DNA from: a virus
Length of the DNA stretch: 64,000 bases
Strand: one strand, 5' to 3'
IMG/VR virus record: IMGVR_UViG_3300037472_000016
Span: 1-64,000 of that record
The position numbers and the translations under genes are program-made. The notes under the pieces were generated by a model. That model did no database searches, was not told the DNA's origin, and saw only the letters and a list, made by a program, of their open reading frames with translations. Of the stretch, positions 1-64,000 are shown piece by piece; positions within the stretch are counted from its first letter, which is position 1, and the number at the start of each line of letters is the position of its first letter.

Positions 1-90
1 CTCGGTACGAACAACGATCTGCACAATAATCTCTTTTCTTTTTGTTATGATTGGGGGGGGCAGTTTGGTATCATGCCCAGGATAAACACA

Positions 91-240
91 CTATCCCTTG
101 ACCGTAGTCCAGCGAGTCTCGCCATTTACATCAAGACGAACACGCTTGTATCCATTCGAGTTCTCAATGATTTCTTTGACAATACCACTGACACCTGACT
201 TGGGGGTGACGAAGAGGGAATCGATAACGGGAGTAGCCAT
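91..240 (-). CDS. 49-aa small beta-barrel-like protein (paralog of 6146..6295)
   Basis: Manual translation MATPVIDSLFVTPKSGVSGIVKEIIENSNGYKRVRLDVNGETRWTTVKG; GAAAGGA RBS; promoter upstream. Confidence 0.75.
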   Translation of the reverse strand: MATPVIDSLFVTPKSGVSGIVKEIIENSNGYKRVRLDVNGETRWTTVKG

Positions 241-312
241 GTTGAGCATCCTTTCAGTGAGCCAACTATTTTTGTTTTGCCAGCAGGCGCTGGGCTTTTT
301 CCTACAATATGT

Positions 313-387
313 AGTCTATATGCTGGGAAACGATTTGTCTAGTCGTAATGGGTGTTATTTGGTAACAGTTTAGTAACAAGCCCGGCC
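313..387 (-). promoter_or_regulatory. Early promoter cassette
   Basis: -35 TAGACA (336-341), 17 bp, -10 TAGACT (313-318); GTAACA-N5-GTAACA at 362/373; GCCCGGCC 380-387. Confidence 0.75.
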
Positions 388-539
388 TGCCCTAGGCTTT
401 CCTGCGAAGACTCGGGGCACCTTTTTGTACGGGCGGTTATTTATATGCAAGCCTCCAGCACTAGTTCTACACGAACTAATAAATACTTTGGCTTGCACAC
501 CCTTTTCTCTTGTGTGCGTGTTACTCTTTACGGTCCAGC

Positions 540-749
540 CTAACTTCTACGGGCAGTGGTGCTGCCCCAAACAGCTATCACACAAACGACAAGCCATACC
601 CAATGCCAAACACTGCCAATATCTCCACCAGGGCCGAATAGTGCCAGGGCATTGATAACGCCAAAGACAATAGCGGTAATGGTAAGAGCAACACTAACAA
701 CACCTGCAATGATTGCAATGAGTATCAGGTTAGAGGTGCTCTTGTCCAT
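540..749 (-). CDS. Small two-TM membrane protein
   Basis: 69-aa ORF with two hydrophobic segments; TAATG-coupled to the upstream gene. Confidence 0.7.
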   Translation of the reverse strand: MDKSTSNLILIAIIAGVVSVALTITAIVFGVINALALFGPGGDIGSVWHWVWLVVCVIAVWGSTTARRS

Positions 750-892
750 TAGGATTCTTCTTTCTTGTTACCTATAAGCTGTTTGTGGATTGAGATAATA
801 CCCCCGACAAGTAGGCCAAAACCTCCCACGGTTAGTGCCAGCGGTACCAAAAGCAAAAGCCCAATACCTAGCAGTACAAAGAATAGCTCCAT
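749..892 (-). CDS. 47-aa membrane protein
   Basis: Manual translation MELFFVLLGIGLLLLVPLALTVGGFGLLVGGIISIHKQLIGNKKEES. Confidence 0.65.
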   Translation of the reverse strand: MELFFVLLGIGLLLLVPLALTVGGFGLLVGGIISIHKQLIGNKKEES

Positions 893-893
893 G

Positions 894-1082
894 CTATCCC
901 TCCCCTACGTTTGACCAATTTGATTTACGCATTTCGATAATTTGACCCACAGCCGCCATGCGGCCCGTGTCTCCAGAAGACTCGATCATTTCCCAATCAG
1001 TTTCTGTCCACTCTCCAGTGTCAACCACTACTGCGTCATAGGCGCTACCGTAGTTGCCGTCAGCGGCAAAGTAATGAGTCAT
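894..1082 (-). CDS. Hypothetical protein
   Basis: 62-aa ORF, TAATG-coupled. Confidence 0.7.
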   Translation of the reverse strand: MTHYFAADGNYGSAYDAVVVDTGEWTETDWEMIESSGDTGRMAAVGQIIEMRKSNWSNVGEG

Positions 1083-1363
1083 TAGTCTTCCATTCCATAG
1101 TGGTCAACAATCCAGAAGTCTAGGTGGTGCTGTTCGGCAATCTCCCAAGCAGGGGCGGTGTTCTTGCCCTGGTAGAATACCCCATCGGGCAGGGTAATGT
1201 CTTCATTCCACATACCCTCATTGCAGGCACCAATAGCCTCAATGCATGGGTCGATCATGCTGCCAGGTACTGGCGGATAGTGATTTGCGGATAGGTGCCA
1301 ACTCAGGGCAGACCTCATGTCTACATCCTGCTGTGCCATTTCCATTGCGCTCAGTGCTCCCAT
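1082..1363 (-). CDS. Hypothetical phage protein (WHLxxNHYPPVP motif)
   Basis: Start reassigned to ATG 1363, which overlaps the upstream stop (TAATG); 93 aa. Confidence 0.75.
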   Translation of the reverse strand: MGALSAMEMAQQDVDMRSALSWHLSANHYPPVPGSMIDPCIEAIGACNEGMWNEDITLPDGVFYQGKNTAPAWEIAEQHHLDFWIVDHYGMED

Positions 1364-1539
1364 TAGGATTCTTCCATTTCTTCTACGAGTTCGATGAGTT
1401 CTTTGGCCAACACAACAAGCCTGGTGCGTGCTCTGTCTTCGTACAATGAAGAGCCTACCACATACTCTTCCCACTTGCCAATCACAACTGCTAGGTCGTA
1501 TGCCGCATTCTCGTGACGGCAGTAGTCCATGCTAGGCAT
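1363..1539 (-). CDS. 58-aa hypothetical protein (MxYCRxEN motif)
   Basis: Manual translation MPSMDYCRHENAAYDLAVVIGKWEEY...; GAAAGGA RBS. Confidence 0.7.
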   Translation of the reverse strand: MPSMDYCRHENAAYDLAVVIGKWEEYVVGSSLYEDRARTRLVVLAKELIELVEEMEES

Positions 1540-1561
1540 GTTGTTCCTTTCGTTTGATTAG

Positions 1562-1585
1562 AGTCTAACCCATACCCCTGACATT
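1562..1585 (-). promoter_or_regulatory. Promoter with AATGTCRG box 10 nt upstream of the -10
   Basis: AATGTCAG-N10-TAGACT; same geometry at 4865-4888 and 5140-5163. Confidence 0.6.
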
Positions 1586-1593
1586 GCGGGGTA

Positions 1594-1683
1594 TCAAGAG
1601 ACAACAGAAGACAACAAAATAATAAACATTGCCAGAATCGCTCCTAGTACAAAGAAGATAACAAAGTCTACAACCTTCTTCAT
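1594..1683 (-). CDS. 29-aa single-TM peptide
   Basis: MKKVVDFVIFFVLGAILAMFIILLSSVVS; ATGA overlap with the upstream gene. Confidence 0.55.
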   Translation of the reverse strand: MKKVVDFVIFFVLGAILAMFIILLSSVVS

Positions 1684-1817
1684 GCTTCTACCTCATACCC
1701 AATTACTTCCCAGCAGGTGAGACACCCACCAGGAATATCGTTTGGGTCTTGGATAAAGGTGTGGTGCCTTCCAAAAAGGATTTCGTGGAAAGCAACTTTT
1801 GATTCAAGAGTACTCAT
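1680..1817 (-). CDS. 45-aa hypothetical protein
   Basis: Manual translation MSTLESKVAFHEILFGRHH...CLTCWEVIGYEVEA; GAAAGGA RBS. Confidence 0.6.
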   Translation of the reverse strand: MSTLESKVAFHEILFGRHHTFIQDPNDIPGGCLTCWEVIGYEVEA

Positions 1818-1840
1818 GTTGTGTCCTTTCGATTAATCTC

Positions 1841-1905
1841 AGTCTATATCCTGGGAAAGATTTTGTCTAGTCGTAAAGGTCTCTATTTGATAACGCTGCC
1901 CGGCC
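1841..1905 (-). promoter_or_regulatory. Early promoter cassette
   Basis: TAGACA-17-TAGACT (1864-1869, 1841-1846); CTGGGA 1851, CGTAAA 1872, ATAACG 1890, GCCCGGCC 1898. Confidence 0.75.
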
Positions 1906-1949
1906 AGAAGCCCCACAAGATTGTCAAGTCCTGTGAGGCTATCGTCTAC

Positions 1950-2132
1950 CTAGACTTCGTATGCCGCATCGATAAAGCGCTCACGCAAAAAGCGCTCATT
2001 GTCTGCCGCAAACATATCTGCAAATGAGTGAACCAAAACGTCAAAGTCTTGGTCTTGCTCAACTGTCACAGAATCTTTGTAGAACTGGTTTAGGATAGTG
2101 CTGGTGCTGATGTAATCGCGTCGTGTCATCAT
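1950..2132 (-). CDS. Hypothetical protein (MTRRDY...DNERF motif)
   Basis: 60-aa ORF; RBS; TAGACA-17-TAGACT promoter at 2176-2204. Confidence 0.75.
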   Translation of the reverse strand: MMTRRDYISTSTILNQFYKDSVTVEQDQDFDVLVHSFADMFAADNERFLRERFIDAAYEV

Positions 2133-2201
2133 GGTGTTTGCCCTTTCATTGGCGTGTGCTTTACTTGTTGTTATTAGTCTACACGGGGGTAGAGTGTTTG
2201 T

Positions 2202-2369
2202 CTAGTCGGAGTCTTTGTAGTCTTTGATTGCTTCTGTCAGATACATACCGCCCAAAACTGCAAAGATGGGACCGAGTACGCTAAGCCAAATGGCTCCAGT
2301 GATACCACCAACGGTGCTAAATAGCAAGCCAGTGACGATGTTTAGAATTGCTTGTGGCATTAGCATCAT
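2202..2369 (-). CDS. 55-aa membrane protein
   Basis: Manual translation MMLMPQAILNIVTGLLFSTVGGITGAIWLSVLGPIFAVLGG... Confidence 0.6.
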   Translation of the reverse strand: MMLMPQAILNIVTGLLFSTVGGITGAIWLSVLGPIFAVLGGMYLTEAIKDYKDSD

Positions 2370-2530
2370 TATGAATACTCCTTTACTGCGGCACCGAGGG
2401 CACCTGCGCGTGTACGAATTCGACGGTATCGAGTGTCTAGGTGAGTCCCCGCCTTATTAGAGCGACGAATCTCACGCATGGCCTGAATGTACTCAGGGTT
2501 AGCAGTCTTGGAATAAGCTTTCTTTGTCAT
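2369..2530 (-). CDS. 53-aa basic protein (EIRRSN motif)
   Basis: Manual translation MTKKAYSKTANPEYIQAMREIRRSNKAGTHLDTRYRRIRTR... Confidence 0.7.
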   Translation of the reverse strand: MTKKAYSKTANPEYIQAMREIRRSNKAGTHLDTRYRRIRTRAGALGAAVKEYS

Positions 2531-2566
2531 GACTAAATCCTATCAGAAGACTGCTGGGGTAGCAAA

Positions 2567-2764
2567 TCAGTAATCACTATCGACCTCATACCCATCTCGA
2601 ATGAGATTGTCGATGTATTCATTCAGCCCTGCACGATATGCAATGGGGTCTAACTCATACAATACTCTTGATGGATAGAAAGAAATGCCCATTACCTCGA
2701 TCATCGGAGCATCGTCTAGGGAATCTTCGAATTGCTGGAAGGCTTGGTGCTTGGTGATTTTCAT
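2567..2764 (-). CDS. Hypothetical protein (PSxVLxELDPIAYR motif)
   Basis: Start reassigned to ATG 2764 with GAAAGG RBS; TTGACA-17-TAGAAT promoter at 2790-2818. Confidence 0.75.
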   Translation of the reverse strand: MKITKHQAFQQFEDSLDDAPMIEVMGISFYPSRVLYELDPIAYRAGLNEYIDNLIRDGYEVDSDY

Positions 2765-2792
2765 TAGTTTACCTTTCGTCGTTGATATGATT

Positions 2793-2906
2793 CTAGTTGT
2801 TTTCGCTGTCAATGTCAAGGGTATTGCCAAGTCCATCCTCAAAAATGCAATCAGGGTCACCAGGCATGGTATGAAACATCTCGTGAGTGTCGCAGAACGT
2901 GTTCAT
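2793..2906 (-). CDS. 37-aa acidic Cys/His peptide, leaderless
   Basis: ATG 6 nt after -10 TAGACT; MNTFCDTHEMFHTMPGDPDCIFEDG... Confidence 0.55.
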   Translation of the reverse strand: MNTFCDTHEMFHTMPGDPDCIFEDGLGNTLDIDSENN

Positions 2907-2912
2907 GATATG

Positions 2913-2986
2913 AGTCTAACATTCTGGGAATAAAAGCACAACCTACGTAAAGAGTATTTGATAACGTTTCTATAACGTACCCGGCC
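2913..2986 (-). promoter_or_regulatory. Early promoter cassette
   Basis: -10 TAGACT 2913-2918; CTGGGA 2924, CGTAAA 2946, ATAACG 2961/2972, ACCCGGCC 2979; near copy of 3323-3396. Confidence 0.7.
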
Positions 2987-2993
2987 CCTCCCC

Positions 2994-3203
2994 TCAAAGC
3001 CCAAGATGGTGGGCAAAGTCATCAACCGCATCATGGGCTACCTGCCGGTCATGCTCGGCCAGCCAACGATAAAACTCACCCCTTGCCCCACCTCCCGCGA
3101 GGTGTTCTTGGTAGTCCTTGTCGCTAGGGAACTCAACCTGATCGTAAGAGCGGTCATACGCATCAAAAACGTCTTCCGTTGTCGGCGTGTACTCGTCACT
3201 CAT
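2994..3203 (-). CDS. Hypothetical protein (YTPTTEDV...FxRWLAEHDR motif)
   Basis: 69 aa from ATG 3203; ATGA overlap. Confidence 0.75.
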   Translation of the reverse strand: MSDEYTPTTEDVFDAYDRSYDQVEFPSDKDYQEHLAGGGARGEFYRWLAEHDRQVAHDAVDDFAHHLGL

Positions 3204-3316
3204 GACCACGCCCCATAAGCAATTTCAAATTGAGCCATTGCCAACTCAAATTGTCCAGACTCATCAAAGTATTCGGATGCGTCTTCCGAGGTCCAAGCGT
3301 TCATTTTCTCTTCCAT
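3200..3316 (-). CDS. 38-aa acidic peptide, leaderless
   Basis: MEEKMNAWTSEDASEYFDESGQFELAMAQFEIAYGAWS; ATG 6 nt after TAAGAT. Confidence 0.6.
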   Translation of the reverse strand: MEEKMNAWTSEDASEYFDESGQFELAMAQFEIAYGAWS

Positions 3317-3322
3317 GTTTTT

Positions 3323-3396
3323 ATCTTAACATTCTGGGAATAATTAAGCAACCTACGTAAAGGCTTTCTATGTAACGGTTTGGTAACGGGCCGGGC
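3323..3396 (-). promoter_or_regulatory. Early promoter cassette
   Basis: TTGCTT-17-TAAGAT; CTGGGA 3334, CGTAAA 3356, GTAACG 3372/3383, inverted octamer GGCCGGGC 3389. Confidence 0.7.
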
Positions 3397-3422
3397 ACAC
3401 CTTTCGGTGTTTGTCAAACCCC

Positions 3423-3947
3423 CTAAATTGCGCTACCCCGAATAACAATCCAAATAAGGGCTTGAATTGTCCGATTAGTCATTCCCGTTTTACGAGCAAT
3501 AACACTAACCGCCTCAGACATTTCGCGGTATTGCGTTTTATTAGGAGAATCCGAATTGACTAATGCTGCACGCATCATCCAGATATCAATAACAATTGCA
3601 TCCTCATCGCCTGCAATAGCACGAGCGAATGCATTAGTCTTAGGGCCACGCAATGCGTCAAATCCATTAGTAATAGCTTCATTAGCCATACGGATATTGT
3701 TAGGCAAGCCACGGACTTCTAAGCCTAATGAGAATGCAATGGCTTTCGACACGTTGGATGCCCAACGCTCACGAGGTGAGAATGCAGAAACTACACTGGC
3801 ACCAACCTCTACGCTGACATTTAGGTTCTCTGCCACTTCACGAGCTACGTTCTCAGCATCGTTATACCAAGTGGATGCATCTTCAATCTGTCCGAGGGTA
3901 GCACGAGCAACCAAGGCAGAGAATCGGTCGGTGTAGATATCAATCAT
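3423..3947 (-). CDS. HhH-GPD-like DNA glycosylase-fold protein
   Basis: LRGPKTNAF...IVIDIWMMR...IQALIW resembles the HhH Lys plus catalytic Asp motif. Confidence 0.55.
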   Translation of the reverse strand: MIDIYTDRFSALVARATLGQIEDASTWYNDAENVAREVAENLNVSVEVGASVVSAFSPRERWASNVSKAIAFSLGLEVRGLPNNIRMANEAITNGFDALRGPKTNAFARAIAGDEDAIVIDIWMMRAALVNSDSPNKTQYREMSEAVSVIARKTGMTNRTIQALIWIVIRGSAI

Positions 3948-4017
3948 GAGGTTTTCCCTTTCGTCGTACCCTTAGTCTAATGCATAGAATTAGAAAAAGT
4001 CAACCTAAAAAAGAAAG

Positions 4018-4126
4018 CTGGGATAAAGCTGGGAATCTTCATAAACAGCCTTAAAGACTTGACATTTATGATAGGATGCCCGGCCCCTCACAGGTAATTG
4101 GCAGCTAGCTCACAGGCTAATCACAG
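4018..4126. repeat. 11-bp-phased hexamer array around GCCCGGCC
   Basis: CTGGGA 4018/4029, CATAAA 4040, CTTAAA 4050; octamer 4078; inverted TCACAG 4088/4110/4121. Confidence 0.75.
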
Positions 4127-4128
4127 AG

Positions 4129-4278
4129 TCAGTTGGGAACGTCATATCCCCATTTGGCTAATTTTTCTTGCATAACGCAAATCTGCCTACGCAATTGCCT
4201 AGCACTAACCATTTCGTCTTTATCAGAATTGGCAACTGTCCAATTGATAATGTATTCAAGCATTTCATATTCAGTCAT
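4129..4278 (-). CDS. 49-aa hypothetical protein
   Basis: Manual translation MTEYEMLEYIINWTVANSDKDEMVSARQLRRQ... Confidence 0.55.
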   Translation of the reverse strand: MTEYEMLEYIINWTVANSDKDEMVSARQLRRQICVMQEKLAKWGYDVPN

Positions 4279-4287
4279 TGATAATTC

Positions 4288-4440
4288 CTATTCTGGTAAT
4301 TCATAAGTCTTTAGAAGAAACTCACAAAATTCAATTCGGCTTATAAACCAATCTGTGCTAGGCGTACCATTATCAACAAATGACTTATTTGCAGCGATAA
4401 TGTTTAGAAGGTCGGCCTGCGTTAGTATAAACTTTTCCAT
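4288..4440 (-). CDS. 50-aa hypothetical protein
   Basis: MEKFILTQADLLNIIAANKSF...; AAAGAAAGAGAGAG RBS. Confidence 0.6.
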   Translation of the reverse strand: MEKFILTQADLLNIIAANKSFVDNGTPSTDWFISRIEFCEFLLKTYELPE

Positions 4441-4467
4441 TGTGCTCTCTCTTTCTTTGATTCTGAT

Positions 4468-4545
4468 TTAGCAATAAGGTATGCTGCAAATGCTAAACGG
4501 TATAAACAATGCAATTACCAATAACACGATAAACAAATACTTCAT
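4468..4545 (-). CDS. 25-aa hydrophobic peptide
   Basis: MKYLFIVLLVIALFIPFSICSIPYC; ATGA overlap. Confidence 0.4.
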   Translation of the reverse strand: MKYLFIVLLVIALFIPFSICSIPYC

Positions 4546-4685
4546 GATACTAAATGTCCAAACTCTTCTGGCATATATTTAGCGGCATCAGCATAAGTGA
4601 CAATACCGTCATACTCATTACAGGTACGACAAATGTATTCCCCTGGGTCTTTGCCACAGTAAATACAAATGGTTTTATCTTCCAT
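4542..4685 (-). CDS. 47-aa C4 zinc-finger miniprotein (paralog of 6631..6750)
   Basis: MEDKTICIYCGKDPGEYICRTCNEYDGIVTYADAAKY...; GAAAGGA RBS. Confidence 0.7.
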   Translation of the reverse strand: MEDKTICIYCGKDPGEYICRTCNEYDGIVTYADAAKYMPEEFGHLVS

Positions 4686-4711
4686 TTCTATTCCTTTCTT
4701 TATCACTAACA

Positions 4712-4834
4712 TTACCGAGTGGTAACGGTTAGCGCTCCCATTTCCATAAAGGTATCAATAGCAGAGTTTACTGCCCAAGGGTCAACCTCAATGCTGAGGG
4801 GCGATGCATTTGCGAACGTTGCAGTGATTTCCAT
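4712..4834 (-). CDS. 40-aa hypothetical protein
   Basis: MEITATFANASPLSIEVDPWAVNSAIDTFMEMGALTVTTR; purine-rich RBS and promoter at 4865-4888. Confidence 0.6.
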   Translation of the reverse strand: MEITATFANASPLSIEVDPWAVNSAIDTFMEMGALTVTTR

Positions 4835-4887
4835 TAGATTTTCTCTTTCTTTTTCGTTTGATTTATTCTAGCACGTACCACCGACAT

Positions 4888-5115
4888 TTAGTCGCGGTAG
4901 CCGTAGGTATTCTCTTTGAGGGCAACGAATGCCGAATACGTGTCATTGATAGCACGAGAGACGTTTACCTTGTTTAGATCACCACGGAATGACCAGTGAT
5001 TGCAGTAGTACTCGTATTTCTGTTCTACTGTCAGGATATTAGCGTTAGCCCATTCCTGCATGTCTTCTGTGAGATTGCTGAAAGCATCTGCCACATCGTC
5101 TAGCGTTTTGTTCAT
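4888..5115 (-). CDS. Hypothetical protein
   Basis: 75-aa ORF; GGAAGAGG RBS; promoter at 5140-5163. Confidence 0.7.
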   Translation of the reverse strand: MNKTLDDVADAFSNLTEDMQEWANANILTVEQKYEYYCNHWSFRGDLNKVNVSRAINDTYSAFVALKENTYGYRD

Positions 5116-5188
5116 TAGATTTCCTCTTCCTTTTCCTCTAGCTTAGCACGGCCCACCGACATTACCTAATCCTAGAGGCATTATTTTG

Positions 5189-5279
5189 GTAACAGTTTGA
5201 TAACGGAAAGCTGGGAATAATCTGCGAATATACGTAAAGGTGTCTTAAAGCTACCTGAGAGTTAGCTGAGCGCCCGGCC
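5189..5279. repeat. Eight-hexamer array in exact 11-bp register plus octamer
   Basis: GTAACA 5189, ATAACG 5200, CTGGGA 5211, CTGCGA 5222, CGTAAA 5233, CTTAAA 5244, CTGAGA 5255, CTGAGC 5266, GCCCGGCC 5272. Confidence 0.85.
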
Positions 5280-5330
5280 CATTTCTGTTTTTTGTCAAGG
5301 CGACACGCCGCCTCACAGCGGATTTACAGC

Positions 5331-5477
5331 CTACATACGGGCAAGCAAATCCATTTCATTATCAATATCGATATCGTGCTGTTCTGCACAGCTATCAGAC
5401 ATATTGGTAACAATGCAAGAGTTATTGCAATAGCAACGGAAAGGGACTGCATAAGCCCAACGCTGGATGTTATTCAT
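5331..5477 (-). CDS. 48-aa Cys-containing hypothetical protein
   Basis: MNNIQRWAYAVPFRCYCNNSCIVTNMSDSCAEQHD... Confidence 0.45.
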   Translation of the reverse strand: MNNIQRWAYAVPFRCYCNNSCIVTNMSDSCAEQHDIDIDNEMDLLARM

Positions 5478-5507
5478 TATATATATACCTATTCTATTAG
5501 ATTCTTA

Positions 5508-5645
5508 TTAGTTGTGGATATAAACTACCGTGGTAAACCTACCACGATTTTTACCATCGGACATTATGGATTTAGTTGGATTGCATGAGCAAGCTTTACC
5601 ATTGTGTCCGATAATGCTGCCAGACTTTACGATATGACGTTCCAT
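5508..5645 (-). CDS. 45-aa hypothetical protein
   Basis: Start reassigned to ATG 5645 (MERHIVKSG...) with a purine-rich RBS. Confidence 0.6.
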   Translation of the reverse strand: MERHIVKSGSIIGHNGKACSCNPTKSIMSDGKNRGRFTTVVYIHN

Positions 5646-5735
5646 GATTTTCTTCTTTCTGTTAGATTCTTTTTTGCTATGTCTATAGCTTAGCATGGCA
5701 CCAGCCAGATAGCAAGCCCAAGCACCCCCTTTTTG

Positions 5736-5955
5736 GTAACAGATTTGTAACAAGAAGCTGTGAACAACCTGGGAACTAACTTAAAGGAGTCTTATGCTTA
5801 CCTGTGAATTACCTGAGCGCCCGGCCAAACTGTGAATATGCTGGGAATATTCTGGGAAAAACTTAACCTTATCGTAAATTTGTATTAATACAAAGCAACC
5901 GACCGACCCCTTGCGGGTCGGCTACACCTGGGAGTTGTCTGTGAACTCCCTGTGA
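5736..5955. repeat. Second eight-hexamer 11-bp array plus octamer and further phased hexamers
   Basis: GTAACA 5736/5747, CTGTGA 5758, CTGGGA 5769, CTTAAA 5780, CTTATG 5791, CTGTGA 5802, CTGAGC 5813, GCCCGGCC 5819; then 5830/5841/5852 and 5928/5939/5950. Confidence 0.85.
5899..5922 (-). terminator. GC-rich hairpin, putative terminator
   Basis: CCGACCC-cttgc-GGGTCGG downstream of 5958..6053. Confidence 0.45.
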
Positions 5956-5957
5956 GC

Positions 5958-6053
5958 CTAGCTAACGGCTACCATATATACCGCCGTTCCGCAATTCCCA
6001 CAGGCACGGATGAAGGTAGGGTACTGGCACTTGGAGCACTTGTATTCTGTCAT
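5958..6053 (-). CDS. 31-aa CxxC-CxxC zinc-ribbon peptide
   Basis: MTEYKCSKCQYPTFIRACGNCGTAVYMVAVS; AAGAAGAGGA RBS. Confidence 0.65.
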   Translation of the reverse strand: MTEYKCSKCQYPTFIRACGNCGTAVYMVAVS

Positions 6054-6116
6054 GATTTCCTCTTCTTGTTAGTATCAGTCTAGTCTATGACCTGCACCTA
6101 TTGCAAGCCATAGACC

Positions 6117-6403
6117 CAACTTTATGCTGGGAGTTTGCTGATAGCCTAGGCTACCTTTACCATGCTCCATTTCTCAGCGGTATCGCTGACCAGTCGCACT
6201 CGCACGAGTCCATGAGTAGCAGGTACTATCTCAGCGATGGTACCAGTAAAGCCAGACTTAGGCGATACGTATTGCTGACCGATTGTTAGTGTCATGATGT
6301 TTCCTATCTGTTAGATTCTTTGTCCTTGTAGTATCAGTATAGTCTGACTAGGGCAGACAGCGCAACTCCTAGAGCAACTTTATGCTGTGAGTTTGCTGAT
6401 AGC
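6117..6403. repeat. Direct repeat of about 29 bp (6117 and 6375)
   Basis: CAACTTTATGCTG(G/T)GAGTTTGCTGATAGC, each copy upstream of a leftward promoter. Confidence 0.8.
6146..6295 (-). CDS. 49-aa small beta-barrel-like protein (paralog of 91..240)
   Basis: MTLTIGQQYVSPKSGFTGTIAEIVPATHGLVRVRLVSDTAEKWSMVKVA. Confidence 0.75.
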   Translation of the reverse strand: MTLTIGQQYVSPKSGFTGTIAEIVPATHGLVRVRLVSDTAEKWSMVKVA

Positions 6404-6478
6404 TGCTCGGTGCTGCCATAGGACTAGCGCATAGGCTAAGGTCAGCGGTACCATGATGAGAAAGAATTGCATTACCAT
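6380..6478 (-). CDS. 32-aa single-TM peptide
   Basis: MVMQFFLIMVPLTLAYALVLWQHRAAISKLTA. Confidence 0.45.
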   Translation of the reverse strand: MVMQFFLIMVPLTLAYALVLWQHRAAISKLTA

Positions 6479-6500
6479 GTCTGTATCCTATCTTGCATTA

Positions 6501-6609
6501 CTGGGAAATACCTGTGTGTAACGTAGACGCAGCCTGTGTATTGGCTGAGAGTCGGGTCGGGTCGGGTAGCCTGTAAGTTACCTGAGTGCTGCCTGGGCAC
6601 TGGCTGGGA
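6501..6609. repeat. Phased CTG-hexamers flanking (GTCGG)3
   Basis: 6501/6512/6534/6545 and 6571/6582/6593/6604. Confidence 0.7.
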
Positions 6610-6630
6610 GCCTCTCACGCTCCCTTACCG

Positions 6631-6750
6631 CTATGCCGTTAGATAGTCCATAGCGTCTCGGTATCCCATGATACCCTTGTACTCACCACAGCGACGGCAG
6701 ATGGTGGATTCTACTGGCATAACGCAGAAGATGCAGACTTGTTGTTCCAT
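6631..6750 (-). CDS. 39-aa C4 zinc-finger miniprotein
   Basis: MEQQVCIFCVMPVESTICRRCGEYKGIMGYRDAMDYLTA. Confidence 0.7.
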   Translation of the reverse strand: MEQQVCIFCVMPVESTICRRCGEYKGIMGYRDAMDYLTA

Positions 6751-6892
6751 GATGTTACTCTTTTCTGTTAGATTCTTTTTTCTTGGCTATGTTCTTTTTT
6801 TCTTATAGCTATAGCTTAGCACAGGTTTAGGGCCTCGCACTACCAAAATTGAAAAATAAAATAAAAACCTTTTCTCACTTATGGGGTGGTAC

Positions 6893-6942
6893 CTGTAGTG
6901 TGCTCACTAATTAACTGTGAATTTGCTGTGAGTTTACTGTAT
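6893..6942. repeat. Phased CTGTGA array
   Basis: 6893/6915/6926/6937; minus strand reads TCACAGC-AAAT-TCACAGT. Confidence 0.75.
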
Positions 6943-7090
6943 GGTACAAATCAACAATATTTTCAGATTGTTCCCAAAATAGACTTAGCCAGATATCCGG
7001 CTGTCACATCTTGTCACAAATAAATATTTTTTCAGATTTTCAGAAATGTGTATTTTTCCGGGTATCAACAACATCCTCTTGACACAATAG

Positions 7091-7122
7091 AAAAAGCCCC
7101 CATGTGAAATACATGAGGGCTT
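7091..7122 (-). terminator. Intrinsic terminator
   Basis: AAGCCC.CATGT...ACATG.GGGCTT stem followed by a T-run on the minus strand. Confidence 0.65.
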
Positions 7123-7230
7123 AATCTATATATCGGGACTGTCTCGTAACCGAGCAAGCGATTATATTTTATTTGGCCTTGTGGTTAGGACAGTCCCAGT
7201 CTGAACATTTGCAGATTTTCATCTAGCTAT

Positions 7231-7259
7231 ATTTTAGCACTGTATTTTAAAAGTGTCAA
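7231..7259 (-). promoter_or_regulatory. Consensus sigma-A promoter
   Basis: TTGACA-17-TAAAAT with extended TG. Confidence 0.7.
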
Positions 7260-7281
7260 CATTGCGAGGGTATCAAGAGTG

Positions 7282-7476
7282 TTACCAATGTCCTATAGGA
7301 CACTTAGCCTTCTTAAGCGTAGTCTTCAAAGCCATAAAGCACCCACACTTCTTACATCTTGACCCAGTAAAGAAGGGACAGGTCTTACATATTTCAAGCC
7401 GGTATTCAGCCAATTCTTTTTCTGATCTAGGCTCTTTAGGATTAAACAAGTCAGTAAACTTAACATCATCACTCAT
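7282..7476 (-). CDS. Cys-rich metal-binding protein (DUF6171-like), leaderless
   Basis: RLEICKTC...CKKCGCFM..K.....CP..HW; ATG 6 nt after TATGAT. Confidence 0.75.
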   Translation of the reverse strand: MSDDVKFTDLFNPKEPRSEKELAEYRLEICKTCPFFTGSRCKKCGCFMALKTTLKKAKCPIGHW

Positions 7477-7720
7477 ACATCAATCATACACTGTTTCCTT
7501 TGACATTTATGCTGAACACTGTCAAAATTATACCAAAAACAGTATAGTTTTGGCATATCTGTTTATCCGTATATGTCAATAGCAACATATCAACAAGGAA
7601 CAGACTCCTATTGGGCACATCACCCCTTCGGCTAGTCTATTTTTCGCGGTATTGGAGGCATCGCCTCTCTTGATTATTTTCTAACAATCACTCTAGGGGA
7701 TAACACCTATCTAGCTATCC

Positions 7721-7806
7721 GGCTATGGGGATAGGGGCTAGTGGGCTATGGGGCTAGTGGGCTAGGGGTTTGTGGATAGCTGTTTGTGGCTATTCATTTG
7801 TGGCTA
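7721..7806 (+). repeat. G-rich GGCTA repeats with G-quadruplex potential
   Basis: Six G3-4 runs with 3-5 nt loops at 7727-7768. Confidence 0.7.
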
Positions 7807-7976
7807 TCGTTGAGTATTGTGATACCGCGTTCATTAGAGCGTTAGTGGATAGTGTTTCTCTCTCACGCGAAAACTAAGCCCGAACTTACTCTCCCGCCGA
7901 GACAATTCTCTCGAACTTGCCTACTTGTTTAACGAGTGTTTCTCCGTATATCATAAACTAACTGTATACTTATTGT

Positions 7977-8339
7977 ATGTTCGAAGCCAGCTTACCCGCC
8001 CTCAATCTCCTAGTCGTTCAACAGGTTTTGGGAATCGCTATCGCCTCGGCATCAGTAATAGGAATCTTGGGTGGAATGATTCGCTGGGTAATCAAGCATT
8101 ACCTTAAAGATATTAAGCACGAACTCTTGCCAAACAGCGGTAAATCAATGAAAGATCAGATAACAAGGCTCGAAAGAAGGCAAAGCGAAGAAAGAATTCT
8201 TCTGGAGAAGAACACAGAGATATTCACTAAAAAGATTGACGACAACAGAATTTCTCTGGAGTCAAAGATTGACCACATGAACGAAGAGAACATGAAGAGG
8301 TTTGACAACCTGTATCAGATCATCATCACCAAGCTCTAG
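7977..8339 (+). CDS. Single-TM coiled-coil protein, putative holin
   Basis: N-terminal TM, PNSGKSMKDQITRLE motif; leaderless promoter. Confidence 0.55.
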   Translation: MFEASLPALNLLVVQQVLGIAIASASVIGILGGMIRWVIKHYLKDIKHELLPNSGKSMKDQITRLERRQSEERILLEKNTEIFTKKIDDNRISLESKIDHMNEENMKRFDNLYQIIITKL

Positions 8340-8502
8340 ATACTATATATTATATAGAAGATATCTAACTAGCTATTAGTATCACTTCTCTCTCAATTAT
8401 CAATTATACACACTTTTCAAGTGTTGTTGACCACATGAGGATAACGATTCTATAACGATTGAGTTACATGCCTAGATTGTTATGATTCTGTTACAATAGA
8501 GT

Positions 8503-8552
8503 AGCTAGTAGTTAAGGTTTTCTCTCTCAAACCACTTCCTTGACTACTAGCT
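8503..8552 (+). ncRNA. Candidate hairpin sRNA with a CU-rich loop
   Basis: AGCTAGTAGTTAAGG/CCTTGACTACTAGCT stem; TGnTACAAT at 8489-8497. Confidence 0.4.
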
Positions 8553-8586
8553 CCATAGCTTAATAAACCTGGTATTATGTATACAT

Positions 8587-8991
8587 ATGAATAATCTATC
8601 TAACAATAGAGCGAACAAGGGTTTTGGTTCTCTACCGGCCAACTTGAAGTGGAACGTTGTTAGAGGAGACACTGCTTCTATCCTAGTTCAGTTTTTAGAG
8701 AACGATGAAGAGACCTCTTATGATACAGACACATGGACATATATTTCAAGTGCCTATGACCATGAGACAGGAATCACCTACATCCTTGATACTGAAACCA
8801 TCGGGAGTTCTGTAAAGATTACAGCAGGGCCAGAGACTACTTCTCTATGGGGCACTCGGTTCTTAGATAAGGTTGCAGACCTTTCTTTTGATCTACAGGT
8901 AACGATGGACTTCGATGTTGTCTGGACTCCCATTGTCGGCAAAATAAGTGTTATAGGAAACGTTACCCTTTACGACCAGGGTAACAGTTAA
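8587..8991 (+). CDS. BppU-N-like virion adaptor protein
   Basis: VVRGDT...FDLQV...TPIVGKISV pattern; similar to 11621..12001. Confidence 0.6.
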   Translation: MNNLSNNRANKGFGSLPANLKWNVVRGDTASILVQFLENDEETSYDTDTWTYISSAYDHETGITYILDTETIGSSVKITAGPETTSLWGTRFLDKVADLSFDLQVTMDFDVVWTPIVGKISVIGNVTLYDQGNS

Positions 8992-9133
8992 GACACGCTC
9001 CCCAGTACTGTTGTTCCGAGAAGTTCTCTAGGAGAGGCAAGACTTTTCTTTGCATCTAGGGGCTTACCACTCGTGTTCGTAAAACGAACCTTTTCTCTCT
9101 TTCTATCATAAAACCTGATATAATGAGTAAACC

Positions 9134-9244
9134 ATGACTACTGCTATTAAGGGTGCTTCGAGTGAAAGCTTCTCTCTTGGTACCCTGACCGCAAAACTAA
9201 AGACTGTTGCAAGCGTTACAAGTTTGGTTGAGCAAGATATCTAG
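9134..9244 (+). CDS. 36-aa ORF or gene remnant
   Basis: Follows TGATATAAT; TAGTG-coupled to the next gene. Confidence 0.4.
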   Translation: MTTAIKGASSESFSLGTLTAKLKTVASVTSLVEQDI

Positions 9245-9663
9245 TGGATGTAGTCAAGATTGTCTTGGGCCAAAACGAACAAGTATTTGTTAATGAAGAT
9301 ATTCCTGACCTGCTGGTAAAGATAATACCCGTTACCGTTTCACAGTCATCAATTTCTATAGTCCCTTCACCAGGAAAAACTGGCCCTACAGGACCTTCTG
9401 GAGTAGCTGGTCCTTCTGGACCCGCAGGACCCACTGGCCCTGGTGGACCTGCCGGTTCTGGGGCTTCCGATTCTTTTGAATATCTGCAACTGGTTCCACA
9501 GGCAACTTGGATAATTCCTGTTCCGCTGGAGTTTAGTCGCACACCCTCTGTCGATGTTTTTTTTCTAAATGGAGAAAAGGTTTTGACAGACATAGTAGCA
9601 ACAAGCATTTCTGTAACAATAACATTTGCATCACCTGTCGCTGGTAGCGCAGTCCTAACCTAA
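9244..9663 (+). CDS. Collagen-like virion fibre protein
   Basis: GXY repeats plus a C-terminal beta-rich domain. Confidence 0.7.
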   Translation: MDVVKIVLGQNEQVFVNEDIPDLLVKIIPVTVSQSSISIVPSPGKTGPTGPSGVAGPSGPAGPTGPGGPAGSGASDSFEYLQLVPQATWIIPVPLEFSRTPSVDVFFLNGEKVLTDIVATSISVTITFASPVAGSAVLT

Positions 9664-9680
9664 TAGAAAAGAGAAAAATC

Positions 9681-10466
9681 ATGCCCACCAAGATTATGAA
9701 CGGAGCTGACTTTCAAGGTCAGCGCATCAACGGAGTAGGAGACCCATCACTTCCTACCGACGCGGCCACTAAGCAGTACGTTGATCTTTTTATTAACGGT
9801 ATTACACTAAAAGACCCAGTACGTGCCGCAACTACAGGACCAATCACTTTGACTGGTGCGCAAACCATTGACGGTGTGTCCATTGTTGCCGGTAACCGCG
9901 TGTTGGTACGAAACCAAGTCGCTGCTGCAACTAACGGCATTTATATTGCTGCGGCAGGTGCGTGGTTGCGTTCTGCTGATGCAGATGCTAGTGCAGAAGT
10001 TGCTGCTGGACTTACTGTGTTTGTTACAGAAGGTACAACAAACTCTGACCGTCAATTCTCCCTCACCACAGACGGACCTATTGTTCTCGGAACAACCGAG
10101 CTTGCTTTCGGTCAGACGGCAACGTCAGGAGTTGTGCTCAGCGCCGGTAACGGTATTTCAACTGCCGGTAACGCTATCACTGTTGTTCCTGCTGCAAGCG
10201 GTGGAATTCTTGTTGGAGGCGCTGGTGTTAGCATTGATAACACTTTCTCAGGGCTGGCTCGACGCTTTTCCACCAACGTCGGCAACTCAACGGTTTCAAC
10301 AATCGTACACAACCTTGGAACGCTAGATGTTCAAGTTATGGTGCGAGAAATTGCAGGCGGCGCGGTAGTCATTCCTGACATTAACATCACAACCATTAAC
10401 GAACTTACCCTTACGTTTGCCGTTGCTCCTGGTGTCGGCGTACTGCGCGTGACCGTTCTGGGTTAA
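9681..10466 (+). CDS. Virion fibre or head-decoration protein
   Basis: DAATKQYVD; VRAATT...GNRVLVRNQ...NGIY motifs. Confidence 0.75.
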   Translation: MPTKIMNGADFQGQRINGVGDPSLPTDAATKQYVDLFINGITLKDPVRAATTGPITLTGAQTIDGVSIVAGNRVLVRNQVAAATNGIYIAAAGAWLRSADADASAEVAAGLTVFVTEGTTNSDRQFSLTTDGPIVLGTTELAFGQTATSGVVLSAGNGISTAGNAITVVPAASGGILVGGAGVSIDNTFSGLARRFSTNVGNSTVSTIVHNLGTLDVQVMVREIAGGAVVIPDINITTINELTLTFAVAPGVGVLRVTVLG

Positions 10467-10468
10467 TT

Positions 10469-10747
10469 GTGGCAAGCAAGATTCTCGGCCCCGTTGCGAC
10501 TGGACCGAATGACGCTATCCGCAAGTCTGAGTTGGATTCGGCCATTGCTGCCGTACCCATCGGTCAACCAGGTGCAACAGGCCCAGCAGGAATTGTTCGG
10601 TCTACTACGGCACCAACGAATACAAGCATTTTGTGGGTAGATACCTCTGAACCAGGTACTGCCCTCATTAGAGTGGTGAGCTTGACGCAAGCGCAGTACA
10701 ATGCGATTGTGACACCTGACCCGTTCACTCTCTACCTGATCGTTTAG
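10469..10747 (+). CDS. Short fibre/adaptor with a C-terminal TQAQY..TLYLIV motif
   Basis: C-terminus nearly identical to that of 13829..14242. Confidence 0.7.
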   Translation: MASKILGPVATGPNDAIRKSELDSAIAAVPIGQPGATGPAGIVRSTTAPTNTSILWVDTSEPGTALIRVVSLTQAQYNAIVTPDPFTLYLIV

Positions 10748-10754
10748 GAGCATC

Positions 10755-11507
10755 ATGGCAATTCTCAAGCAATACAATGAAGCGACTCTCTTGTGGGAGA
10801 CGGTACAGGTAGGCGTTCCTGGCCCCACTGGTCCTGCTGGCCCTAACTCAACGACTCCTGGGCCTACTGGTCCTGCTGGCCCTGCGGGTCCTGCCTCCGA
10901 CCCTACGGCGCTTAACGAGTTAACTGCTAGGGTGAGTGTCATCTCTAACTTCGCCTCACCCAACGCGGGCGGCATAATCGTCGGGCAGATTTACGACAAC
11001 TCATTTCAAGGTGTCTCGACGGGAATTATTGTCGGCGTTGCCAACCGTATTGACTTGGCCCCCTATTACACCTCAAGCACGTTCACTGCCGATCAACTGG
11101 GGATAAGAGTGACGACTGTTGCCACTGGCGGGTTAGGGCGAATTCTCGTGTACGGGTCAAACGCTGACGGTTGGCCTGACGCGCTCCTCTTCCAGGGAAG
11201 CGTGGACCTCGACATGGGCGGTACAACAGGATTCCGGTTCCATGCAGAAGATTTCACGTTTCAGCGTGGCACGCAGTATTGGGTTGGCATTCACACAAAC
11301 TCGGTGGCACGCTATGCCGGCATCGCAACCTCGTCGGCGGTGAACTTGGGGCTTACCTCGGGGGACGCTACGAGCTACGCGACCGTCCTGCGTCGCACGT
11401 TTGCGTTCGGCTCGCCGGCACCGAGCAGTTGGGCTTACGTCAACTCTGAGCGGGCGTCGAACGCGAACCCTCCGTCAATTCGCCTCCGTGTGAAGAGTCT
11501 CCCGTAG
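10755..11507 (+). CDS. Collagen-like fibre with a C-terminal beta-sandwich tip
   Basis: GPT repeats; GC-rich 3' domain. Confidence 0.7.
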   Translation: MAILKQYNEATLLWETVQVGVPGPTGPAGPNSTTPGPTGPAGPAGPASDPTALNELTARVSVISNFASPNAGGIIVGQIYDNSFQGVSTGIIVGVANRIDLAPYYTSSTFTADQLGIRVTTVATGGLGRILVYGSNADGWPDALLFQGSVDLDMGGTTGFRFHAEDFTFQRGTQYWVGIHTNSVARYAGIATSSAVNLGLTSGDATSYATVLRRTFAFGSPAPSSWAYVNSERASNANPPSIRLRVKSLP

Positions 11508-11620
11508 GACATAAGAGCTTTCTTAAAACACCTTCAACCTCCTCACGGTCTTTTGCTAAATAAATTAAAAAACAAATACACACGCTCGTACTTCTGATAT
11601 ACTGTTGGTGGAGATAAAAT

Positions 11621-12001
11621 ATGGCATTCCCAGGAACTTACAACTTTTCATATTACAGGGGAGATACCCTGGAGTTTCGTGTGTACCCCAAAAATGCTTC
11701 TGGTAATAGCTTTAGTCTTACTGGATTTTCTGCGGTATTTACCGTAGCCACCAGTAGAGGAAGCTCTCCTACAACCTCAATACCATGCTTTTCAGAGATA
11801 TATGTTAACGAAGGATATGTCCTCTGTGCTATTGAGCCAGATGTTGGTTCTAGCCTCATCGCAGGAACCTCATATGTATATGATATCGAAATAAATAACT
11901 ACAACGTCAACAATCCTTATGACAAGGTTTATACCTTGCTAACTGGAAATGTTGCTGTGACGGACCAGGTTAGCGTTACCGCTGATTCTGGGGGTAGCTA
12001 G
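11621..12001 (+). CDS. BppU-N-like virion adaptor protein
   Basis: YYRGDT...YVYDIEI...TLLTGNV. Confidence 0.65.
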   Translation: MAFPGTYNFSYYRGDTLEFRVYPKNASGNSFSLTGFSAVFTVATSRGSSPTTSIPCFSEIYVNEGYVLCAIEPDVGSSLIAGTSYVYDIEINNYNVNNPYDKVYTLLTGNVAVTDQVSVTADSGGS

Positions 12002-13698
12002 TGGTAGATGTAAACATCTCCACACAAGACATTACTGTCTTAACAGGTCCAGCAAGGGTTGACCTACAGGTTGGATTTGGTGCAACTGGTGATCGTGGAA
12101 GCAGAATGTTTTCTGGTATCGGAGAGCCAGAAATATTTTTTCAAAATGCCGCTTCTCTTTCCGAGGGATACGACCAGACAGATTCACAAACATCATTTGA
12201 CATTTCTCCTGGAACAAAAGTTTTTAGTATTCGGGTGCCCATCGAAAGTGCAGACCCCCCTGGCGGTACTGGAAAGTACAAAGTTGGAGACAGAGTAAGG
12301 ATTGTTAGCACTGTATCTCCTGATAATTTTCAGGAAGCATTAATCACTGAACTTGTCTTAAATTCAACAATCACTGTTACCGTAGACAGAACTGTTGGTT
12401 CTGGAACCTTTTCTTCTTGGAAATTTTATCTTACCAACATGCCTAGCGGCGGAGAAGACCTAGGCCTTAAACTTTTTGACCTTTATGTAAATGCAGATCA
12501 AAGCTCTCTTACATATCTCTACATGAGTCAGTATGTTCCTGGAGATACCGGCCCAGAGTGGCGGGTATTGACCAATGTCTTAGGTTCAACAGGACCCACA
12601 GGACCAGAAACAACTATCAGTATTGGCACGGTAACTGCGAGCAACCCTGGTTCAGATGCTAATGCATCAGTCACTGGTCCAGCAGGGAACCAAGAATTAA
12701 GTCTGGTTCTTCCTAGAGGAATTATAGGACCCACAGGACCAGATGGAGTATTTCTTGTATCTATAGCAGAGCCAGCGTCTCCCTCTGAGGGCGACACCTG
12801 GTTTAACTCTGAGGCTGGAAGGTTCTACGTCTATTACGATGGTTTCTGGGTCGAGATTAGTTCAAACAAGGTTGGTCAAACTGGTAGTGTTGGACCAACA
12901 GGACCAACAGGTCCAACAGGACCAACAGGCGCAAATTCCACGGTACAGGGACCAACAGGTCCAACAGGTGCAACACCAACCCTAGTAGCGGCATCCACAA
13001 CTGTCTCGGGTATTGTACAACTTGCTACCAGTGCTGAAACACTTGCAGGGACTGCTACTTCGAGGGCAGTTACACCTATAGGTTTGGAACCATTGCGTTC
13101 ACGCTTGACTGCTACCGTTGCAGATTTCACCGCACTGTCTGCACTTAGCACAATAAACAAACTTGCAGGTGATTTGGCATTTGTTGTTGAGGGCGCAGTG
13201 TATATGTCGTGGACTGGCACGGTGTGGAGGCAAACAACGACGGCAACTTTTGCGTCAACTGGTGCGCGTGATACGGCGTATGCGAAAGCGGCGGGCGTGT
13301 TTCTCGTGGGGGGCGTGCGCGCTTTAGACACAAGTACGGGCGTCGAGTCGCAGCGAAGAGGGTCGTTGTGGGTTTTGCATTACGAGTCTTACGACACACC
13401 GCTCACCTTTAATCCCCTGTATTCTTCTATATATCAGCGCGCAGTCCGAAACGATTTTGTTGTGAATCTCAATTTTGTTATTTTGAAGTCATTCAGTTTC
13501 AACAACGTTGACGAAATAGGAACCCTAAATGTCGCACTTCGTCCAGTTTCTGGAGTGGTTTTTGGTTTGGCCTATAATACAAATAAACTTTTGCGACCTA
13601 TAGAACTTGCCCCGAGTGGTCTAATAACTTTGAGAGGCGCTTATAATGATCTTGGATATTTGGGTCAAACCATCTCAATGTCTTATGTTCTCGGCTAA
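12001..13698 (+). CDS. Collagen-like tail/side fibre
   Basis: GXY repeats, GDTWFNS motif, ASTTVSGIVQLAT fibre repeat. Confidence 0.75.
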   Translation: MVDVNISTQDITVLTGPARVDLQVGFGATGDRGSRMFSGIGEPEIFFQNAASLSEGYDQTDSQTSFDISPGTKVFSIRVPIESADPPGGTGKYKVGDRVRIVSTVSPDNFQEALITELVLNSTITVTVDRTVGSGTFSSWKFYLTNMPSGGEDLGLKLFDLYVNADQSSLTYLYMSQYVPGDTGPEWRVLTNVLGSTGPTGPETTISIGTVTASNPGSDANASVTGPAGNQELSLVLPRGIIGPTGPDGVFLVSIAEPASPSEGDTWFNSEAGRFYVYYDGFWVEISSNKVGQTGSVGPTGPTGPTGPTGANSTVQGPTGPTGATPTLVAASTTVSGIVQLATSAETLAGTATSRAVTPIGLEPLRSRLTATVADFTALSALSTINKLAGDLAFVVEGAVYMSWTGTVWRQTTTATFASTGARDTAYAKAAGVFLVGGVRALDTSTGVESQRRGSLWVLHYESYDTPLTFNPLYSSIYQRAVRNDFVVNLNFVILKSFSFNNVDEIGTLNVALRPVSGVVFGLAYNTNKLLRPIELAPSGLITLRGAYNDLGYLGQTISMSYVLG

Positions 13699-13828
13699 AG
13701 ATAAAGGCCTTCAGCAAGTGCAACGCCATAAAGCACACAACGCCAATCGAAAGGGGCACTAATGGGCGGTATTCCAAACCCCCCCATTAGCCTCACCATC
13801 ACACTAACTTAAATGGTATAATCATAGT

Positions 13829-14242
13829 ATGTCAGCCATAGATTTCCCCAATACCCCCACGGTAGACCAGTTATTTTCAGTAGGAAATAGAACCTGGCAG
13901 TGGACAGGTCAAGCTTGGGATACCGTTGAACAGGTCGTTGTGGGTCCCACAGGACCAGCATCCACTGTGCCGGGTCCTCCTGGTGCTAGTGGTGCTACTG
14001 GTCCAACAGGACCAGCAAATGGTCCAACAGGCCCAACAGGCCCAACAGGCCCAACAGGCCCAACAGGACCAGTCGGTTTAAACGGTATCGTAACATCTGG
14101 TACTGCTCCGGTAAACACAGAAATTCTTTGGGCAGACACATCAGAGCCAGGAACAGCTTTAATTCGGGTAGTCAGTCTTACTCAGGCACAATACAACAGC
14201 ATTTCTACCCCCGACCCACTGACGCTATACATTATCATCTAA
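13829..14242 (+). CDS. Collagen-like fibre/adaptor
   Basis: IDFP...WQWTGQAW N-terminus; GPT repeats; TQAQY motif. Confidence 0.75.
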
Positions 14243-14251
14243 GGAAAAACC

Positions 14252-14518
14252 ATGACAGTTCTTAAAAAATATAATTCAGTGTCTGGCTTGTGGCAACCCG
14301 TTCAGGTGGGGGTACCAGGCGAAAATTCCACGGTACCGGGGCCAGCAGGCCCAACAGGCCCAGCAGGCCCAACGGGTGCGGCAGGCCCAACGGGTGCGGC
14401 AGGCCCAACGGGTGCGGCAGGCCCAACGGGTGCGGCAGGCCCCATATATCCACTAACAGTATCCTTGTCACTTCCCACTGGCGGTAACGACGGAGACGTG
14501 TGGATGGTTTATAGCTAA
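14252..14518 (+). CDS. Collagen-like linker fibre
   Basis: 18-bp tandem repeats encoding GPTGAA; C-terminal DGDVW. Confidence 0.7.
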   Translation: MTVLKKYNSVSGLWQPVQVGVPGENSTVPGPAGPTGPAGPTGAAGPTGAAGPTGAAGPTGAAGPIYPLTVSLSLPTGGNDGDVWMVYS

Positions 14519-15789
14519 TGGCACAATTGGTAAACGTTACCGGCTTTAATGGAACACTAACCTGGAAGCCTTCGATACCTTACGTAAAAGTTGGGGGTAT
14601 ATGGAAAGTTCCAAAGTCTATATGGAGAAAGATATCAGGTGTTTGGTATTCTGGTTTTTTGCAGGGGGGGGTTGAAGATACCACCTTTAACTTCAATACA
14701 GGCACAGAAGCAAACAGTGAGGTTAGTGCTATTGCAATCCAGACAGATGGAAAAATAATTCTAGGTGGAAGCTTTACAACCTTTAACGGAACAGTAGCAA
14801 ACAGAATTGTCAGACTCAACACCGACGGAACAAGAGATACAACATTTGCCACAGGCACAGCAGCAAATTCCTATGTTGGTGCCATTGCAATCCAGACAGA
14901 TGGAAAAATAGTTATAGTTGGAAGCTTTACAGCCTTTAACGGAACAGTAGCAAACAGAATTGTCAGACTCAACACCAACGGAACAATAGATACAACATTT
15001 AACACAGGCACAGGAGCAAGCAATTTTATTATTGCTATTGCAGTTCAGACAGATGGAAAAATAGTTATAGGTGGAAGGTTTACAGCCTTTAACGGAACAC
15101 CAGCAAATGGAATTGCTAGACTCAACACCAACGGAACAATAGATACAACATTTAACACAGGCACAGGCTCAAACGATGGTGTCCAGACAATAGCCATTCA
15201 GACAGATGGAAAAATAATTCTAGGTGGAAGCTTTACAGCCTTTAACGGAACAGTAGCAAACAGAATTGTCAGACTCAACACCAACGGAACAATAGATACA
15301 ACATTTAACACAGGCACAGGATTCAGTGCTGTTGAATTCGGTGCTTTTGCTAGTGAGATTGCAATCCAGACAGATGGAAAAATAGTTGTAGCTGGAAACT
15401 TTACAACCTTTAACGGAGCAGTAGCAAACACAATTGTCAGACTCAACACCAATGGAACAAGAGATACAACATTTGCCACAAACACAGGATTAGGTTTTGG
15501 TGACTTCGGTTCTTATGCTAGTGCTATTGCAATCCAGACAGATGGAAAAATAATTCTAGGTGGAAGCTTTACAGACTTTAACGGAACACCAGCAAATGGA
15601 ATTGCTAGACTCAACACCAACGGAACAATAGACACAAACCTTGGCTTAGGAGTAAACGAAGAATTCTTTGGTATTTTTGTCATAGCCATACAAACAGATG
15701 GAAAAATAATTCTAGGTGGAAGCTTTACGGGTTTTAGCGGAATACTAGCAAATCGAATCGTTAGGGTTGGAGGAGATATAAGAACATGA
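14518..15789 (+). CDS. Delta-60-repeat beta-propeller, putative receptor-binding protein
   Basis: Seven QTDGKI...G.FT.FNG...RLN repeats; N-terminal YVKVGGIWK adaptor. Confidence 0.8.
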   Translation: MAQLVNVTGFNGTLTWKPSIPYVKVGGIWKVPKSIWRKISGVWYSGFLQGGVEDTTFNFNTGTEANSEVSAIAIQTDGKIILGGSFTTFNGTVANRIVRLNTDGTRDTTFATGTAANSYVGAIAIQTDGKIVIVGSFTAFNGTVANRIVRLNTNGTIDTTFNTGTGASNFIIAIAVQTDGKIVIGGRFTAFNGTPANGIARLNTNGTIDTTFNTGTGSNDGVQTIAIQTDGKIILGGSFTAFNGTVANRIVRLNTNGTIDTTFNTGTGFSAVEFGAFASEIAIQTDGKIVVAGNFTTFNGAVANTIVRLNTNGTRDTTFATNTGLGFGDFGSYASAIAIQTDGKIILGGSFTDFNGTPANGIARLNTNGTIDTNLGLGVNEEFFGIFVIAIQTDGKIILGGSFTGFSGILANRIVRVGGDIRT

Positions 15790-16037
15790 TAGGAGAAAAT
15801 GTGATCGAATGTCCAGCATGTGCGGGACCACCCGAAGGCAGAGCATCTTGTGCCACTTGTGGCGGCATTATGGAAGTAACTCAAGCAATGCATGATGATT
15901 TTGTCATAAAACGAGACAAGGCAGACAGCTTTAACGAGTTTATTTTCGGGGTAGAACAAACAATTAGAACAGCGACATATAGCAGTGTCATCATCGTTAC
16001 TGTTGATGATGTAGCTTTGACACATACCCCGGAATAA
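15786..16037 (+). CDS. Small CxxCxG zinc-finger protein
   Basis: CPACAG...CATCGG. Confidence 0.6.
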   Translation: MIGENVIECPACAGPPEGRASCATCGGIMEVTQAMHDDFVIKRDKADSFNEFIFGVEQTIRTATYSSVIIVTVDDVALTHTPE

Positions 16038-16180
16038 AATGTTCTGCGGTCTAGCAATCAACAATCAAACCCAAAACATAGTCAAATCCGTGGTAAAATG
16101 TTTATGTAGGTGTGCAATGATTACACTTTGCAAAGCAGAATGTGCAAAGCTTGCACCAATTAGAATTGGAAGTGATTAAT

Positions 16181-17254
16181 ATGTCTGGATGGTATCCAAA
16201 TAACTCTAGAGTCTGGGACAACGGATTCGGAGCAAGTCGTAATGGCAATACAATCAAGGGTGTTGTCATTCATCACGTAGCAGGGACCAATGGTCTTTCA
16301 TACGTTGCAAACAAAAACTCAAGAAATTCACATCCCACATACCACATTGCTACAAGCGGTGCGGTAACAGGAATAGTCAATCCTGAGCGTAGGCCATTTT
16401 CTACTGCAAATACCGTTGATCTTCAAGCTGTAACGTTTGAGATTGACAACTCTTCTGCTGGAGGAACCTGGCCGGTATCTGATGAGGCCATAGAGTCCCT
16501 CATCAATGTTATTGTATGGCACGCAAGCCACTCCCCCCGAGCAGGTAAGGGAATGGCAAGAAACATTCCTGGTCAAACACAAGAAGAGTTCTTCATTGCT
16601 TGGCACTCACAGTATGCAGCAACAGCGTGCCCAGGACCACACATTATGTCTTTGATGGACTACATTGTGTCAGAGAGCACTAAGAGGGCAGCGGGAACTC
16701 CGTCAACAGCCCCAGCCCCAGCACCAGCAGCACCAGCAGCGGCCCCCGCACAGGCAGCACCAGCCACTAGTGTTGATGCGCTTGCTAGAGAGGTTCTTGC
16801 TGGACAATGGGGAACAGGTCCTACCAGGGTGTCTAGGCTAGGAGCCGCAGGACACGATGCTAGGGCTGTTCAGGCTAGGGTCAACCAGATTCTTTCTGGA
16901 AAGGCTCCAGCCCCATCAGCACCTGCAAGACCAGCACAGAACAACTCAGTTGATGTGATTGCCAGAGAAGTTATTGATGGTAAGTGGGGTAATGGTGCAG
17001 TAAGGATTTCTAGGCTTAAAAGGGCTAGGCATGACGTTAGGGCAGTGCAAGCGGCTGTGAACGCAATCCTTGCTGGTGGTTCTCCAGCACCCGCTACTGC
17101 TCCGGCACAAAGTAACTCTGTAGATAGAGTTGCCAGAGAGGTTATCGACGGCAAGTGGGGCAATGGTCCAACAAGGGTCAGTAAGCTCGGAGCAGCAGGA
17201 TACGATGTTCGAGCAGTGCAGTCAAGAGTTAATGCAATTCTTGCCGGTAGATAA
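16181..17254 (+). CDS. Endolysin: N-acetylmuramoyl-L-alanine amidase plus three CW_7/Cpl-7 repeats
   Basis: VVIHH, H....TACPG; three VD..AREVI.G.WGNG..R...L...G.D...VQ..VN repeats; start reassigned to ATG 16181. Confidence 0.9.
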   Translation: MSGWYPNNSRVWDNGFGASRNGNTIKGVVIHHVAGTNGLSYVANKNSRNSHPTYHIATSGAVTGIVNPERRPFSTANTVDLQAVTFEIDNSSAGGTWPVSDEAIESLINVIVWHASHSPRAGKGMARNIPGQTQEEFFIAWHSQYAATACPGPHIMSLMDYIVSESTKRAAGTPSTAPAPAPAAPAAAPAQAAPATSVDALAREVLAGQWGTGPTRVSRLGAAGHDARAVQARVNQILSGKAPAPSAPARPAQNNSVDVIAREVIDGKWGNGAVRISRLKRARHDVRAVQAAVNAILAGGSPAPATAPAQSNSVDRVAREVIDGKWGNGPTRVSKLGAAGYDVRAVQSRVNAILAGR

Positions 17255-17268
17255 CTAAATATTTAATC

Positions 17269-17301
17269 GGGGTCGGCTAAAATACTCTAGTCGGCCCCTT
17301 T
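17269..17301 (+). terminator. Intrinsic terminator
   Basis: GGGGTCGGCTA/TAGTCGGCCCC stem followed by TTT. Confidence 0.65.
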
Positions 17302-17331
17302 GTCATAAACAAAACATGATATCATAGTTAT

Positions 17332-17826
17332 ATGGCAACAAGAATTTTACTTCGAAGAGGCTTTGCTGCGGATTGGCAAACAGCAAATCCAATTTTGTCT
17401 TATGGCGAAGTTGGTATTGAAATAGATCAAAAAAAGTTTAGGATTGGCGACGGTACTACGGCGTGGAATGCCCTTTCGTATTATCAAGATACCGGCTCTA
17501 TTCTTGGTGACGTAGGAGAAGACTACAACACCCTAAAAAAGATTGCTGACTACGTTGACGGAAAGATTTTGCCATTGGGAGGTGCCGATGGCCAAGCCCT
17601 TGTGGTAGAGATTGACGGTGAGAGTCGCAATGTGGTGTGGTCGGCGTTGTCCTTTAGTGGGCTGTCAGATGTAAACTTGACGGCTCCCCCACAGGGGAAT
17701 ATTGACAGAAACACAATAGAGTATGACAACGCTGCCAGTAAGTGGATTAATAGAAAGACTCCTCGAATATATGTTCAAGAGTTAGCGCCAACAGATGCCA
17801 GGGAGGGCGATCTTTGGATTTTTTAG
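17332..17826 (+). CDS. Fibre protein with Mtd-N/hyaluronidase-N-like domain
   Basis: RRG....W...NPIL..GE.G.E......IGDG...WN.L.Y; C-terminal EGDLW. Confidence 0.75.
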   Translation: MATRILLRRGFAADWQTANPILSYGEVGIEIDQKKFRIGDGTTAWNALSYYQDTGSILGDVGEDYNTLKKIADYVDGKILPLGGADGQALVVEIDGESRNVVWSALSFSGLSDVNLTAPPQGNIDRNTIEYDNAASKWINRKTPRIYVQELAPTDAREGDLWIF

Positions 17827-17863
17827 GTCCACTCTGGACACAAATCCATATCGCCAATAGCTA

Positions 17864-19603
17864 ATGACTCAGTTTCAGGGAAACGCGGTAGACGGAGACT
17901 TTCTCTTTGTAGACTTAAGCTATAGCCAGTCAGGCAATTCTTCTACAATTTCTTACGCACTCTATTGGGCTTTTAGAAGCCCATCTCCGTTAGATAGAGA
18001 CCTTGACGCAGGAAGTTTTTCTATCGGTGGAGTTGGACTTTACTCAAACGCTAACCCATACAACTATACTGGAAACTTTACTTCTAGAAACGTTCTTTTG
18101 GCAAACGGCTCTCGATCTTATGGGCATGATGGAAATGGAAATCTTTCCGTAAATGTTTCTGGTTCGGTAAAGCCGTGGCAGAATCCAGCATCATCTTTTT
18201 CAGCAACATATTCTCTTCCGAGAATCACCAGGCCTCCCTCTCAGCCAGGAACCCCATCGGCAACAGCATTAGGCTCTCTTCCAGAGGGCAGGGTTTCTGT
18301 TTCTTGGGGAGCACCGGCAGACAATGGTGGATTGGGTATTGATGGATACAACGTATTTGCAAATGGTGGACTTGCTCAGCAAACAGGAAATACTACAAGT
18401 ACAACCTTGACGTACACTCCAGGAACCAGTTTGTCTTTTTTTGTTCAGGCCAGAAACGCCGCAGGAACAAGCTCCTCATCTGGTACTTCAAATCCGGTTA
18501 AAGCAAATGGGAATCCCGCAGTTACCAGCATGGCATCGGCATCAACAGGAACAGTAAATAAAAACTCTGTAAATCTTTCGTGGAACGCCGCCGACCCAAG
18601 AGTAGGAAGCATTGTGGGGTATTACGTTTTTAGAAGCGGTAGCCTGGTTTCAACAGTTGGAAACACCACAAGCCTTGTCCTTAACGATTCAACAGCAAAC
18701 CCTGATCTACCTCCAAATACAAGTTTGTCGTTTTCTGTTGCTGCTCGTAATCAGTTTTCAGATGCAAACTCTACACACGCTGGCCTCTCTAATGCCTTAC
18801 CGGCAACCTCATCGGCAACCTCATCGGGGCCACCAGGAGCACCCACATGGCCAGCGTCAGGTGCTGTCCAAAACACAAGTGACAGTGGCACTGTACCCGC
18901 CAACTCTTTGAGGATAAGCTGGGTAGCCCCCTCAAGCTTCGGAAACCCCGCCACAATCTCTAGCTACACAGTTTTTTGGTACAGACTTTCGCAACCCGCC
19001 ACTGTCTTTTCAGCAACGGTACCGGGAACTACGTACACCACTCCAGCAAACTTAACCGCAGGTGTAGATTATCGAATTTACGTCAACGCAAGAAACACCC
19101 TTTCGGGAGGGGCAGATGGAATCGGTCCGAACTCTACAGAGCAAACAAAGCAGTCTATCTCTCCAGCGGAATGGGCAGACAACTCTTTAAATCCAACCGT
19201 TAGAGTTGGGGTCCCCTACTCTGATGGAGTCTCAGCAACCTTTCCAGCGACATATGTTGTGCTACCCAACAACAGCGCTTTGCCTCCAGGAATTGTGCAT
19301 GCAAGCGGTGTCCTGTCTGGAACACCAACAACTCAGGGAAGCTACTCTTTTTCGATACAGGCAACGATCACAGAAAACCCAACACCAATAGCCCAAAGCT
19401 TTAGCTTGTACGTTTTGCCAGGAGCCAGGAGACGGCAGCTAGAATCACAAGTTCCCGTACAAAACATAAGGAGGCTTGCCTCTGGAGTTTGGGTAGAGGT
19501 TGGAACTGAAAATGTTGTATCTGGTTCCCCCATGGGAGCAAACCGGCCAATAGGAATGCACAGGTGGAATGGAAGCTCCTGGGTTAGCACTACAACACTT
19601 TGA
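17864..19603 (+). CDS. Fn3/Ig-domain minor tail protein
   Basis: Several Fn3 repeats (W..P..GG..I..Y.V...ARN) and an Ig-like LPPG..SGTPT..GSY repeat. Confidence 0.8.
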   Translation: MTQFQGNAVDGDFLFVDLSYSQSGNSSTISYALYWAFRSPSPLDRDLDAGSFSIGGVGLYSNANPYNYTGNFTSRNVLLANGSRSYGHDGNGNLSVNVSGSVKPWQNPASSFSATYSLPRITRPPSQPGTPSATALGSLPEGRVSVSWGAPADNGGLGIDGYNVFANGGLAQQTGNTTSTTLTYTPGTSLSFFVQARNAAGTSSSSGTSNPVKANGNPAVTSMASASTGTVNKNSVNLSWNAADPRVGSIVGYYVFRSGSLVSTVGNTTSLVLNDSTANPDLPPNTSLSFSVAARNQFSDANSTHAGLSNALPATSSATSSGPPGAPTWPASGAVQNTSDSGTVPANSLRISWVAPSSFGNPATISSYTVFWYRLSQPATVFSATVPGTTYTTPANLTAGVDYRIYVNARNTLSGGADGIGPNSTEQTKQSISPAEWADNSLNPTVRVGVPYSDGVSATFPATYVVLPNNSALPPGIVHASGVLSGTPTTQGSYSFSIQATITENPTPIAQSFSLYVLPGARRRQLESQVPVQNIRRLASGVWVEVGTENVVSGSPMGANRPIGMHRWNGSSWVSTTTL

Positions 19604-19621
19604 GCATGATAGAATTGCTAT

Positions 19622-22600
19622 ATGTCTACTAAGTCTAATCTTTATGCAGAAAAGGTTTTTGCAGAACAGCCACTTGCACTTTGGACATTAGACGATAGGT
19701 GTGACTACGTATCTTTGATACCCGAATCTTCTAGAAATGTATTTTTGTGGACAGTGGAATCTGGAACAGTATCTGCTGCATCAGTCTCTGGAGGATATCT
19801 TCCAATTACAGAATCTTTGGAGCGCTCTGCCACAATTTCGGGTATTACAAGGTTGCGGTCTCCAATAATCCTGGCAGACTCTTTAGACCAGTCAAAAAGC
19901 TCTGTTGCCGTATCTATACATGCCAAGCAGGTTTCAGGAAACATTAGCTCAATCACGCTAGGAATTAAGACTGAAAGCGATCATCAGTCTCACGAATTTA
20001 AGAAGGTGTCAAGCGGTGAGTGGACATACCTTTCTAAAACGCTTCCTAGACCCACAGGCAATTTTTCTGTATTTTTAGAAATATCTACATCGGCACCATC
20101 TCAGGTTTCTTTTAATGGGCTAACGGTTGGTCAATGGTCAGAAGAGTTTTCATTCTCTTCATTGGGAGTATCTCCGTCTCCAATTCTACAAAATCCTGCG
20201 GTATCTGGAACTCACGGAATACCTATGAATCCATACGGACTATCTTCTAATGATGCCTATGTCATAAAAGAGGAAAACAAGTTACTCGCCAGGCAGTCTG
20301 GCCTTCCTCTGACGTATGGAACAGCATCTTCTCTAGCGTTGCTTCCATCAGAGTCGTCAGGCCCTTCAATGATCGTTCCTGGTGTTGGATTTATGAATGA
20401 GAATGGAGAAACCTCTACCTATACCCTGGAATTCTGGTCAAGGATTCATGCTGGCTCCTCGAAAAAGAGAAGGATTGCAGGACCAATATCTTCATTGGAC
20501 GGCATATACGTAGATGGTCCATTTATCGGCATCCAGTCCCAGGGTCAAGAATCTTTTCATTATGTTGGTGAGTGGTATAGGCCGATGCTTATTCAAATGA
20601 TAGCGTCTGAGGATTACGTGTCTCTCCTGGTAAATGGAGAACAGGTCTGCAATATGGTATTGAAAGCGGCAGGGTATCCAGATAGACTAAACTCTGCTCA
20701 ACAGACTCAGGACTGGATTGGATTTTACTGTTATCCAGATATAGAGAAAATAGAAGTAGAGTGTGTAGCAATATACCCTTATGCCGTTCCGCCAGTGGTA
20801 GCAAAAAGAAGATTTGCCTATGGTCAAGCTGTAGATAACGCAGACACTATTGATTCGTCCTACAATGGTTCTTCCATTTATATAGATGCAAAGCTTGCAC
20901 AGCACTCAAACACCTATTCTTATCCAGATATTGGATTATGGAATCAGGGTGTGGTAGAAAATCTATCCCCGACTGCTAGCGTCCTCTCTTCTCCAAAACA
21001 CAGGCTTCCAGTTGCATCTTTTCTTAATGCACAAGCTTCTTCTTGGGAGTCTGACCTTAAAGAAATGTCTCTTTCTACTGGAGCCACTATATCCCTAAAG
21101 CCAAACCTGGGGTGGTCAGAAATAGGGGGTCATCTGTTTTTTGAAAATTTGTCCTTCGCAACAGACCGTCTTCGCGCAGTGTACGGGGTTTTTCAAGCAA
21201 GCCTGACACAAGACAACAGCAAGACATACTGTCTGCTAAGAATTGTTGATAGAACAAATAAGGACTATTTTTCTGTAGAGCTAGATGCAGGACAGGTTAC
21301 TTATTTTTTCAAATACGGGAGCGCACTGCCAGAAGAAGTTTTCAGAATTGGTGCCGACAGCCAGGGCGTTGCCGAGACCATAAGACCAGGAGAGGTTTTT
21401 TCTGCTGGATTAGATATTGCTAGCTTTTCTAATTCATTTGGTGGAAGCCTATCTGCATTTTTTGGAAACCCGTCCAGGCTATCGCTCTATGTGGGGGGTA
21501 CCGCAGAATACACAAAAACCTTTGGAGGCTTTATCCACAAGGTTGGATTTTGTAGCAACAGAAACTTTTTAGAGGCTGCTGAGTTTTTCTCTTCAAATGG
21601 GACAGTTCCAGTTATCTATGACGGAGGAATTCAGCCAGTCCAGCCAGTCCCACCGCCAGAGGGGGTGCCCCTCATAGTTGACCCAGATTTTATTGACCCC
21701 CCATTGGATGGAGGATTTGCAAGCTCCGAGTACGAGGGTACCATTGTTGACCACGTAGCAACTTATACCCTGTTCGGAAGCGGACAGACCTCCGCCTTTG
21801 ACGTTGCAACAGACTCTTACTGGGAAGATTATATTCCTCTGTCTAGGTTAGCGAAGAGAGTTGTAAACTCCTTTGGCAAGACAGAGGCATCCCTCGGATT
21901 TGTTCAGTTCAACATAGATTATCCGAGAGCAGAGATTACTGTTGGACAGAATATAGATACAACAAAAGAGATTGTAAAGTCTTACGTTTCTTTTCAATAC
22001 ATCTCTGAGGGGTCAAACAAAAGTCCTTTACAGTTTTTCAGCAAGTCTCCAGCAAAGATGAACGGCTTAGTTGTACCAGACTTAGATTGGACAACAAAGA
22101 AGTATGAGGTGCTTGACGGTGATGTTATTCTTCCGCCCCAGGGCATAGACATTAGACAGCTTTCTATAAATGTTCACATTGAGATGAAATCTCCATCTAT
22201 GCAAACAAAGCCAGTTCGGATACGCGCAATGTCTTTAGTTTCTAGAGCTTTTGGTTCAGATGCCCCTGGAAAAATCGGTACGAAATTTAGTAAAGAAATT
22301 TTTCCATACACCAAATACGGCAACTACAACATGTACAGTTCCGTCGTTCCTTTTTCAACGTACAAAGACTCAAGTCCACACCTCTACTTAACAAATAGTT
22401 CTGGGATAAGAATTGTGGGAAGCGGTACAAACGGCTCTCAGGGAATTTTTATACCAGTAAACAATGAAAATGCACCAAATTTTCTTGTGTCTTCCATTTC
22501 TTTTTCTATGAATAGTGAACGAGAGCCTTTTTCTGAGGAAGAAAAAAAGATTGCAGAAATAGAGTCTAACGACAACACGGTAGAAATATACGTGGTTAAG

Positions 22601-23149
22601 GAAAGCTCTTTGTCAGATCGTGGAAGAATTTTTGCGAGAAGAAAGCCAGGACTGTCAGACCCCTCGAACACAGTTTACAACCTTAATGGAATAGTCTTTT
22701 TTATCAATGGAGTTCCGACAGCCACTCCTTATGTATCGATGGGGCAGTGGAACCGCATTGGTATGGCGTTTGATAAGACGCTGAACTTTTCTGAAAACTC
22801 TGGAGGAATTAGACTAGTTGGGAAGCAACTGTTTGGGGGAATATCTTATTATCGACAGTCTGACTTCAACAGAAGATTAGAGGTTGCTTCTGGAGTGAAT
22901 AGTCAAATGTCAGAAGTTTTTTCTTTGGCGACTGCTGAGGTTGTGCCCATCTCGCACTTTTATTGGGGGCCGAGCAAGGGTACTGGAACCTCAAGATTTT
23001 TTGGGCCAAACCCGTCAGAGATTTATGGTTCATATACGGGAACTGATAGGCTTGTTGTTGGTGACGATGAGCCATTAGTATTTGGAAATTACTTTTATGC
23101 TATATATAAAGACCTGGCAGTGCAATCAATAACCATATCTCCGGTCTAA
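19622..23149 (+). CDS. Large virion structural protein with LamG-like domains
   Basis: P.ALW.LDD and YTLEFW motifs; 1175 aa. Confidence 0.6.
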   Translation: MSTKSNLYAEKVFAEQPLALWTLDDRCDYVSLIPESSRNVFLWTVESGTVSAASVSGGYLPITESLERSATISGITRLRSPIILADSLDQSKSSVAVSIHAKQVSGNISSITLGIKTESDHQSHEFKKVSSGEWTYLSKTLPRPTGNFSVFLEISTSAPSQVSFNGLTVGQWSEEFSFSSLGVSPSPILQNPAVSGTHGIPMNPYGLSSNDAYVIKEENKLLARQSGLPLTYGTASSLALLPSESSGPSMIVPGVGFMNENGETSTYTLEFWSRIHAGSSKKRRIAGPISSLDGIYVDGPFIGIQSQGQESFHYVGEWYRPMLIQMIASEDYVSLLVNGEQVCNMVLKAAGYPDRLNSAQQTQDWIGFYCYPDIEKIEVECVAIYPYAVPPVVAKRRFAYGQAVDNADTIDSSYNGSSIYIDAKLAQHSNTYSYPDIGLWNQGVVENLSPTASVLSSPKHRLPVASFLNAQASSWESDLKEMSLSTGATISLKPNLGWSEIGGHLFFENLSFATDRLRAVYGVFQASLTQDNSKTYCLLRIVDRTNKDYFSVELDAGQVTYFFKYGSALPEEVFRIGADSQGVAETIRPGEVFSAGLDIASFSNSFGGSLSAFFGNPSRLSLYVGGTAEYTKTFGGFIHKVGFCSNRNFLEAAEFFSSNGTVPVIYDGGIQPVQPVPPPEGVPLIVDPDFIDPPLDGGFASSEYEGTIVDHVATYTLFGSGQTSAFDVATDSYWEDYIPLSRLAKRVVNSFGKTEASLGFVQFNIDYPRAEITVGQNIDTTKEIVKSYVSFQYISEGSNKSPLQFFSKSPAKMNGLVVPDLDWTTKKYEVLDGDVILPPQGIDIRQLSINVHIEMKSPSMQTKPVRIRAMSLVSRAFGSDAPGKIGTKFSKEIFPYTKYGNYNMYSSVVPFSTYKDSSPHLYLTNSSGIRIVGSGTNGSQGIFIPVNNENAPNFLVSSISFSMNSEREPFSEEEKKIAEIESNDNTVEIYVVKESSLSDRGRIFARRKPGLSDPSNTVYNLNGIVFFINGVPTATPYVSMGQWNRIGMAFDKTLNFSENSGGIRLVGKQLFGGISYYRQSDFNRRLEVASGVNSQMSEVFSLATAEVVPISHFYWGPSKGTGTSRFFGPNPSEIYGSYTGTDRLVVGDDEPLVFGNYFYAIYKDLAVQSITISPV

Positions 23150-23167
23150 TATGGTATACTTGTGGTT

Positions 23168-23545
23168 ATGAAACAACAAAAACCTCGATTCCCTGGTCAA
23201 ATTGGTGACACAAAAGTAAACGTAATCCCCAAAATGTACGATTGGGGAGTGTACTACTGGAAGCTTCCTAACGGAAGAAAATTTTCAGACGGAAGCGGGA
23301 ACTTTCTTACAATTGCGTCAGACAAGGGCGACCTTGCAAAGATTCAGCAGTTGCAAGATGCGGCGGCACATTACGGAAGGCCAGACGGCACTGCGGTATT
23401 TGAGGCTGGTGCAAGAAAGATCACCGACGAAGAGCACTCCGAACAGATTGATCGTCTAAAGCAGGGAATGATTCCCAGCCTTAATGACTTGGGTGCCATT
23501 CACGCAGCACAGCAAACGTTTAGGGCTTACGGGGACAACGACTAA
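23168..23545 (+). CDS. Hypothetical protein upstream of portal
   Basis: Leaderless start at ATG 23168; TAATG-coupled to portal. Confidence 0.7.
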   Translation: MKQQKPRFPGQIGDTKVNVIPKMYDWGVYYWKLPNGRKFSDGSGNFLTIASDKGDLAKIQQLQDAAAHYGRPDGTAVFEAGARKITDEEHSEQIDRLKQGMIPSLNDLGAIHAAQQTFRAYGDND

Positions 23546-25137
23546 TGAATGAATATGTCGTCCCCGCTAGCATTGACGAAGCGATAGAAGCTGATGAAAC
23601 GTTCAACAGGCAAGACCCATTCAACAAGACATGGGATGACGTAAAATCTTATTCTGGTATGGAAAAAAACTTTAAGCGTCGGGCAGACCGAATGAAAAAG
23701 TTTGACCAGTCACCACAATACCTAGATTCTGCAATGGCTAACAGTTCAGGAATAAAGGGGGCACAGTCAAAAGAAATTAACCCAGGCACTGTTTATCGAA
23801 ACGGTTACGGAATGTTTGACGTTATTACGCCGCCCTGGAATATGTATCAGCTAGCAAACTTCTACGACACCTCTTTTGCAAATCATGCTGCAATTGATGC
23901 AAAGGTTGCTAACATTGTCGGTCTCGGATATTCCATTCAGAATTCAAGCAGAGCACAGCTTGCCATTGAAAACTCCACAAACGGAACAGCCACAGACAAG
24001 GCAAGAAAAAGACTTGAGCGTTCCAGGGTCGAGCTTGAAGAGTGGCTAGAAAGCCTCAATAGCGATGACTCGTTTACGCAAACACTATCTAAGTTTTATA
24101 CAGATGTTCAGGCAACGGGCAACGGATACTTGGAGGTTGGTCGCACAGTCAATGGAGACATTGGATATGTGGGTCACATTCCGGCTACCACCGTAAGGGT
24201 ACGTAGGCTAAGAGACGGCTTCGTTCAGATTATTGGAAGCAAGGTTGTGTACTTTAGAAATTTTGGGGCATCTAACCAAAATCAAATTACAGAAGACACT
24301 AGGCCAAACGAGATAATCCACTACAAGGAGTATTCACCACTTAATACCTTTTATGGTGTACCAGACATAATGTCTGCAATATCTTCATTGCAAGGTGACC
24401 AGTTGGCCTCACAGTACAACATTGATTATTTTGCAAATAAGGGTGTTCCCAGGTATATCATAACTCTTAAGGGTGCAAAGCTTTCCCCTGATGCAGAGGA
24501 TAAGATGTTCAGATTCTTGCAGACTAGCCTTCGTGGTCAGTCTCACAGAACTCTTTATATTCCGTTACCCGGAGATTCTGACACCAACAAGGTTGAGTTT
24601 AAGATGGAGGCCGTAGAAAACGGGGTACAGGAAGCCTCATTCAAAGAGTACAGAAAAGAAAACAGAGATGACATTCTTATCGCTCACCAGGTGCCCCTAT
24701 CAAAGATTGGTGGAGGAGATTCCTCTGCAATCGCAGCTTCTATAGCACAAGACAGAACCTTTAAAGAGCAGGTATCAAGGCCAGCACAGAGAAACCTAGA
24801 GAAGTCTATTAACAAGATCGTTCACGAAAAGACAGACATGCTTGACTTCAAGCTTAATGAGTTGACTCTAACTGATGAAAACGTTGAGTCTCAGATTGTT
24901 GAGAGATACGTCAAGACTCAGGTGATGACAATTAACGAGGCACGAGACAAGATCAACCTCCCCCCACGAGACGACGGAGACAAGGCATTTGAAATGTCTT
25001 CTAGGCAGGCTACGGACATGAGAGCAAACGTTGCACAGAACAGACAGAGAGATTCTGAAAGAGCAAACGAGCAGTCTGACGGAACAGCAACAGTGTCTGG
25101 GAGAAACGCCCAGGGAGAGGGACGTTCTTCTTCATAA
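23545..25137 (+). CDS. Portal protein
   Basis: GNGYLE, NEIIH, YGVP, YFAN.G.P, TINEAR motifs. Confidence 0.9.
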   Translation: MNEYVVPASIDEAIEADETFNRQDPFNKTWDDVKSYSGMEKNFKRRADRMKKFDQSPQYLDSAMANSSGIKGAQSKEINPGTVYRNGYGMFDVITPPWNMYQLANFYDTSFANHAAIDAKVANIVGLGYSIQNSSRAQLAIENSTNGTATDKARKRLERSRVELEEWLESLNSDDSFTQTLSKFYTDVQATGNGYLEVGRTVNGDIGYVGHIPATTVRVRRLRDGFVQIIGSKVVYFRNFGASNQNQITEDTRPNEIIHYKEYSPLNTFYGVPDIMSAISSLQGDQLASQYNIDYFANKGVPRYIITLKGAKLSPDAEDKMFRFLQTSLRGQSHRTLYIPLPGDSDTNKVEFKMEAVENGVQEASFKEYRKENRDDILIAHQVPLSKIGGGDSSAIAASIAQDRTFKEQVSRPAQRNLEKSINKIVHEKTDMLDFKLNELTLTDENVESQIVERYVKTQVMTINEARDKINLPPRDDGDKAFEMSSRQATDMRANVAQNRQRDSERANEQSDGTATVSGRNAQGEGRSSS

Positions 25138-25181
25138 CGTTTTTATAACTTTATGAAAAAAGATGCTATAATTGGCTTAGT

Positions 25182-26465
25182 ATGACTATTGAGAAAGCTC
25201 TATGGAGCGCCGATGGGGAAAACATTCGCATGTCTATGCCACTTACCAAAGTGGATATAGAGCGAAGAATCGTTTCTGGATTCGCTACCCTGGATAACGT
25301 GGACAGGCAGAACGACATTGTTAGCACAGAAGCTAGCGTAAAAGCATTTTCACGATTCAAAGGAAACATCAGGGAAATGCACCAGCCCATTGCTGTGGGA
25401 AAGCTTGTATCGTTTAAGCAAGACAGATACTTCGATGCAGATACCAAAAAGTTTTACTCTGGGGTATTTGTTTCTGCTTATGTTTCAAAGGGCGCACAGG
25501 ACACCTGGGAAAAGGTTCTCGATGGGACATACACAGGATTTTCAATTGGCGGGGTAATGAAAGAATGGGATGACGCTTTTGATGAAAATGCAGAGTCTCC
25601 CATTAGAGTAATTAAAGATTACGACCTCTATGAGTTATCTCTTGTTGATAGCCCAGCCAATCAGTTTGCCAGCATCGTTTCTATCGAAAAAGTAAACGGT
25701 GTTGATGTTTTAAAGGGTGAGGTCACAGAGACCGTTCTAGAAAATGTTTTCTGGGATGAGCAGTCTGGCCTTGTTCTTTTGTCAGAAGAAGATGCCGTTA
25801 TCAGTCCTGCTTCGGACATGCCAATGAAAAACATTGGGTTTGTTGAGAAGTCTGATTCGGCAAAAGCTGACATGATTAAGTTCTTAGTGGATGATGCTAA
25901 AGGCATTACAGCTTCTAAGATTAATAAGGAGGTAAGTCTTATGACAGAAAATGATGTAGCAGAAACTGCTATCGAAAAGTCAGAGGTTGCTCCAGAGGCA
26001 GAGACCGTCGCAGAAGATGTTGTAGCAGAGGTTGCAGCAGAAGAAGTGGTGGAATCTGAGGTAGTAGAGGAAGAGAACATTGAGAAGTCAGTGGACGAAT
26101 CTCCTGTTGAAGATACTGTTGCTCCTGTAGAAGAGATTGCTAAGTCAGTCTCCGAAGAAGCAACAGAAATCAAAGACGCTATTACATCAGCCTTTAGCGA
26201 CCTAACCGAAATCGTAAAGTCTCTTCACGAGCAGATTTCAGAAATGCAAAAATCAATTGGTGTAACAAATGAGGCTGTTGCCGCAGTCAAGTCAGAAGTT
26301 GATAGCACCAAGCAAGAGTTTGGAAAGAGTATGGACAAAGTAATTAAAGATACTGCTTTCCGTAAATCTGGCGACTTAGGCGAAGTTGTTCAGGAGCAAC
26401 CAGAACTGGTTGAGAAATCCCTATGGGGCGGCCGTTTCCTCAAAACTGCCGACTTGTTTAAGTAG
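25182..26465 (+). CDS. Prohead protease-scaffold fusion
   Basis: DRQNDIV, REMH, GFSIGG, ELSLVDSPAN; acidic coiled-coil C-terminus. Confidence 0.9.
   Translation: MTIEKALWSADGENIRMSMPLTKVDIERRIVSGFATLDNVDRQNDIVSTEASVKAFSRFKGNIREMHQPIAVGKLVSFKQDRYFDADTKKFYSGVFVSAYVSKGAQDTWEKVLDGTYTGFSIGGVMKEWDDAFDENAESPIRVIKDYDLYELSLVDSPANQFASIVSIEKVNGVDVLKGEVTETVLENVFWDEQSGLVLLSEEDAVISPASDMPMKNIGFVEKSDSAKADMIKFLVDDAKGITASKINKEVSLMTENDVAETAIEKSEVAPEAETVAEDVVAEVAAEEVVESEVVEEENIEKSVDESPVEDTVAPVEEIAKSVSEEATEIKDAITSAFSDLTEIVKSLHEQISEMQKSIGVTNEAVAAVKSEVDSTKQEFGKSMDKVIKDTAFRKSGDLGEVVQEQPELVEKSLWGGRFLKTADLFK
25941..26465 (+). CDS. Nested in-frame scaffold protein
   Basis: AAGGAGG at 25926-25932, 8 nt before an in-frame ATG. 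Confidence 0.6.
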   Translation: MTENDVAETAIEKSEVAPEAETVAEDVVAEVAAEEVVESEVVEEENIEKSVDESPVEDTVAPVEEIAKSVSEEATEIKDAITSAFSDLTEIVKSLHEQISEMQKSIGVTNEAVAAVKSEVDSTKQEFGKSMDKVIKDTAFRKSGDLGEVVQEQPELVEKSLWGGRFLKTADLFK

Positions 26466-26495
26466 CAAATAAAAATCACTTAGGAGGTGACAAAA

Positions 26496-27632
26496 ATGTC
26501 AGAAGATATTAAGAAAAATCAACCAGGTGAATCCGGGGAACTCGGAGGAACTGCACCAGGCCTATATCAGGGTCAGGGAGCATTCGCATCTGGTGGCGTT
26601 GGCGGAGTAACTGACCCAGGTGCAGACGTACTTGGCAATATCCCCAATGCAGAATTTGGCGTTACAGATGGTCGCAACGGCGTAAACCCCTCGGGTGCCG
26701 CTGGCGGCGGAATTCTTCGTCCAGAGCAAGCAAGACGTTTTATTGATTACGTATGGGATGCAACGACTCTTGCACAAGACGGTCGCCGCGTAACAATGCG
26801 TGCCAACTCAATGGAGCTAGAGAAGGTCAACGTTGGTGAGCGCGTAATTCGTGCCGCTGCTCAGGCAGACGGTCGTTACACGAACACTGGTGCGACATTC
26901 ACCAAGGTAGAGCTAACTACTCGCAAGATTCGTCTTGACTGGGAAGTTTCTGCTGAGGGTCTAGAAGACAACATTGAGGGAGGTGCCCTAGAAGACCACT
27001 TGGTTCGTCTAATGACAAATGCTTTTGCAAATGACATTGAGGACCTCGCCATTAACGGTGACGGTACAACAGGAAACTTCCTTAGCATCATGGATGGATT
27101 CATTAACAGAGAGAAGTCAAACGGTGACGCGCACGAGGCTGTCGTAACAGTGGCCAACAATGCATGGACACCATCTGTTATGCAGGAAATCATCTATGCT
27201 CTGCCTCGCAAGTACCGTGCCCTTAAGAACGGACTCAAGTTCTATGCAGGAACCGACGCATTCGCAGGAATCGTTGCCCAGAATGGAACACTTGCTGATG
27301 CAGTTGCAGAAGCGTTTGCTGGTCAGGTACCAGGAAGCACCGCTGCTAACCGTCAGAACTACCTTGATGGTGTTGGTCAGACATTTGGTGGCGCTCGCAC
27401 CACTCGTGTCCTCGGCATCGAAGTACAAGAAGTTCCATACTACCCAGAGGGCTTTGTTGACCTAACATTCCCAACGAACCGTATTTGGGGCTTCCAGCGA
27501 GACATTACTGTGAACCGCGAATATGTGGCCAAGAAGGACACAATCGAGTACACCGTATTTGTTCGCTTCGGTCTCCAGTGGGAGGAAGAGGACGCAATTG
27601 CGTTCGCAGACTCCGACGCACTGGATTCATAA
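26496..27632 (+). CDS. Major capsid protein (HK97 fold)
   Basis: GGIL.PEQA..FI, EDNIEG, DIEDLAINGD; AGGAGG RBS. Confidence 0.92.
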   Translation: MSEDIKKNQPGESGELGGTAPGLYQGQGAFASGGVGGVTDPGADVLGNIPNAEFGVTDGRNGVNPSGAAGGGILRPEQARRFIDYVWDATTLAQDGRRVTMRANSMELEKVNVGERVIRAAAQADGRYTNTGATFTKVELTTRKIRLDWEVSAEGLEDNIEGGALEDHLVRLMTNAFANDIEDLAINGDGTTGNFLSIMDGFINREKSNGDAHEAVVTVANNAWTPSVMQEIIYALPRKYRALKNGLKFYAGTDAFAGIVAQNGTLADAVAEAFAGQVPGSTAANRQNYLDGVGQTFGGARTTRVLGIEVQEVPYYPEGFVDLTFPTNRIWGFQRDITVNREYVAKKDTIEYTVFVRFGLQWEEEDAIAFADSDALDS

Positions 27633-27652
27633 CTAAATACGATTGAAGCTTT

Positions 27653-27692
27653 GGGGGTAGGAGCCTTTGTGCTCCTGCCCTCTTTGCTTTTT
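27653..27692 (+). terminator. Intrinsic terminator
   Basis: GGGTAGGAGC/GCTCCTGCCC stem plus T-rich tail. Confidence 0.7.
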
Positions 27693-27725
27693 AATCTGAT
27701 ATAATATAAAACTAGGAGGATTTTT

Positions 27726-28190
27726 ATGTCAACAGAACTAAACGAACCTGGTGTGGTAGAGCCAGAAGCTTTAACAAATGAAGCGACGACAGAGGCAAGC
27801 CCCTCTGTGGAGAATGTAGACCATCAGGGTGACGGAGACATTAAAATCTCCAAGCCCAACACCATGCCGGTAGCAGACGAGGAAAAAGTTATTGGCTCTT
27901 CGGGCACAACCAAAAAGGGTGGAAAAAAGGCTAGTGGCGCACTTACTGTAAAGGGTGGAGTCGTTGGCTCAAGTGCAGCCGAGGCAAAGCCAAAGGCAGT
28001 GAAAAAGGTTGCTACCAAGGAAAGCGACAAGGTTGCTATCTTTTCTACAAGAAGCGTTCGGTGGCCAAATGTCGGCAACGTCGTAAAGGGGTACAACATC
28101 GTATCTTTGGCGGCATCAGAAAAGTGGCTAGCAAGAGACCACGTAAGAGAAGCCACTCCAGAAGAAGTAGCAAGAGAGTACGGTCAGTAA
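27726..28190 (+). CDS. Hypothetical virion-associated protein
   Basis: AGGAGG RBS; C-terminal VREATPEEV. Confidence 0.7.
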   Translation: MSTELNEPGVVEPEALTNEATTEASPSVENVDHQGDGDIKISKPNTMPVADEEKVIGSSGTTKKGGKKASGALTVKGGVVGSSAAEAKPKAVKKVATKESDKVAIFSTRSVRWPNVGNVVKGYNIVSLAASEKWLARDHVREATPEEVAREYGQ

Positions 28191-28194
28191 GAGC

Positions 28195-29076
28195 ATGGAA
28201 CTACTGAGGGTTTCACCATTTCCAATTCAGCTTCCCATCACTGTAGAGTCTACAGGAATAGAGTACGAAGTTTCTGTCTTGGACTTGGTGGACTACTCAG
28301 TATCAACGCAGATAGTTGTTGCAGAAACAGGCCTCATTGCGCTTGTAGCCCTGCCTTCTGACAGAGACGGAAACTACACCGTGTCTTGGGGTAATGGGGA
28401 GGAAGACGTTTCTGTCATTAGGCCATACGTTGATGCAAATACAAAGGCAACTACAGCATCTGAAATTGCTGACTACAAGAAGCACGAGCAAATAGCCAGG
28501 GCAATTATCGACTCTGTCGTAACCTCTGGCTTCTACTACAGGAAGCATATTCTTCAAACTTCTGGCCAAGGCTCTGATTACATTCCACTCTGGGTAAATG
28601 CTAGAAAGATTTTTTCGGTATCTGAAAACAACAAGACCATTTATGATGTTGATAGCACAGAAGAATACCCTCGCAAATTTGAAATAGTAAAGAATAGAAC
28701 AGCCATTGCAGAATCTTATGCTGGCGGAATAAATAGGATTGAGGGAGCGCCTTTGATTCTTCCTTTTGCACCAAGCGATAGCCTAGACCTATCTTACAGT
28801 TATAGGGGCTTCCCCAACACATTTGACTACACGTTTGTCCTCGGTGTGGGATATAAGACCTTGCCAACAGACCTAGTTCTTGCGGCAGAAATGCTGATCG
28901 ATGACCTCATGTGCGGAAAGCTTGAGTATTTTAAGCGGTACGTATCAAGCTATGACACAGATCAGTTCAGTATAAAGCTTAATGACAAGATTGCTTTCGA
29001 AGGAACCGGAAACATTCTCGTTGACAAGATTCTTTCAAACTACACAAACTCTATAACAACACTAGGAGTATTGTAG
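28195..29076 (+). CDS. Head-tail adaptor
   Basis: ARAIID...GY..LP.D...A; position after capsid. Confidence 0.7.
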   Translation: MELLRVSPFPIQLPITVESTGIEYEVSVLDLVDYSVSTQIVVAETGLIALVALPSDRDGNYTVSWGNGEEDVSVIRPYVDANTKATTASEIADYKKHEQIARAIIDSVVTSGFYYRKHILQTSGQGSDYIPLWVNARKIFSVSENNKTIYDVDSTEEYPRKFEIVKNRTAIAESYAGGINRIEGAPLILPFAPSDSLDLSYSYRGFPNTFDYTFVLGVGYKTLPTDLVLAAEMLIDDLMCGKLEYFKRYVSSYDTDQFSIKLNDKIAFEGTGNILVDKILSNYTNSITTLGVL

Positions 29077-29077
29077 G

Positions 29078-29524
29078 ATGTTATGCGAAGCTACAGACTT
29101 TACGTTCCCCATGCTGGCAGATATCTATTACCCCATCGTTGAGCAGGGAGCTTACGGAAACGTTTCCAAGGTTTGGATGCATGACAAGTCAATTGCTTGT
29201 AATTTTCAGCCAGAGGCGAAGACAAGCCAGGTAGATGTAAGAACAAACATTGATGTATCTTACAAATTAGTTTTAACAGGAAGAACAAGAAAAGACTTAA
29301 GGATTGCAACCTCTGGCGAAGACTTTGCAGTTACTAATGTTTTAATTTCTAACATCAGAGATACCTCTGGAAACATAATATACAAAGAGACTGCTGGTGT
29401 AAGGTCGGGCATGGGTACGCTGTTCGAGATTTCTTCTAGTCAGCCTTTTGTCAACGCCTTTGGATATGTAGAGTTTTTTAAGGTAACTCTGTCACGCTCA
29501 GAAAATCAGGGGGCAGACGTATGA
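29078..29524 (+). CDS. Head closure/stopper protein
   Basis: Size, position, beta-rich pattern. Confidence 0.55.
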   Translation: MLCEATDFTFPMLADIYYPIVEQGAYGNVSKVWMHDKSIACNFQPEAKTSQVDVRTNIDVSYKLVLTGRTRKDLRIATSGEDFAVTNVLISNIRDTSGNIIYKETAGVRSGMGTLFEISSSQPFVNAFGYVEFFKVTLSRSENQGADV

Positions 29525-30195
29525 TAGGCGTAAAGTTTGATGACAGGGCTTTTATGTCTGAGATGAACAACATTGTTGAGTATGCCGCTGGATTCCTTGA
29601 GGGTGCCAGGTCTGGAAAAAGAAAGTTTTTGGACAACGTAGGAGCGGGCGCGGTAGAAGAGCTAAAGCAGTTCATTGATGTGAATGCAAGAATGGACCCC
29701 ACTGCACTCCATCACGTATACGAGTGGTCTCAAACAGGAGGCTCTGAGGGTAGGCTGTTTGACATTCACCACACGGTCAGCAACCTTGGATTATCACTCA
29801 AGTCAGAGTTTTTACAGTCTCAGTCAGTGCGCGCAGGGTCAAAAGAGCCTTTTACAGACAAGGCATCCATTATGGAGTCTGGAATGACTGTAACGATTTC
29901 GCCAAAGAATTCTAGCGTGCTTGCCTTTGATGTTGACGGAGAAACCGTCTTTACTCCAAACGACATAACGGTAGAGAATCCAGGTGGCGATGCTGTTCAG
30001 GGTTCATACGAAAGAGTGTTCGACCTATTCATGAACAAGTATTTCTCACAGGCGTTTTTGCTTGCTAGCGGAATATCATCCAGGATACAGAATCCAATAG
30101 CATTTAAGAATGATCTTAAGGCAGGTTCCAGGGGCGGAAGGTCTGTAGGAGTGTCTACTGGATTCCGGTGGATTGCAAATGCGGGGGTAACGTAA
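29521..30195 (+). CDS. Neck/tail completion protein
   Basis: Position; ITISPK...LAF-like motif. Confidence 0.55.
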   Translation: MIGVKFDDRAFMSEMNNIVEYAAGFLEGARSGKRKFLDNVGAGAVEELKQFIDVNARMDPTALHHVYEWSQTGGSEGRLFDIHHTVSNLGLSLKSEFLQSQSVRAGSKEPFTDKASIMESGMTVTISPKNSSVLAFDVDGETVFTPNDITVENPGGDAVQGSYERVFDLFMNKYFSQAFLLASGISSRIQNPIAFKNDLKAGSRGGRSVGVSTGFRWIANAGVT

Positions 30196-30743
30196 TGTCT
30201 GCTATATCTTATGCACCAATACTCATCAATGAGTACATTTCTGAAAAGGTAACAGAGAGACTGTCTGAGCACTTCTCTGAAAGCATGAAGATATTCACCA
30301 GCCTTCCAACAGACATAAACTCTTTATCGGAAAGCTTTCCTGCTGCCGCTAGCGATGTGTTTGCCAGTTATGACAGAATGATTAAGTTTAGGCGCACACC
30401 GTTTCCTCACATAAAAACAGAGCAGGTAATGTATTACTTGTACAAGATGAACTCAGACCCAGAGGCTCTGATTGAGGCTACACAGGTCATTGCAGACCTG
30501 TTAGACAGGGGAGACGAGTCTGCACAAGAGCTAAATTCCTGGGTAGCAGGCAAATCCGTTAACGGAATAATTACATTTGGAACGGGCACACTGGCAAGAA
30601 ACTTTAAGCCAGTATTCTTTCACGAAACAAGAATCTTTCAACTAGAAGAAGCCAGAGACGTAAAGACAAGCTATACCACAAGAAGCTATATGGCATCAAA
30701 GATGATTATCGATTACAAGTACCACACCAGAAATTATCTTTAG
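30195..30743 (+). CDS. Tail terminator (putative)
   Basis: Immediately precedes the tail tube gene; start reassigned to ATG 30195. Confidence 0.5.
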   Translation: MSAISYAPILINEYISEKVTERLSEHFSESMKIFTSLPTDINSLSESFPAAASDVFASYDRMIKFRRTPFPHIKTEQVMYYLYKMNSDPEALIEATQVIADLLDRGDESAQELNSWVAGKSVNGIITFGTGTLARNFKPVFFHETRIFQLEEARDVKTSYTTRSYMASKMIIDYKYHTRNYL

Positions 30744-30816
30744 TATCAAATGGTTGGTATAATGATAAATGAGGAAACGCGCCCCAATTCTATACAGAAA
30801 AATGAGGTGAAACAAA

Positions 30817-31452
30817 ATGGCTTATTCAAGAGGTTCAAGCGCCAACATTATCGTTGGTGCCGCCGCTCTCTTCACATTTGAGGATGGGCAGCTTGATGAT
30901 GGAGAGTTACCGGCATATGCAGATGGTGTCTCGTACAGAGAGACCCTTTCTTCGGATGCTAACAGTGGCTCTTTCCGTAACGTGGGTTACACCATGAACG
31001 GACTAGAAATTCAGTTCCAGCCTGACTTCGGTGAGGTTCAGGTTGACCAGATTCTTGACGTTGCAAAGCTGTACAAGCAGGGTATGCAGGTTAACCTGAA
31101 CACTGCTTTTGCTGAGTCAACGCTAGAGAATCTTCTGTTTGCAATTGCCGGAAATGCTGGTGACCTAGTTACCGGATCAACCGAAAATACTCTAAACCTT
31201 ACGGCTGGAGATATTGGTGAGTGCCCCGTAGAACGTGGACTTGTTGCTGTTGGACCAGGTACAGGCGACTGTGCCCCAGTAGAGGCAATCGAGCGCATCT
31301 ATGTTGCTTACCGTGCGCTTTCAATTGAGAGCGTTACAGTATCTGCAAAGCGTGACGAAGCAACCATGTTCGAGGTATCGTTCCGTCTGCTTCCAAACGA
31401 CCAAGGTTCGTATGGAAAGATTGTAGACCGTACCATCCCAGCGGGTTCGTAA
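30817..31452 (+). CDS. Major tail tube protein
   Basis: VGYT.NG, VDQILD, AESTLENL; own promoter, RBS and terminator. Confidence 0.85.
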   Translation: MAYSRGSSANIIVGAAALFTFEDGQLDDGELPAYADGVSYRETLSSDANSGSFRNVGYTMNGLEIQFQPDFGEVQVDQILDVAKLYKQGMQVNLNTAFAESTLENLLFAIAGNAGDLVTGSTENTLNLTAGDIGECPVERGLVAVGPGTGDCAPVEAIERIYVAYRALSIESVTVSAKRDEATMFEVSFRLLPNDQGSYGKIVDRTIPAGS

Positions 31453-31471
31453 TACAAAGCCCGCTAAACTT

Positions 31472-31507
31472 GACTGCTCAGACTTCGGTCTGGGCAGTTT
31501 TGTTTTT
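31472..31507 (+). terminator. Intrinsic terminator with cUUCGg loop
   Basis: GACTGCTCAGA-CTTCGG-TCTGGGCAGTT followed by a T-run. Confidence 0.8.
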
Positions 31508-31521
31508 GCTACACTTAGTGT

Positions 31522-32199
31522 ATGGCTATAGAAATATACAAAGAAGAAGAAGTTTTTTTGGTAGACGGAACATCTATGATACTGGCTCCACTCAAGATTG
31601 TTTATCTTAAAAGAGTTATGGACAGGTTCAGCCTTTTGTCCGAGTCTTCGAGGGAGATGGATAAGACAGAGGTTCTTGTCTCTTGTGCTCTTGTTGCTAT
31701 GAAGCAGTACCGTCCAGAAATCGACACGGTAGAAAAGGTGGAAGATGTTGTAGATATAGATATCATATACAAGATTCTAGACATTGGCGCTGGAATAACA
31801 ATGAAAGAGCAAGAGCCAGAGACCAAGGCCAAAGATGCAAAAGGTAAGTCTGACTGGGCATCCCTAGACCTGGCCTCGCTTGAGGCAGAGGTGTTTTTGC
31901 TGGGTATATGGAAAAGCTATGAAGACCTAGAACTGTCTATATCAATGCCAGAGCTTATAGCAACACTTGAGTCTCAAAGAAAGTCAGACTACGATAGCAA
32001 AAAGTTTTTTGCAGCAATTCAGGGTGTGGACATTGACAAGAATAGCTCAAAGGGTAACGAATGGGAAGAAATGAAGGCTAGGGTATTCAGTGGAAACAAG
32101 ACCGATGACCCCAATGACATACTTGCATACCAAGGGGTTAGTGCTCAAAAGGCAGGGTTTGGAATTAACATGGGCCTAAGCTACGAAAAGATTGACTAA
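31522..32199 (+). CDS. Tail assembly chaperone, long (gpGT-like)
   Basis: N-terminal ~95 aa paralogous to 32258..32572, plus a C-terminal extension. Confidence 0.75.
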   Translation: MAIEIYKEEEVFLVDGTSMILAPLKIVYLKRVMDRFSLLSESSREMDKTEVLVSCALVAMKQYRPEIDTVEKVEDVVDIDIIYKILDIGAGITMKEQEPETKAKDAKGKSDWASLDLASLEAEVFLLGIWKSYEDLELSISMPELIATLESQRKSDYDSKKFFAAIQGVDIDKNSSKGNEWEEMKARVFSGNKTDDPNDILAYQGVSAQKAGFGINMGLSYEKID

Positions 32200-32257
32200 T
32201 TAAAAACCTCCCCTGTGATATAATTGACACAGACCTTTGAAGGAGGAAAATACAATA

Positions 32258-32572
32258 ATGTCAGAAGCGACAATTAACGAAAAAAAGACAGTTACCCTTA
32301 TTGACGGCACCAAGATTGTGGTGAGACCACTAAAGATTTCACTACTAAGGCCATTTCTAGATAAGTTTGGAGAGATTCAAAAAGTAGCAGAAGACAACTC
32401 AAAGTCTATGACAGTTCTTCTGGAGTGTGTACAAATTGCAATGAAGCAGTATGAGCCAAAGCTTGCAGAGGACCTTGACGCAATTGAAGACAACATTGAT
32501 CTTCCAACGGTATATGCAATTATCGAGGCAGCATCTGGAATCACTCTTGATGGAGCTAGTCTAGGTCTATAG
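32258..32572 (+). CDS. Tail assembly chaperone, short (gpG-like)
   Basis: AAGGAGG RBS before ATG 32258; directly precedes the tape measure gene. Confidence 0.75.
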   Translation: MSEATINEKKTVTLIDGTKIVVRPLKISLLRPFLDKFGEIQKVAEDNSKSMTVLLECVQIAMKQYEPKLAEDLDAIEDNIDLPTVYAIIEAASGITLDGASLGL

Positions 32573-32595
32573 ACCCAGATAAGAGGTGTTGATGA

Positions 32596-35500
32596 ATGGC
32601 TGATATTCAATCCAACATAGATATTAATGTTTCGACTGGCACCGCGCTAGCGAACATTCGTAGTCTGCAAAGGGAAATATCAGCCTTTCACACCTCTATG
32701 GCGAGAGGCGGCGCAGCCGCCAATGTTCAGTCTGCTCAAATGCAGCAGAACTTGCTCAACACCGTTAATGCAACGGGTAAGTTTAGAGCGTCTATTCAGA
32801 ACATTTCCACAACTACGGAAACATTTACAAACGCCCTAGAAAAGAACAAGCTCTCAATGGCAGAGTCTTTTCGCTTTGCCGGGGCAGCGAGTGGAAAGTT
32901 TGGACAAAGATTCTCTACTGAAATGTCAACTATTGACAAGGTTGCTAGAGAAAGGGTCAAGAGTGTCCAGACCCAGTTTATTAAATTAGGAAGAGATGCC
33001 AACGGCTCTCTCAGGGGAATTGCTGTAAGGCCGCTAGCTCTTGACATGGACAATCTGGCCACAAGGACGGCTATAGCGGCACAGAAGCAGCAACTGTTTA
33101 ACAAGCTTGTGAATCAGGGTTCAACAAACCTTCTAAACTTTGGTAAGAATACTCAGTGGACTGGTCGCCAACTTATGGTTGGTTTCACAATTCCTCTAGG
33201 AATCTTTGGAGCAACAGCATCAAAGGTATTCATGGACCTAGAGAAGCAGGCCATCGCCTTCAAGAAGGTATACGGAGACCTCTTCACCATTGAGTCTGAG
33301 AAAAACAAGGCACTCAAAGATGTAGAAGACATTGCCAAGTCCATGACTACTTATGGCGTTGCAATCAAGGACACAATGGGGCTTGCGGCAGAGGCAGCAG
33401 CCGCAGGTTTTCAGGATGCACAACTCATGGCCCAGACCGAGCAAGCAACAAGGCTCGGAATCCTTGGTCAAATCGATAGCCAAAAGGCCCTAGAAACAAC
33501 AATTGCTCTACAGAGTGCATTCCAGATTTCCACGGAAGACCTTGCAGACTCCATTAACTTCCTTAACGCCGTAGAGAACCAGACAGTTCTTTCTCTAGAC
33601 GATGTGACTACAGCCATTCCAAAGGTTGCTCCAGTTATTCAGCAGCTTGGCGGTGACGTAAAAGACCTAGCATTTTTCCTTTCAGCTATGAAGGAAGGTG
33701 GCATCAACGCATCCGAGGGTGCTAACGCTCTAAAGTCTGGTCTTGCCTCCATGATTAACCCCACCAAGCAGTCTTCTGAGATGCTCGCCCAGATGGGTAT
33801 TGATATTAATGGTATCGTTAACTCAAACCAGGGAGACCTAAAGCAGACAGTCGTTGGATTTGCCGAAGCCCTAGATACCCTTGACCCACTGAACAGGGCA
33901 AAAGCCATTGAGCAGCTATTCGGTAAGTTCCAGTTTGCTAGAATCTCCGCACTGTTCTCTAACGTTATCCGCGACGGTAGCCAGGCATCAAGAGTTCTAG
34001 ACCTTGCAGGAACGTCACTAGAAGAGCTATCATCTCTAGCAGACTCCGAGCTTGGAATTGTTGCAGATGCAACGTCTACAAAGTTTATGGCAGCAATGGA
34101 AAACATAAAGTTTGCAATTGCCCCAATTGGAGAAGAGTTCCTTAAGCTCGTAACCCCCATACTCACTTTTGGAACAGAAGTCTTAACGGCTTTCAACAGT
34201 CTTGATGCTGGCATGAGGCAGTTCGTTATTGGAACGATTGGTGTTCTCGGCGGTATAGCACCAATAGCCATTATGGTATTTGGTCTATTAGCTAACGGTG
34301 TAGCAACATCCATTAAGGCATTCATGTTCTTGAGAAACCTGTTCCTTAAAACAGGAGGCTCTTCTCAGATACTTGGTCAGCAAACAGAATACATGACACA
34401 GCAACAGCTTGAGGCAGCGGCTGTAGCAGCATCTCTGGGGCAGACACACAGTCAGTTGACTCAAATCTTTACAGCCGAGGCTGGAGCCGTTACAGCCCTT
34501 GCAGCGGCCTATAACAGCGCTACAGCAGCGCAGAGGGCATTTAGCGGTCCAGTCATGGGTAGCACCCTGGGTCGTGGTCCAAAGGTTCCTGGATTCAACA
34601 AGGGAAAAATGGCGGGGTACAACAAGGGAATCGTAATGGTTCCTGGTTCTGGAAACAAAGACACAGAGCCAGCAATGTTGACACCAGGCGAAGCAGTCAT
34701 TCCAGCAGACATGGCTAAAAAGTATGGGTCTCTAATCAACGCAATGATTAGCGGAAACATTCCTGGGTTTAGGACTGGAAGACCAGGGGAATCTGGTCAG
34801 ATACAGGTGCCGTCGAGCCAAACAAATTTTAGAATGCCTCTTGGAGAAGGCTTTGAGCTTTCACACTTTTCATCAGCAATTAATCTTACTGGTACAGAGC
34901 TTATTGAGCACGCCCGCCTAATGGGAGCGACAAATAACCACATTAGCCGAATAAATGAAATGATTGCCAGGGCAGGAGGCGACTTAGAACAAACCTTTAG
35001 AGTTTTGGATAGCTCTGTAGAACTTTTAAGCACAGAGCTTAACCAGGGTATTGGCGCAATCGGAAGTGGAAAAACAGTACCAAGAAGCCTAGTTGAGCGC
35101 GATCTTGTTGAGAGAGGAGATGTAGCAAGGTCGCCACTAATGAAGTATATGGCCATAGACGGCGTTGCACCCGATAAGGCTCTAGCGAATGCAAGACTAA
35201 TAACCGAAAAAGTTCAAGAACAACTAGACCTTGTTGGCGACCGGCTTGTCTTTACAGCCGAACAGATTCATGACATAACGAAAAAAGCTTATGATGCAGT
35301 TTTGCTTGACCCCTCAGTTTCTGAGACAGCAAAAACAGAAATATCTAATGCTAGACAAAGAATGAGTTCTGGTCTTGTTGTTGTAGATGAAACGACTACC
35401 GAAAGGGGTAGTCGTGGAAACAGAATTAATGCAACACCAAAAACATACAAGAGCCTTTCAACTTCAATTAGAAAACGGGCTGATGTTCCGAGTAATTCAT

Positions 35501-38500
35501 TTTTGGCTAGTTCAGAAATTCCTCAAACGCTGGGAATCTCTCAAGAAGAGTTTTCGCAAACATTTTCAGGGCTTCCCGAGGCCGCTAAGGCTGCACTATT
35601 TAGGCTAAGAAAAGATATTGATGGTTTTGTAGAGGAATTCCGTAGACAGACTGCGACAGAACTAGATCGTGCATCACAATCAAACTCTCCATCACAAAGA
35701 TTTATAAGGTCTGCGGCAAACAATATAGTCGATGGTGTTGAGGTTGGTATTCAGCAAGGCCGCGACGATATGGTTACCGCTGGTCAGGGCCTAGCAGATG
35801 CAACAGAATCTGGCGTAAAACGCAGCCATAGAAGAGCCTCTTCTGCTGGCGGTAGCCCCGGACAAATGTTTGCCCCCCAATCACAACAAATAGTAACAGC
35901 AAATCCAAGAACTAATAGAAGGGCCTCCGCTCCAACGCAAACTATTGGTTCATCAGTAATACCACCAGCACACTTTGAAAAGATAATAGCTGGTAACCAG
36001 GCAGCGGCAGACAGTCAACAAAAGGCTTCTGTAGCTCAAGCAGCAGCAAGCCAAAACTTCTCAAGCAAGGTTATGGGGCTGAGCTTTGGAATCACTGGAC
36101 TTGCCGGGGTAATGTCAATATTCGGTGGAGAAATGGCCCAAGTCTCTAGTGTAATCTTCCAGGTAAGCGGTGCATTGACAGGACTGATGTTTGCGTTCCA
36201 GGCTCTTCCAGCAACAATGACTAAAGGAATAACAGAGCTATTTGACAATAGAGCAGCGGCTTTTACACAGGCAAGAAACTCTACCCAGGTAGTTCCAGTA
36301 GGTGGTGGGGGAGGTGTTGGTGCTAAGGGGGGCGTAGCGGCGGGGGCAGCAAAAGCTGGAGGAGCACTGGCAAGCCTGGGCAGAGGAGTCATGGCTTTTC
36401 TTGGAGGCCCATTTGGTCTAGCTATTACTGCCTTCCTTTTGCTAGCGGGATTTGCAATTCCAGCCCTTATAGATGCATACCAGGAACAGAAAAAACGTCT
36501 TAGAGGTCTTTCTGACGTTGCAGATGTTGCATCTGACAGAGTAAAAAAGTTTGCAGAAGCTTTGGGGCAAGAAATAAAAATATCTCCACTTGGTGGAGAA
36601 CAGGGTATATCCTTTAGTGGTGCAAACCTAAATCCAGAAGAAAGAAAGTCAGTAGGCTCTGTGGTAGAGTCTTACGGTGGAGCAGAGAAATTTCAAGAAG
36701 ATTTTAAAGATGATATTGATAGAATAAATGAGGCTGGCAGCAGAGGAAAAGAAGAGCTTAATCGAGTATTTACAGAAAAAGCATCTAGTTTAGCAATGGC
36801 TGGTATTGACGAAGCCGGAATTCAATCGCTACTGGATGCACTATTTCAATTTTCAAATATTGAATTTACTTTTGACGTAAAGGGAGCAGGAATTTTTGAC
36901 GAAAAAGGTAACTTTGATCTAGATGCATTTAAGGCCCGTGCAAAAGAAGCAGCAAGGGCTTACACTGATTCATATGATGCAGAAGTTGCTAATTATAGTC
37001 CAAACGAAACAATTGACCAGCAGGCTGTTTTGAATAGTGCGGGATACTCCTCTGTTGGTGACCTTGAAAAAGCAGTAGAAGGTCAAAAAGTGGCTGTGGG
37101 AATTGCTGAAGAGAATGCATTGTCCAAAGGACTAAAGCCAGAGCAGGACTCAGACTTTATAGCTCAAATGTCAGAGCTAAGACAGTTAGAGGGATATCTA
37201 CAAGAATTTAAGTTTATTGCTTCAGAACCTTTAGAAATTTTAAAAATTGAAACAATATCAAACGCCGCTGACCAGATTAATGGTCTGAACACATTGCTTT
37301 CAGAAGGAAAAATTTCTGCAATAGAGTTTTCTGACGGAATAGGGGTTGTAGCTGAGGGTATCCTTGAAATGGATGATGGTGCAAAAGCTCTTCAAGACTT
37401 ACTAAAAGAGCTTGGAGTTAAAGACTTCGAGCTAATAAAAGACCCAGAAGCACAAATAGCGGCATTGCAGGGTGCTACGGCAGGGCTTGATTTAACAAAG
37501 TTTTCTGGACTTTCATCAGAAGATGAGCAAGTAAGGGCACAAGCAATTAACGAAGTTGCTCAAGCAATTAGAAATACGGTTTCGGCAAGGGAGCAAGAAG
37601 CTATAGTTAATCAGCAGATTGCTGAAATGACTGCTGCAAATACAGAACTTGAATCAATGGCTAGCGACATTGAGCAAGAAGCTAATGCTTATGCCTACCT
37701 AACTGCAAATGGAATATCTGCCGCCGACGCGATAGACCTTATTGCTAACGCAAATATTAGAGCAGCCGCTGCTGCGGCATTTGCTGGTGCAGAAACCACT
37801 GGATTTATTGAAAACATAAATGCAATGTTAACAGCAAAAGCAAATAGTCCGGTAACCGTTGCAAGGAGATCAATTGGTTCAGGTGGTCGAGGAGGCGGTG
37901 GCAAAAGCGGTCCAGAAGCTTCCGGCCTAGACAAAATACTAGAAGACATGGCCAGAGTAGTTTCTGTTCAGACTACAATGACAAAGGGGTTTGCTGCATC
38001 GAGAACCGCCCTAGACAGAATGTTCGGCGGTAGCAACTCTTCTGGACTCTTCGGTGGCCTTGAACAACAGATGCGTGCCCTTGGTGGAGGAGAAGACCTT
38101 ATTAAGCTGATTGCTGGAATGCCTCCAGAAGAGTTTAATAAGAGGAAGAAAGAACTCTTTACTTTTGACGGTGCCGGAAATATTTCATCGTTCAGAGACA
38201 GCCTTGTTTCCATTGGAGAAGCACTCAGAAAGATTGCACTTGGAGAGTTCCAGAGCAAGCAGCAGGCCACTGTTAAGTCTTTCAACGATCAAATGGTTGC
38301 TGTCAACAGGCTCGTTGGTGCAGGTGCAAGCTATGCAGATGCATACGAAATTGCTGGAGATGCAGCACTGGCAGCAGCAATCGCCAACGAAACAAACTCA
38401 GCAGCTATTAGGCAGCTTGTCAGAGATACTAAGGCGGCAGAGAAAGCCACAAAGGATTTTGCAGCAGCCCAAAGCGTCGCGGCATCCAACAACTCATTTG

Positions 38501-40152
38501 TTGACCAACAGAAGCTTCTAACAAAACTACAGCAAAACAGTCTAGGACTAAGCAATGCCCAAATCCAAGCAGTGCTTGACGACACAGACCTTCAAAGACT
38601 ATTCATGGACCCATCTATTGATGCAAAGACATTGCAAGACGCTCTTAACAGCGTTGCGTCTAGAGCAGCACTAGAACTAGAAATAAAGAAGCTAACTGTC
38701 GATGGTCTTGAGTCAATCTTTGATGAAGGCTTTAGCAAAGCTATGGAGGCTTTCGACGCACAAGAAAAAAAGATTGAGCTTGAGTTTGACGTAAAGACAA
38801 AGCCTTTCGAAGATGCCATTAGGGATGCGGAAGAGCAAATTTCAGATATCACCAACGGTGTTGGTGGAATAGACGACCTTGAGGCAGACCTCGAAAGAAT
38901 ATCTGAGCAAGAAGAAGAAATTAATAAGAAGTATGATGAAAGAGCCAAGGCGCTCTCTCTCGTTAAAGACCTTAACGCACAAATGTCTCAGCAGCAAAAG
39001 ACACAGCTTACTCTGGCAGATGCCCTTTCCCAAGGAGATATCGCTGGTGCCGCCAGGGCAGCGCAAGAGATGCGTGCTCAGCAACAAGCAAAATCTCTAG
39101 AGCTTCAAGAAAAGGCGCTAGACAAGGCAAGAGAGCTAGAGCTTGGTGCAATTGTCGGCAACATGGGCCAGACGAGAGAGCAAATAGAACAAAGAATTAA
39201 GGAACTAAAAGCACAAATTCGTGAAATAGAAGAGGCAACTCTTGAGCCAGCCCGACGCAGGGTAGAGCTTCTAGACAGAGAAGAGCAGAAGCTTCTTGCG
39301 TCTGTGACGGTGCTGGGTAGAACCAAGCTTGAGTGGGAAACCATCAAGAATAAGATTGATATTGCCAAGACTGGCAGCGATAAATATACCGAAGCCATTG
39401 GTGCCGCCCTAGGAGTTGTTACAGATATTGTTGAGTATTGGGATGAGCTTGACGGCAAAGAGGTAAATACCGTTCACGTTGTGACGACTACATATAAGAC
39501 AGTGGGGACTCCCCCATCGCCCACCGTTCCATCAGCACCATCTGGTGGAGGCAGCGGCAGCGACAGCGGCATTGTTGGCAAGACCGCAGCAGAGTTGGCA
39601 GAAGAGCAAAGGGCTTCTGCTTCGGCACAAGCCAGAGCACGAGTGCAAAGAGGATTAAACGATAGAGCAATACGTGGAATAATATCTGCAAGGCTTGCTA
39701 GCAAGGCGGGTGCAACGACAGGAGGAGAAAGCGCAAGGTCATCGAGAATAGCAACATATCTATCAAGAATTACAAAAGCTCAGGCAGATCAAATATTGCT
39801 GAACAACGCGAAGGGTGGCGGTGCGCTGTACTACAACTCTGGAGGCCTTGTCTCTTCTAGGGTTGGCTCTCCCAGACTGGGTATTGGAAAAATTCCATCT
39901 ATGGGCACAGACTCTGTATCTACAATGCTTACCCCAGGAGAATTTGTAGTGTCTAAGTACGGTGTACAAAAAACTGGCATTAAAAACATGGAAGCAATAA
40001 ACAATGGAACATACGGTGGTGAATCAGTGTATAATTATGGTATCAACATAAACGTTAGGTCAGAGTCAGACCCTAATCAGATTGCCCGCACGGTAATGGG
40101 TACAATCAAGAGTGTTGATGCTCAAAGAATTAGGGGTAATAGACTTGGCTAG
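32596..40152 (+). CDS. Tape measure protein
   Basis: 2518 aa, Ala-rich helical, TP901-type core, TM segments, two DT..AMLTPGE-type motifs. Confidence 0.93.
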   Translation: MADIQSNIDINVSTGTALANIRSLQREISAFHTSMARGGAAANVQSAQMQQNLLNTVNATGKFRASIQNISTTTETFTNALEKNKLSMAESFRFAGAASGKFGQRFSTEMSTIDKVARERVKSVQTQFIKLGRDANGSLRGIAVRPLALDMDNLATRTAIAAQKQQLFNKLVNQGSTNLLNFGKNTQWTGRQLMVGFTIPLGIFGATASKVFMDLEKQAIAFKKVYGDLFTIESEKNKALKDVEDIAKSMTTYGVAIKDTMGLAAEAAAAGFQDAQLMAQTEQATRLGILGQIDSQKALETTIALQSAFQISTEDLADSINFLNAVENQTVLSLDDVTTAIPKVAPVIQQLGGDVKDLAFFLSAMKEGGINASEGANALKSGLASMINPTKQSSEMLAQMGIDINGIVNSNQGDLKQTVVGFAEALDTLDPLNRAKAIEQLFGKFQFARISALFSNVIRDGSQASRVLDLAGTSLEELSSLADSELGIVADATSTKFMAAMENIKFAIAPIGEEFLKLVTPILTFGTEVLTAFNSLDAGMRQFVIGTIGVLGGIAPIAIMVFGLLANGVATSIKAFMFLRNLFLKTGGSSQILGQQTEYMTQQQLEAAAVAASLGQTHSQLTQIFTAEAGAVTALAAAYNSATAAQRAFSGPVMGSTLGRGPKVPGFNKGKMAGYNKGIVMVPGSGNKDTEPAMLTPGEAVIPADMAKKYGSLINAMISGNIPGFRTGRPGESGQIQVPSSQTNFRMPLGEGFELSHFSSAINLTGTELIEHARLMGATNNHISRINEMIARAGGDLEQTFRVLDSSVELLSTELNQGIGAIGSGKTVPRSLVERDLVERGDVARSPLMKYMAIDGVAPDKALANARLITEKVQEQLDLVGDRLVFTAEQIHDITKKAYDAVLLDPSVSETAKTEISNARQRMSSGLVVVDETTTERGSRGNRINATPKTYKSLSTSIRKRADVPSNSFLASSEIPQTLGISQEEFSQTFSGLPEAAKAALFRLRKDIDGFVEEFRRQTATELDRASQSNSPSQRFIRSAANNIVDGVEVGIQQGRDDMVTAGQGLADATESGVKRSHRRASSAGGSPGQMFAPQSQQIVTANPRTNRRASAPTQTIGSSVIPPAHFEKIIAGNQAAADSQQKASVAQAAASQNFSSKVMGLSFGITGLAGVMSIFGGEMAQVSSVIFQVSGALTGLMFAFQALPATMTKGITELFDNRAAAFTQARNSTQVVPVGGGGGVGAKGGVAAGAAKAGGALASLGRGVMAFLGGPFGLAITAFLLLAGFAIPALIDAYQEQKKRLRGLSDVADVASDRVKKFAEALGQEIKISPLGGEQGISFSGANLNPEERKSVGSVVESYGGAEKFQEDFKDDIDRINEAGSRGKEELNRVFTEKASSLAMAGIDEAGIQSLLDALFQFSNIEFTFDVKGAGIFDEKGNFDLDAFKARAKEAARAYTDSYDAEVANYSPNETIDQQAVLNSAGYSSVGDLEKAVEGQKVAVGIAEENALSKGLKPEQDSDFIAQMSELRQLEGYLQEFKFIASEPLEILKIETISNAADQINGLNTLLSEGKISAIEFSDGIGVVAEGILEMDDGAKALQDLLKELGVKDFELIKDPEAQIAALQGATAGLDLTKFSGLSSEDEQVRAQAINEVAQAIRNTVSAREQEAIVNQQIAEMTAANTELESMASDIEQEANAYAYLTANGISAADAIDLIANANIRAAAAAAFAGAETTGFIENINAMLTAKANSPVTVARRSIGSGGRGGGGKSGPEASGLDKILEDMARVVSVQTTMTKGFAASRTALDRMFGGSNSSGLFGGLEQQMRALGGGEDLIKLIAGMPPEEFNKRKKELFTFDGAGNISSFRDSLVSIGEALRKIALGEFQSKQQATVKSFNDQMVAVNRLVGAGASYADAYEIAGDAALAAAIANETNSAAIRQLVRDTKAAEKATKDFAAAQSVAASNNSFVDQQKLLTKLQQNSLGLSNAQIQAVLDDTDLQRLFMDPSIDAKTLQDALNSVASRAALELEIKKLTVDGLESIFDEGFSKAMEAFDAQEKKIELEFDVKTKPFEDAIRDAEEQISDITNGVGGIDDLEADLERISEQEEEINKKYDERAKALSLVKDLNAQMSQQQKTQLTLADALSQGDIAGAARAAQEMRAQQQAKSLELQEKALDKARELELGAIVGNMGQTREQIEQRIKELKAQIREIEEATLEPARRRVELLDREEQKLLASVTVLGRTKLEWETIKNKIDIAKTGSDKYTEAIGAALGVVTDIVEYWDELDGKEVNTVHVVTTTYKTVGTPPSPTVPSAPSGGGSGSDSGIVGKTAAELAEEQRASASAQARARVQRGLNDRAIRGIISARLASKAGATTGGESARSSRIATYLSRITKAQADQILLNNAKGGGALYYNSGGLVSSRVGSPRLGIGKIPSMGTDSVSTMLTPGEFVVSKYGVQKTGIKNMEAINNGTYGGESVYNYGININVRSESDPNQIARTVMGTIKSVDAQRIRGNRLG

Positions 40153-40837
40153 CATAGAGTATGTCAACGGCAGGAAGAGGTATGCCAGGCCACAAGCAAT
40201 GTTATTCTCCAATAACCCAGGCACCACAGCCGTAGACTCCGACACAAACTCTCCTACATCTGGTCAGGTCTTTCACGTTCCTCTTGGCTCTGAAATAAAT
40301 GCCGCCGCCCAAACAAACGACGGTAACGAGTTCATGATTCTATCTGACGATAACCGTGGAGCCATAGACATTGCATCAGAAAGAATAGAGCGCAGAGAAA
40401 GAATGATTAATGGCAGGATGCGCTCGTACCATATTGCTGACAAGATTGCTATATCAACCTCTTGGGATATGCTCCCCTCTAGATCGTTTGCTACCGTTCC
40501 AGGACTAAACTCCACAGGCAAGTCAAGCCTTCCCCAAGACTTTAAGTATACGACTGATGGTGGCGCTGGTGGCGCTGAACTTGTTGAGTGGTACGAGAAC
40601 TACACAGGCTCATTCTACTTGTTTCTGGCATACGATAAATTCACGGTATTTGAAAAGGCAGAGGGTGACCCATCGACAGAAGAATACGAAGAAACAAACA
40701 ATAGAAGATACAACAGCATGAACAAGTACAACCAGGTCATTGAGGTAATGTTCTCAGACTTCTCACACTCTGTCGTAAAAAGAGGAGCGGGAACGCATGA
40801 CTTCTGGAATGTGTCTTTGTCTTTGGAAGAGGTCTAG
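40145..40837 (+). CDS. Distal tail protein (putative)
   Basis: Follows the tape measure gene; R..NG.MR...K....SW and W.VSLSLEEV; likely TTG start at 40145. Confidence 0.6.
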   Translation: MASIEYVNGRKRYARPQAMLFSNNPGTTAVDSDTNSPTSGQVFHVPLGSEINAAAQTNDGNEFMILSDDNRGAIDIASERIERRERMINGRMRSYHIADKIAISTSWDMLPSRSFATVPGLNSTGKSSLPQDFKYTTDGGAGGAELVEWYENYTGSFYLFLAYDKFTVFEKAEGDPSTEEYEETNNRRYNSMNKYNQVIEVMFSDFSHSVVKRGAGTHDFWNVSLSLEEV

Positions 40838-40839
40838 AA

Positions 40840-43800
40840 TTGTTTCAAGACGAACAGTTAAACGAATACCTAAAAACATCTTCTTCTATTAACTCAAAGG
40901 CTTTGATTTTGGCCGAGTGGAATCTAAACTTTGCAGACAACATAGAGACTGTTGGAAATTATCGCTTTAGGCCCAATGCCGAAACTGGTTCTCGTGATGC
41001 ACTATTTTCAAATATTCAGGGGTACTTTGATAGGAACGATGCTCGAAACCTAGAAGAAGGAGTCCAGTTTTACACAGGAGCAACAGACGCAGACATAACC
41101 GTTGACGGTGGATTTGTTGATGGCCAAACCCTCATTCCCCAAGCCTTTACATCTAAAAAAGAAAAAGAGAAGCAGTTATACTCTCTGGAGGAATGCTTTG
41201 GAAGATTTAGACCACGCTCAGGTATAAACAAGGCAAGGTTCTTTAATCAAAAGTTTTTGCAGTTTGACAGTAAGGATGTTTTTTCTAGGCCACGGTACTA
41301 CATGGGGCACAGAGACGACAAGTTTAAGTACTGGTCTTCTTACAGAACAGAGTCTAACATTGAAAGAGGAATTTCTCGATTGCTCAACGGAGCAAACGTG
41401 ATTGATGATACCGCTCCTTTCGTGGTGTACAAAGCAGAAGTTCCTGCAAACAGGATTGTAGTAAAGATGCAAACAGGAGTGGGGGACATAGACCTTGGCC
41501 CATTCCAAACATCGTATTCCACAAGCTCAGACCCCTTTTTTGGTTATGAGAATCAGGCGACACCCGTTTCTTGGAAGATTCAATATCTTAAAAACGATAG
41601 CTGGATAGATGCAATCGAGTTTGACCCAGTATCCACTAGGGTCAATGGAGATAGGGTCATTGGGATTGATGGACACGTTGAGGTGTCTTATGGATTAGTT
41701 ATACCGCTGGAGCATCGTCAAACAATGTCTCTTGTTGGAGAGTATTCCAGTGAGGCCATTCTTCCTGTTGTTGCCGAAACAAACGAGGCATACCTTGTGG
41801 GTGCTTCTAGCACTGCCGCAGGTAGGGTTTTTGTTTGGACTGGAAGCTCTTACGATTCTTTTCCAGCAATCTACGGATGGTTCTTAAGGGAAGAAACAGA
41901 TGCCAGCCTTGTGGGGGTAGCCTCAGAGCTTGTTAATCCTAAGTTCTTTGTCGCTGATGGACAGACTATATACAGAGAAGTATCAAAGATTTCCGGTATA
42001 AGAATTGTAGTTCAAACAATGAACACCCTAGACTCAACCTTAGAGCTTATTGAGATATCTCCCAGGTTAGTTGTCAACATGACAGACAGAACTTCTGCAT
42101 TCAACGTTACCAAGAGTGCATCAGACCTTGGAATCAGCGGTATGCCGGTAGGACAGTTGCTTGCATCTGTTGGCTCAATCTCTATCTTTGACTACGACTC
42201 TGCATTCAATGAAAACAACGTGGGCAGCATTATATCCTCATTTTCATCTAAAAATATGAAGGTGAAGTTCTTCGAAGATATCGTTGATGGTTCTGGGCAA
42301 AGATATTTAATTCCCATAAAGACTCTTTATGCAGAGGGCTTTCCCACTACATCAGTTCAAGACAGATCAGTCTCTGTGCCACTAAGAGACCTATTCTTCC
42401 TGCTAGAGTCTATGGAAGCGCCAGAGCTATTTTTGCAAAATGTTTCTATGACCTATGCAGTTTCAATTTTGCTAGACTCTATTGGGTTTTCTAACTATAC
42501 CTTTAAGAGAATTGACGATGAAAGCGATGCGATTATCCCTTTCTTCTTTGTTCAGCCAGGAAAAACGGTAGCGCAAGTTCTTCAAGACATTGCAGTTTCT
42601 ACACAGACAGCCATGTTCTTTGATGAGTACAATAATTTTGTTATGATGACAAAGAACTTCATCATGCCAGCAGAGGGAGAGCGCCCAGTAGACCTAGTTC
42701 TTCGTGGCTCCAAGGACTTTTCCGTTAGCGGAGTAGAAAAAAACAAAACTGTGCCAGGCAAGCAGCTTGCAAACATTCAGTCGATAAGCTCTATGCAGAA
42801 TGATGTATACAATGATGGAACCATTAGATATTATGCACGGCATATTCAAAGATCATACGGCTCCTTAAAGCAGAGTATGCTTATTGATAAAGACAAGTCT
42901 TGGAGCTATAAGCCAGTTCTGCTTTGGGAGGTTAGCCCTACTCCAAAGGTCAAGTCCCAGGGAGACGATGCTGGAGATCAGTCATCCTATGTGTTGTCTG
43001 CAATTCCCCTTAACTCAGACCTTAGCGAAGAAGTTCCTACAGTTGTTGGCGGAGAAGTTATAAACAATATCATTGAGTTTGGCGAGGGCATTTATTGGTT
43101 GTCTCGTTACAACGGATACTTTTACTCCAATGGAGAAGTCATCAAGTACGATGCCGCTGAATATAGCGTGGCAGGAATTGGAGATGTTTGGGTTTCTAGC
43201 GCACAGGATTACCACAAGCTCTTTTCTCAGGTTCCATTTAACGGAAAGATGTATCCTACAGGCACGCTTAGAATATTTTCAGAACCAAGCTACGAACTTA
43301 TCGACGGCATCAGGGTAGCGAAAGACGGTCCAGTTGCTAAGCATGGAAGGGGTCAGTTTGACACCAAGGTTGTTGGGCACAGGGCAGGGCTAGACCCTTA
43401 TTGGTCTAGTAACGAATCTGTTGCTGGATGTAAAATGCAATCAAGTATTCTGTTTTCAAAAACTAAAGAGTTCTTCGTTGATGCCAGAAGTGATGTTTCT
43501 ACTGGACTACCACCCATAACACAATTTATTAGGGTCTCTGACATAACAGGATTAAAGATTGGTCTTTTGGTAGAAGTTGTTAGTGGTCCAGGAAGGCTTT
43601 CTCCAGGCTCAAAAATTACTGGAATAAACGAGGCACAAAAAACCTTCGTTGTGGATAAGCCCATTCTTGTGCCCTTTGCATCAGTGCCCGGCTCTCCTGA
43701 ACTTGCAACAACAAGGCTTAGAATGTCTGAGCTTGTAGACGTTGAGTCTTTAACGGTTGACACTGCTTCCGAGGTTTCGGTTGCTGGCTCCGCACCGGAA

Positions 43801-45471
43801 TTTGCTAGGTCCACTACCAGAAACGGTATAATTAAAAATTTTTTGTCTGCATCAAACATAACAGAGACACAGGCAAACTCTTTTTATTCCACACAGTCTG
43901 GAACAATTCAGTCTTCCGCCCTTGTTATGCAAGGTTCTCCACTTGGCGTTGACGAAAACCCCATAGACTTTATTTCGTATGTTCACAAGCCACTAAACGA
44001 AAAGTTTACTCACTTTGGTACTAGGATGAGAATTGTCGGAAAAGTTTCTAGCTCACAGGACAGGCAGTCTCCAGTAGGGAGTATGCCGTACTACTCTGTA
44101 GAGAGTGCGCTGTCAGAAGAAAGCGTTTCCATATCTGGTGGTTCGGGAGGAATTGCCGTACTGCTAAACCCATTGACAAACAATGGATACTACTTAGAGA
44201 TTATATCTCTTACAGAGACTGATGTTTCAAGGTATGGAGAAGGAGCAGAGCTATATAGCATAGTGTTTTACAAGTTAATGAGAGAAAGAAGAGTCGCTAG
44301 TGGCGGTCAGACCGCTGTCTCACCTGAAACTCCAGCAATTCCAATAAAGCTTTGGGGTGGTGTCCTTCCTGTTGTGGTAGACGACGGACTGTTTGCTGGT
44401 CAAGCGAGGGTCTTCGGTGAAGAAAGCCCTAGCGTATATGACTTGTCTGTTGAGTATGTGGACTCTGGAGGAACAAGAAACTTTTATCTATACGTAAACA
44501 ACAAACTGGTAAAAGTTGTTCAAGACACAGAGCCTCTTCCTGTATACAACAATATGGGGCTGTTTGTTCGTGGAACTTCAAGGATTATGTTTGAAAACAT
44601 ATTTGCCCTGTCCAACAACGTTTCTCAAAACTCTGTAGCAACTCTTGATACTGCAATTGGCTCGGTATTTGCTAATCAGGAAATAACAGTTAACGACTCA
44701 TTAAGAAAATACGCCATGAGCGGAATGGTTCAGAGTACATATCTTTCGGGAGTCGGTAACTCAGAGCCACCGAAGTACTCCATATACTTTGAAGAGTTTG
44801 GCACAATCATGAGAGAGGCTGCATACTTCAACGTAAAGTATGACAGAGCCTATCCAGCGCTATACGCTCAAATTTCCCCAACCTTTAATAACATGAAGGG
44901 GTACACAATTTCTGGTTTTATTGCCGGGGCATACGGAGCGGAGTTCTTAATCTTTAATAATACAGATACCGCACTAAACCTTGATGAAACAACAGGAAAC
45001 TATCTAAGAATTCAGGGTGTTGCGTTTACTCAGCAGACCCAGTATGACTTGACAGTAGATGAATATTTTGGGGTAAAAAGCAATATGTCTACTGCGCTAT
45101 TTCAAAAAGATAATACAATTGAGGGAGCCAATAGAGCAAAAGAAGACATAATTGGTATTAGACAAAACAGGATATCTTATGGAAGAAAAGAATTCTCTAT
45201 TGACCCTATATATATACAATCAGAAGATGCTGCAAACGAGCTTATGGATTGGATGATATCCAAAACAATGAGCAAGAAAAAGTCAGTAGGCTTGCAGTTG
45301 TTCGGAACACCCACCCTGCAATTGGGAGACATTGTGTCTATTGATTACAAGGATTCTGCGGGGGTAGACGAAGTGGCCATTGATTCTGAAACCTTTACTG
45401 TGTACAGTATTGAATACTCTAGAGATGCCTCTGGACCATCAACGTTGGTGTATTTGAGCGAGGTTGCATAG
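40840..45471 (+). CDS. Tail tip hub / central fibre protein
   Basis: 1543 aa; MFFDEYN, YIQSED.A, G.P.LQLGDIV motifs. Confidence 0.7.
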   Translation: MFQDEQLNEYLKTSSSINSKALILAEWNLNFADNIETVGNYRFRPNAETGSRDALFSNIQGYFDRNDARNLEEGVQFYTGATDADITVDGGFVDGQTLIPQAFTSKKEKEKQLYSLEECFGRFRPRSGINKARFFNQKFLQFDSKDVFSRPRYYMGHRDDKFKYWSSYRTESNIERGISRLLNGANVIDDTAPFVVYKAEVPANRIVVKMQTGVGDIDLGPFQTSYSTSSDPFFGYENQATPVSWKIQYLKNDSWIDAIEFDPVSTRVNGDRVIGIDGHVEVSYGLVIPLEHRQTMSLVGEYSSEAILPVVAETNEAYLVGASSTAAGRVFVWTGSSYDSFPAIYGWFLREETDASLVGVASELVNPKFFVADGQTIYREVSKISGIRIVVQTMNTLDSTLELIEISPRLVVNMTDRTSAFNVTKSASDLGISGMPVGQLLASVGSISIFDYDSAFNENNVGSIISSFSSKNMKVKFFEDIVDGSGQRYLIPIKTLYAEGFPTTSVQDRSVSVPLRDLFFLLESMEAPELFLQNVSMTYAVSILLDSIGFSNYTFKRIDDESDAIIPFFFVQPGKTVAQVLQDIAVSTQTAMFFDEYNNFVMMTKNFIMPAEGERPVDLVLRGSKDFSVSGVEKNKTVPGKQLANIQSISSMQNDVYNDGTIRYYARHIQRSYGSLKQSMLIDKDKSWSYKPVLLWEVSPTPKVKSQGDDAGDQSSYVLSAIPLNSDLSEEVPTVVGGEVINNIIEFGEGIYWLSRYNGYFYSNGEVIKYDAAEYSVAGIGDVWVSSAQDYHKLFSQVPFNGKMYPTGTLRIFSEPSYELIDGIRVAKDGPVAKHGRGQFDTKVVGHRAGLDPYWSSNESVAGCKMQSSILFSKTKEFFVDARSDVSTGLPPITQFIRVSDITGLKIGLLVEVVSGPGRLSPGSKITGINEAQKTFVVDKPILVPFASVPGSPELATTRLRMSELVDVESLTVDTASEVSVAGSAPEFARSTTRNGIIKNFLSASNITETQANSFYSTQSGTIQSSALVMQGSPLGVDENPIDFISYVHKPLNEKFTHFGTRMRIVGKVSSSQDRQSPVGSMPYYSVESALSEESVSISGGSGGIAVLLNPLTNNGYYLEIISLTETDVSRYGEGAELYSIVFYKLMRERRVASGGQTAVSPETPAIPIKLWGGVLPVVVDDGLFAGQARVFGEESPSVYDLSVEYVDSGGTRNFYLYVNNKLVKVVQDTEPLPVYNNMGLFVRGTSRIMFENIFALSNNVSQNSVATLDTAIGSVFANQEITVNDSLRKYAMSGMVQSTYLSGVGNSEPPKYSIYFEEFGTIMREAAYFNVKYDRAYPALYAQISPTFNNMKGYTISGFIAGAYGAEFLIFNNTDTALNLDETTGNYLRIQGVAFTQQTQYDLTVDEYFGVKSNMSTALFQKDNTIEGANRAKEDIIGIRQNRISYGRKEFSIDPIYIQSEDAANELMDWMISKTMSKKKSVGLQLFGTPTLQLGDIVSIDYKDSAGVDEVAIDSETFTVYSIEYSRDASGPSTLVYLSEVA

Positions 45472-46025
45472 TGGTTAAGCCAAACAAAAAGAGGTCACGC
45501 CGATCATCACCCGGAATTGAGGGTACCGTTACAACAATGCCAGTAAGTCCGGTTCCTCCCTATATGCCAACCTCAATGCCCACGTTTACTATCGATACTC
45601 CAGTAAAAGTAGCGACTCCAGAGTTAGTCATAACAGGAGAGGCACCCATGACTGTTGAAGAAATGACAGACCTGGTGTTTGAAAAAATAGGCGGTCACGA
45701 AATTATTAATCTTCTAAGGCTTGAAAATGTGAACGGAATCAATGCGTCATATCAGCCAATAAGAAACGTTGCACAGCTTGCAGCAGAGTATGGCCCCATT
45801 ACAATATTGCCACTACCTCGATCAACTAATTTTTACTTTAATGGTTTTGCTATTGATCTTTTGGCAAGGGTGCCTCAAAAGGGATTGGGTTCCAACATAT
45901 ACATAGATGCAAGTCAGGTAGGACCCTCAAGCTTAATCATCGAGGTAGCGAATATGCTGCCAGAAGAACGAGTAGAGGTAGAAATAATAAAGACCAAAGA
46001 TGCGTTTAATGATACAATTGTGTAG
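45471..46025 (+). CDS. Minor tail protein
   Basis: Position; TAGTG coupling. Confidence 0.55.
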   Translation: MVKPNKKRSRRSSPGIEGTVTTMPVSPVPPYMPTSMPTFTIDTPVKVATPELVITGEAPMTVEEMTDLVFEKIGGHEIINLLRLENVNGINASYQPIRNVAQLAAEYGPITILPLPRSTNFYFNGFAIDLLARVPQKGLGSNIYIDASQVGPSSLIIEVANMLPEERVEVEIIKTKDAFNDTIV

Positions 46026-46033
46026 GTGAAAAA

Positions 46034-47548
46034 ATGATAACGGAAACTGGAAAAGCAATTCTGTCAAAGTATCTCATTGGGCAAAGCCCAGGCTATGCTT
46101 CGCACATTGCTCTGGGATGTGGCCCAAGGCCCCTTGCAGCAGGAGAGGCTTTCGGAGATTATTCTAACAAGGAGTCTCTAGATTTCGAGATGTTTCGAGT
46201 GCCCATTATTTCTCGGGGGTACGTGACAGAAAACAATCAAACAAGCATTGCACTAACGGCAGAGCTTCCCACAGAAGAAAGATATGAAATCACCGAGGTT
46301 GGAATATATTCCGCTGGAGCAAACCCCTCTGCTGGTTCAAGAGATAGCAAAACTGTATTTTCTTTTTCTAGAAACGAGGGTTGGGAGTATCATGCAGAAG
46401 GAGTAGCGCAATCTCTTCCAGTCCGTAACCTTCCTCTAAACTCTCTAAGCCCTACAGACATAGACTTTCCAACGCTTACAGAGCAGTACAGGTATCACGT
46501 TTTAGCTGACGGTCTTACTGCAAACAGCTTTAGGGTTTCTGAAAGCTTGTTCAAGATTGTAATCGCTCCACCAGCACCACCTGCATCAGTAATTAGCGAC
46601 ATTGTTGTGTCAACAACAGGGCCTCAGTCCGGCACACACACTGTCTTGAACTCTGATGGAGAACCTATTGGAGCCGTCACAATGAGCGATAGTGGTTCAA
46701 ATCTAATCAGTCTAAACGGGCATGGATTGTCTGCCCAAGACTCTGTTTATTTTGTTAGCAGCGGAAGCCTTCCGCCCTCGATACTGTCTGCGCGACCAGT
46801 AGTTCCAGCACTTCAAACAGCCTCTAGCAACGTTATTTTTGTTCAAGAGGCAAGGGTGAAAAGGAATGAGCGGTCTCGATTCCTAGACAACGTTATTTTG
46901 TTGGGCGGAGACACTGGAAACATTGTGGTAAATCCTGATACTGGAAATCTAGAAGAAGGACCGCTTTCCAGGCACATTCATTTAACGGGACAATCTTTTT
47001 CTTTTGACAAAAACTCCTCTACAGATGAGTTAAGAATTGCCTTTTCTGTTGTAAATAGATTAGAGGCATCCGACAATCCAGAAGCGGTTAGGATTCTTGT
47101 TGAATTTCGTTCAACTGAAAGTGTAGGAGAGGGGTCTCAATTTGCAAAATTTGAGGCAGAGGTTTTCTTTGTTGAGCCACCAGCAGGAGTCAGTCAAAAC
47201 AGGTACATCGTTTTGTCTAAGAAGCTAGAAGATTTAGAAAAAAGTGCAAACTTCACCTGGAGCGCAATGAATGTTGCAAAAATTTCGGTATCGGTTCTAG
47301 ATACCGTTTTAGCCCCACCCCCAGGAGACCCACAAGGAGCACCAACCCTACAGCAACTTCAATCAGACAAATGGTATGTCGCACTAGATGCTTTGAGGTT
47401 TGAAAACACATCCATTAAAAACCCTCTTTACGGTTTGACGGGGTATTCGGTTGTTAGGACCGAAACCGCAGATGGATTGCCCATCATTAAAGGTTCAAAC
47501 ACAAAGAGCCTTGTTGAATTCAGGTTTGCTTTGTCTGTGGGAAACTAG
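46034..47548 (+). CDS. Baseplate / minor tail protein
   Basis: MIT..GK..L...IALG.G...ITEVGIYS N-terminal motif. Confidence 0.6.
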   Translation: MITETGKAILSKYLIGQSPGYASHIALGCGPRPLAAGEAFGDYSNKESLDFEMFRVPIISRGYVTENNQTSIALTAELPTEERYEITEVGIYSAGANPSAGSRDSKTVFSFSRNEGWEYHAEGVAQSLPVRNLPLNSLSPTDIDFPTLTEQYRYHVLADGLTANSFRVSESLFKIVIAPPAPPASVISDIVVSTTGPQSGTHTVLNSDGEPIGAVTMSDSGSNLISLNGHGLSAQDSVYFVSSGSLPPSILSARPVVPALQTASSNVIFVQEARVKRNERSRFLDNVILLGGDTGNIVVNPDTGNLEEGPLSRHIHLTGQSFSFDKNSSTDELRIAFSVVNRLEASDNPEAVRILVEFRSTESVGEGSQFAKFEAEVFFVEPPAGVSQNRYIVLSKKLEDLEKSANFTWSAMNVAKISVSVLDTVLAPPPGDPQGAPTLQQLQSDKWYVALDALRFENTSIKNPLYGLTGYSVVRTETADGLPIIKGSNTKSLVEFRFALSVGN

Positions 47549-47558
47549 AAGGTACGTA

Positions 47559-47762
47559 ATGGAAGAGTTAGTCAAAAAGATTATTGTTCCGGTATCTGAG
47601 ATACAACGTCTAACTGAAACAGACATTCAAGATGGTATCAAGCAGTATGTTCGATACCGAATTATTTCAGAAGACCGTAACAGAACTTCATCGTGGTCTC
47701 CGTTAGTAGAGTTTTCTTTGGATGAAGCTGGCCTAAATGTTCTAGATGGTGGTGCTCCTTGA
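47559..47762 (+). CDS. Small minor tail protein
   Basis: [19 protein letters not shown]; start reassigned to ATG 47559. Confidence 0.6.
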
Positions 47763-49126
47763 CCCAGGTGGACAGTAGGGCATTTTCTAATATCCAGGTG
47801 CGCCGTGGTACGGCAGAGCAGTGGATAGCCAAAAATCCCATTTTGCTTGTTGGAGAGTTTGGATTTGAAACATCCAGCAATCGTGTAAAGATTGGCGATG
47901 GGGAGACACCGTGGAACTCTATGCCGTATTTTTCCACTACTGGTGGTGGAGCAACGGGTCTTACAGGAGCTACAGGCTCTACAGGTCCACAGGGTGCCGT
48001 AGGCCCCACAGGACCAACAGGAGCCATAGGTCTTACAGGACCAACAGGAGCCACAGGCTCTACAGGTCCACAGGGTGCCGTAGGCCCCACAGGACCAACG
48101 GGAGCCATAGGTCTTACAGGACCAACAGGAGCCACAGGCTCTACAGGTCCACAGGGTGCCGTAGGCCCCACAGGACCAACGGGAGCCATAGGGCTAACGG
48201 GAGTCGCAGGCCCAACTGGTCCAACAGGAGCAGACTCCACGGTACAAGGTCCAACAGGCCCAGAAGGAAGCATAGGGCTAACAGGACAGCAAGGTTCTAC
48301 GGGAGCCACAGGACCAACGGGGCCTTCATTTGTTGTAGAATCGGCAACAACAACAGATTCAGGCATTGTTAAGCTTGCCACTGCTGAGGAAACACTGGCA
48401 GTTGCAGATGGTAGCTTAGCAGTTACTCCACTTTCTCTTGCTGGTTTTTTGCCTGCTGGAATGGTTTCTCCCTTTGCTGGCAGCGCGGCACCAGCGGGCT
48501 GGATGTTTTGCGACGGGCAGGCTGTTTCACGCACTGTGTTTGCAGTCTTGTTTAATTCCATCGGCACTCAATACGGCGGAGGTGACGGCTCAACCACCTT
48601 CAACCTTCCTGACATGCGGGGCCGCGCGGTCGTCGGACGCGATGCGGGCCAGTCGGAGTTTGACTCGCTCGACCAAGCGGGCGGCGCTAAGACTCATTCG
48701 CTGAGCACGATAGAGACGCCCGCTCACAGTCACACTGTGAGCGCGACGACAAGCTCGGACTCGCATACCCACACCTTCAGCGCGACGACAAGCTCAGACT
48801 CGCACAATCACACCTTCAGCGGCACGACTGACAATCATGACATTCGCGCTGGGTTCTCAAGCGCTGACGGCAGTTCAGGGTCAGGTCGAATAAGAGCAGG
48901 GTTCGAGACGAACGGGCGATACACGCAAAGTCTCTCAGGCGGTGATCATTCGCACCCTTTCAGCGGCACAACAGCGTCAGACTCGCACACGCACACAGTC
49001 AGCGGCACAACAGCGTCAGACTCGCACACGCACACAGTCAGCGGCACAACGAGCACAACGCCGACAGCTGCCGCGCACAATAATCTTCAACCGTACCGAG
49101 TGCTCAACTTCATCATCAAAACCTAA
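47759..49126 (+). CDS. Tail fibre: Mtd-N-like, collagen, tail-collar domain and HxH needle
   Basis: 81-bp tandem repeats; P.GW..CDG..VSR...[21 protein letters not shown]; repeated SHTHT; HNNLQPY. Confidence 0.85.
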
Positions 49127-49137
49127 CGGGAGAAAAA

Positions 49138-49236
49138 ATGACTGTGCAAGAGCTACCATCAGGCGCAACGCCTCGACGGGTGCGTTTGCAAGTCGCTAAC
49201 GGAGCACACGTCGAAGCGTCCTACACGAAAGGTTAA
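49138..49236 (+). pseudogene. 32-aa probable remnant of a co-acquired gene
   Basis: GGGAG RBS; GC-rich like the preceding fibre tip; ends abruptly. Confidence 0.35.
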
Positions 49237-49375
49237 CCTTCGGTGCTAGTGGAAATACTGACAGCGGAAGGAAGTGCGTCATTGCTTGTTTTTGACCGCC
49301 TTGTCGTGATAGAATGTATCTATGACAAAAACAATCATTATTATATTTGACTTTTCAGCGAAAGGGTAATAGATA

Positions 49376-51448
49376 ATGGCTCCAATTTCTTCCAGCATCG
49401 GAAGCATGTTCTTAGGCACCACCCCTGTTAGCCTTGCCTATCTTGGTGCTGTTCCTGTCCTAACGAACACCCAACCCCCTGCCAACCCGATCACCATTAC
49501 TCCCTCCAACTCGCTAGAGTCAATGGCGGTGCAACACGTAAGCAACTTCCGCACCTGGCTTGGTGGAGGACTGCAAGGATTTATTGGAGAGTTTGGGGTA
49601 CCTAACGACCGTCCTGTTTCTGAGCAAGACCAGTGGAATACCATGCAGGACAAAATGCTTCACAAGCTTAACGCTGACAAAATTGGGTGGACGTTTTGGG
49701 CTACCGGCCACTTGTGGGGCAACGGGTACAACGTTAGTTATTACGAAAACAACGGCAACCCAGGAGGAACTTGGTCACTAGAAGATAGTGCCGCGACAAT
49801 GGAAACGCACTACAACGACCCTGTACCGTTTACGGGTGGTAACTATGCAGGACACGAGTTCTTCAATGGATCAACGGCTCCTGCACTTGCCGACTGGCAG
49901 TTCCACAAGGGCCGCGGCATGAACTTAGCCCGCTATCCAATTGGGCCAGCATTTATTTACCCGACAGCAAACGCACCGTTGAACACAGCAAACTTGACGC
50001 ACATTCTTGACACGTTAAACCGCGCGCAAACTGCGGGTATAACTGTGATGCTTGACGTTCTCCACCCTGGTAGTGGTAACGATTACGCGAGAATGTTTGG
50101 GTTGCCCCTAACAAACCCCACTGCTCTTGCACACTATCAAGACTACATTACTCGCTTGCACGCGGCAGTTGGCGATCACCCTGCTCTGTGGGGCTACGAC
50201 ATTGCTAATGAGCCAAATGGCGTGACCCCTGCCCAATGGGAGACAATTAGTCAAACCTTGTACACATGGTACAGAACAACTCTCGGCTGGACAGGAAACA
50301 TTGTCATTCCTGCCGGTTCGTTTTCCGGTGCCCATTCACTGAACTCCCTTCATCCGAACGGGCCGTGGATTCAAACAAGCGGATACGACGCAAACCTGTA
50401 CTACACAGCCCACTACTACCCAAACCGTATTGGACAGTTTGGAAGTTACGATGGAACATTCAACAATCCAGACGCAACTCAGGCAAGCTTTAATGCCAAC
50501 GTGACGAGTGCTACCACTGCTGGCTTTACAGGTGGAGCGTTTACCTACACACCGCGCACCACGGTAGCACCGTCTACACCTACAGCGCCTACCCTTACGT
50601 CGAAAACACATTCGCAAGTGGTGTTAGGTTGGACGGCAGTGGCTGGGGCTATCGGTTATGTCGTGTACCGTAGTGGGAATAGAATTTTAGATACCGCTCA
50701 AACGTCAGCTACAATTACAGGCCTAACTCCAGAAACGGCATACCTGTTTTCTATTCGAGCATATAACGCTTCTTGGAATTTGTCAGCCAGTTCACCAAAC
50801 CTGTCGGTCACAACAAATGTTGCCCCTGTTTCATCTGGCAATGTTGTGTTCGATGCGGTATCAAGCAGGACAACAAGTTTTGCCAACAACTACACGTTCA
50901 CGCATACGGCATCCGGCGCAGATAGATATGCCCTGGTGTTTGTTGCCTTCCGAACTAACTCAATCACAGGCATTACCTATGGTGGGGCACCGATGACGCT
51001 GTTGCAGACAATCGTGAACACAAACGTTTCTGGTGGCCAAATTTGGGGCATTGCCGCACCAGCAACAGGCACGCAAACAGTTGCAGTATCTTTGAGCGGT
51101 TTCGTGCTAAACAATGCGGCGGCGCTGTCTTTTACCGGGGTAAATCAGACGGCAAGTGTTGATGCTGTCGCTGGAATTCCTGGAGGCTTTTCAGCAACCT
51201 CATCTACGCCGATTACGACCACAGTAAACAACGCACACATTGTTCACGCCTTTATGTCAAAAGAGAACAGAGTTCTCGATACAACCTCTGGGACAGAGCG
51301 CGTGGACATTGGAAACCCAGATGCCAACCTGGGTTCACTTGCCGTAGCTGACCTTGTTAGGGTCACGGCGGGTACTGGCTCCGTGGCTTGGACTGCGGAT
51401 ATCTCAGACAATTTTAGTACCATCGCGGTAGCGCTCCGACCAGTATAG
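49376..51448 (+). CDS. Circularly permuted GH5 glycoside hydrolase plus Fn3 and a C-terminal beta-domain
   Basis: GEFG and GWTFW precede GGNYAGHEF, GMNLARYP, ANEP and HYY. Confidence 0.75.
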   Translation: MAPISSSIGSMFLGTTPVSLAYLGAVPVLTNTQPPANPITITPSNSLESMAVQHVSNFRTWLGGGLQGFIGEFGVPNDRPVSEQDQWNTMQDKMLHKLNADKIGWTFWATGHLWGNGYNVSYYENNGNPGGTWSLEDSAATMETHYNDPVPFTGGNYAGHEFFNGSTAPALADWQFHKGRGMNLARYPIGPAFIYPTANAPLNTANLTHILDTLNRAQTAGITVMLDVLHPGSGNDYARMFGLPLTNPTALAHYQDYITRLHAAVGDHPALWGYDIANEPNGVTPAQWETISQTLYTWYRTTLGWTGNIVIPAGSFSGAHSLNSLHPNGPWIQTSGYDANLYYTAHYYPNRIGQFGSYDGTFNNPDATQASFNANVTSATTAGFTGGAFTYTPRTTVAPSTPTAPTLTSKTHSQVVLGWTAVAGAIGYVVYRSGNRILDTAQTSATITGLTPETAYLFSIRAYNASWNLSASSPNLSVTTNVAPVSSGNVVFDAVSSRTTSFANNYTFTHTASGADRYALVFVAFRTNSITGITYGGAPMTLLQTIVNTNVSGGQIWGIAAPATGTQTVAVSLSGFVLNNAAALSFTGVNQTASVDAVAGIPGGFSATSSTPITTTVNNAHIVHAFMSKENRVLDTTSGTERVDIGNPDANLGSLAVADLVRVTAGTGSVAWTADISDNFSTIAVALRPV

Positions 51449-51507
51449 TCCTGATTCGCAAAACAATCTTAAATCGTCACTGCCCTGAAACCTGCTATAA
51501 TTAAGAA

Positions 51508-51954
51508 ATGGCAAGATTACCACTACCAAACAGGGCGCAGCCCCTAGACGTTAACTATATCTATCAGATTGCAAATGAGCTAAACGCTCTCTCAGAAGAG
51601 GGGTCTGCTCTTGCACAGGGAAACAACTTCTTATTTTCTGGAAGAGACGAGCCTCCCAGGTCTTCAAAGATTTACGGAGCACAAATTTTTGCAGCAGTAA
51701 AAAAAGCAACAAAGGAAGTAGTAAACGCTTCTGAAACAGAAAGCATTACCTTTGACTTTCAGCCAGGATTTGCATATCCCCCAGTTGTACAGGCAACAAT
51801 CGAAAACTCTGGAAGAACAATCACCCCTGTTGGTGCAACGGTTAATATTCAAAGTGTTTCAACTTCGTCTGCTGTCGCAGTAATAAGTTTCGCAAGGTCT
51901 GGGGCCTTCACTGCAAATATTCACCTTACGGCAATCGGTCTACCCGTTTCTTAG
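51508..51954 (+). CDS. Minor virion protein (H-type-lectin-like C-terminus)
   Basis: FAYPPVVQAT...AIG pattern; leaderless. Confidence 0.55.
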   Translation: MARLPLPNRAQPLDVNYIYQIANELNALSEEGSALAQGNNFLFSGRDEPPRSSKIYGAQIFAAVKKATKEVVNASETESITFDFQPGFAYPPVVQATIENSGRTITPVGATVNIQSVSTSSAVAVISFARSGAFTANIHLTAIGLPVS

Positions 51955-51962
51955 GGGATAGC

Positions 51963-52490
51963 ATGGGCGTAAGTTTAGAAGAGTATAACTCTGAACCAGT
52001 TGTTCCGGCATGTAAAACTATTTGGTTTTTAAACGGAGACTTGGTAAGGCCAAAGCATACCAGTCGTGCATCAGGTCTAATGTCTATTTATAATATTACA
52101 AAGGACAGGATAGAGGCCTGCTTCTTGTCTGATTTTAGAAAGAATCGCAAAAGAGCATATACCGTAAAGCAAACAGCACTGCTTGTCAACAGGCACCCAA
52201 AGCACATTCCCAGACTTATGGGCTGGGGTGAAATTCCAGAGCCAACTGGAGCACAAAAAGATGGAACGCGAGCTTGGCAGGTGCGAGCGTATTACTCAGA
52301 AGATCAAGTCTATGAAATCCGTGATATCCTGGCAACGTACAACATTGGTTGGCCAAGAAAAGATGGGCTTGTCTTCAATAACATTACCCCCACTCGCCAG
52401 GAGTTGACACGCAGACTTGGCGACGGTATACTGACATATACACGAACAGACGATGGTCGCTTCATCCCAATCTGGGCTGAGAGCATTTAA
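51963..52490 (+). CDS. MerR-like/excisionase-type HTH DNA-binding protein
   Basis: YTVKQTA.LV..H......G.IP.P...R.YSEDQV. Confidence 0.6.
   Translation: MGVSLEEYNSEPVVPACKTIWFLNGDLVRPKHTSRASGLMSIYNITKDRIEACFLSDFRKNRKRAYTVKQTALLVNRHPKHIPRLMGWGEIPEPTGAQKDGTRAWQVRAYYSEDQVYEIRDILATYNIGWPRKDGLVFNNITPTRQELTRRLGDGILTYTRTDDGRFIPIWAESI
52404..52432 (+). promoter_or_regulatory. Consensus sigma-A promoter for the replication operon, inside the HTH gene
   Basis: TTGACA-17-TATACT. Confidence 0.7.
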
Positions 52491-52508
52491 CAGAAAAGAG
52501 AGAGAAAC

Positions 52509-52715
52509 ATGAATAACGACAACACGCAAGTAACTGTTTCACTGGGATACACAATCAACCTGGGCAACTTTCAGTCTATCCGTCTTGATTTTTCGGTAGA
52601 CGACTATGCTCGTCAGGGAGAGAACGTCAACGATGCCTTTGAACGTGTCTACAAGTTTGTAGAGTCTAAGCTAGTGGAGAAGTCAGAAGAGGCCAAGCAA
52701 GCCCTGGCAGAATAA
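52509..52715 (+). CDS. Hypothetical phage protein (GYTINLGNFQS motif)
   Basis: 68 aa; GAGAGAG RBS. Confidence 0.75.
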   Translation: MNNDNTQVTVSLGYTINLGNFQSIRLDFSVDDYARQGENVNDAFERVYKFVESKLVEKSEEAKQALAE

Positions 52716-53023
52716 TGGCTGAACGCAAGGAAAGAATGACCTTGCTCAGCAGGTACTCAAAGCTGCACACCGCGCGGTACGAGGCCAAGCCAACCTATAA
52801 CATCAATGTTGAGCAATGGGCGGCAGACGGACTAGTAGAGTCATATGGTATGCCTATGTGTTATGACCTGCTAGACTACTACTTTAGTGTTGCAGAAAAC
52901 CCTACGTGGAAGTATTTTGCAAACTACGCAGAAAAGATTATTCATGCACGAGCAGAGGTTGAAAGAGACCTGCAAGAGCGATTCGAGAGAAAGAAAATGG
53001 CTGAGAGGTGGTTGAATGAATAA
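52715..53023 (+). CDS. Hypothetical protein, possible helicase loader
   Basis: Coupled to the helicase gene. Confidence 0.6.
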   Translation: MAERKERMTLLSRYSKLHTARYEAKPTYNINVEQWAADGLVESYGMPMCYDLLDYYFSVAENPTWKYFANYAEKIIHARAEVERDLQERFERKKMAERWLNE

Positions 53024-54239
53024 CACAGAGTCAAAGCTTATGTCTGCTGTACTTGACGACAAGCAGATTTACGTTTTGCTACAGGCCAACGTGTCAAATC
53101 TCCTAAGCACTCACGGAGATATTTGGGAGTTCATTAGAAACTATTTTGAAAAGAATGGCTCTGTTCCTCCCACTGGGCTAGTCGTTGACAAGTTTAGAGA
53201 TTTTGCACCAATCCAGGGTATCGGCTCAACCAAGCATCACTTAGAGGAGTTGCAGTCTGAGTACCTTACAGACAGCCTCAAGACAATTCTTCGGTCAGCG
53301 GCCTCTGAGGTTCAGGGCGGTAGCGGAACAGATGCTCTTGAAGCAATCATTTCACAGACCTCTGAGCTAAAGAAGAACACCTCTAACATCAGGGATATTG
53401 ATGCTACAGACATTGAGTCTGCTGTTGCCTACTACGAGGACGTTCAGAAGAAGAATGCTCTAGGCTCTATTGGCATCAAGACCTCATTGCCAGGCTTTGA
53501 CAACTACTTGCCCTCGGGCATTATGCCTGGTCAGCTTGGGGTTTTCTTGGCGTACCCCGGAATTGGAAAGTCGTGGCTCGCCCTGTATTTCGCGGTACAG
53601 GCATGGAGGCAGGGAAAGTCACCACTAATCATTAGCCTTGAAATGAGCGAGGCAGAGGTACGAAACAGAGTATACGCAATCATTGCAGAGGGACTGTTTA
53701 CTCACAGACAGCTTAGTGCTGGTGAGGTAGACCTTGATGACCTACGGACATGGCATCGTAAAACAATGCAGGGTAAGCCAGAGTTCCATATCATTTCTAA
53801 CGACAGTGGTGGAGACATTACCCCATCGGTGATTCGTGGAAAGATTGACCAGTACCGCCCTGATTTTATCGTTGTTGACTACCTGCAACTCATGAGTCCT
53901 AACGGCAAGTCTGAGTCCGAAGTTGTTCGAATGAAGAACCTGTCTCGTGAACTAAAGCTTCTATCTATTGGCGAAGAGATTCCCATTCTTGCCATTTCAT
54001 CAGCAACTCCTGACGATGCCACCAAGATGGACACCGTGCCTACGCTTGGTCAAACCTCATGGTCACGACAGATTGCTTATGACGCTGATTTTGTCTTGGC
54101 TCTGGGCAGGGCATCAAACAGTGATGTACTGGAATGTGTTTTCAGAAAAAACAGAAACGGATTCATGGGTGAGTTTTTGCTCCAGGTAGACTTCAACAAA
54201 GGATTTTTTAAGTACAAAGACTACAGAGAAGATGCGTGA
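53016..54239 (+). CDS. dnaB: Replicative DNA helicase
   Basis: YPGIGKS, SLEMS, VVDYLQLM, IAYDAD, KNRNG. Confidence 0.92.
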   Translation: MNNTESKLMSAVLDDKQIYVLLQANVSNLLSTHGDIWEFIRNYFEKNGSVPPTGLVVDKFRDFAPIQGIGSTKHHLEELQSEYLTDSLKTILRSAASEVQGGSGTDALEAIISQTSELKKNTSNIRDIDATDIESAVAYYEDVQKKNALGSIGIKTSLPGFDNYLPSGIMPGQLGVFLAYPGIGKSWLALYFAVQAWRQGKSPLIISLEMSEAEVRNRVYAIIAEGLFTHRQLSAGEVDLDDLRTWHRKTMQGKPEFHIISNDSGGDITPSVIRGKIDQYRPDFIVVDYLQLMSPNGKSESEVVRMKNLSRELKLLSIGEEIPILAISSATPDDATKMDTVPTLGQTSWSRQIAYDADFVLALGRASNSDVLECVFRKNRNGFMGEFLLQVDFNKGFFKYKDYREDA

Positions 54240-54279
54240 TATACTTGCATAAGCAAATAACAAACAAAGACAAAACACA

Positions 54280-54624
54280 GTGCAGAGCATCCACCATAAG
54301 CCGATTAAGATGTTCAACCTTGCTGGAACGATAGCTAGCGATTCAGCTTTATGGAGGCTCAAGGAAGAGTTTGTTAGGCTTTTACAAATAGATATGCGTT
54401 CTGCTGGATACGTTCCTCGACTAGACATTCCAACAGACTTTACAATAGACTACAACCACGAGAAAGAATATTTTGAATTCTCATTGTCGATTCATGGAAT
54501 ATACCTAGGAAAGAGAAGAAGCGAATGGATAGCAGGGGTAGACGAGACTCGAATAATTCATATTCAGAAGAGCAAATCAAAAGAGTCCTCACAGGAATCG
54601 GAACCTCAATTGAGGGAGAAGTAG
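54280..54624 (+). CDS. Hypothetical protein
   Basis: 114 aa; extended -10 upstream; overlaps the primase ORF. Confidence 0.6.
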   Translation: MQSIHHKPIKMFNLAGTIASDSALWRLKEEFVRLLQIDMRSAGYVPRLDIPTDFTIDYNHEKEYFEFSLSIHGIYLGKRRSEWIAGVDETRIIHIQKSKSKESSQESEPQLREK

Positions 54625-55469
54625 ACTCCGACTTTCTGATCTTCTGCCCCTTCCATGGCAACTTTAGAACTCCTGCCGGAGAGATAGACAAAAGAACTGG
54701 AATCTTCTACTGCTTCTCCTGTCACAAGGTGGTAGAGCTAGAAGACTACGTTATGCACGTTTCGAACAGAACATACTTTGAAGCCGCACGGTATGTAAAG
54801 ACTCGGGAACAAAGCACAACCATTGAGCAAGACATTGTTCGTCAGCTAGAAGAAAAGCCAATGTATGTTCAGTTTGACGATGTTCTTGTCAAAAGACTAA
54901 GCACGCAAGCCATGTCTTCACCCAGAGCAATGCGGTACTACAGAGGTCGATCAATCACAGAAGACTCCATTAAAAAGTTTTCTCTTGGCTATTCCGAGAA
55001 AATGGACATGGTTACTATACCTGTAGCGGCACCAGACGGAATGACCGTGGGCTTTGTTGGACGCTCCGTTGAGGGTAAAGAGTTTAAGAACACTCCCAAG
55101 CTGCCAAAGAGCAAGGTGTTGTTCAATTTGCACAGGGTAAAAGCATCGCGCCAGGTCTATGTGGTAGAGTCGTCTTTTGATGCCATTAGGTTAGACCAGG
55201 TAGGAATGCCAGCGGTAGCAACCTTGGGCGCAAACGTTTCAAACATTCAAACAGGCTTGCTTCAAAAATACTTTAACGACATTATTGTTGTTGCAGATAA
55301 TGATGAAGCTGGAGGAAACATGAAGGACAGGCTTATCGAAAGGCTTGGCTCTCGTGTCTCTGTCGTCCAACTGGACAAACAGTACAAAGATATTGGCGAT
55401 ATGTCAGACGAGGCAATTGAGGAGATAAACTTCACATTTGACAAGTCCATTATGGCCATGTTACAATAA
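54525..55469 (+). CDS. dnaG: DNA primase
   Basis: CPFH...CFSC zinc finger; TOPRIM VVES.FD, DNDEAG. Confidence 0.9.
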   Translation: MDSRGRRDSNNSYSEEQIKRVLTGIGTSIEGEVDSDFLIFCPFHGNFRTPAGEIDKRTGIFYCFSCHKVVELEDYVMHVSNRTYFEAARYVKTREQSTTIEQDIVRQLEEKPMYVQFDDVLVKRLSTQAMSSPRAMRYYRGRSITEDSIKKFSLGYSEKMDMVTIPVAAPDGMTVGFVGRSVEGKEFKNTPKLPKSKVLFNLHRVKASRQVYVVESSFDAIRLDQVGMPAVATLGANVSNIQTGLLQKYFNDIIVVADNDEAGGNMKDRLIERLGSRVSVVQLDKQYKDIGDMSDEAIEEINFTFDKSIMAMLQ

Positions 55470-55496
55470 ATAACAACCAAAGGAGAAACAAAAACT

Positions 55497-56159
55497 ATGA
55501 GCGTAATCAAGGGACTAAAGAATATCAATGCCCTGCTTAATGAGCAAAAGTATGACGGTGGCTCAAAGGTTCGTTGGGTCAAGCTGGCTGACGGCCAGGC
55601 TGTCAAGATTCGTTTTGTTGAAGAGCTTGACGAAGATTCTGCCCACTACAATGAAGAGCGTGGTTTAGCCCTTGTTGTTAAGGAGCACCAGAACCCAAAG
55701 GATTACAGGCGCAAGGCTGTAGACACCATGGACGACGAGGGTCGTGATTGGGCAGAGGAAATGTACCGAAAAGACCCCAAGGGTAACTCAGGATGGAAAG
55801 CTCGCAAGCGCTTCTACTGCAACCTCTTGGTGGACGACGGCACAGAGGCCCCATATGTCGCGGTATGGTCAATGGGTGTCAGCAAGCAGTCCTCTGTCAA
55901 TACTCTTATTGAGTATGCAATGGACACTGGTAGCGTGTCAAACCTTGTCTGGAAGCTAAAGCGTAACGGCGTAGGCACAGAGACAAGCTACATGCTTCTT
56001 CCAGGTGCTCCTGACTCGGAGCCTTTTGCATGGGGAGACACAAAGCCTCACGCTCTAGAAAAGGCTATCAACCAGATTCCTTATGCTGAGCAGGAGTCTT
56101 TCTACCTTGGCTTTGATGGTCCATCAGAGGCTTCCACTTCTGCAACCGCAGAGTGGTAA
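55497..56159 (+). CDS. Single-stranded DNA-binding protein (gp32-like)
   Basis: KL.DG...IRF, KRNG.G..TSY, acidic tail. Confidence 0.7.
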   Translation: MSVIKGLKNINALLNEQKYDGGSKVRWVKLADGQAVKIRFVEELDEDSAHYNEERGLALVVKEHQNPKDYRRKAVDTMDDEGRDWAEEMYRKDPKGNSGWKARKRFYCNLLVDDGTEAPYVAVWSMGVSKQSSVNTLIEYAMDTGSVSNLVWKLKRNGVGTETSYMLLPGAPDSEPFAWGDTKPHALEKAINQIPYAEQESFYLGFDGPSEASTSATAEW

Positions 56160-56171
56160 GATAGTTCTCGT

Positions 56172-56210
56172 GGGGTTCACCTTGTCTTTCTAAAAGTCAG
56201 GGTGGACCCT
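56172..56210 (+). terminator. Stem-loop between SSB and dnaE
   Basis: GGGTTCACCTTG/CAGGGTGGACCC. Confidence 0.5.
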
Positions 56211-56250
56211 ACACCAGTTTCTGCACACAAACGAGAGAGAGATTATTTTT

Positions 56251-59200
56251 TTGACTAGTTACGTACCACTACACGTTCACTCCGATTTCAGCCTATTTGA
56301 TGGTATTGCAAAGCCCCAAGAGTATGTAGACCGAGCCGTATCTCTGGGCATGAGCGCAATCGCTCTAACCGATCACGGCACCTTGTCTGGTCACAGGCAG
56401 ATGTACCGTGCTGCAAAAGAGGCAGGCATCAAGCCCATCTTGGGAATTGAGGGGTATATTACCAAAGACCGACTTGAGCACACAGACAAGAAGGCGCTTA
56501 ACGACCCTCTTGACCTAAACTACAACCACTTGATTATTCTGGCAAAGGATGCCAAGGGTCTAGAGAATGTCAACAAGCTAAACGAGTTGGCATGGACAGA
56601 AGGCTTTTACCGGAAGCCCAGGATTGACTGGAAGATTCTGGAGAAGTTCAAAGAGGGCTTAATCATTACCTCTGGATGCCTCAGCGGAGTGTTGGCAAAA
56701 GCCATTGAGTCAGATAACCTTGCATATGCTAAGGACCATATTCTCTGGGCCAAGAAGGTATTCGGAGATGACTACTACATCGAGGTCATGCCTCACAACC
56801 CAGCAGAGATTAACCACATTCTTCTGGAGCTTGCCGATGAGTTTAAGATCAAGGCTGTCGTTACTCCAGACTGCCACCACTCAGGGCCAGAGCAAAAAGA
56901 AATCCAGGAGCTAAAGCTAATCCTGAACTCTTTCAGCAACAAGGTTATTCGTGGAACAACGTATGAAGAGTCTGCAAAGATTGACGACATGATGAAGCGT
57001 CTGGACTACCTCTACGGTGAGGACCGTCAAATGACCTTTAACAAGTTTGACATTCACTTGTTGTCAGACGAAGAGATGCACATTGCTATGAAAGCGCAGG
57101 GTATTGATCGAGAAGACATTTACCAAAATACCCTAGAGATTGCCGACAAGATTCAAGACTATAACATCAAAGATAACCTTGACCTTCTTCCAGCACAGTA
57201 CCCCAAGCCCAATGAAGAACTTCGAAGCCTGTCTTTGGAGGGACTTAAGGCTCTAGGGTTCGAGGGCAACGAAGAGTATCTTGCAAGGCTTGAGGAAGAG
57301 CTACAGGTCATCTCAGACAAGAACTTTGCTCCGTACTTTTTGGTAGTAAGAAACATGATTGTTTGGGCCAAGAAAGAGGGAATCCTTGTAGGGCCAGGCC
57401 GAGGTTCAGCCGCAGGCTCGCTCCTTTGCTATGCTCTGGGGATTACAGACATTGACCCCATCAAGCATGGACTGCTCTTCTTTCGGTTCATCAACCCAGA
57501 CAGAAACGACTTCCCCGATATCGATACTGATATCCAGGACTCTCGTCGTGACGAGGTAAAAGACTACCTGGTTCGCCAGTACCGCCACGTTGCATCAATT
57601 GCCACCTTTATGCAATTCAAGGGTAAGGGAATGATTAAGGACATTTCTCGTGTTCTTAATATCCCTCTTGCAGACGTAAACAAGGTTAACAAGACGATTG
57701 ATACCTGGGAAGACTTCTGCTACTCCAAGCAGACAGAGTGGTTCAGGGACAAGTATCCAGAGATAGAGAAGTATGGAGAGCTTCTGCGCGGTAGGATTCG
57801 CGGTACAGGAATCCATGCGGCAGGAATTGTTACCTCTCGTGAGCCTATCTTCAAGATTGCTCCTCTAGAGACTCGTACAGACCCAAAGACCAAGCAGAGA
57901 ATTCCTGTTGTTGGTGTTGACATGGAAGAGGCTGAGAGAATTGGCCTCATCAAGCTTGATGCTCTTGGTCTTAAGACTCTGACTGTCATTGATGATGCAA
58001 TCAAGATCATCGCAGAGCGTCATGGAGAGAAGATTGTTCTTCTTGATATCGACATGCACGACAAGAGGGTTTACGAAATGCTTTCTTTCGGACACACTAA
58101 GGGAGTCTTCCAGTGTGAGGCCGCTCCCTACACGAACCTACTAGTCAAGATGGGTGTCAAGGATTTCAACGAACTTGCAGCATCTAACGCTCTGGTTCGA
58201 CCAGGAGCTATGAACACAATCGGAAAAGACTACATTGCTCGCAAGCACGGGAAGCAGAAGATTTCATTCAGCCACACTGTGCTAAAAGAGTTTACGTCTG
58301 ATACCTATGGTTGTATTCTGTACCAGGAGCAGGTCATGCAGGCCTGTGTCCAACTTGGTGGAATGAGCATGGTAGAGGCTGACAAGGTTCGCAAGATTAT
58401 TGGCAAGAAGAAAGATGCCAAGGAGTTTGACGAGTTCCAGGATAAGTTTGTTGCCGGTGCCACACAGTTTATTGGTAAGACTGCTGCTGAGGATATGTGG
58501 CATGACTTTGAGGCTCACGCAGGGTACTCATTCAACAAGTCACACGCTGTAGCATACTCAACCCTTTCCTATTGGACTGCATGGCTCAAGTTCTACTACC
58601 CAATTGAGTTCATGTTCTCAATCCTAAAGAACGAGAAAGACAAGGATGACAGGACCGAGTATCTTATTGAGGCAAAGCGTATGGGCATTCCTGTTCGACT
58701 TCCCCATGTCAATGAGTCAGACCTTGACTTTAAGATTGAGGGCAAGGGGATTCGATTCGGTCTTACTGGAATCAAGTACATATCTGACAACATTGCGTCT
58801 AAGTACATTGCTCAGCGCCCCTTTGCATCTTACAAAGAGCTTGAGGAGTTTACCTTCACCAAGGGCAGTGGGACAAACAGTCGTGCGCTGGCATCGATGA
58901 AGTTAATCGGTGGTGCTACGTTTGATGACAATCCTCGTAATGATTTTGAGATTAAAGAGAACCTTTACGAGTACTTGGGGTTGCCAGAGTTTAACCTCTC
59001 TGTTCCTCCCCACTACCATGCCTTCATTAGCCCTGTAGAGGACTATGAGGAGAAGGGAGCCTTTATCCTCATGGGCATGGTGAAAGAGGTTAAGAGGGGC
59101 AAGGGTTGGACTAGGATAGAGCTTCTAGACAAGACTGGCTCGACTGGTATTTTTGATATCGAGGGTAGCACCATTGAGCCTGGAAAGACTTACATGATTC

Positions 59201-59544
59201 TTGCCAGTGACAATCGTGTAATGGAAGCCATTCCATCGGAAGATATCAAGGCGTCGAAGTCTAATCTAATTAAAATGCTTAACTACAAGCAGTTGCCATT
59301 CTCTGGTGAAGAACTCTTTGTGGTAGCCTTTAATGTCAGAGTGACAAAGACAACTGGTAAAAAAATGGCTAACCTCGTGGTTGCAGATACCTCTAGAGAC
59401 CTAAAGTCTATAGTCGTGTTCCCCATGCAATTTGCGAAGGCATATATGAAAATTGAAGAGGGCAAGGCCTATAACCTTGAACTTGGACAAGCAAAAGACG
59501 GAACAATAACACTAGCCAACATCTTGGAGGATGCGAATGTTTGA
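56251..59544 (+). CDS. dnaE: DNA polymerase III alpha subunit
   Basis: LHVHS, TDHG, GRGSAAGS, PDIDTD, YSFNKSH. Confidence 0.96.
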   Translation: MTSYVPLHVHSDFSLFDGIAKPQEYVDRAVSLGMSAIALTDHGTLSGHRQMYRAAKEAGIKPILGIEGYITKDRLEHTDKKALNDPLDLNYNHLIILAKDAKGLENVNKLNELAWTEGFYRKPRIDWKILEKFKEGLIITSGCLSGVLAKAIESDNLAYAKDHILWAKKVFGDDYYIEVMPHNPAEINHILLELADEFKIKAVVTPDCHHSGPEQKEIQELKLILNSFSNKVIRGTTYEESAKIDDMMKRLDYLYGEDRQMTFNKFDIHLLSDEEMHIAMKAQGIDREDIYQNTLEIADKIQDYNIKDNLDLLPAQYPKPNEELRSLSLEGLKALGFEGNEEYLARLEEELQVISDKNFAPYFLVVRNMIVWAKKEGILVGPGRGSAAGSLLCYALGITDIDPIKHGLLFFRFINPDRNDFPDIDTDIQDSRRDEVKDYLVRQYRHVASIATFMQFKGKGMIKDISRVLNIPLADVNKVNKTIDTWEDFCYSKQTEWFRDKYPEIEKYGELLRGRIRGTGIHAAGIVTSREPIFKIAPLETRTDPKTKQRIPVVGVDMEEAERIGLIKLDALGLKTLTVIDDAIKIIAERHGEKIVLLDIDMHDKRVYEMLSFGHTKGVFQCEAAPYTNLLVKMGVKDFNELAASNALVRPGAMNTIGKDYIARKHGKQKISFSHTVLKEFTSDTYGCILYQEQVMQACVQLGGMSMVEADKVRKIIGKKKDAKEFDEFQDKFVAGATQFIGKTAAEDMWHDFEAHAGYSFNKSHAVAYSTLSYWTAWLKFYYPIEFMFSILKNEKDKDDRTEYLIEAKRMGIPVRLPHVNESDLDFKIEGKGIRFGLTGIKYISDNIASKYIAQRPFASYKELEEFTFTKGSGTNSRALASMKLIGGATFDDNPRNDFEIKENLYEYLGLPEFNLSVPPHYHAFISPVEDYEEKGAFILMGMVKEVKRGKGWTRIELLDKTGSTGIFDIEGSTIEPGKTYMILASDNRVMEAIPSEDIKASKSNLIKMLNYKQLPFSGEELFVVAFNVRVTKTTGKKMANLVVADTSRDLKSIVVFPMQFAKAYMKIEEGKAYNLELGQAKDGTITLANILEDANV

Positions 59545-59854
59545 AGAATTATCTAACGAAATTCATAGAAATGCGGTAGACAAGGGCTTCTGGCCTGAGA
59601 AGGTTGACGATATCTTCATCACCAAGCAGTTGATGATGATTGTCTCAGAAGCGGTAGAGGTCATGGAGGCTATTCGTAAGAGCCAGGGCAAGAGGGCTGT
59701 AGCAGACGAAATGGCAGACATTATCATCCGTACCTTGGACCTGCACGCAGGACTCCTAGAGCATGGCTATACAGACACCTCGCTGGCAGAAGCAGTCATG
59801 CACAAAGCGGCTGTCAATGTAAAGCGACCAGCACTGCATGGGGTCAAGTTCTAG
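59531..59854 (+). CDS. MazG-like nucleotide pyrophosphohydrolase
   Basis: SEAVEVMEA.RK...DEMADIIIR.LD. Confidence 0.8.
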   Translation: MRMFEELSNEIHRNAVDKGFWPEKVDDIFITKQLMMIVSEAVEVMEAIRKSQGKRAVADEMADIIIRTLDLHAGLLEHGYTDTSLAEAVMHKAAVNVKRPALHGVKF

Positions 59855-60867
59855 TGGCTGTTACGGCGGCAGAGGTATTGGCCCAACTAAACCCAAAGCT
59901 TAAGAAGCTAATCACCACAGGAGACTCTGTAGAGGCCACAGAGTACCAAAAGACACCAAGCTTTGGCTTGAATCGTGCTCTAGGTGGGGGCCTTCCCTAT
60001 GGTCGGCAGGTTCTCATCTGGGGAAACAAGTCAGCGGGCAAGTCTTCGTTCTGTTTGCAGATGGTTGCAGACGCTCAGAAGGAAGGCAAGCTTTGCGCCT
60101 GGATTGATTCGGAAATGTCTTTTGACGCTGAGTGGGCAAACCGTTTAGGGGTGGACGCTTCTGACCTCATCTATTCACAAGCCAGGACAATCAACGACAT
60201 GGTAGACATTGGTGCCCACCTAATGGAAGCGGGAGTAGATTTGGTTGTTGTTGACTCAATCTCCGCTCTATTGCCAGCTATCTATTTTGAGAAAGATTCT
60301 GCTGACCTTAAGCAGCTTGAGAACACCAAGCAGATCGGTGCTGAGTCGAGAGACTTCTCGAATGCCTGGAAGATGCTTAATTATGCAAACAACAAGAACA
60401 GCAAGACCTTGTTCGTAATCATTAGTCAAGCAAGAAACCAGATCAACGCCATGTACACTATGGCGGCACCGATGGGCGGTAACGCAACAAAGTTTTACTC
60501 TTCAACAATCGTAAAGCTATTCTCTTCTGAGTCAGACAACCAGGCCATTAAGGGAAAGGTTGCCGTAGGAGACAAGCTGATTGAGCACAAGGTGGGTAGA
60601 AAAGTTAATTGGGATGTTCAGTTCTCCAAGACCTCTCCGGGCTTCCAGAACGGCTCCTATGACTTCTATTTCCGTGGGGACAAGATTGGTGTAGACACCG
60701 TTGGTGACCTTGTGGACACGGCAGAGCTTGCTGGACTGGTTAATCGAACTGGTGCTTGGTACCAGCTTGAGGACGGCACAAAGGTCCAGGGTAGAGATGG
60801 ATTCGTAAAGCGAGTAAGTGAAGACAAAGAGCTATACAACTCACTAATGGAGCAACTAAATGGCTAA
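59854..60867 (+). CDS. recA: RecA-like recombinase
   Basis: GGGLP.GR, GNKSAGKS, VVDS, GGNA.KFY, GAWY. Confidence 0.92.
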   Translation: MAVTAAEVLAQLNPKLKKLITTGDSVEATEYQKTPSFGLNRALGGGLPYGRQVLIWGNKSAGKSSFCLQMVADAQKEGKLCAWIDSEMSFDAEWANRLGVDASDLIYSQARTINDMVDIGAHLMEAGVDLVVVDSISALLPAIYFEKDSADLKQLENTKQIGAESRDFSNAWKMLNYANNKNSKTLFVIISQARNQINAMYTMAAPMGGNATKFYSSTIVKLFSSESDNQAIKGKVAVGDKLIEHKVGRKVNWDVQFSKTSPGFQNGSYDFYFRGDKIGVDTVGDLVDTAELAGLVNRTGAWYQLEDGTKVQGRDGFVKRVSEDKELYNSLMEQLNG

Positions 60868-61030
60868 GTACACGGTATACCAGGGCGACCTAAAGTGCAG
60901 CAAGTGCCCAATGGACGTAAGGTCTTTTAGGCACTATCCCAATGCAGCAACACTTAGCTGGGCCTGTCCTGATAAGCATGTAACAGAGGTAAGCCTTAAG
61001 ACAAGAAAGAATCGTGAGGACTTTGACTGA
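60860..61030 (+). CDS. 56-aa zinc-ribbon protein
   Basis: Manual translation, CSKC...WACPDKH; fills the gap with overlaps on both sides. Confidence 0.7.
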   Translation: MAKYTVYQGDLKCSKCPMDVRSFRHYPNAATLSWACPDKHVTEVSLKTRKNREDFD

Positions 61031-61328
61031 GCGAGGAGAGGCCAACAGGATAGGGGCCAAGTTACAGAAAAACAGTGGCCGTGGCAAGATTCAAAAGGGC
61101 GATGCCCGTTGGCACAACTTCATTGTAGACTTCAAGGAGTTTGGTAAAAGCTTTTCCTTGAGCAAGGATGTTTGGGCAAAGGCATCAACGGATGCCATGC
61201 GCCAGCAGTCAGACCCCATGATTATTGTCGTCTTGGGTTCACCCGATGAATCAAAGACTAGGTTAGCAGTTGTAGAGTTGGCTCTGCTAGAACAGATGTT
61301 AGATGAGTTACAAGATACTAAGACATGA
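61023..61328 (+). CDS. PD-(D/E)xK Holliday-junction-resolvase-like nuclease
   Basis: NSGRG..KGD......DFK...SFSL...W.K. Confidence 0.65.
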   Translation: MTERGEANRIGAKLQKNSGRGKIQKGDARWHNFIVDFKEFGKSFSLSKDVWAKASTDAMRQQSDPMIIVVLGSPDESKTRLAVVELALLEQMLDELQDTKT

Positions 61329-61359
61329 GAGACCCTAGGATTGGTGTATAATTATTAAT

Positions 61360-61674
61360 ATGCAAGAAAACACAGATGGTCAGACTACTATCGACATGGT
61401 AAATGGTCTAGCAGATATTGCGGATTACATGAATGATAAAGAGCTTACCGATGCTCTAGTCATGATATCTAAACTAATTATAAAGCCAGATATCCCTCTA
61501 AACATAGCGACGATTGAAATTGTGAGACTACAAGCGATTGCAGCAAAAATGTCATTTAGGGCTACCTGGTTAACTAACGTCGATAAGACAGATAGGGCAC
61601 GCAAGAATATATATTACACTGCTGCTGAGAGCATCAACAACTTAGTTTCAGCACTAAAGTATATTCTTCGCTAG
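61360..61674 (+). CDS. Hypothetical helical protein
   Basis: 104 aa; leaderless promoter. Confidence 0.7.
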   Translation: MQENTDGQTTIDMVNGLADIADYMNDKELTDALVMISKLIIKPDIPLNIATIEIVRLQAIAAKMSFRATWLTNVDKTDRARKNIYYTAAESINNLVSALKYILR

Positions 61675-61681
61675 GAAAATT

Positions 61682-62476
61682 ATGAAAAATCTAATCAGTG
61701 AAGTAATGGAGCGACCAGTTCGGGTAAAGAAAGACCCAATCGACCCAGAGGGCATCATTGCAAAGATCAGAGAGGGGTACACAGTAAACCGTGGCCCCAA
61801 GTATCAGCAGAAGAAAAGCTTTGCACCGTCCACTGTGGCATACTCTCACGGAGAATGCGCCAGGTACTGGTACTTAGCTTTTGAGGGCGGAGTCTTTGAG
61901 GACAACGCAGATGCTTTTGCTGGTGCCAACATGACTAACGGAACAAAGTCTCACGAGCGAATCCAGCAGGCTATGGCTGATTCTGGAATGCTTGTAGATT
62001 CTGAGTTCAAGGTCATCAGCCAAGACCCTCCAATTTTCGGGTATGGAGATGTTCTTTTAGACTGGCAAGGAGAAGTCCTTCTAGGAGAAATTAAGACCAT
62101 GATGAATGAAGGCTTCGAGTATCGCAAGATTAACGAGAGGCCCAAAGCAGGACACCTTATTCAGCTTCTCATTTACATGAAGATTCTTAATAAGCAAAAG
62201 GCAGTCCTCATTTATGAAAACAAGAACAACCACGAGTTGCTGGTTCTTCCTGTTGAGATGAATGAGTATTACAAAAAGTGGGTAGACCAAGCATTTGAGT
62301 GGATGCGAGAGGTTCGTACTGCGTGGGAAGAAAAGACCCTTCCAGTAAAGAACTATCGATCAAACTCAAGAATCTGCAAGACTTGTCCTTTGTACAAGAT
62401 TTGTGCAGAAGCTGGAACTGGAGAGATCAAGATTAAGTCTCTGGAGCAGATAGATGAAAAGCTGTCAGTGGTGTGA
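61682..62476 (+). CDS. Cas4-like PD-(D/E)xK exonuclease
   Basis: C.R, G...HE, D...EIKT, Q...Y, CxxC.....C. Confidence 0.8.
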   Translation: MKNLISEVMERPVRVKKDPIDPEGIIAKIREGYTVNRGPKYQQKKSFAPSTVAYSHGECARYWYLAFEGGVFEDNADAFAGANMTNGTKSHERIQQAMADSGMLVDSEFKVISQDPPIFGYGDVLLDWQGEVLLGEIKTMMNEGFEYRKINERPKAGHLIQLLIYMKILNKQKAVLIYENKNNHELLVLPVEMNEYYKKWVDQAFEWMREVRTAWEEKTLPVKNYRSNSRICKTCPLYKICAEAGTGEIKIKSLEQIDEKLSVV

Positions 62477-62747
62477 GAACGCCTTCGTAGCAAGAGTAAA
62501 GTATCAGATATATTGTTCTGACTCTTGTAGGGAAGGTGCTACCAAGCAAAAGATTGCAGACCGCTACGCGATTGCGAGGCGCACGAGGCTAATGTCTAAG
62601 ACTAGGCTTTGTGCGTCTTGCAAGCTTCCCCTGTCGGCATACAACGACGAAGAAGTTTGTCAGGCTTGCTTGGTAAATCCAAAAGATGTAAAGAAAGCAC
62701 TTAAAGAAATTAAATCAATCTCTAGGGGAGGGAGCAGAAATGAGTAA
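62454..62747 (+). CDS. Cys-rich zinc-finger protein
   Basis: Four CxxC-type pairs. Confidence 0.7.
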   Translation: MKSCQWCENAFVARVKYQIYCSDSCREGATKQKIADRYAIARRTRLMSKTRLCASCKLPLSAYNDEEVCQACLVNPKDVKKALKEIKSISRGGSRNE

Positions 62748-63300
62748 GAAAATCTGTTCCATTGACGCTAGTACAAACAACATAGCTTTTGCTCTCTTTG
62801 ATTCAAATACTTTGTTGATGGTTGGAAAGATAAACTTTGTTGGAAGAAACACTTACGAAAAAGTTGCAGACTCGGCCAAGAAGATTAGAGACTTTTTTGC
62901 CCTAGAGCTTATGCAAGGCATAGATGCCATTGTCATTGAGCACACGGTATTTATGAACAGTCCCAAGACTTTGGCTGACCTTACCCTGGTTCAGGGCGCG
63001 GTATTGGGAGCGGCCTCCACAGCGGGGGTACCAGTCATAAAGAGTACAAACCCTATGGCTTGGCAGTCCTTCATTGGTAACAACCGATTGACAAAGGCAG
63101 AACAACAAGAGATTAAGGACTTCTATCCAGGTAAAACAGAGGCTTGGTACAAGAAGGCTTCCCGAGAAGTTAGAAAGCAGAGAACAATAGAGTTTGTGGA
63201 AGAGCACTACGGTAGGGTAGTATTGGACAATGATGTGTCTGATGCAATCGGAGTTGGACACTATGCCGTTCACAACTGGGAGAAGCTAAACAATGGCTAA
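62740..63300 (+). CDS. RuvC-like Holliday junction resolvase
   Basis: SIDAST, VIE, P..W, K, DNDVSDAIG. Confidence 0.8.
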   Translation: MSKKICSIDASTNNIAFALFDSNTLLMVGKINFVGRNTYEKVADSAKKIRDFFALELMQGIDAIVIEHTVFMNSPKTLADLTLVQGAVLGAASTAGVPVIKSTNPMAWQSFIGNNRLTKAEQQEIKDFYPGKTEAWYKKASREVRKQRTIEFVEEHYGRVVLDNDVSDAIGVGHYAVHNWEKLNNG

Positions 63301-63448
63301 TAAGCTATACCAGTCTGAGGCCTGGCTCCGCAAACGCTTTCATCTTGATAGAAAAACACCAGAGCAAATAGCCGCTGAGTGCGGAGCAAGTGTAGAAACC
63401 ATTTACGTTTATTTGGCAAAATTTAAATTAAGGAAAAGTAGAAGATGA
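63293..63448 (+). CDS. 51-aa HTH protein
   Basis: WLRKR...TPEQIAAECGASVETIYVYL. Confidence 0.75.
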   Translation: MANKLYQSEAWLRKRFHLDRKTPEQIAAECGASVETIYVYLAKFKLRKSRR

Positions 63449-63777
63449 CATTTGATGTTTACGAACCAAGAAAAAGTGCTACCCGGTATGCAAAAATGGG
63501 GCCTCCCTTTCAGCACTCTCCCGCAGAAGTATTTCAGCAGGCAGCAGAAGACCTGGTTAATCGCCCGACGCACTACACAAGCCACCCTAGCGGCGTAGAG
63601 GCAATCCAGATTACTCGGCACTATGACTTTGCCATTGGAAATGCAATTAAGTATTTGTGGAGGGCTGGACTAAAGAAAGACCAAAGCAAGAAAGACAGAG
63701 ACAAAGAGGTGGAGGACTTGAAGAAGGCGGTCTTCTATATCAATGACAAGATTGCTACTCTTGAGGGTAAAGCATAA
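63445..63777 (+). CDS. DUF3310 family protein
   Basis: VN.P.HY, GNAIKY.WR...K, EDL.KA..Y. Confidence 0.85.
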   Translation: MTFDVYEPRKSATRYAKMGPPFQHSPAEVFQQAAEDLVNRPTHYTSHPSGVEAIQITRHYDFAIGNAIKYLWRAGLKKDQSKKDRDKEVEDLKKAVFYINDKIATLEGKA

Positions 63778-64000
63778 TGGGTCGCCACAAGAAAGTGGCG
63801 GTACAGCCACCACCGTCTATTTTTATTAAGGACACCTCGCCCTTAACGCTACCCTCTGGCGGAGTGCTAGAACAGGGAGACGTATTCCGGGTACACGGAG
63901 AGTACGGAACAAGGTTTAAGTTTTTTAGTCTTACCACCAATAAAGAAACAGGTGTTTCTTGGGTGGACTGCTTTGAGGTCTACAAGCTTAGAAGCGGTGT
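63777..64000 (+). CDS. Hypothetical protein, truncated by the window end
   Basis: Open from ATG 63777 to the end of the window. Confidence 0.65.
   Translation, partial: MGRHKKVAVQPPPSIFIKDTSPLTLPSGGVLEQGDVFRVHGEYGTRFKFFSLTTNKETGVSWVDCFEVYKLRSG

Follow-up and report, generated by a model that had tools for sequence, protein, structure and literature searches.

Several OmpR/PhoB-family response regulators of Actinobacteria are described to bind short direct repeats spaced about one DNA turn apart. The MtrA operator of Corynebacterium glutamicum has the consensus (A/G)TAACAATttn(A/G)TAACAAT (Brocker et al. 2011, as given in PMC3353115), and GTnAC-N6-GTnAC sites are shared by MtrA, GlnR, and AfsQ1. 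Mycobacterium tuberculosis PhoP binds TCACAGC-N4-TCACAGC, and binds three- and four-unit repeats 4 to 9 times more tightly than two-unit repeats (PMC4832192). The MprA box of the MprAB-PepD envelope-stress module (M. tuberculosis mprA-mprB-pepD) appears to be a TCTCAG-type hexamer pair with a 5-nt spacer, which reads in the direction of transcription (compare He and Zahrt 2005). Sites for host regulators of this family are also known on phage promoters, namely CtrA boxes in phages of Alphaproteobacteria (PMC9437464) and pho boxes read by host PhoB in cyanophages (PMC10976474), where phage expression follows a host signal. Here, we examined an uncultured actinobacterial phage (IMG/VR record IMGVR_UViG_3300037472_000016), of which positions 1 to 64,000 are referred to as the window. 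A sequence-only reading had noticed that the intergenic DNA of its early region is built from RTAACR, CTGDGA-like, and CKTAAA-like hexamers repeated with an 11-bp period, and had proposed that the phage either wires its early promoters to several host two-component systems or uses this DNA as a sponge for host regulators. Compared with the CtrA and pho boxes, the hosts and regulators differ; two box types are here joined in one module at early promoters, and are expanded in this phage to arrays of up to eight units. We found no paper describing this module.

The periodicity was confirmed by an unbiased count of hexamers matching themselves (at most 1 mismatch) at offset d, which peaked at d = 11 in positions 1-7000. 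The rate was 19.9 per kb, 3.5 times the 5.6 per kb obtained for 7-88 kb, and 139 matches were observed against 34.6 +/- 9.0 in Markov-1 shuffles (z = 11.6). Spacings between the three hexamer classes were 11 (17 pairs), 22 (11), 33 (5), 44 (6), and 55 (4), with at most 3 at any other distance, and no such series was seen in the rest of the genome. Thirty phased units lie in 1-7000, 28 of them on the minus strand, against 6 in the 81-kb middle of the genome, and more copies lie at 88-95 kb of the record, outside the window. As the minus strand is transcribed, the units read TCNCAG, TTWAMG, and GTTAYC. The sites listed in the sequence-only reading exist (Table 1), though those at 6127, 6385, and 6501-6609, which it had counted as further arrays, proved to be partly or wholly degenerate. 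Notably, the CKTAAA class is not enriched on its own (1.1 per kb against 1.2 per kb) and stands out only by its phase and position. The two eight-unit arrays, whose spacers had been said to differ, are paralogues with 75% identity overall, 83% at hexamer positions and 65% at spacer positions, and this claim is only partly true; the stronger evidence for selection comes from unrelated phages.

Table 1. Promoters, phased hexamer units, and neighboring elements of the early region (window coordinates).
Position	Strand	Feature
313..341	-	Early promoter: -35 TAGACA (336-341), 17-nt spacer, -10 TAGACT (313-318); TCCCAG unit (323-328) inside the spacer, ATTACG unit at 344-349
362..387	-	GTTAC pair (362-367 and 373-378), 49 and 60 nt before the -10, followed upstream by the GC box GGCCGGGC (380-387)
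1841..1905	-	Early promoter TAGACA-N17-TAGACT (1841-1869) with TCCCAG in the spacer (1851-1856), TTTACG (1872-1877), single GTTATC (1890-1895), GC box (1898-1905)
2913..2986	-	Early promoter with -10 TAGACT (2913-2918), TCCCAG (2924-2929), TTTACG (2946-2951), GTTAT pair (2961-2966 and 2972-2977), GC box (2980-2986)
3323..3395	-	Early promoter with -10 TAAGAT (3323-3328), TCCCAG (3334-3339), TTTACG (3356-3361), GTTAC pair (3372-3377 and 3383-3388), inverted GC box (3389-3395)
3974..4126	-	Promoter TTGACT-N18-TAGACT (3974-4003), TCCCAG pair (4018-4023 and 4029-4034), TTTAAG (4050-4055), GC box (4078-4085); three TCACAG units in the opposite orientation (4088, 4110, 4121), in phase with one another
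5140..5168	-	Early promoter: -35 TAGGTA, 17-nt spacer, -10 TAAGCT
5189..5279	-	Eight-unit array in exact 11-bp register; 5'-3' on the minus strand: GC box (5272-5279), CTCAG, TCTCAG, TTTAAG, TTTACG, TCGCAG, TCCCAG, GTTATC, GTTACC; units 115 to 49 nt before the -10
5687..5715	-	Early promoter: -35 TTGCTA, 17-nt spacer, -10 TAAGCT
5736..5826	-	Paralogous eight-unit array in the same order and register as 5189-5279; GC box at 5819-5826
5830..5878	-	Second upstream cluster: TCACAG, TCCCAG, TCCCAG (5830, 5841, 5852), then GTTAAG and TTTACG (5863, 5873)
5902..5922	-	Terminator-like hairpin that interrupts the arrays
5928..5955	-	Three TCNCAG units at 11-bp spacing, upstream of the hairpin
6127..6143	-	One TCCCAG plus a degenerate TATCAG, upstream of a TAGACT -10 near 6082
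6385..6401	-	One TCACAG plus a degenerate TATCAG
6501..6609	-	Degenerate NNNCAG series at 11-bp spacing, in three sub-registers separated by a GTCGG x3 run; phase break
6893..6942	-	TCACAG pair (6915 and 6926) flanked by degenerate units, 102 and 113 nt before the TAAGCT -10 at 6813-6818

The units occupy fixed positions relative to sigma-A-type early promoters. The GTTAY pair lies 60 and 49 nt before the -10 hexamer at promoters 318, 2918 (59 and 48), 3328, 5145, and 5692, and a single TCCCAG lies 10 or 11 nt before the -10 at five promoters. All units of an array share one orientation. The units are spread over at least ten intergenic regions, each tied to a promoter, while the replication genes lie at 52-60 kb, which does not fit replication-origin iterons forming one cluster at a single origin. 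A similar layout is found in the early region of Streptomyces Stanwilliamsviridae phages such as Coruscant, which also has a leftward array of small early genes, each preceded by a terminator, a GC-rich box, an 11-bp-spaced repeat pair, and a sigma-A-type promoter with a TAAGCT -10. Coruscant, however, has GGCGCCCGGCGCC and TAGATG-N5-TACATC in place of GGCCGGGC and the GTTAY or TCNCAG units.

We next searched for the core module, TCNCAG x2 followed by GTTAYC x2, which occurred in 73 IMG/VR stretches and once in 596 Gb of prokaryote genomes, while a reversed control pattern gave no hits. A variable-gap scan gave an inner gap of 6 in 73 stretches, 17 in 1, and 28 in 4, and only 6 stretches fell on any of the 26 out-of-phase gap lengths. 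Positions not forced by the search still carried information (linker CAAAT, AAT before GTTAY, and G after TCTCAG), while the flanks carried about 0 bits. The -35 lies 49 nt (16 cases) or 59 nt (23 cases) from the start of the module, one helical turn apart. These results indicate that the hexamers and their phase are under selection. The module occurs in at least three phage lineages, and four complete module-bearing phages (G430, G431, G433, and G434; GC 44-64%) and the present phage share no protein family common to all five. No Trans_reg_C domain, which is the winged-helix DNA-binding domain of OmpR-type regulators, was found in any of them. Three of five phages tested encode WhiB, and so does the present phage. 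In contrast, its close relatives by capsid protein (G001, G002, and G004; GC 35-38%) lack the boxes and the 11-bp signal entirely.

Both box types were also found at host genes. TCTCAG-N5-TCTCAG gave 217 matches against 26 for the control in 301 Actinomycetia genomes (8-fold enrichment), and in five genomes the box lies between a HAMP-HisKA-HATPase_c kinase gene and a Trypsin_2+PDZ (HtrA-like) protease gene, which is the MprA-box position. In these hosts it sits about 25 to 30 nt before the protease start codon, in the -35 area, whereas in the phages it lies about 80 to 95 nt upstream of the start site and is followed by a second box type. The consensus in 63 phage modules is TCTCAGG-N4-TCTCAGG, but the present phage mostly uses TCCCAG and TCACAG, together with TCGCAG and only one or two TCTCAG. 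Its TCACAG units, in runs of two or three, match M. tuberculosis PhoP sites in their 11-bp period, though the seventh base (C) is not kept and TCCCAG is commoner. The GTTAYCAAANNGTTAY box gave 28 matches against 1 in 401 genomes, at conserved intergenic sites. The phage consensus ATYGTTATCAAATYGTTAT corresponds to the reverse complement of the C. glutamicum MtrA consensus over 14 to 16 of 16 specified positions, linker included, while copies in the present phage such as GTAACAGTTTGATAACG match less fully. This site lies upstream of the -35, where MtrA sits when it activates. Genes next to the host GTTAY boxes are mixed (sugar ABC transport, fatty-acid synthase, NlpC/P60, GH3, MoxR, and rhodopsin), which suits GlnR at least as well as MtrA; by sequence, MtrA cannot be told from GlnR- or AfsQ1-type regulators, nor MprA from PhoP-type.

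As far as sequence analysis allowed, the host-regulator interpretation of the sequence-only reading was supported, and we favor it with moderate confidence. The arrays are thought to be tandem binding sites for response regulators of a host not yet identified, built into the upstream regions of the early promoters, where the TCNCAG units are the MprA / M. tuberculosis PhoP kind of site, the TTTAAG-like units may be variants of it, and the GTTAYC pairs are the MtrA / GlnR kind. That host regulators bind, which ones, and whether the effect is activation are inferred from sequence. Each regulator would bind as a head-to-tail dimer, or as a longer oligomer on the longer arrays, to repeats 11 bp apart. 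Because the boxes sit at fixed, helically phased distances upstream of the -35, bound, phosphorylated regulators would lie on one face of the DNA next to RNA polymerase and would most likely raise early transcription. A protein bound to the TCCCAG inside the -35/-10 spacer of five promoters would instead hinder the polymerase.

It is less likely, though possible, that the repeats are operators for phage-encoded DNA-binding proteins, such as an early or middle switch protein of unknown fold, and that their likeness to host sites is coincidence or mimicry. Many small early ORFs have no Pfam match, the absence of the boxes from capsid relatives of different GC content is expected if box and binder travel together, and the spacer TCCCAG looks like a shut-off operator. 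The present phage also shares a few small proteins with the 40-kb module-bearing phages, such as the zinc-ribbon protein at 73009-73191 of the record. However, G434 shares no protein family with the other module-bearing genomes and yet carries two modules, and this view is further opposed by the lack of a Trans_reg_C domain, by the enrichment of both box types at conserved host sites, and by the match of the GTTAY box to a published host consensus.

A role mainly as a sponge, in which many genome copies with about 50 half-sites each titrate the envelope-stress and cell-wall regulators and blunt the host response, with control of transcription secondary, also appears unlikely. The present phage and G432 carry far more units than the single four-unit module of the 40-kb phages, some clusters (5830-5878, 5928-5955, and 4088-4126) lie far from a promoter, behind a terminator, or in the opposite orientation, and M. 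tuberculosis PhoP prefers longer repeats. Nevertheless, a sponge has no need of the quantised distance to the -35, and most phages carry only one module per genome. The fixed geometry favors the wiring alternative, whereas a sponge is neither needed nor excluded. An origin in DNA shape (bent or under-wound DNA, or a UP-like element), in injection or packaging, or merely in the residue of duplicated promoter cassettes is very doubtful. The two best arrays are indeed paralogues, the GTTAY boxes are A/T-rich and upstream of the -35, and the region is probably the arm of the genome that enters the cell first. Against this, the same hexamers recur in phages whose flanks carry about 0 bits of similarity, in a phage of 64% GC, and at host genes; three distinct hexamer classes occur in ordered pairs; and the period is an exact 11.0 bp rather than 10.5 bp.

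A more speculative and rather doubtful possibility is that actinobacterial phages of several unrelated lineages use the envelope-stress signal that their own adsorption and DNA entry provoke (MprAB and MtrAB activation) as the trigger for immediate-early transcription, and that large phages such as this one have multiplied the sites into arrays that also soak up the regulators and so blunt the stress response of the host. The same two-box module sits at quantised distances from early promoters in unrelated phages, so these viruses probably tie their first genes to host stress signalling.

The 95,215-bp IMG/VR record (GC 45.5%, estimated 88% complete), hereafter G000, of which the window is the first 64 kb, encodes a portal protein that is 46% identical to those of Streptomyces phages of the family Stanwilliamsviridae. 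Its capsid protein has more than 599 relatives in IMG/VR, and the record encodes a WhiB protein; it is therefore an uncultured actinobacterial phage. Positions 1-7000 hold some 25 small genes on the minus strand, and the same arm continues at 88-95 kb of the record. A megablast of 1-7000 against GenBank phages gave no match, and the 174-aa early protein (DUF7178) has no relatives in IMG/VR by pattern search. Host assignment was attempted through the WhiB protein, which returned only phage contigs mis-binned into MAGs of several phyla.

The periodicity was examined by counting hexamers that match themselves, with at most one mismatch, at every offset from 6 to 39. In 1-7000 the count peaked sharply at offset 11, with a rate of 19.9 per kb against 5.6 per kb in 7-88 kb, and 139 matches were observed against 34.6 +/- 9.0 in Markov-1 shuffles (z = 11.6). 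Spacings between the three hexamer classes of the sequence-only reading were 11, 22, 33, 44 and 55 in 43 pairs, with at most three pairs at any other distance. Read on the transcribed strand, the units are A = TCNCAG, B = TTWAMG and C = GTTAYC. Thirty units with an in-phase neighbour lie in 1-7000, 28 of them on the minus strand, while only six lie in the 81-kb middle of the genome, four of which sit just past the strand switch. The two best arrays have eight units in the same order and register. Notably, their hexamer positions are 83% identical and their spacer positions 65%, so they are paralogues, and the claim of the sequence-only reading that the spacers differ is only partly true. Class B is not enriched on its own.

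Each intergenic region reads, 5' to 3' on the minus strand, a GC box GGCCGGGC (10 copies on one strand and 2 inverted, all in the early arm), then the repeat units, and then a promoter of the sigma-A type, which is TTGACN- or TAGACA-like with a 17-18 nt spacer and TAGACT or TAAGCT. The geometry of these regions is fixed, as collected in the table. In the two long arrays, the A, A, B, B and A units continue the register of the C pair out to 115 nt. A second promoter type, TTTACG-N16-TCCCAG-N4/5-TAGACT, has one A unit inside the -35/-10 spacer at five promoters, and its -35 and -10 hexamers themselves fall into the 11-bp register of the flanking units. This type is specific to G000; a search with TTACG-N15-17-TCCCAG-N4-5-TAGACT gave 5 stray hits. 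An iteron or origin reading of the repeats was rejected because the units are tied to many promoters. The same cassette logic with different boxes was observed in Streptomyces phage Coruscant (1-11300), in which each early intergenic region reads terminator, GGCGCCCGGCGCC, TAGATG-N5-TACATC (an 11-bp pair that is also an inverted repeat), TTGCAT, 17 nt and TGTAAGCT.

Locations of promoters, repeat units and neighbouring features (window coordinates unless stated)
Feature	Location	Strand	Description
Long arrays	5189-5279; 5736-5826		Eight units each
Promoters with a C pair	-10 begins at 318, 2918, 3328, 5145 and 5692		C pair starts 60 and 49 nt before the -10 hexamer (59 and 48 at 2918)
Promoter with a single C unit	1846		C unit at 49
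Promoters of the TTTACG-N16-TCCCAG-N4/5-TAGACT type	313-349; 1841-1877; 2913-2951; 3323-3361
GC boxes	380-387; 1898-1905; 2980-2986; 3389-3395; 4078-4085; 5272-5279; 5819-5826 (and 88-95 kb of the record)		Directly upstream of every array
60-aa early protein	1950-2132	-	MTR(K/R)DY ... DN(P/E)RF motif
Tandem units past the strand switch	7700-7830		GGGCTAKKGGG-like units followed by three DnaA-box-like TTTGTGG(A/C)TA units
In-phase units past the strand switch	8441-8494		Four units
Opposed GTTAY-N6-GTTAY boxes	8441-8497		Two boxes in opposite orientations, 38 bp apart
Modules of G434	23260-23900 of that record		Two full modules and a third CTCAG pair abutting a -35

Just past the strand switch, the first of the two opposed GTTAY boxes overlaps the spacer and -10 of a rightward TTGACC-N18-TATAAC promoter, a position that would repress. 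The tandem units nearby, with their DnaA-box-like repeats, may be an origin or another set of host-protein sites.

Phages close to G000 by capsid protein but with lower GC (G001, G002 and G004; 35-38%) have none of the boxes and no 11-bp peak, and the boxes and the 11-bp signal were likewise lacking in the capsid relatives G006-G010. The arrays therefore do not follow the structural-gene lineage. In contrast, the composite C-C-A-A pattern taken from the two long arrays has 73 hits in IMG/VR viral contigs, whereas the same pattern read backwards has none. A search of 596 Gb of prokaryote genomes gave one hit, on a 1.7-kb contig of an Actinomycetota MAG, and this MAG showed no enrichment of GTTAY pairs. 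The pattern TTCCCAG-N4-TTCCCAG was too unspecific, giving 119 or more hits, none with arrays. When the gap between the C pair and the A pair was left free from 0 to 28 nt, 73 stretches had a gap of 6, one had 17 and four had 28, while only six fell on any of the 26 out-of-phase gap lengths. In the 63 distinct copies the flanks carry about 0 bits of information, but positions not forced by the search pattern are conserved, giving tTCTCAGGtAAT TCTCAGGAAAT YGTTATCAAAT YGTTATCAAAA. A good -35/-10 pair follows at 49 nt (16 cases) or 59 nt (23 cases) from the start of the module, one helical turn apart, and both G000 arrays use 59. About 10-60 nt after the predicted -10, transcripts driven by the module begin with lineage-specific stem-loops, for example CAGCTGAAGAGTTCAGCTG, which are probably 5' stabilising hairpins.

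Most module-bearing contigs belong to another phage type, with 40-50 kb genomes and a different terminase and portal. The complete genomes G430, G431 and G433 each have exactly one A pair and one C pair, which together form the module. G434, a 64% GC phage, shares no detectable protein with any of the others, yet it has two modules, each in front of a TTGCGN-N17/18-TAGACT promoter; together with its third CTCAG pair, all lie before TAGACT or TACAAT promoters. G432, a fragment of a larger phage, has 11 C pairs, GGGCCGGCC boxes and an 11-bp peak, like G000. At the place of the GC box of G000, G432 has GGGCCGGCC and Coruscant has GGCGCCCGGCGCC, while the 40-kb module-bearing phages have other palindromes there (TTGTCGACAA, GCAGCTGC). 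Furthermore, the 60-aa early protein of G000 has homologues in 21 of the module-bearing loci, and in many of the 40-kb phages it is the first gene downstream of the module.

A phage-encoded regulator was also sought. The G000 record has no Trans_reg_C domain, and Pfam scans of 76 non-structural ORFs found no helix-turn-helix regulator, only WhiB. Of five module-bearing contigs tested, three encode WhiB and none has Trans_reg_C. No protein family is common to all five genomes (G000, G430, G431, G433 and G434). A binder encoded by the host is therefore the simpler reading.

On the host side, TCTCAG-N5-TCTCAG, the A box, occurs 217 times in 301 Actinomycetia genomes, against 26 for the reversed control, and several matches share a conserved context. 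In five genomes the box lies between a HAMP-HisKA-HATPase_c kinase gene and a Trypsin_2+PDZ (HtrA-like) protease gene, which appears to be the mprB-pepD arrangement of M. tuberculosis, where MprA binds. The phage form of the C box, GTTAYCAAANNGTTAY, occurs 28 times against once for the control in 401 genomes, whereas the looser pattern GTTAY-N6-GTTAYC in Microbacteriaceae was only about 1.5-fold over control. Six Actinomycetia genomes of 1.3-1.4 Mb keep three GTTAY units at an 11-bp period in the divergent region between a SIS-domain gene and a sugar ABC binding-protein gene, which is a candidate host regulon site in streamlined genomes of freshwater type. Three genomes of about 5 Mb keep ATTGTTAYCAAATYGTTAT, the exact MtrA-consensus form, upstream of a type-I fatty-acid synthase gene.

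The C. glutamicum MtrA consensus is (A/G)TAACAATttn(A/G)TAACAAT, and MtrA sits upstream of the -35 when it activates (PMC3353115). The phage C box is its reverse complement, linker included. Streptomyces MtrA binds a related direct repeat with a 5-nt spacer (PMC5650626). However, MtrA also acts on the GlnR-controlled nitrogen regulon in M. smegmatis (PMC13718301), and the two regulators appear to share GTnAC-type sites, so that the C binder cannot be named with certainty. M. tuberculosis PhoP binds TCACAGC-N4-TCACAGC as a tandem dimer, and binds three or four repeats 4 to 9 times more tightly (PMC4832192), which fits the runs of TCACAG in G000. C. glutamicum MprA is reported to bind TKTTAAGAAM (PMC12113857), which resembles class B, and classes A and B may be variants of one site type.

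The most likely reading, which is inferred and held with moderate confidence, is that host response regulators of the MprA/PhoP type and the MtrA/GlnR type bind in tandem upstream of the early promoters, on one face of the helix, and modulate early transcription, probably by activating it. The single TCCCAG inside the spacer of five promoters would be expected to repress when occupied. A phage-encoded binder remains possible but is considered unlikely. A mainly titrating role for the expanded arrays of G000 is likewise doubtful as the principal explanation, though it is compatible with the main reading, and DNA shape or mere duplication is regarded as very unlikely.

Phages are known to borrow single host regulators, namely PhoB in cyanophages (PMC10976474) and CtrA in phages of Alphaproteobacteria (PMC9437464), for which sites in phage promoters have been described. 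In the literature searched, nothing was found on MtrA, MprA or such modules in actinophages, and as far as we could find the theme is unpublished. The present finding would be a first case for Actinobacteria and for envelope-stress and cell-wall two-component systems, and it would show a portable two-box promoter module, with exact geometry, shared by unrelated phages. It would also supply natural, compact stress-responsive promoters and, for hosts that cannot be grown, offer a way to infer regulator specificities from their phages. Furthermore, it gives a directly testable route to the question of how uncultured freshwater actinophages time their early genes and sense host state.
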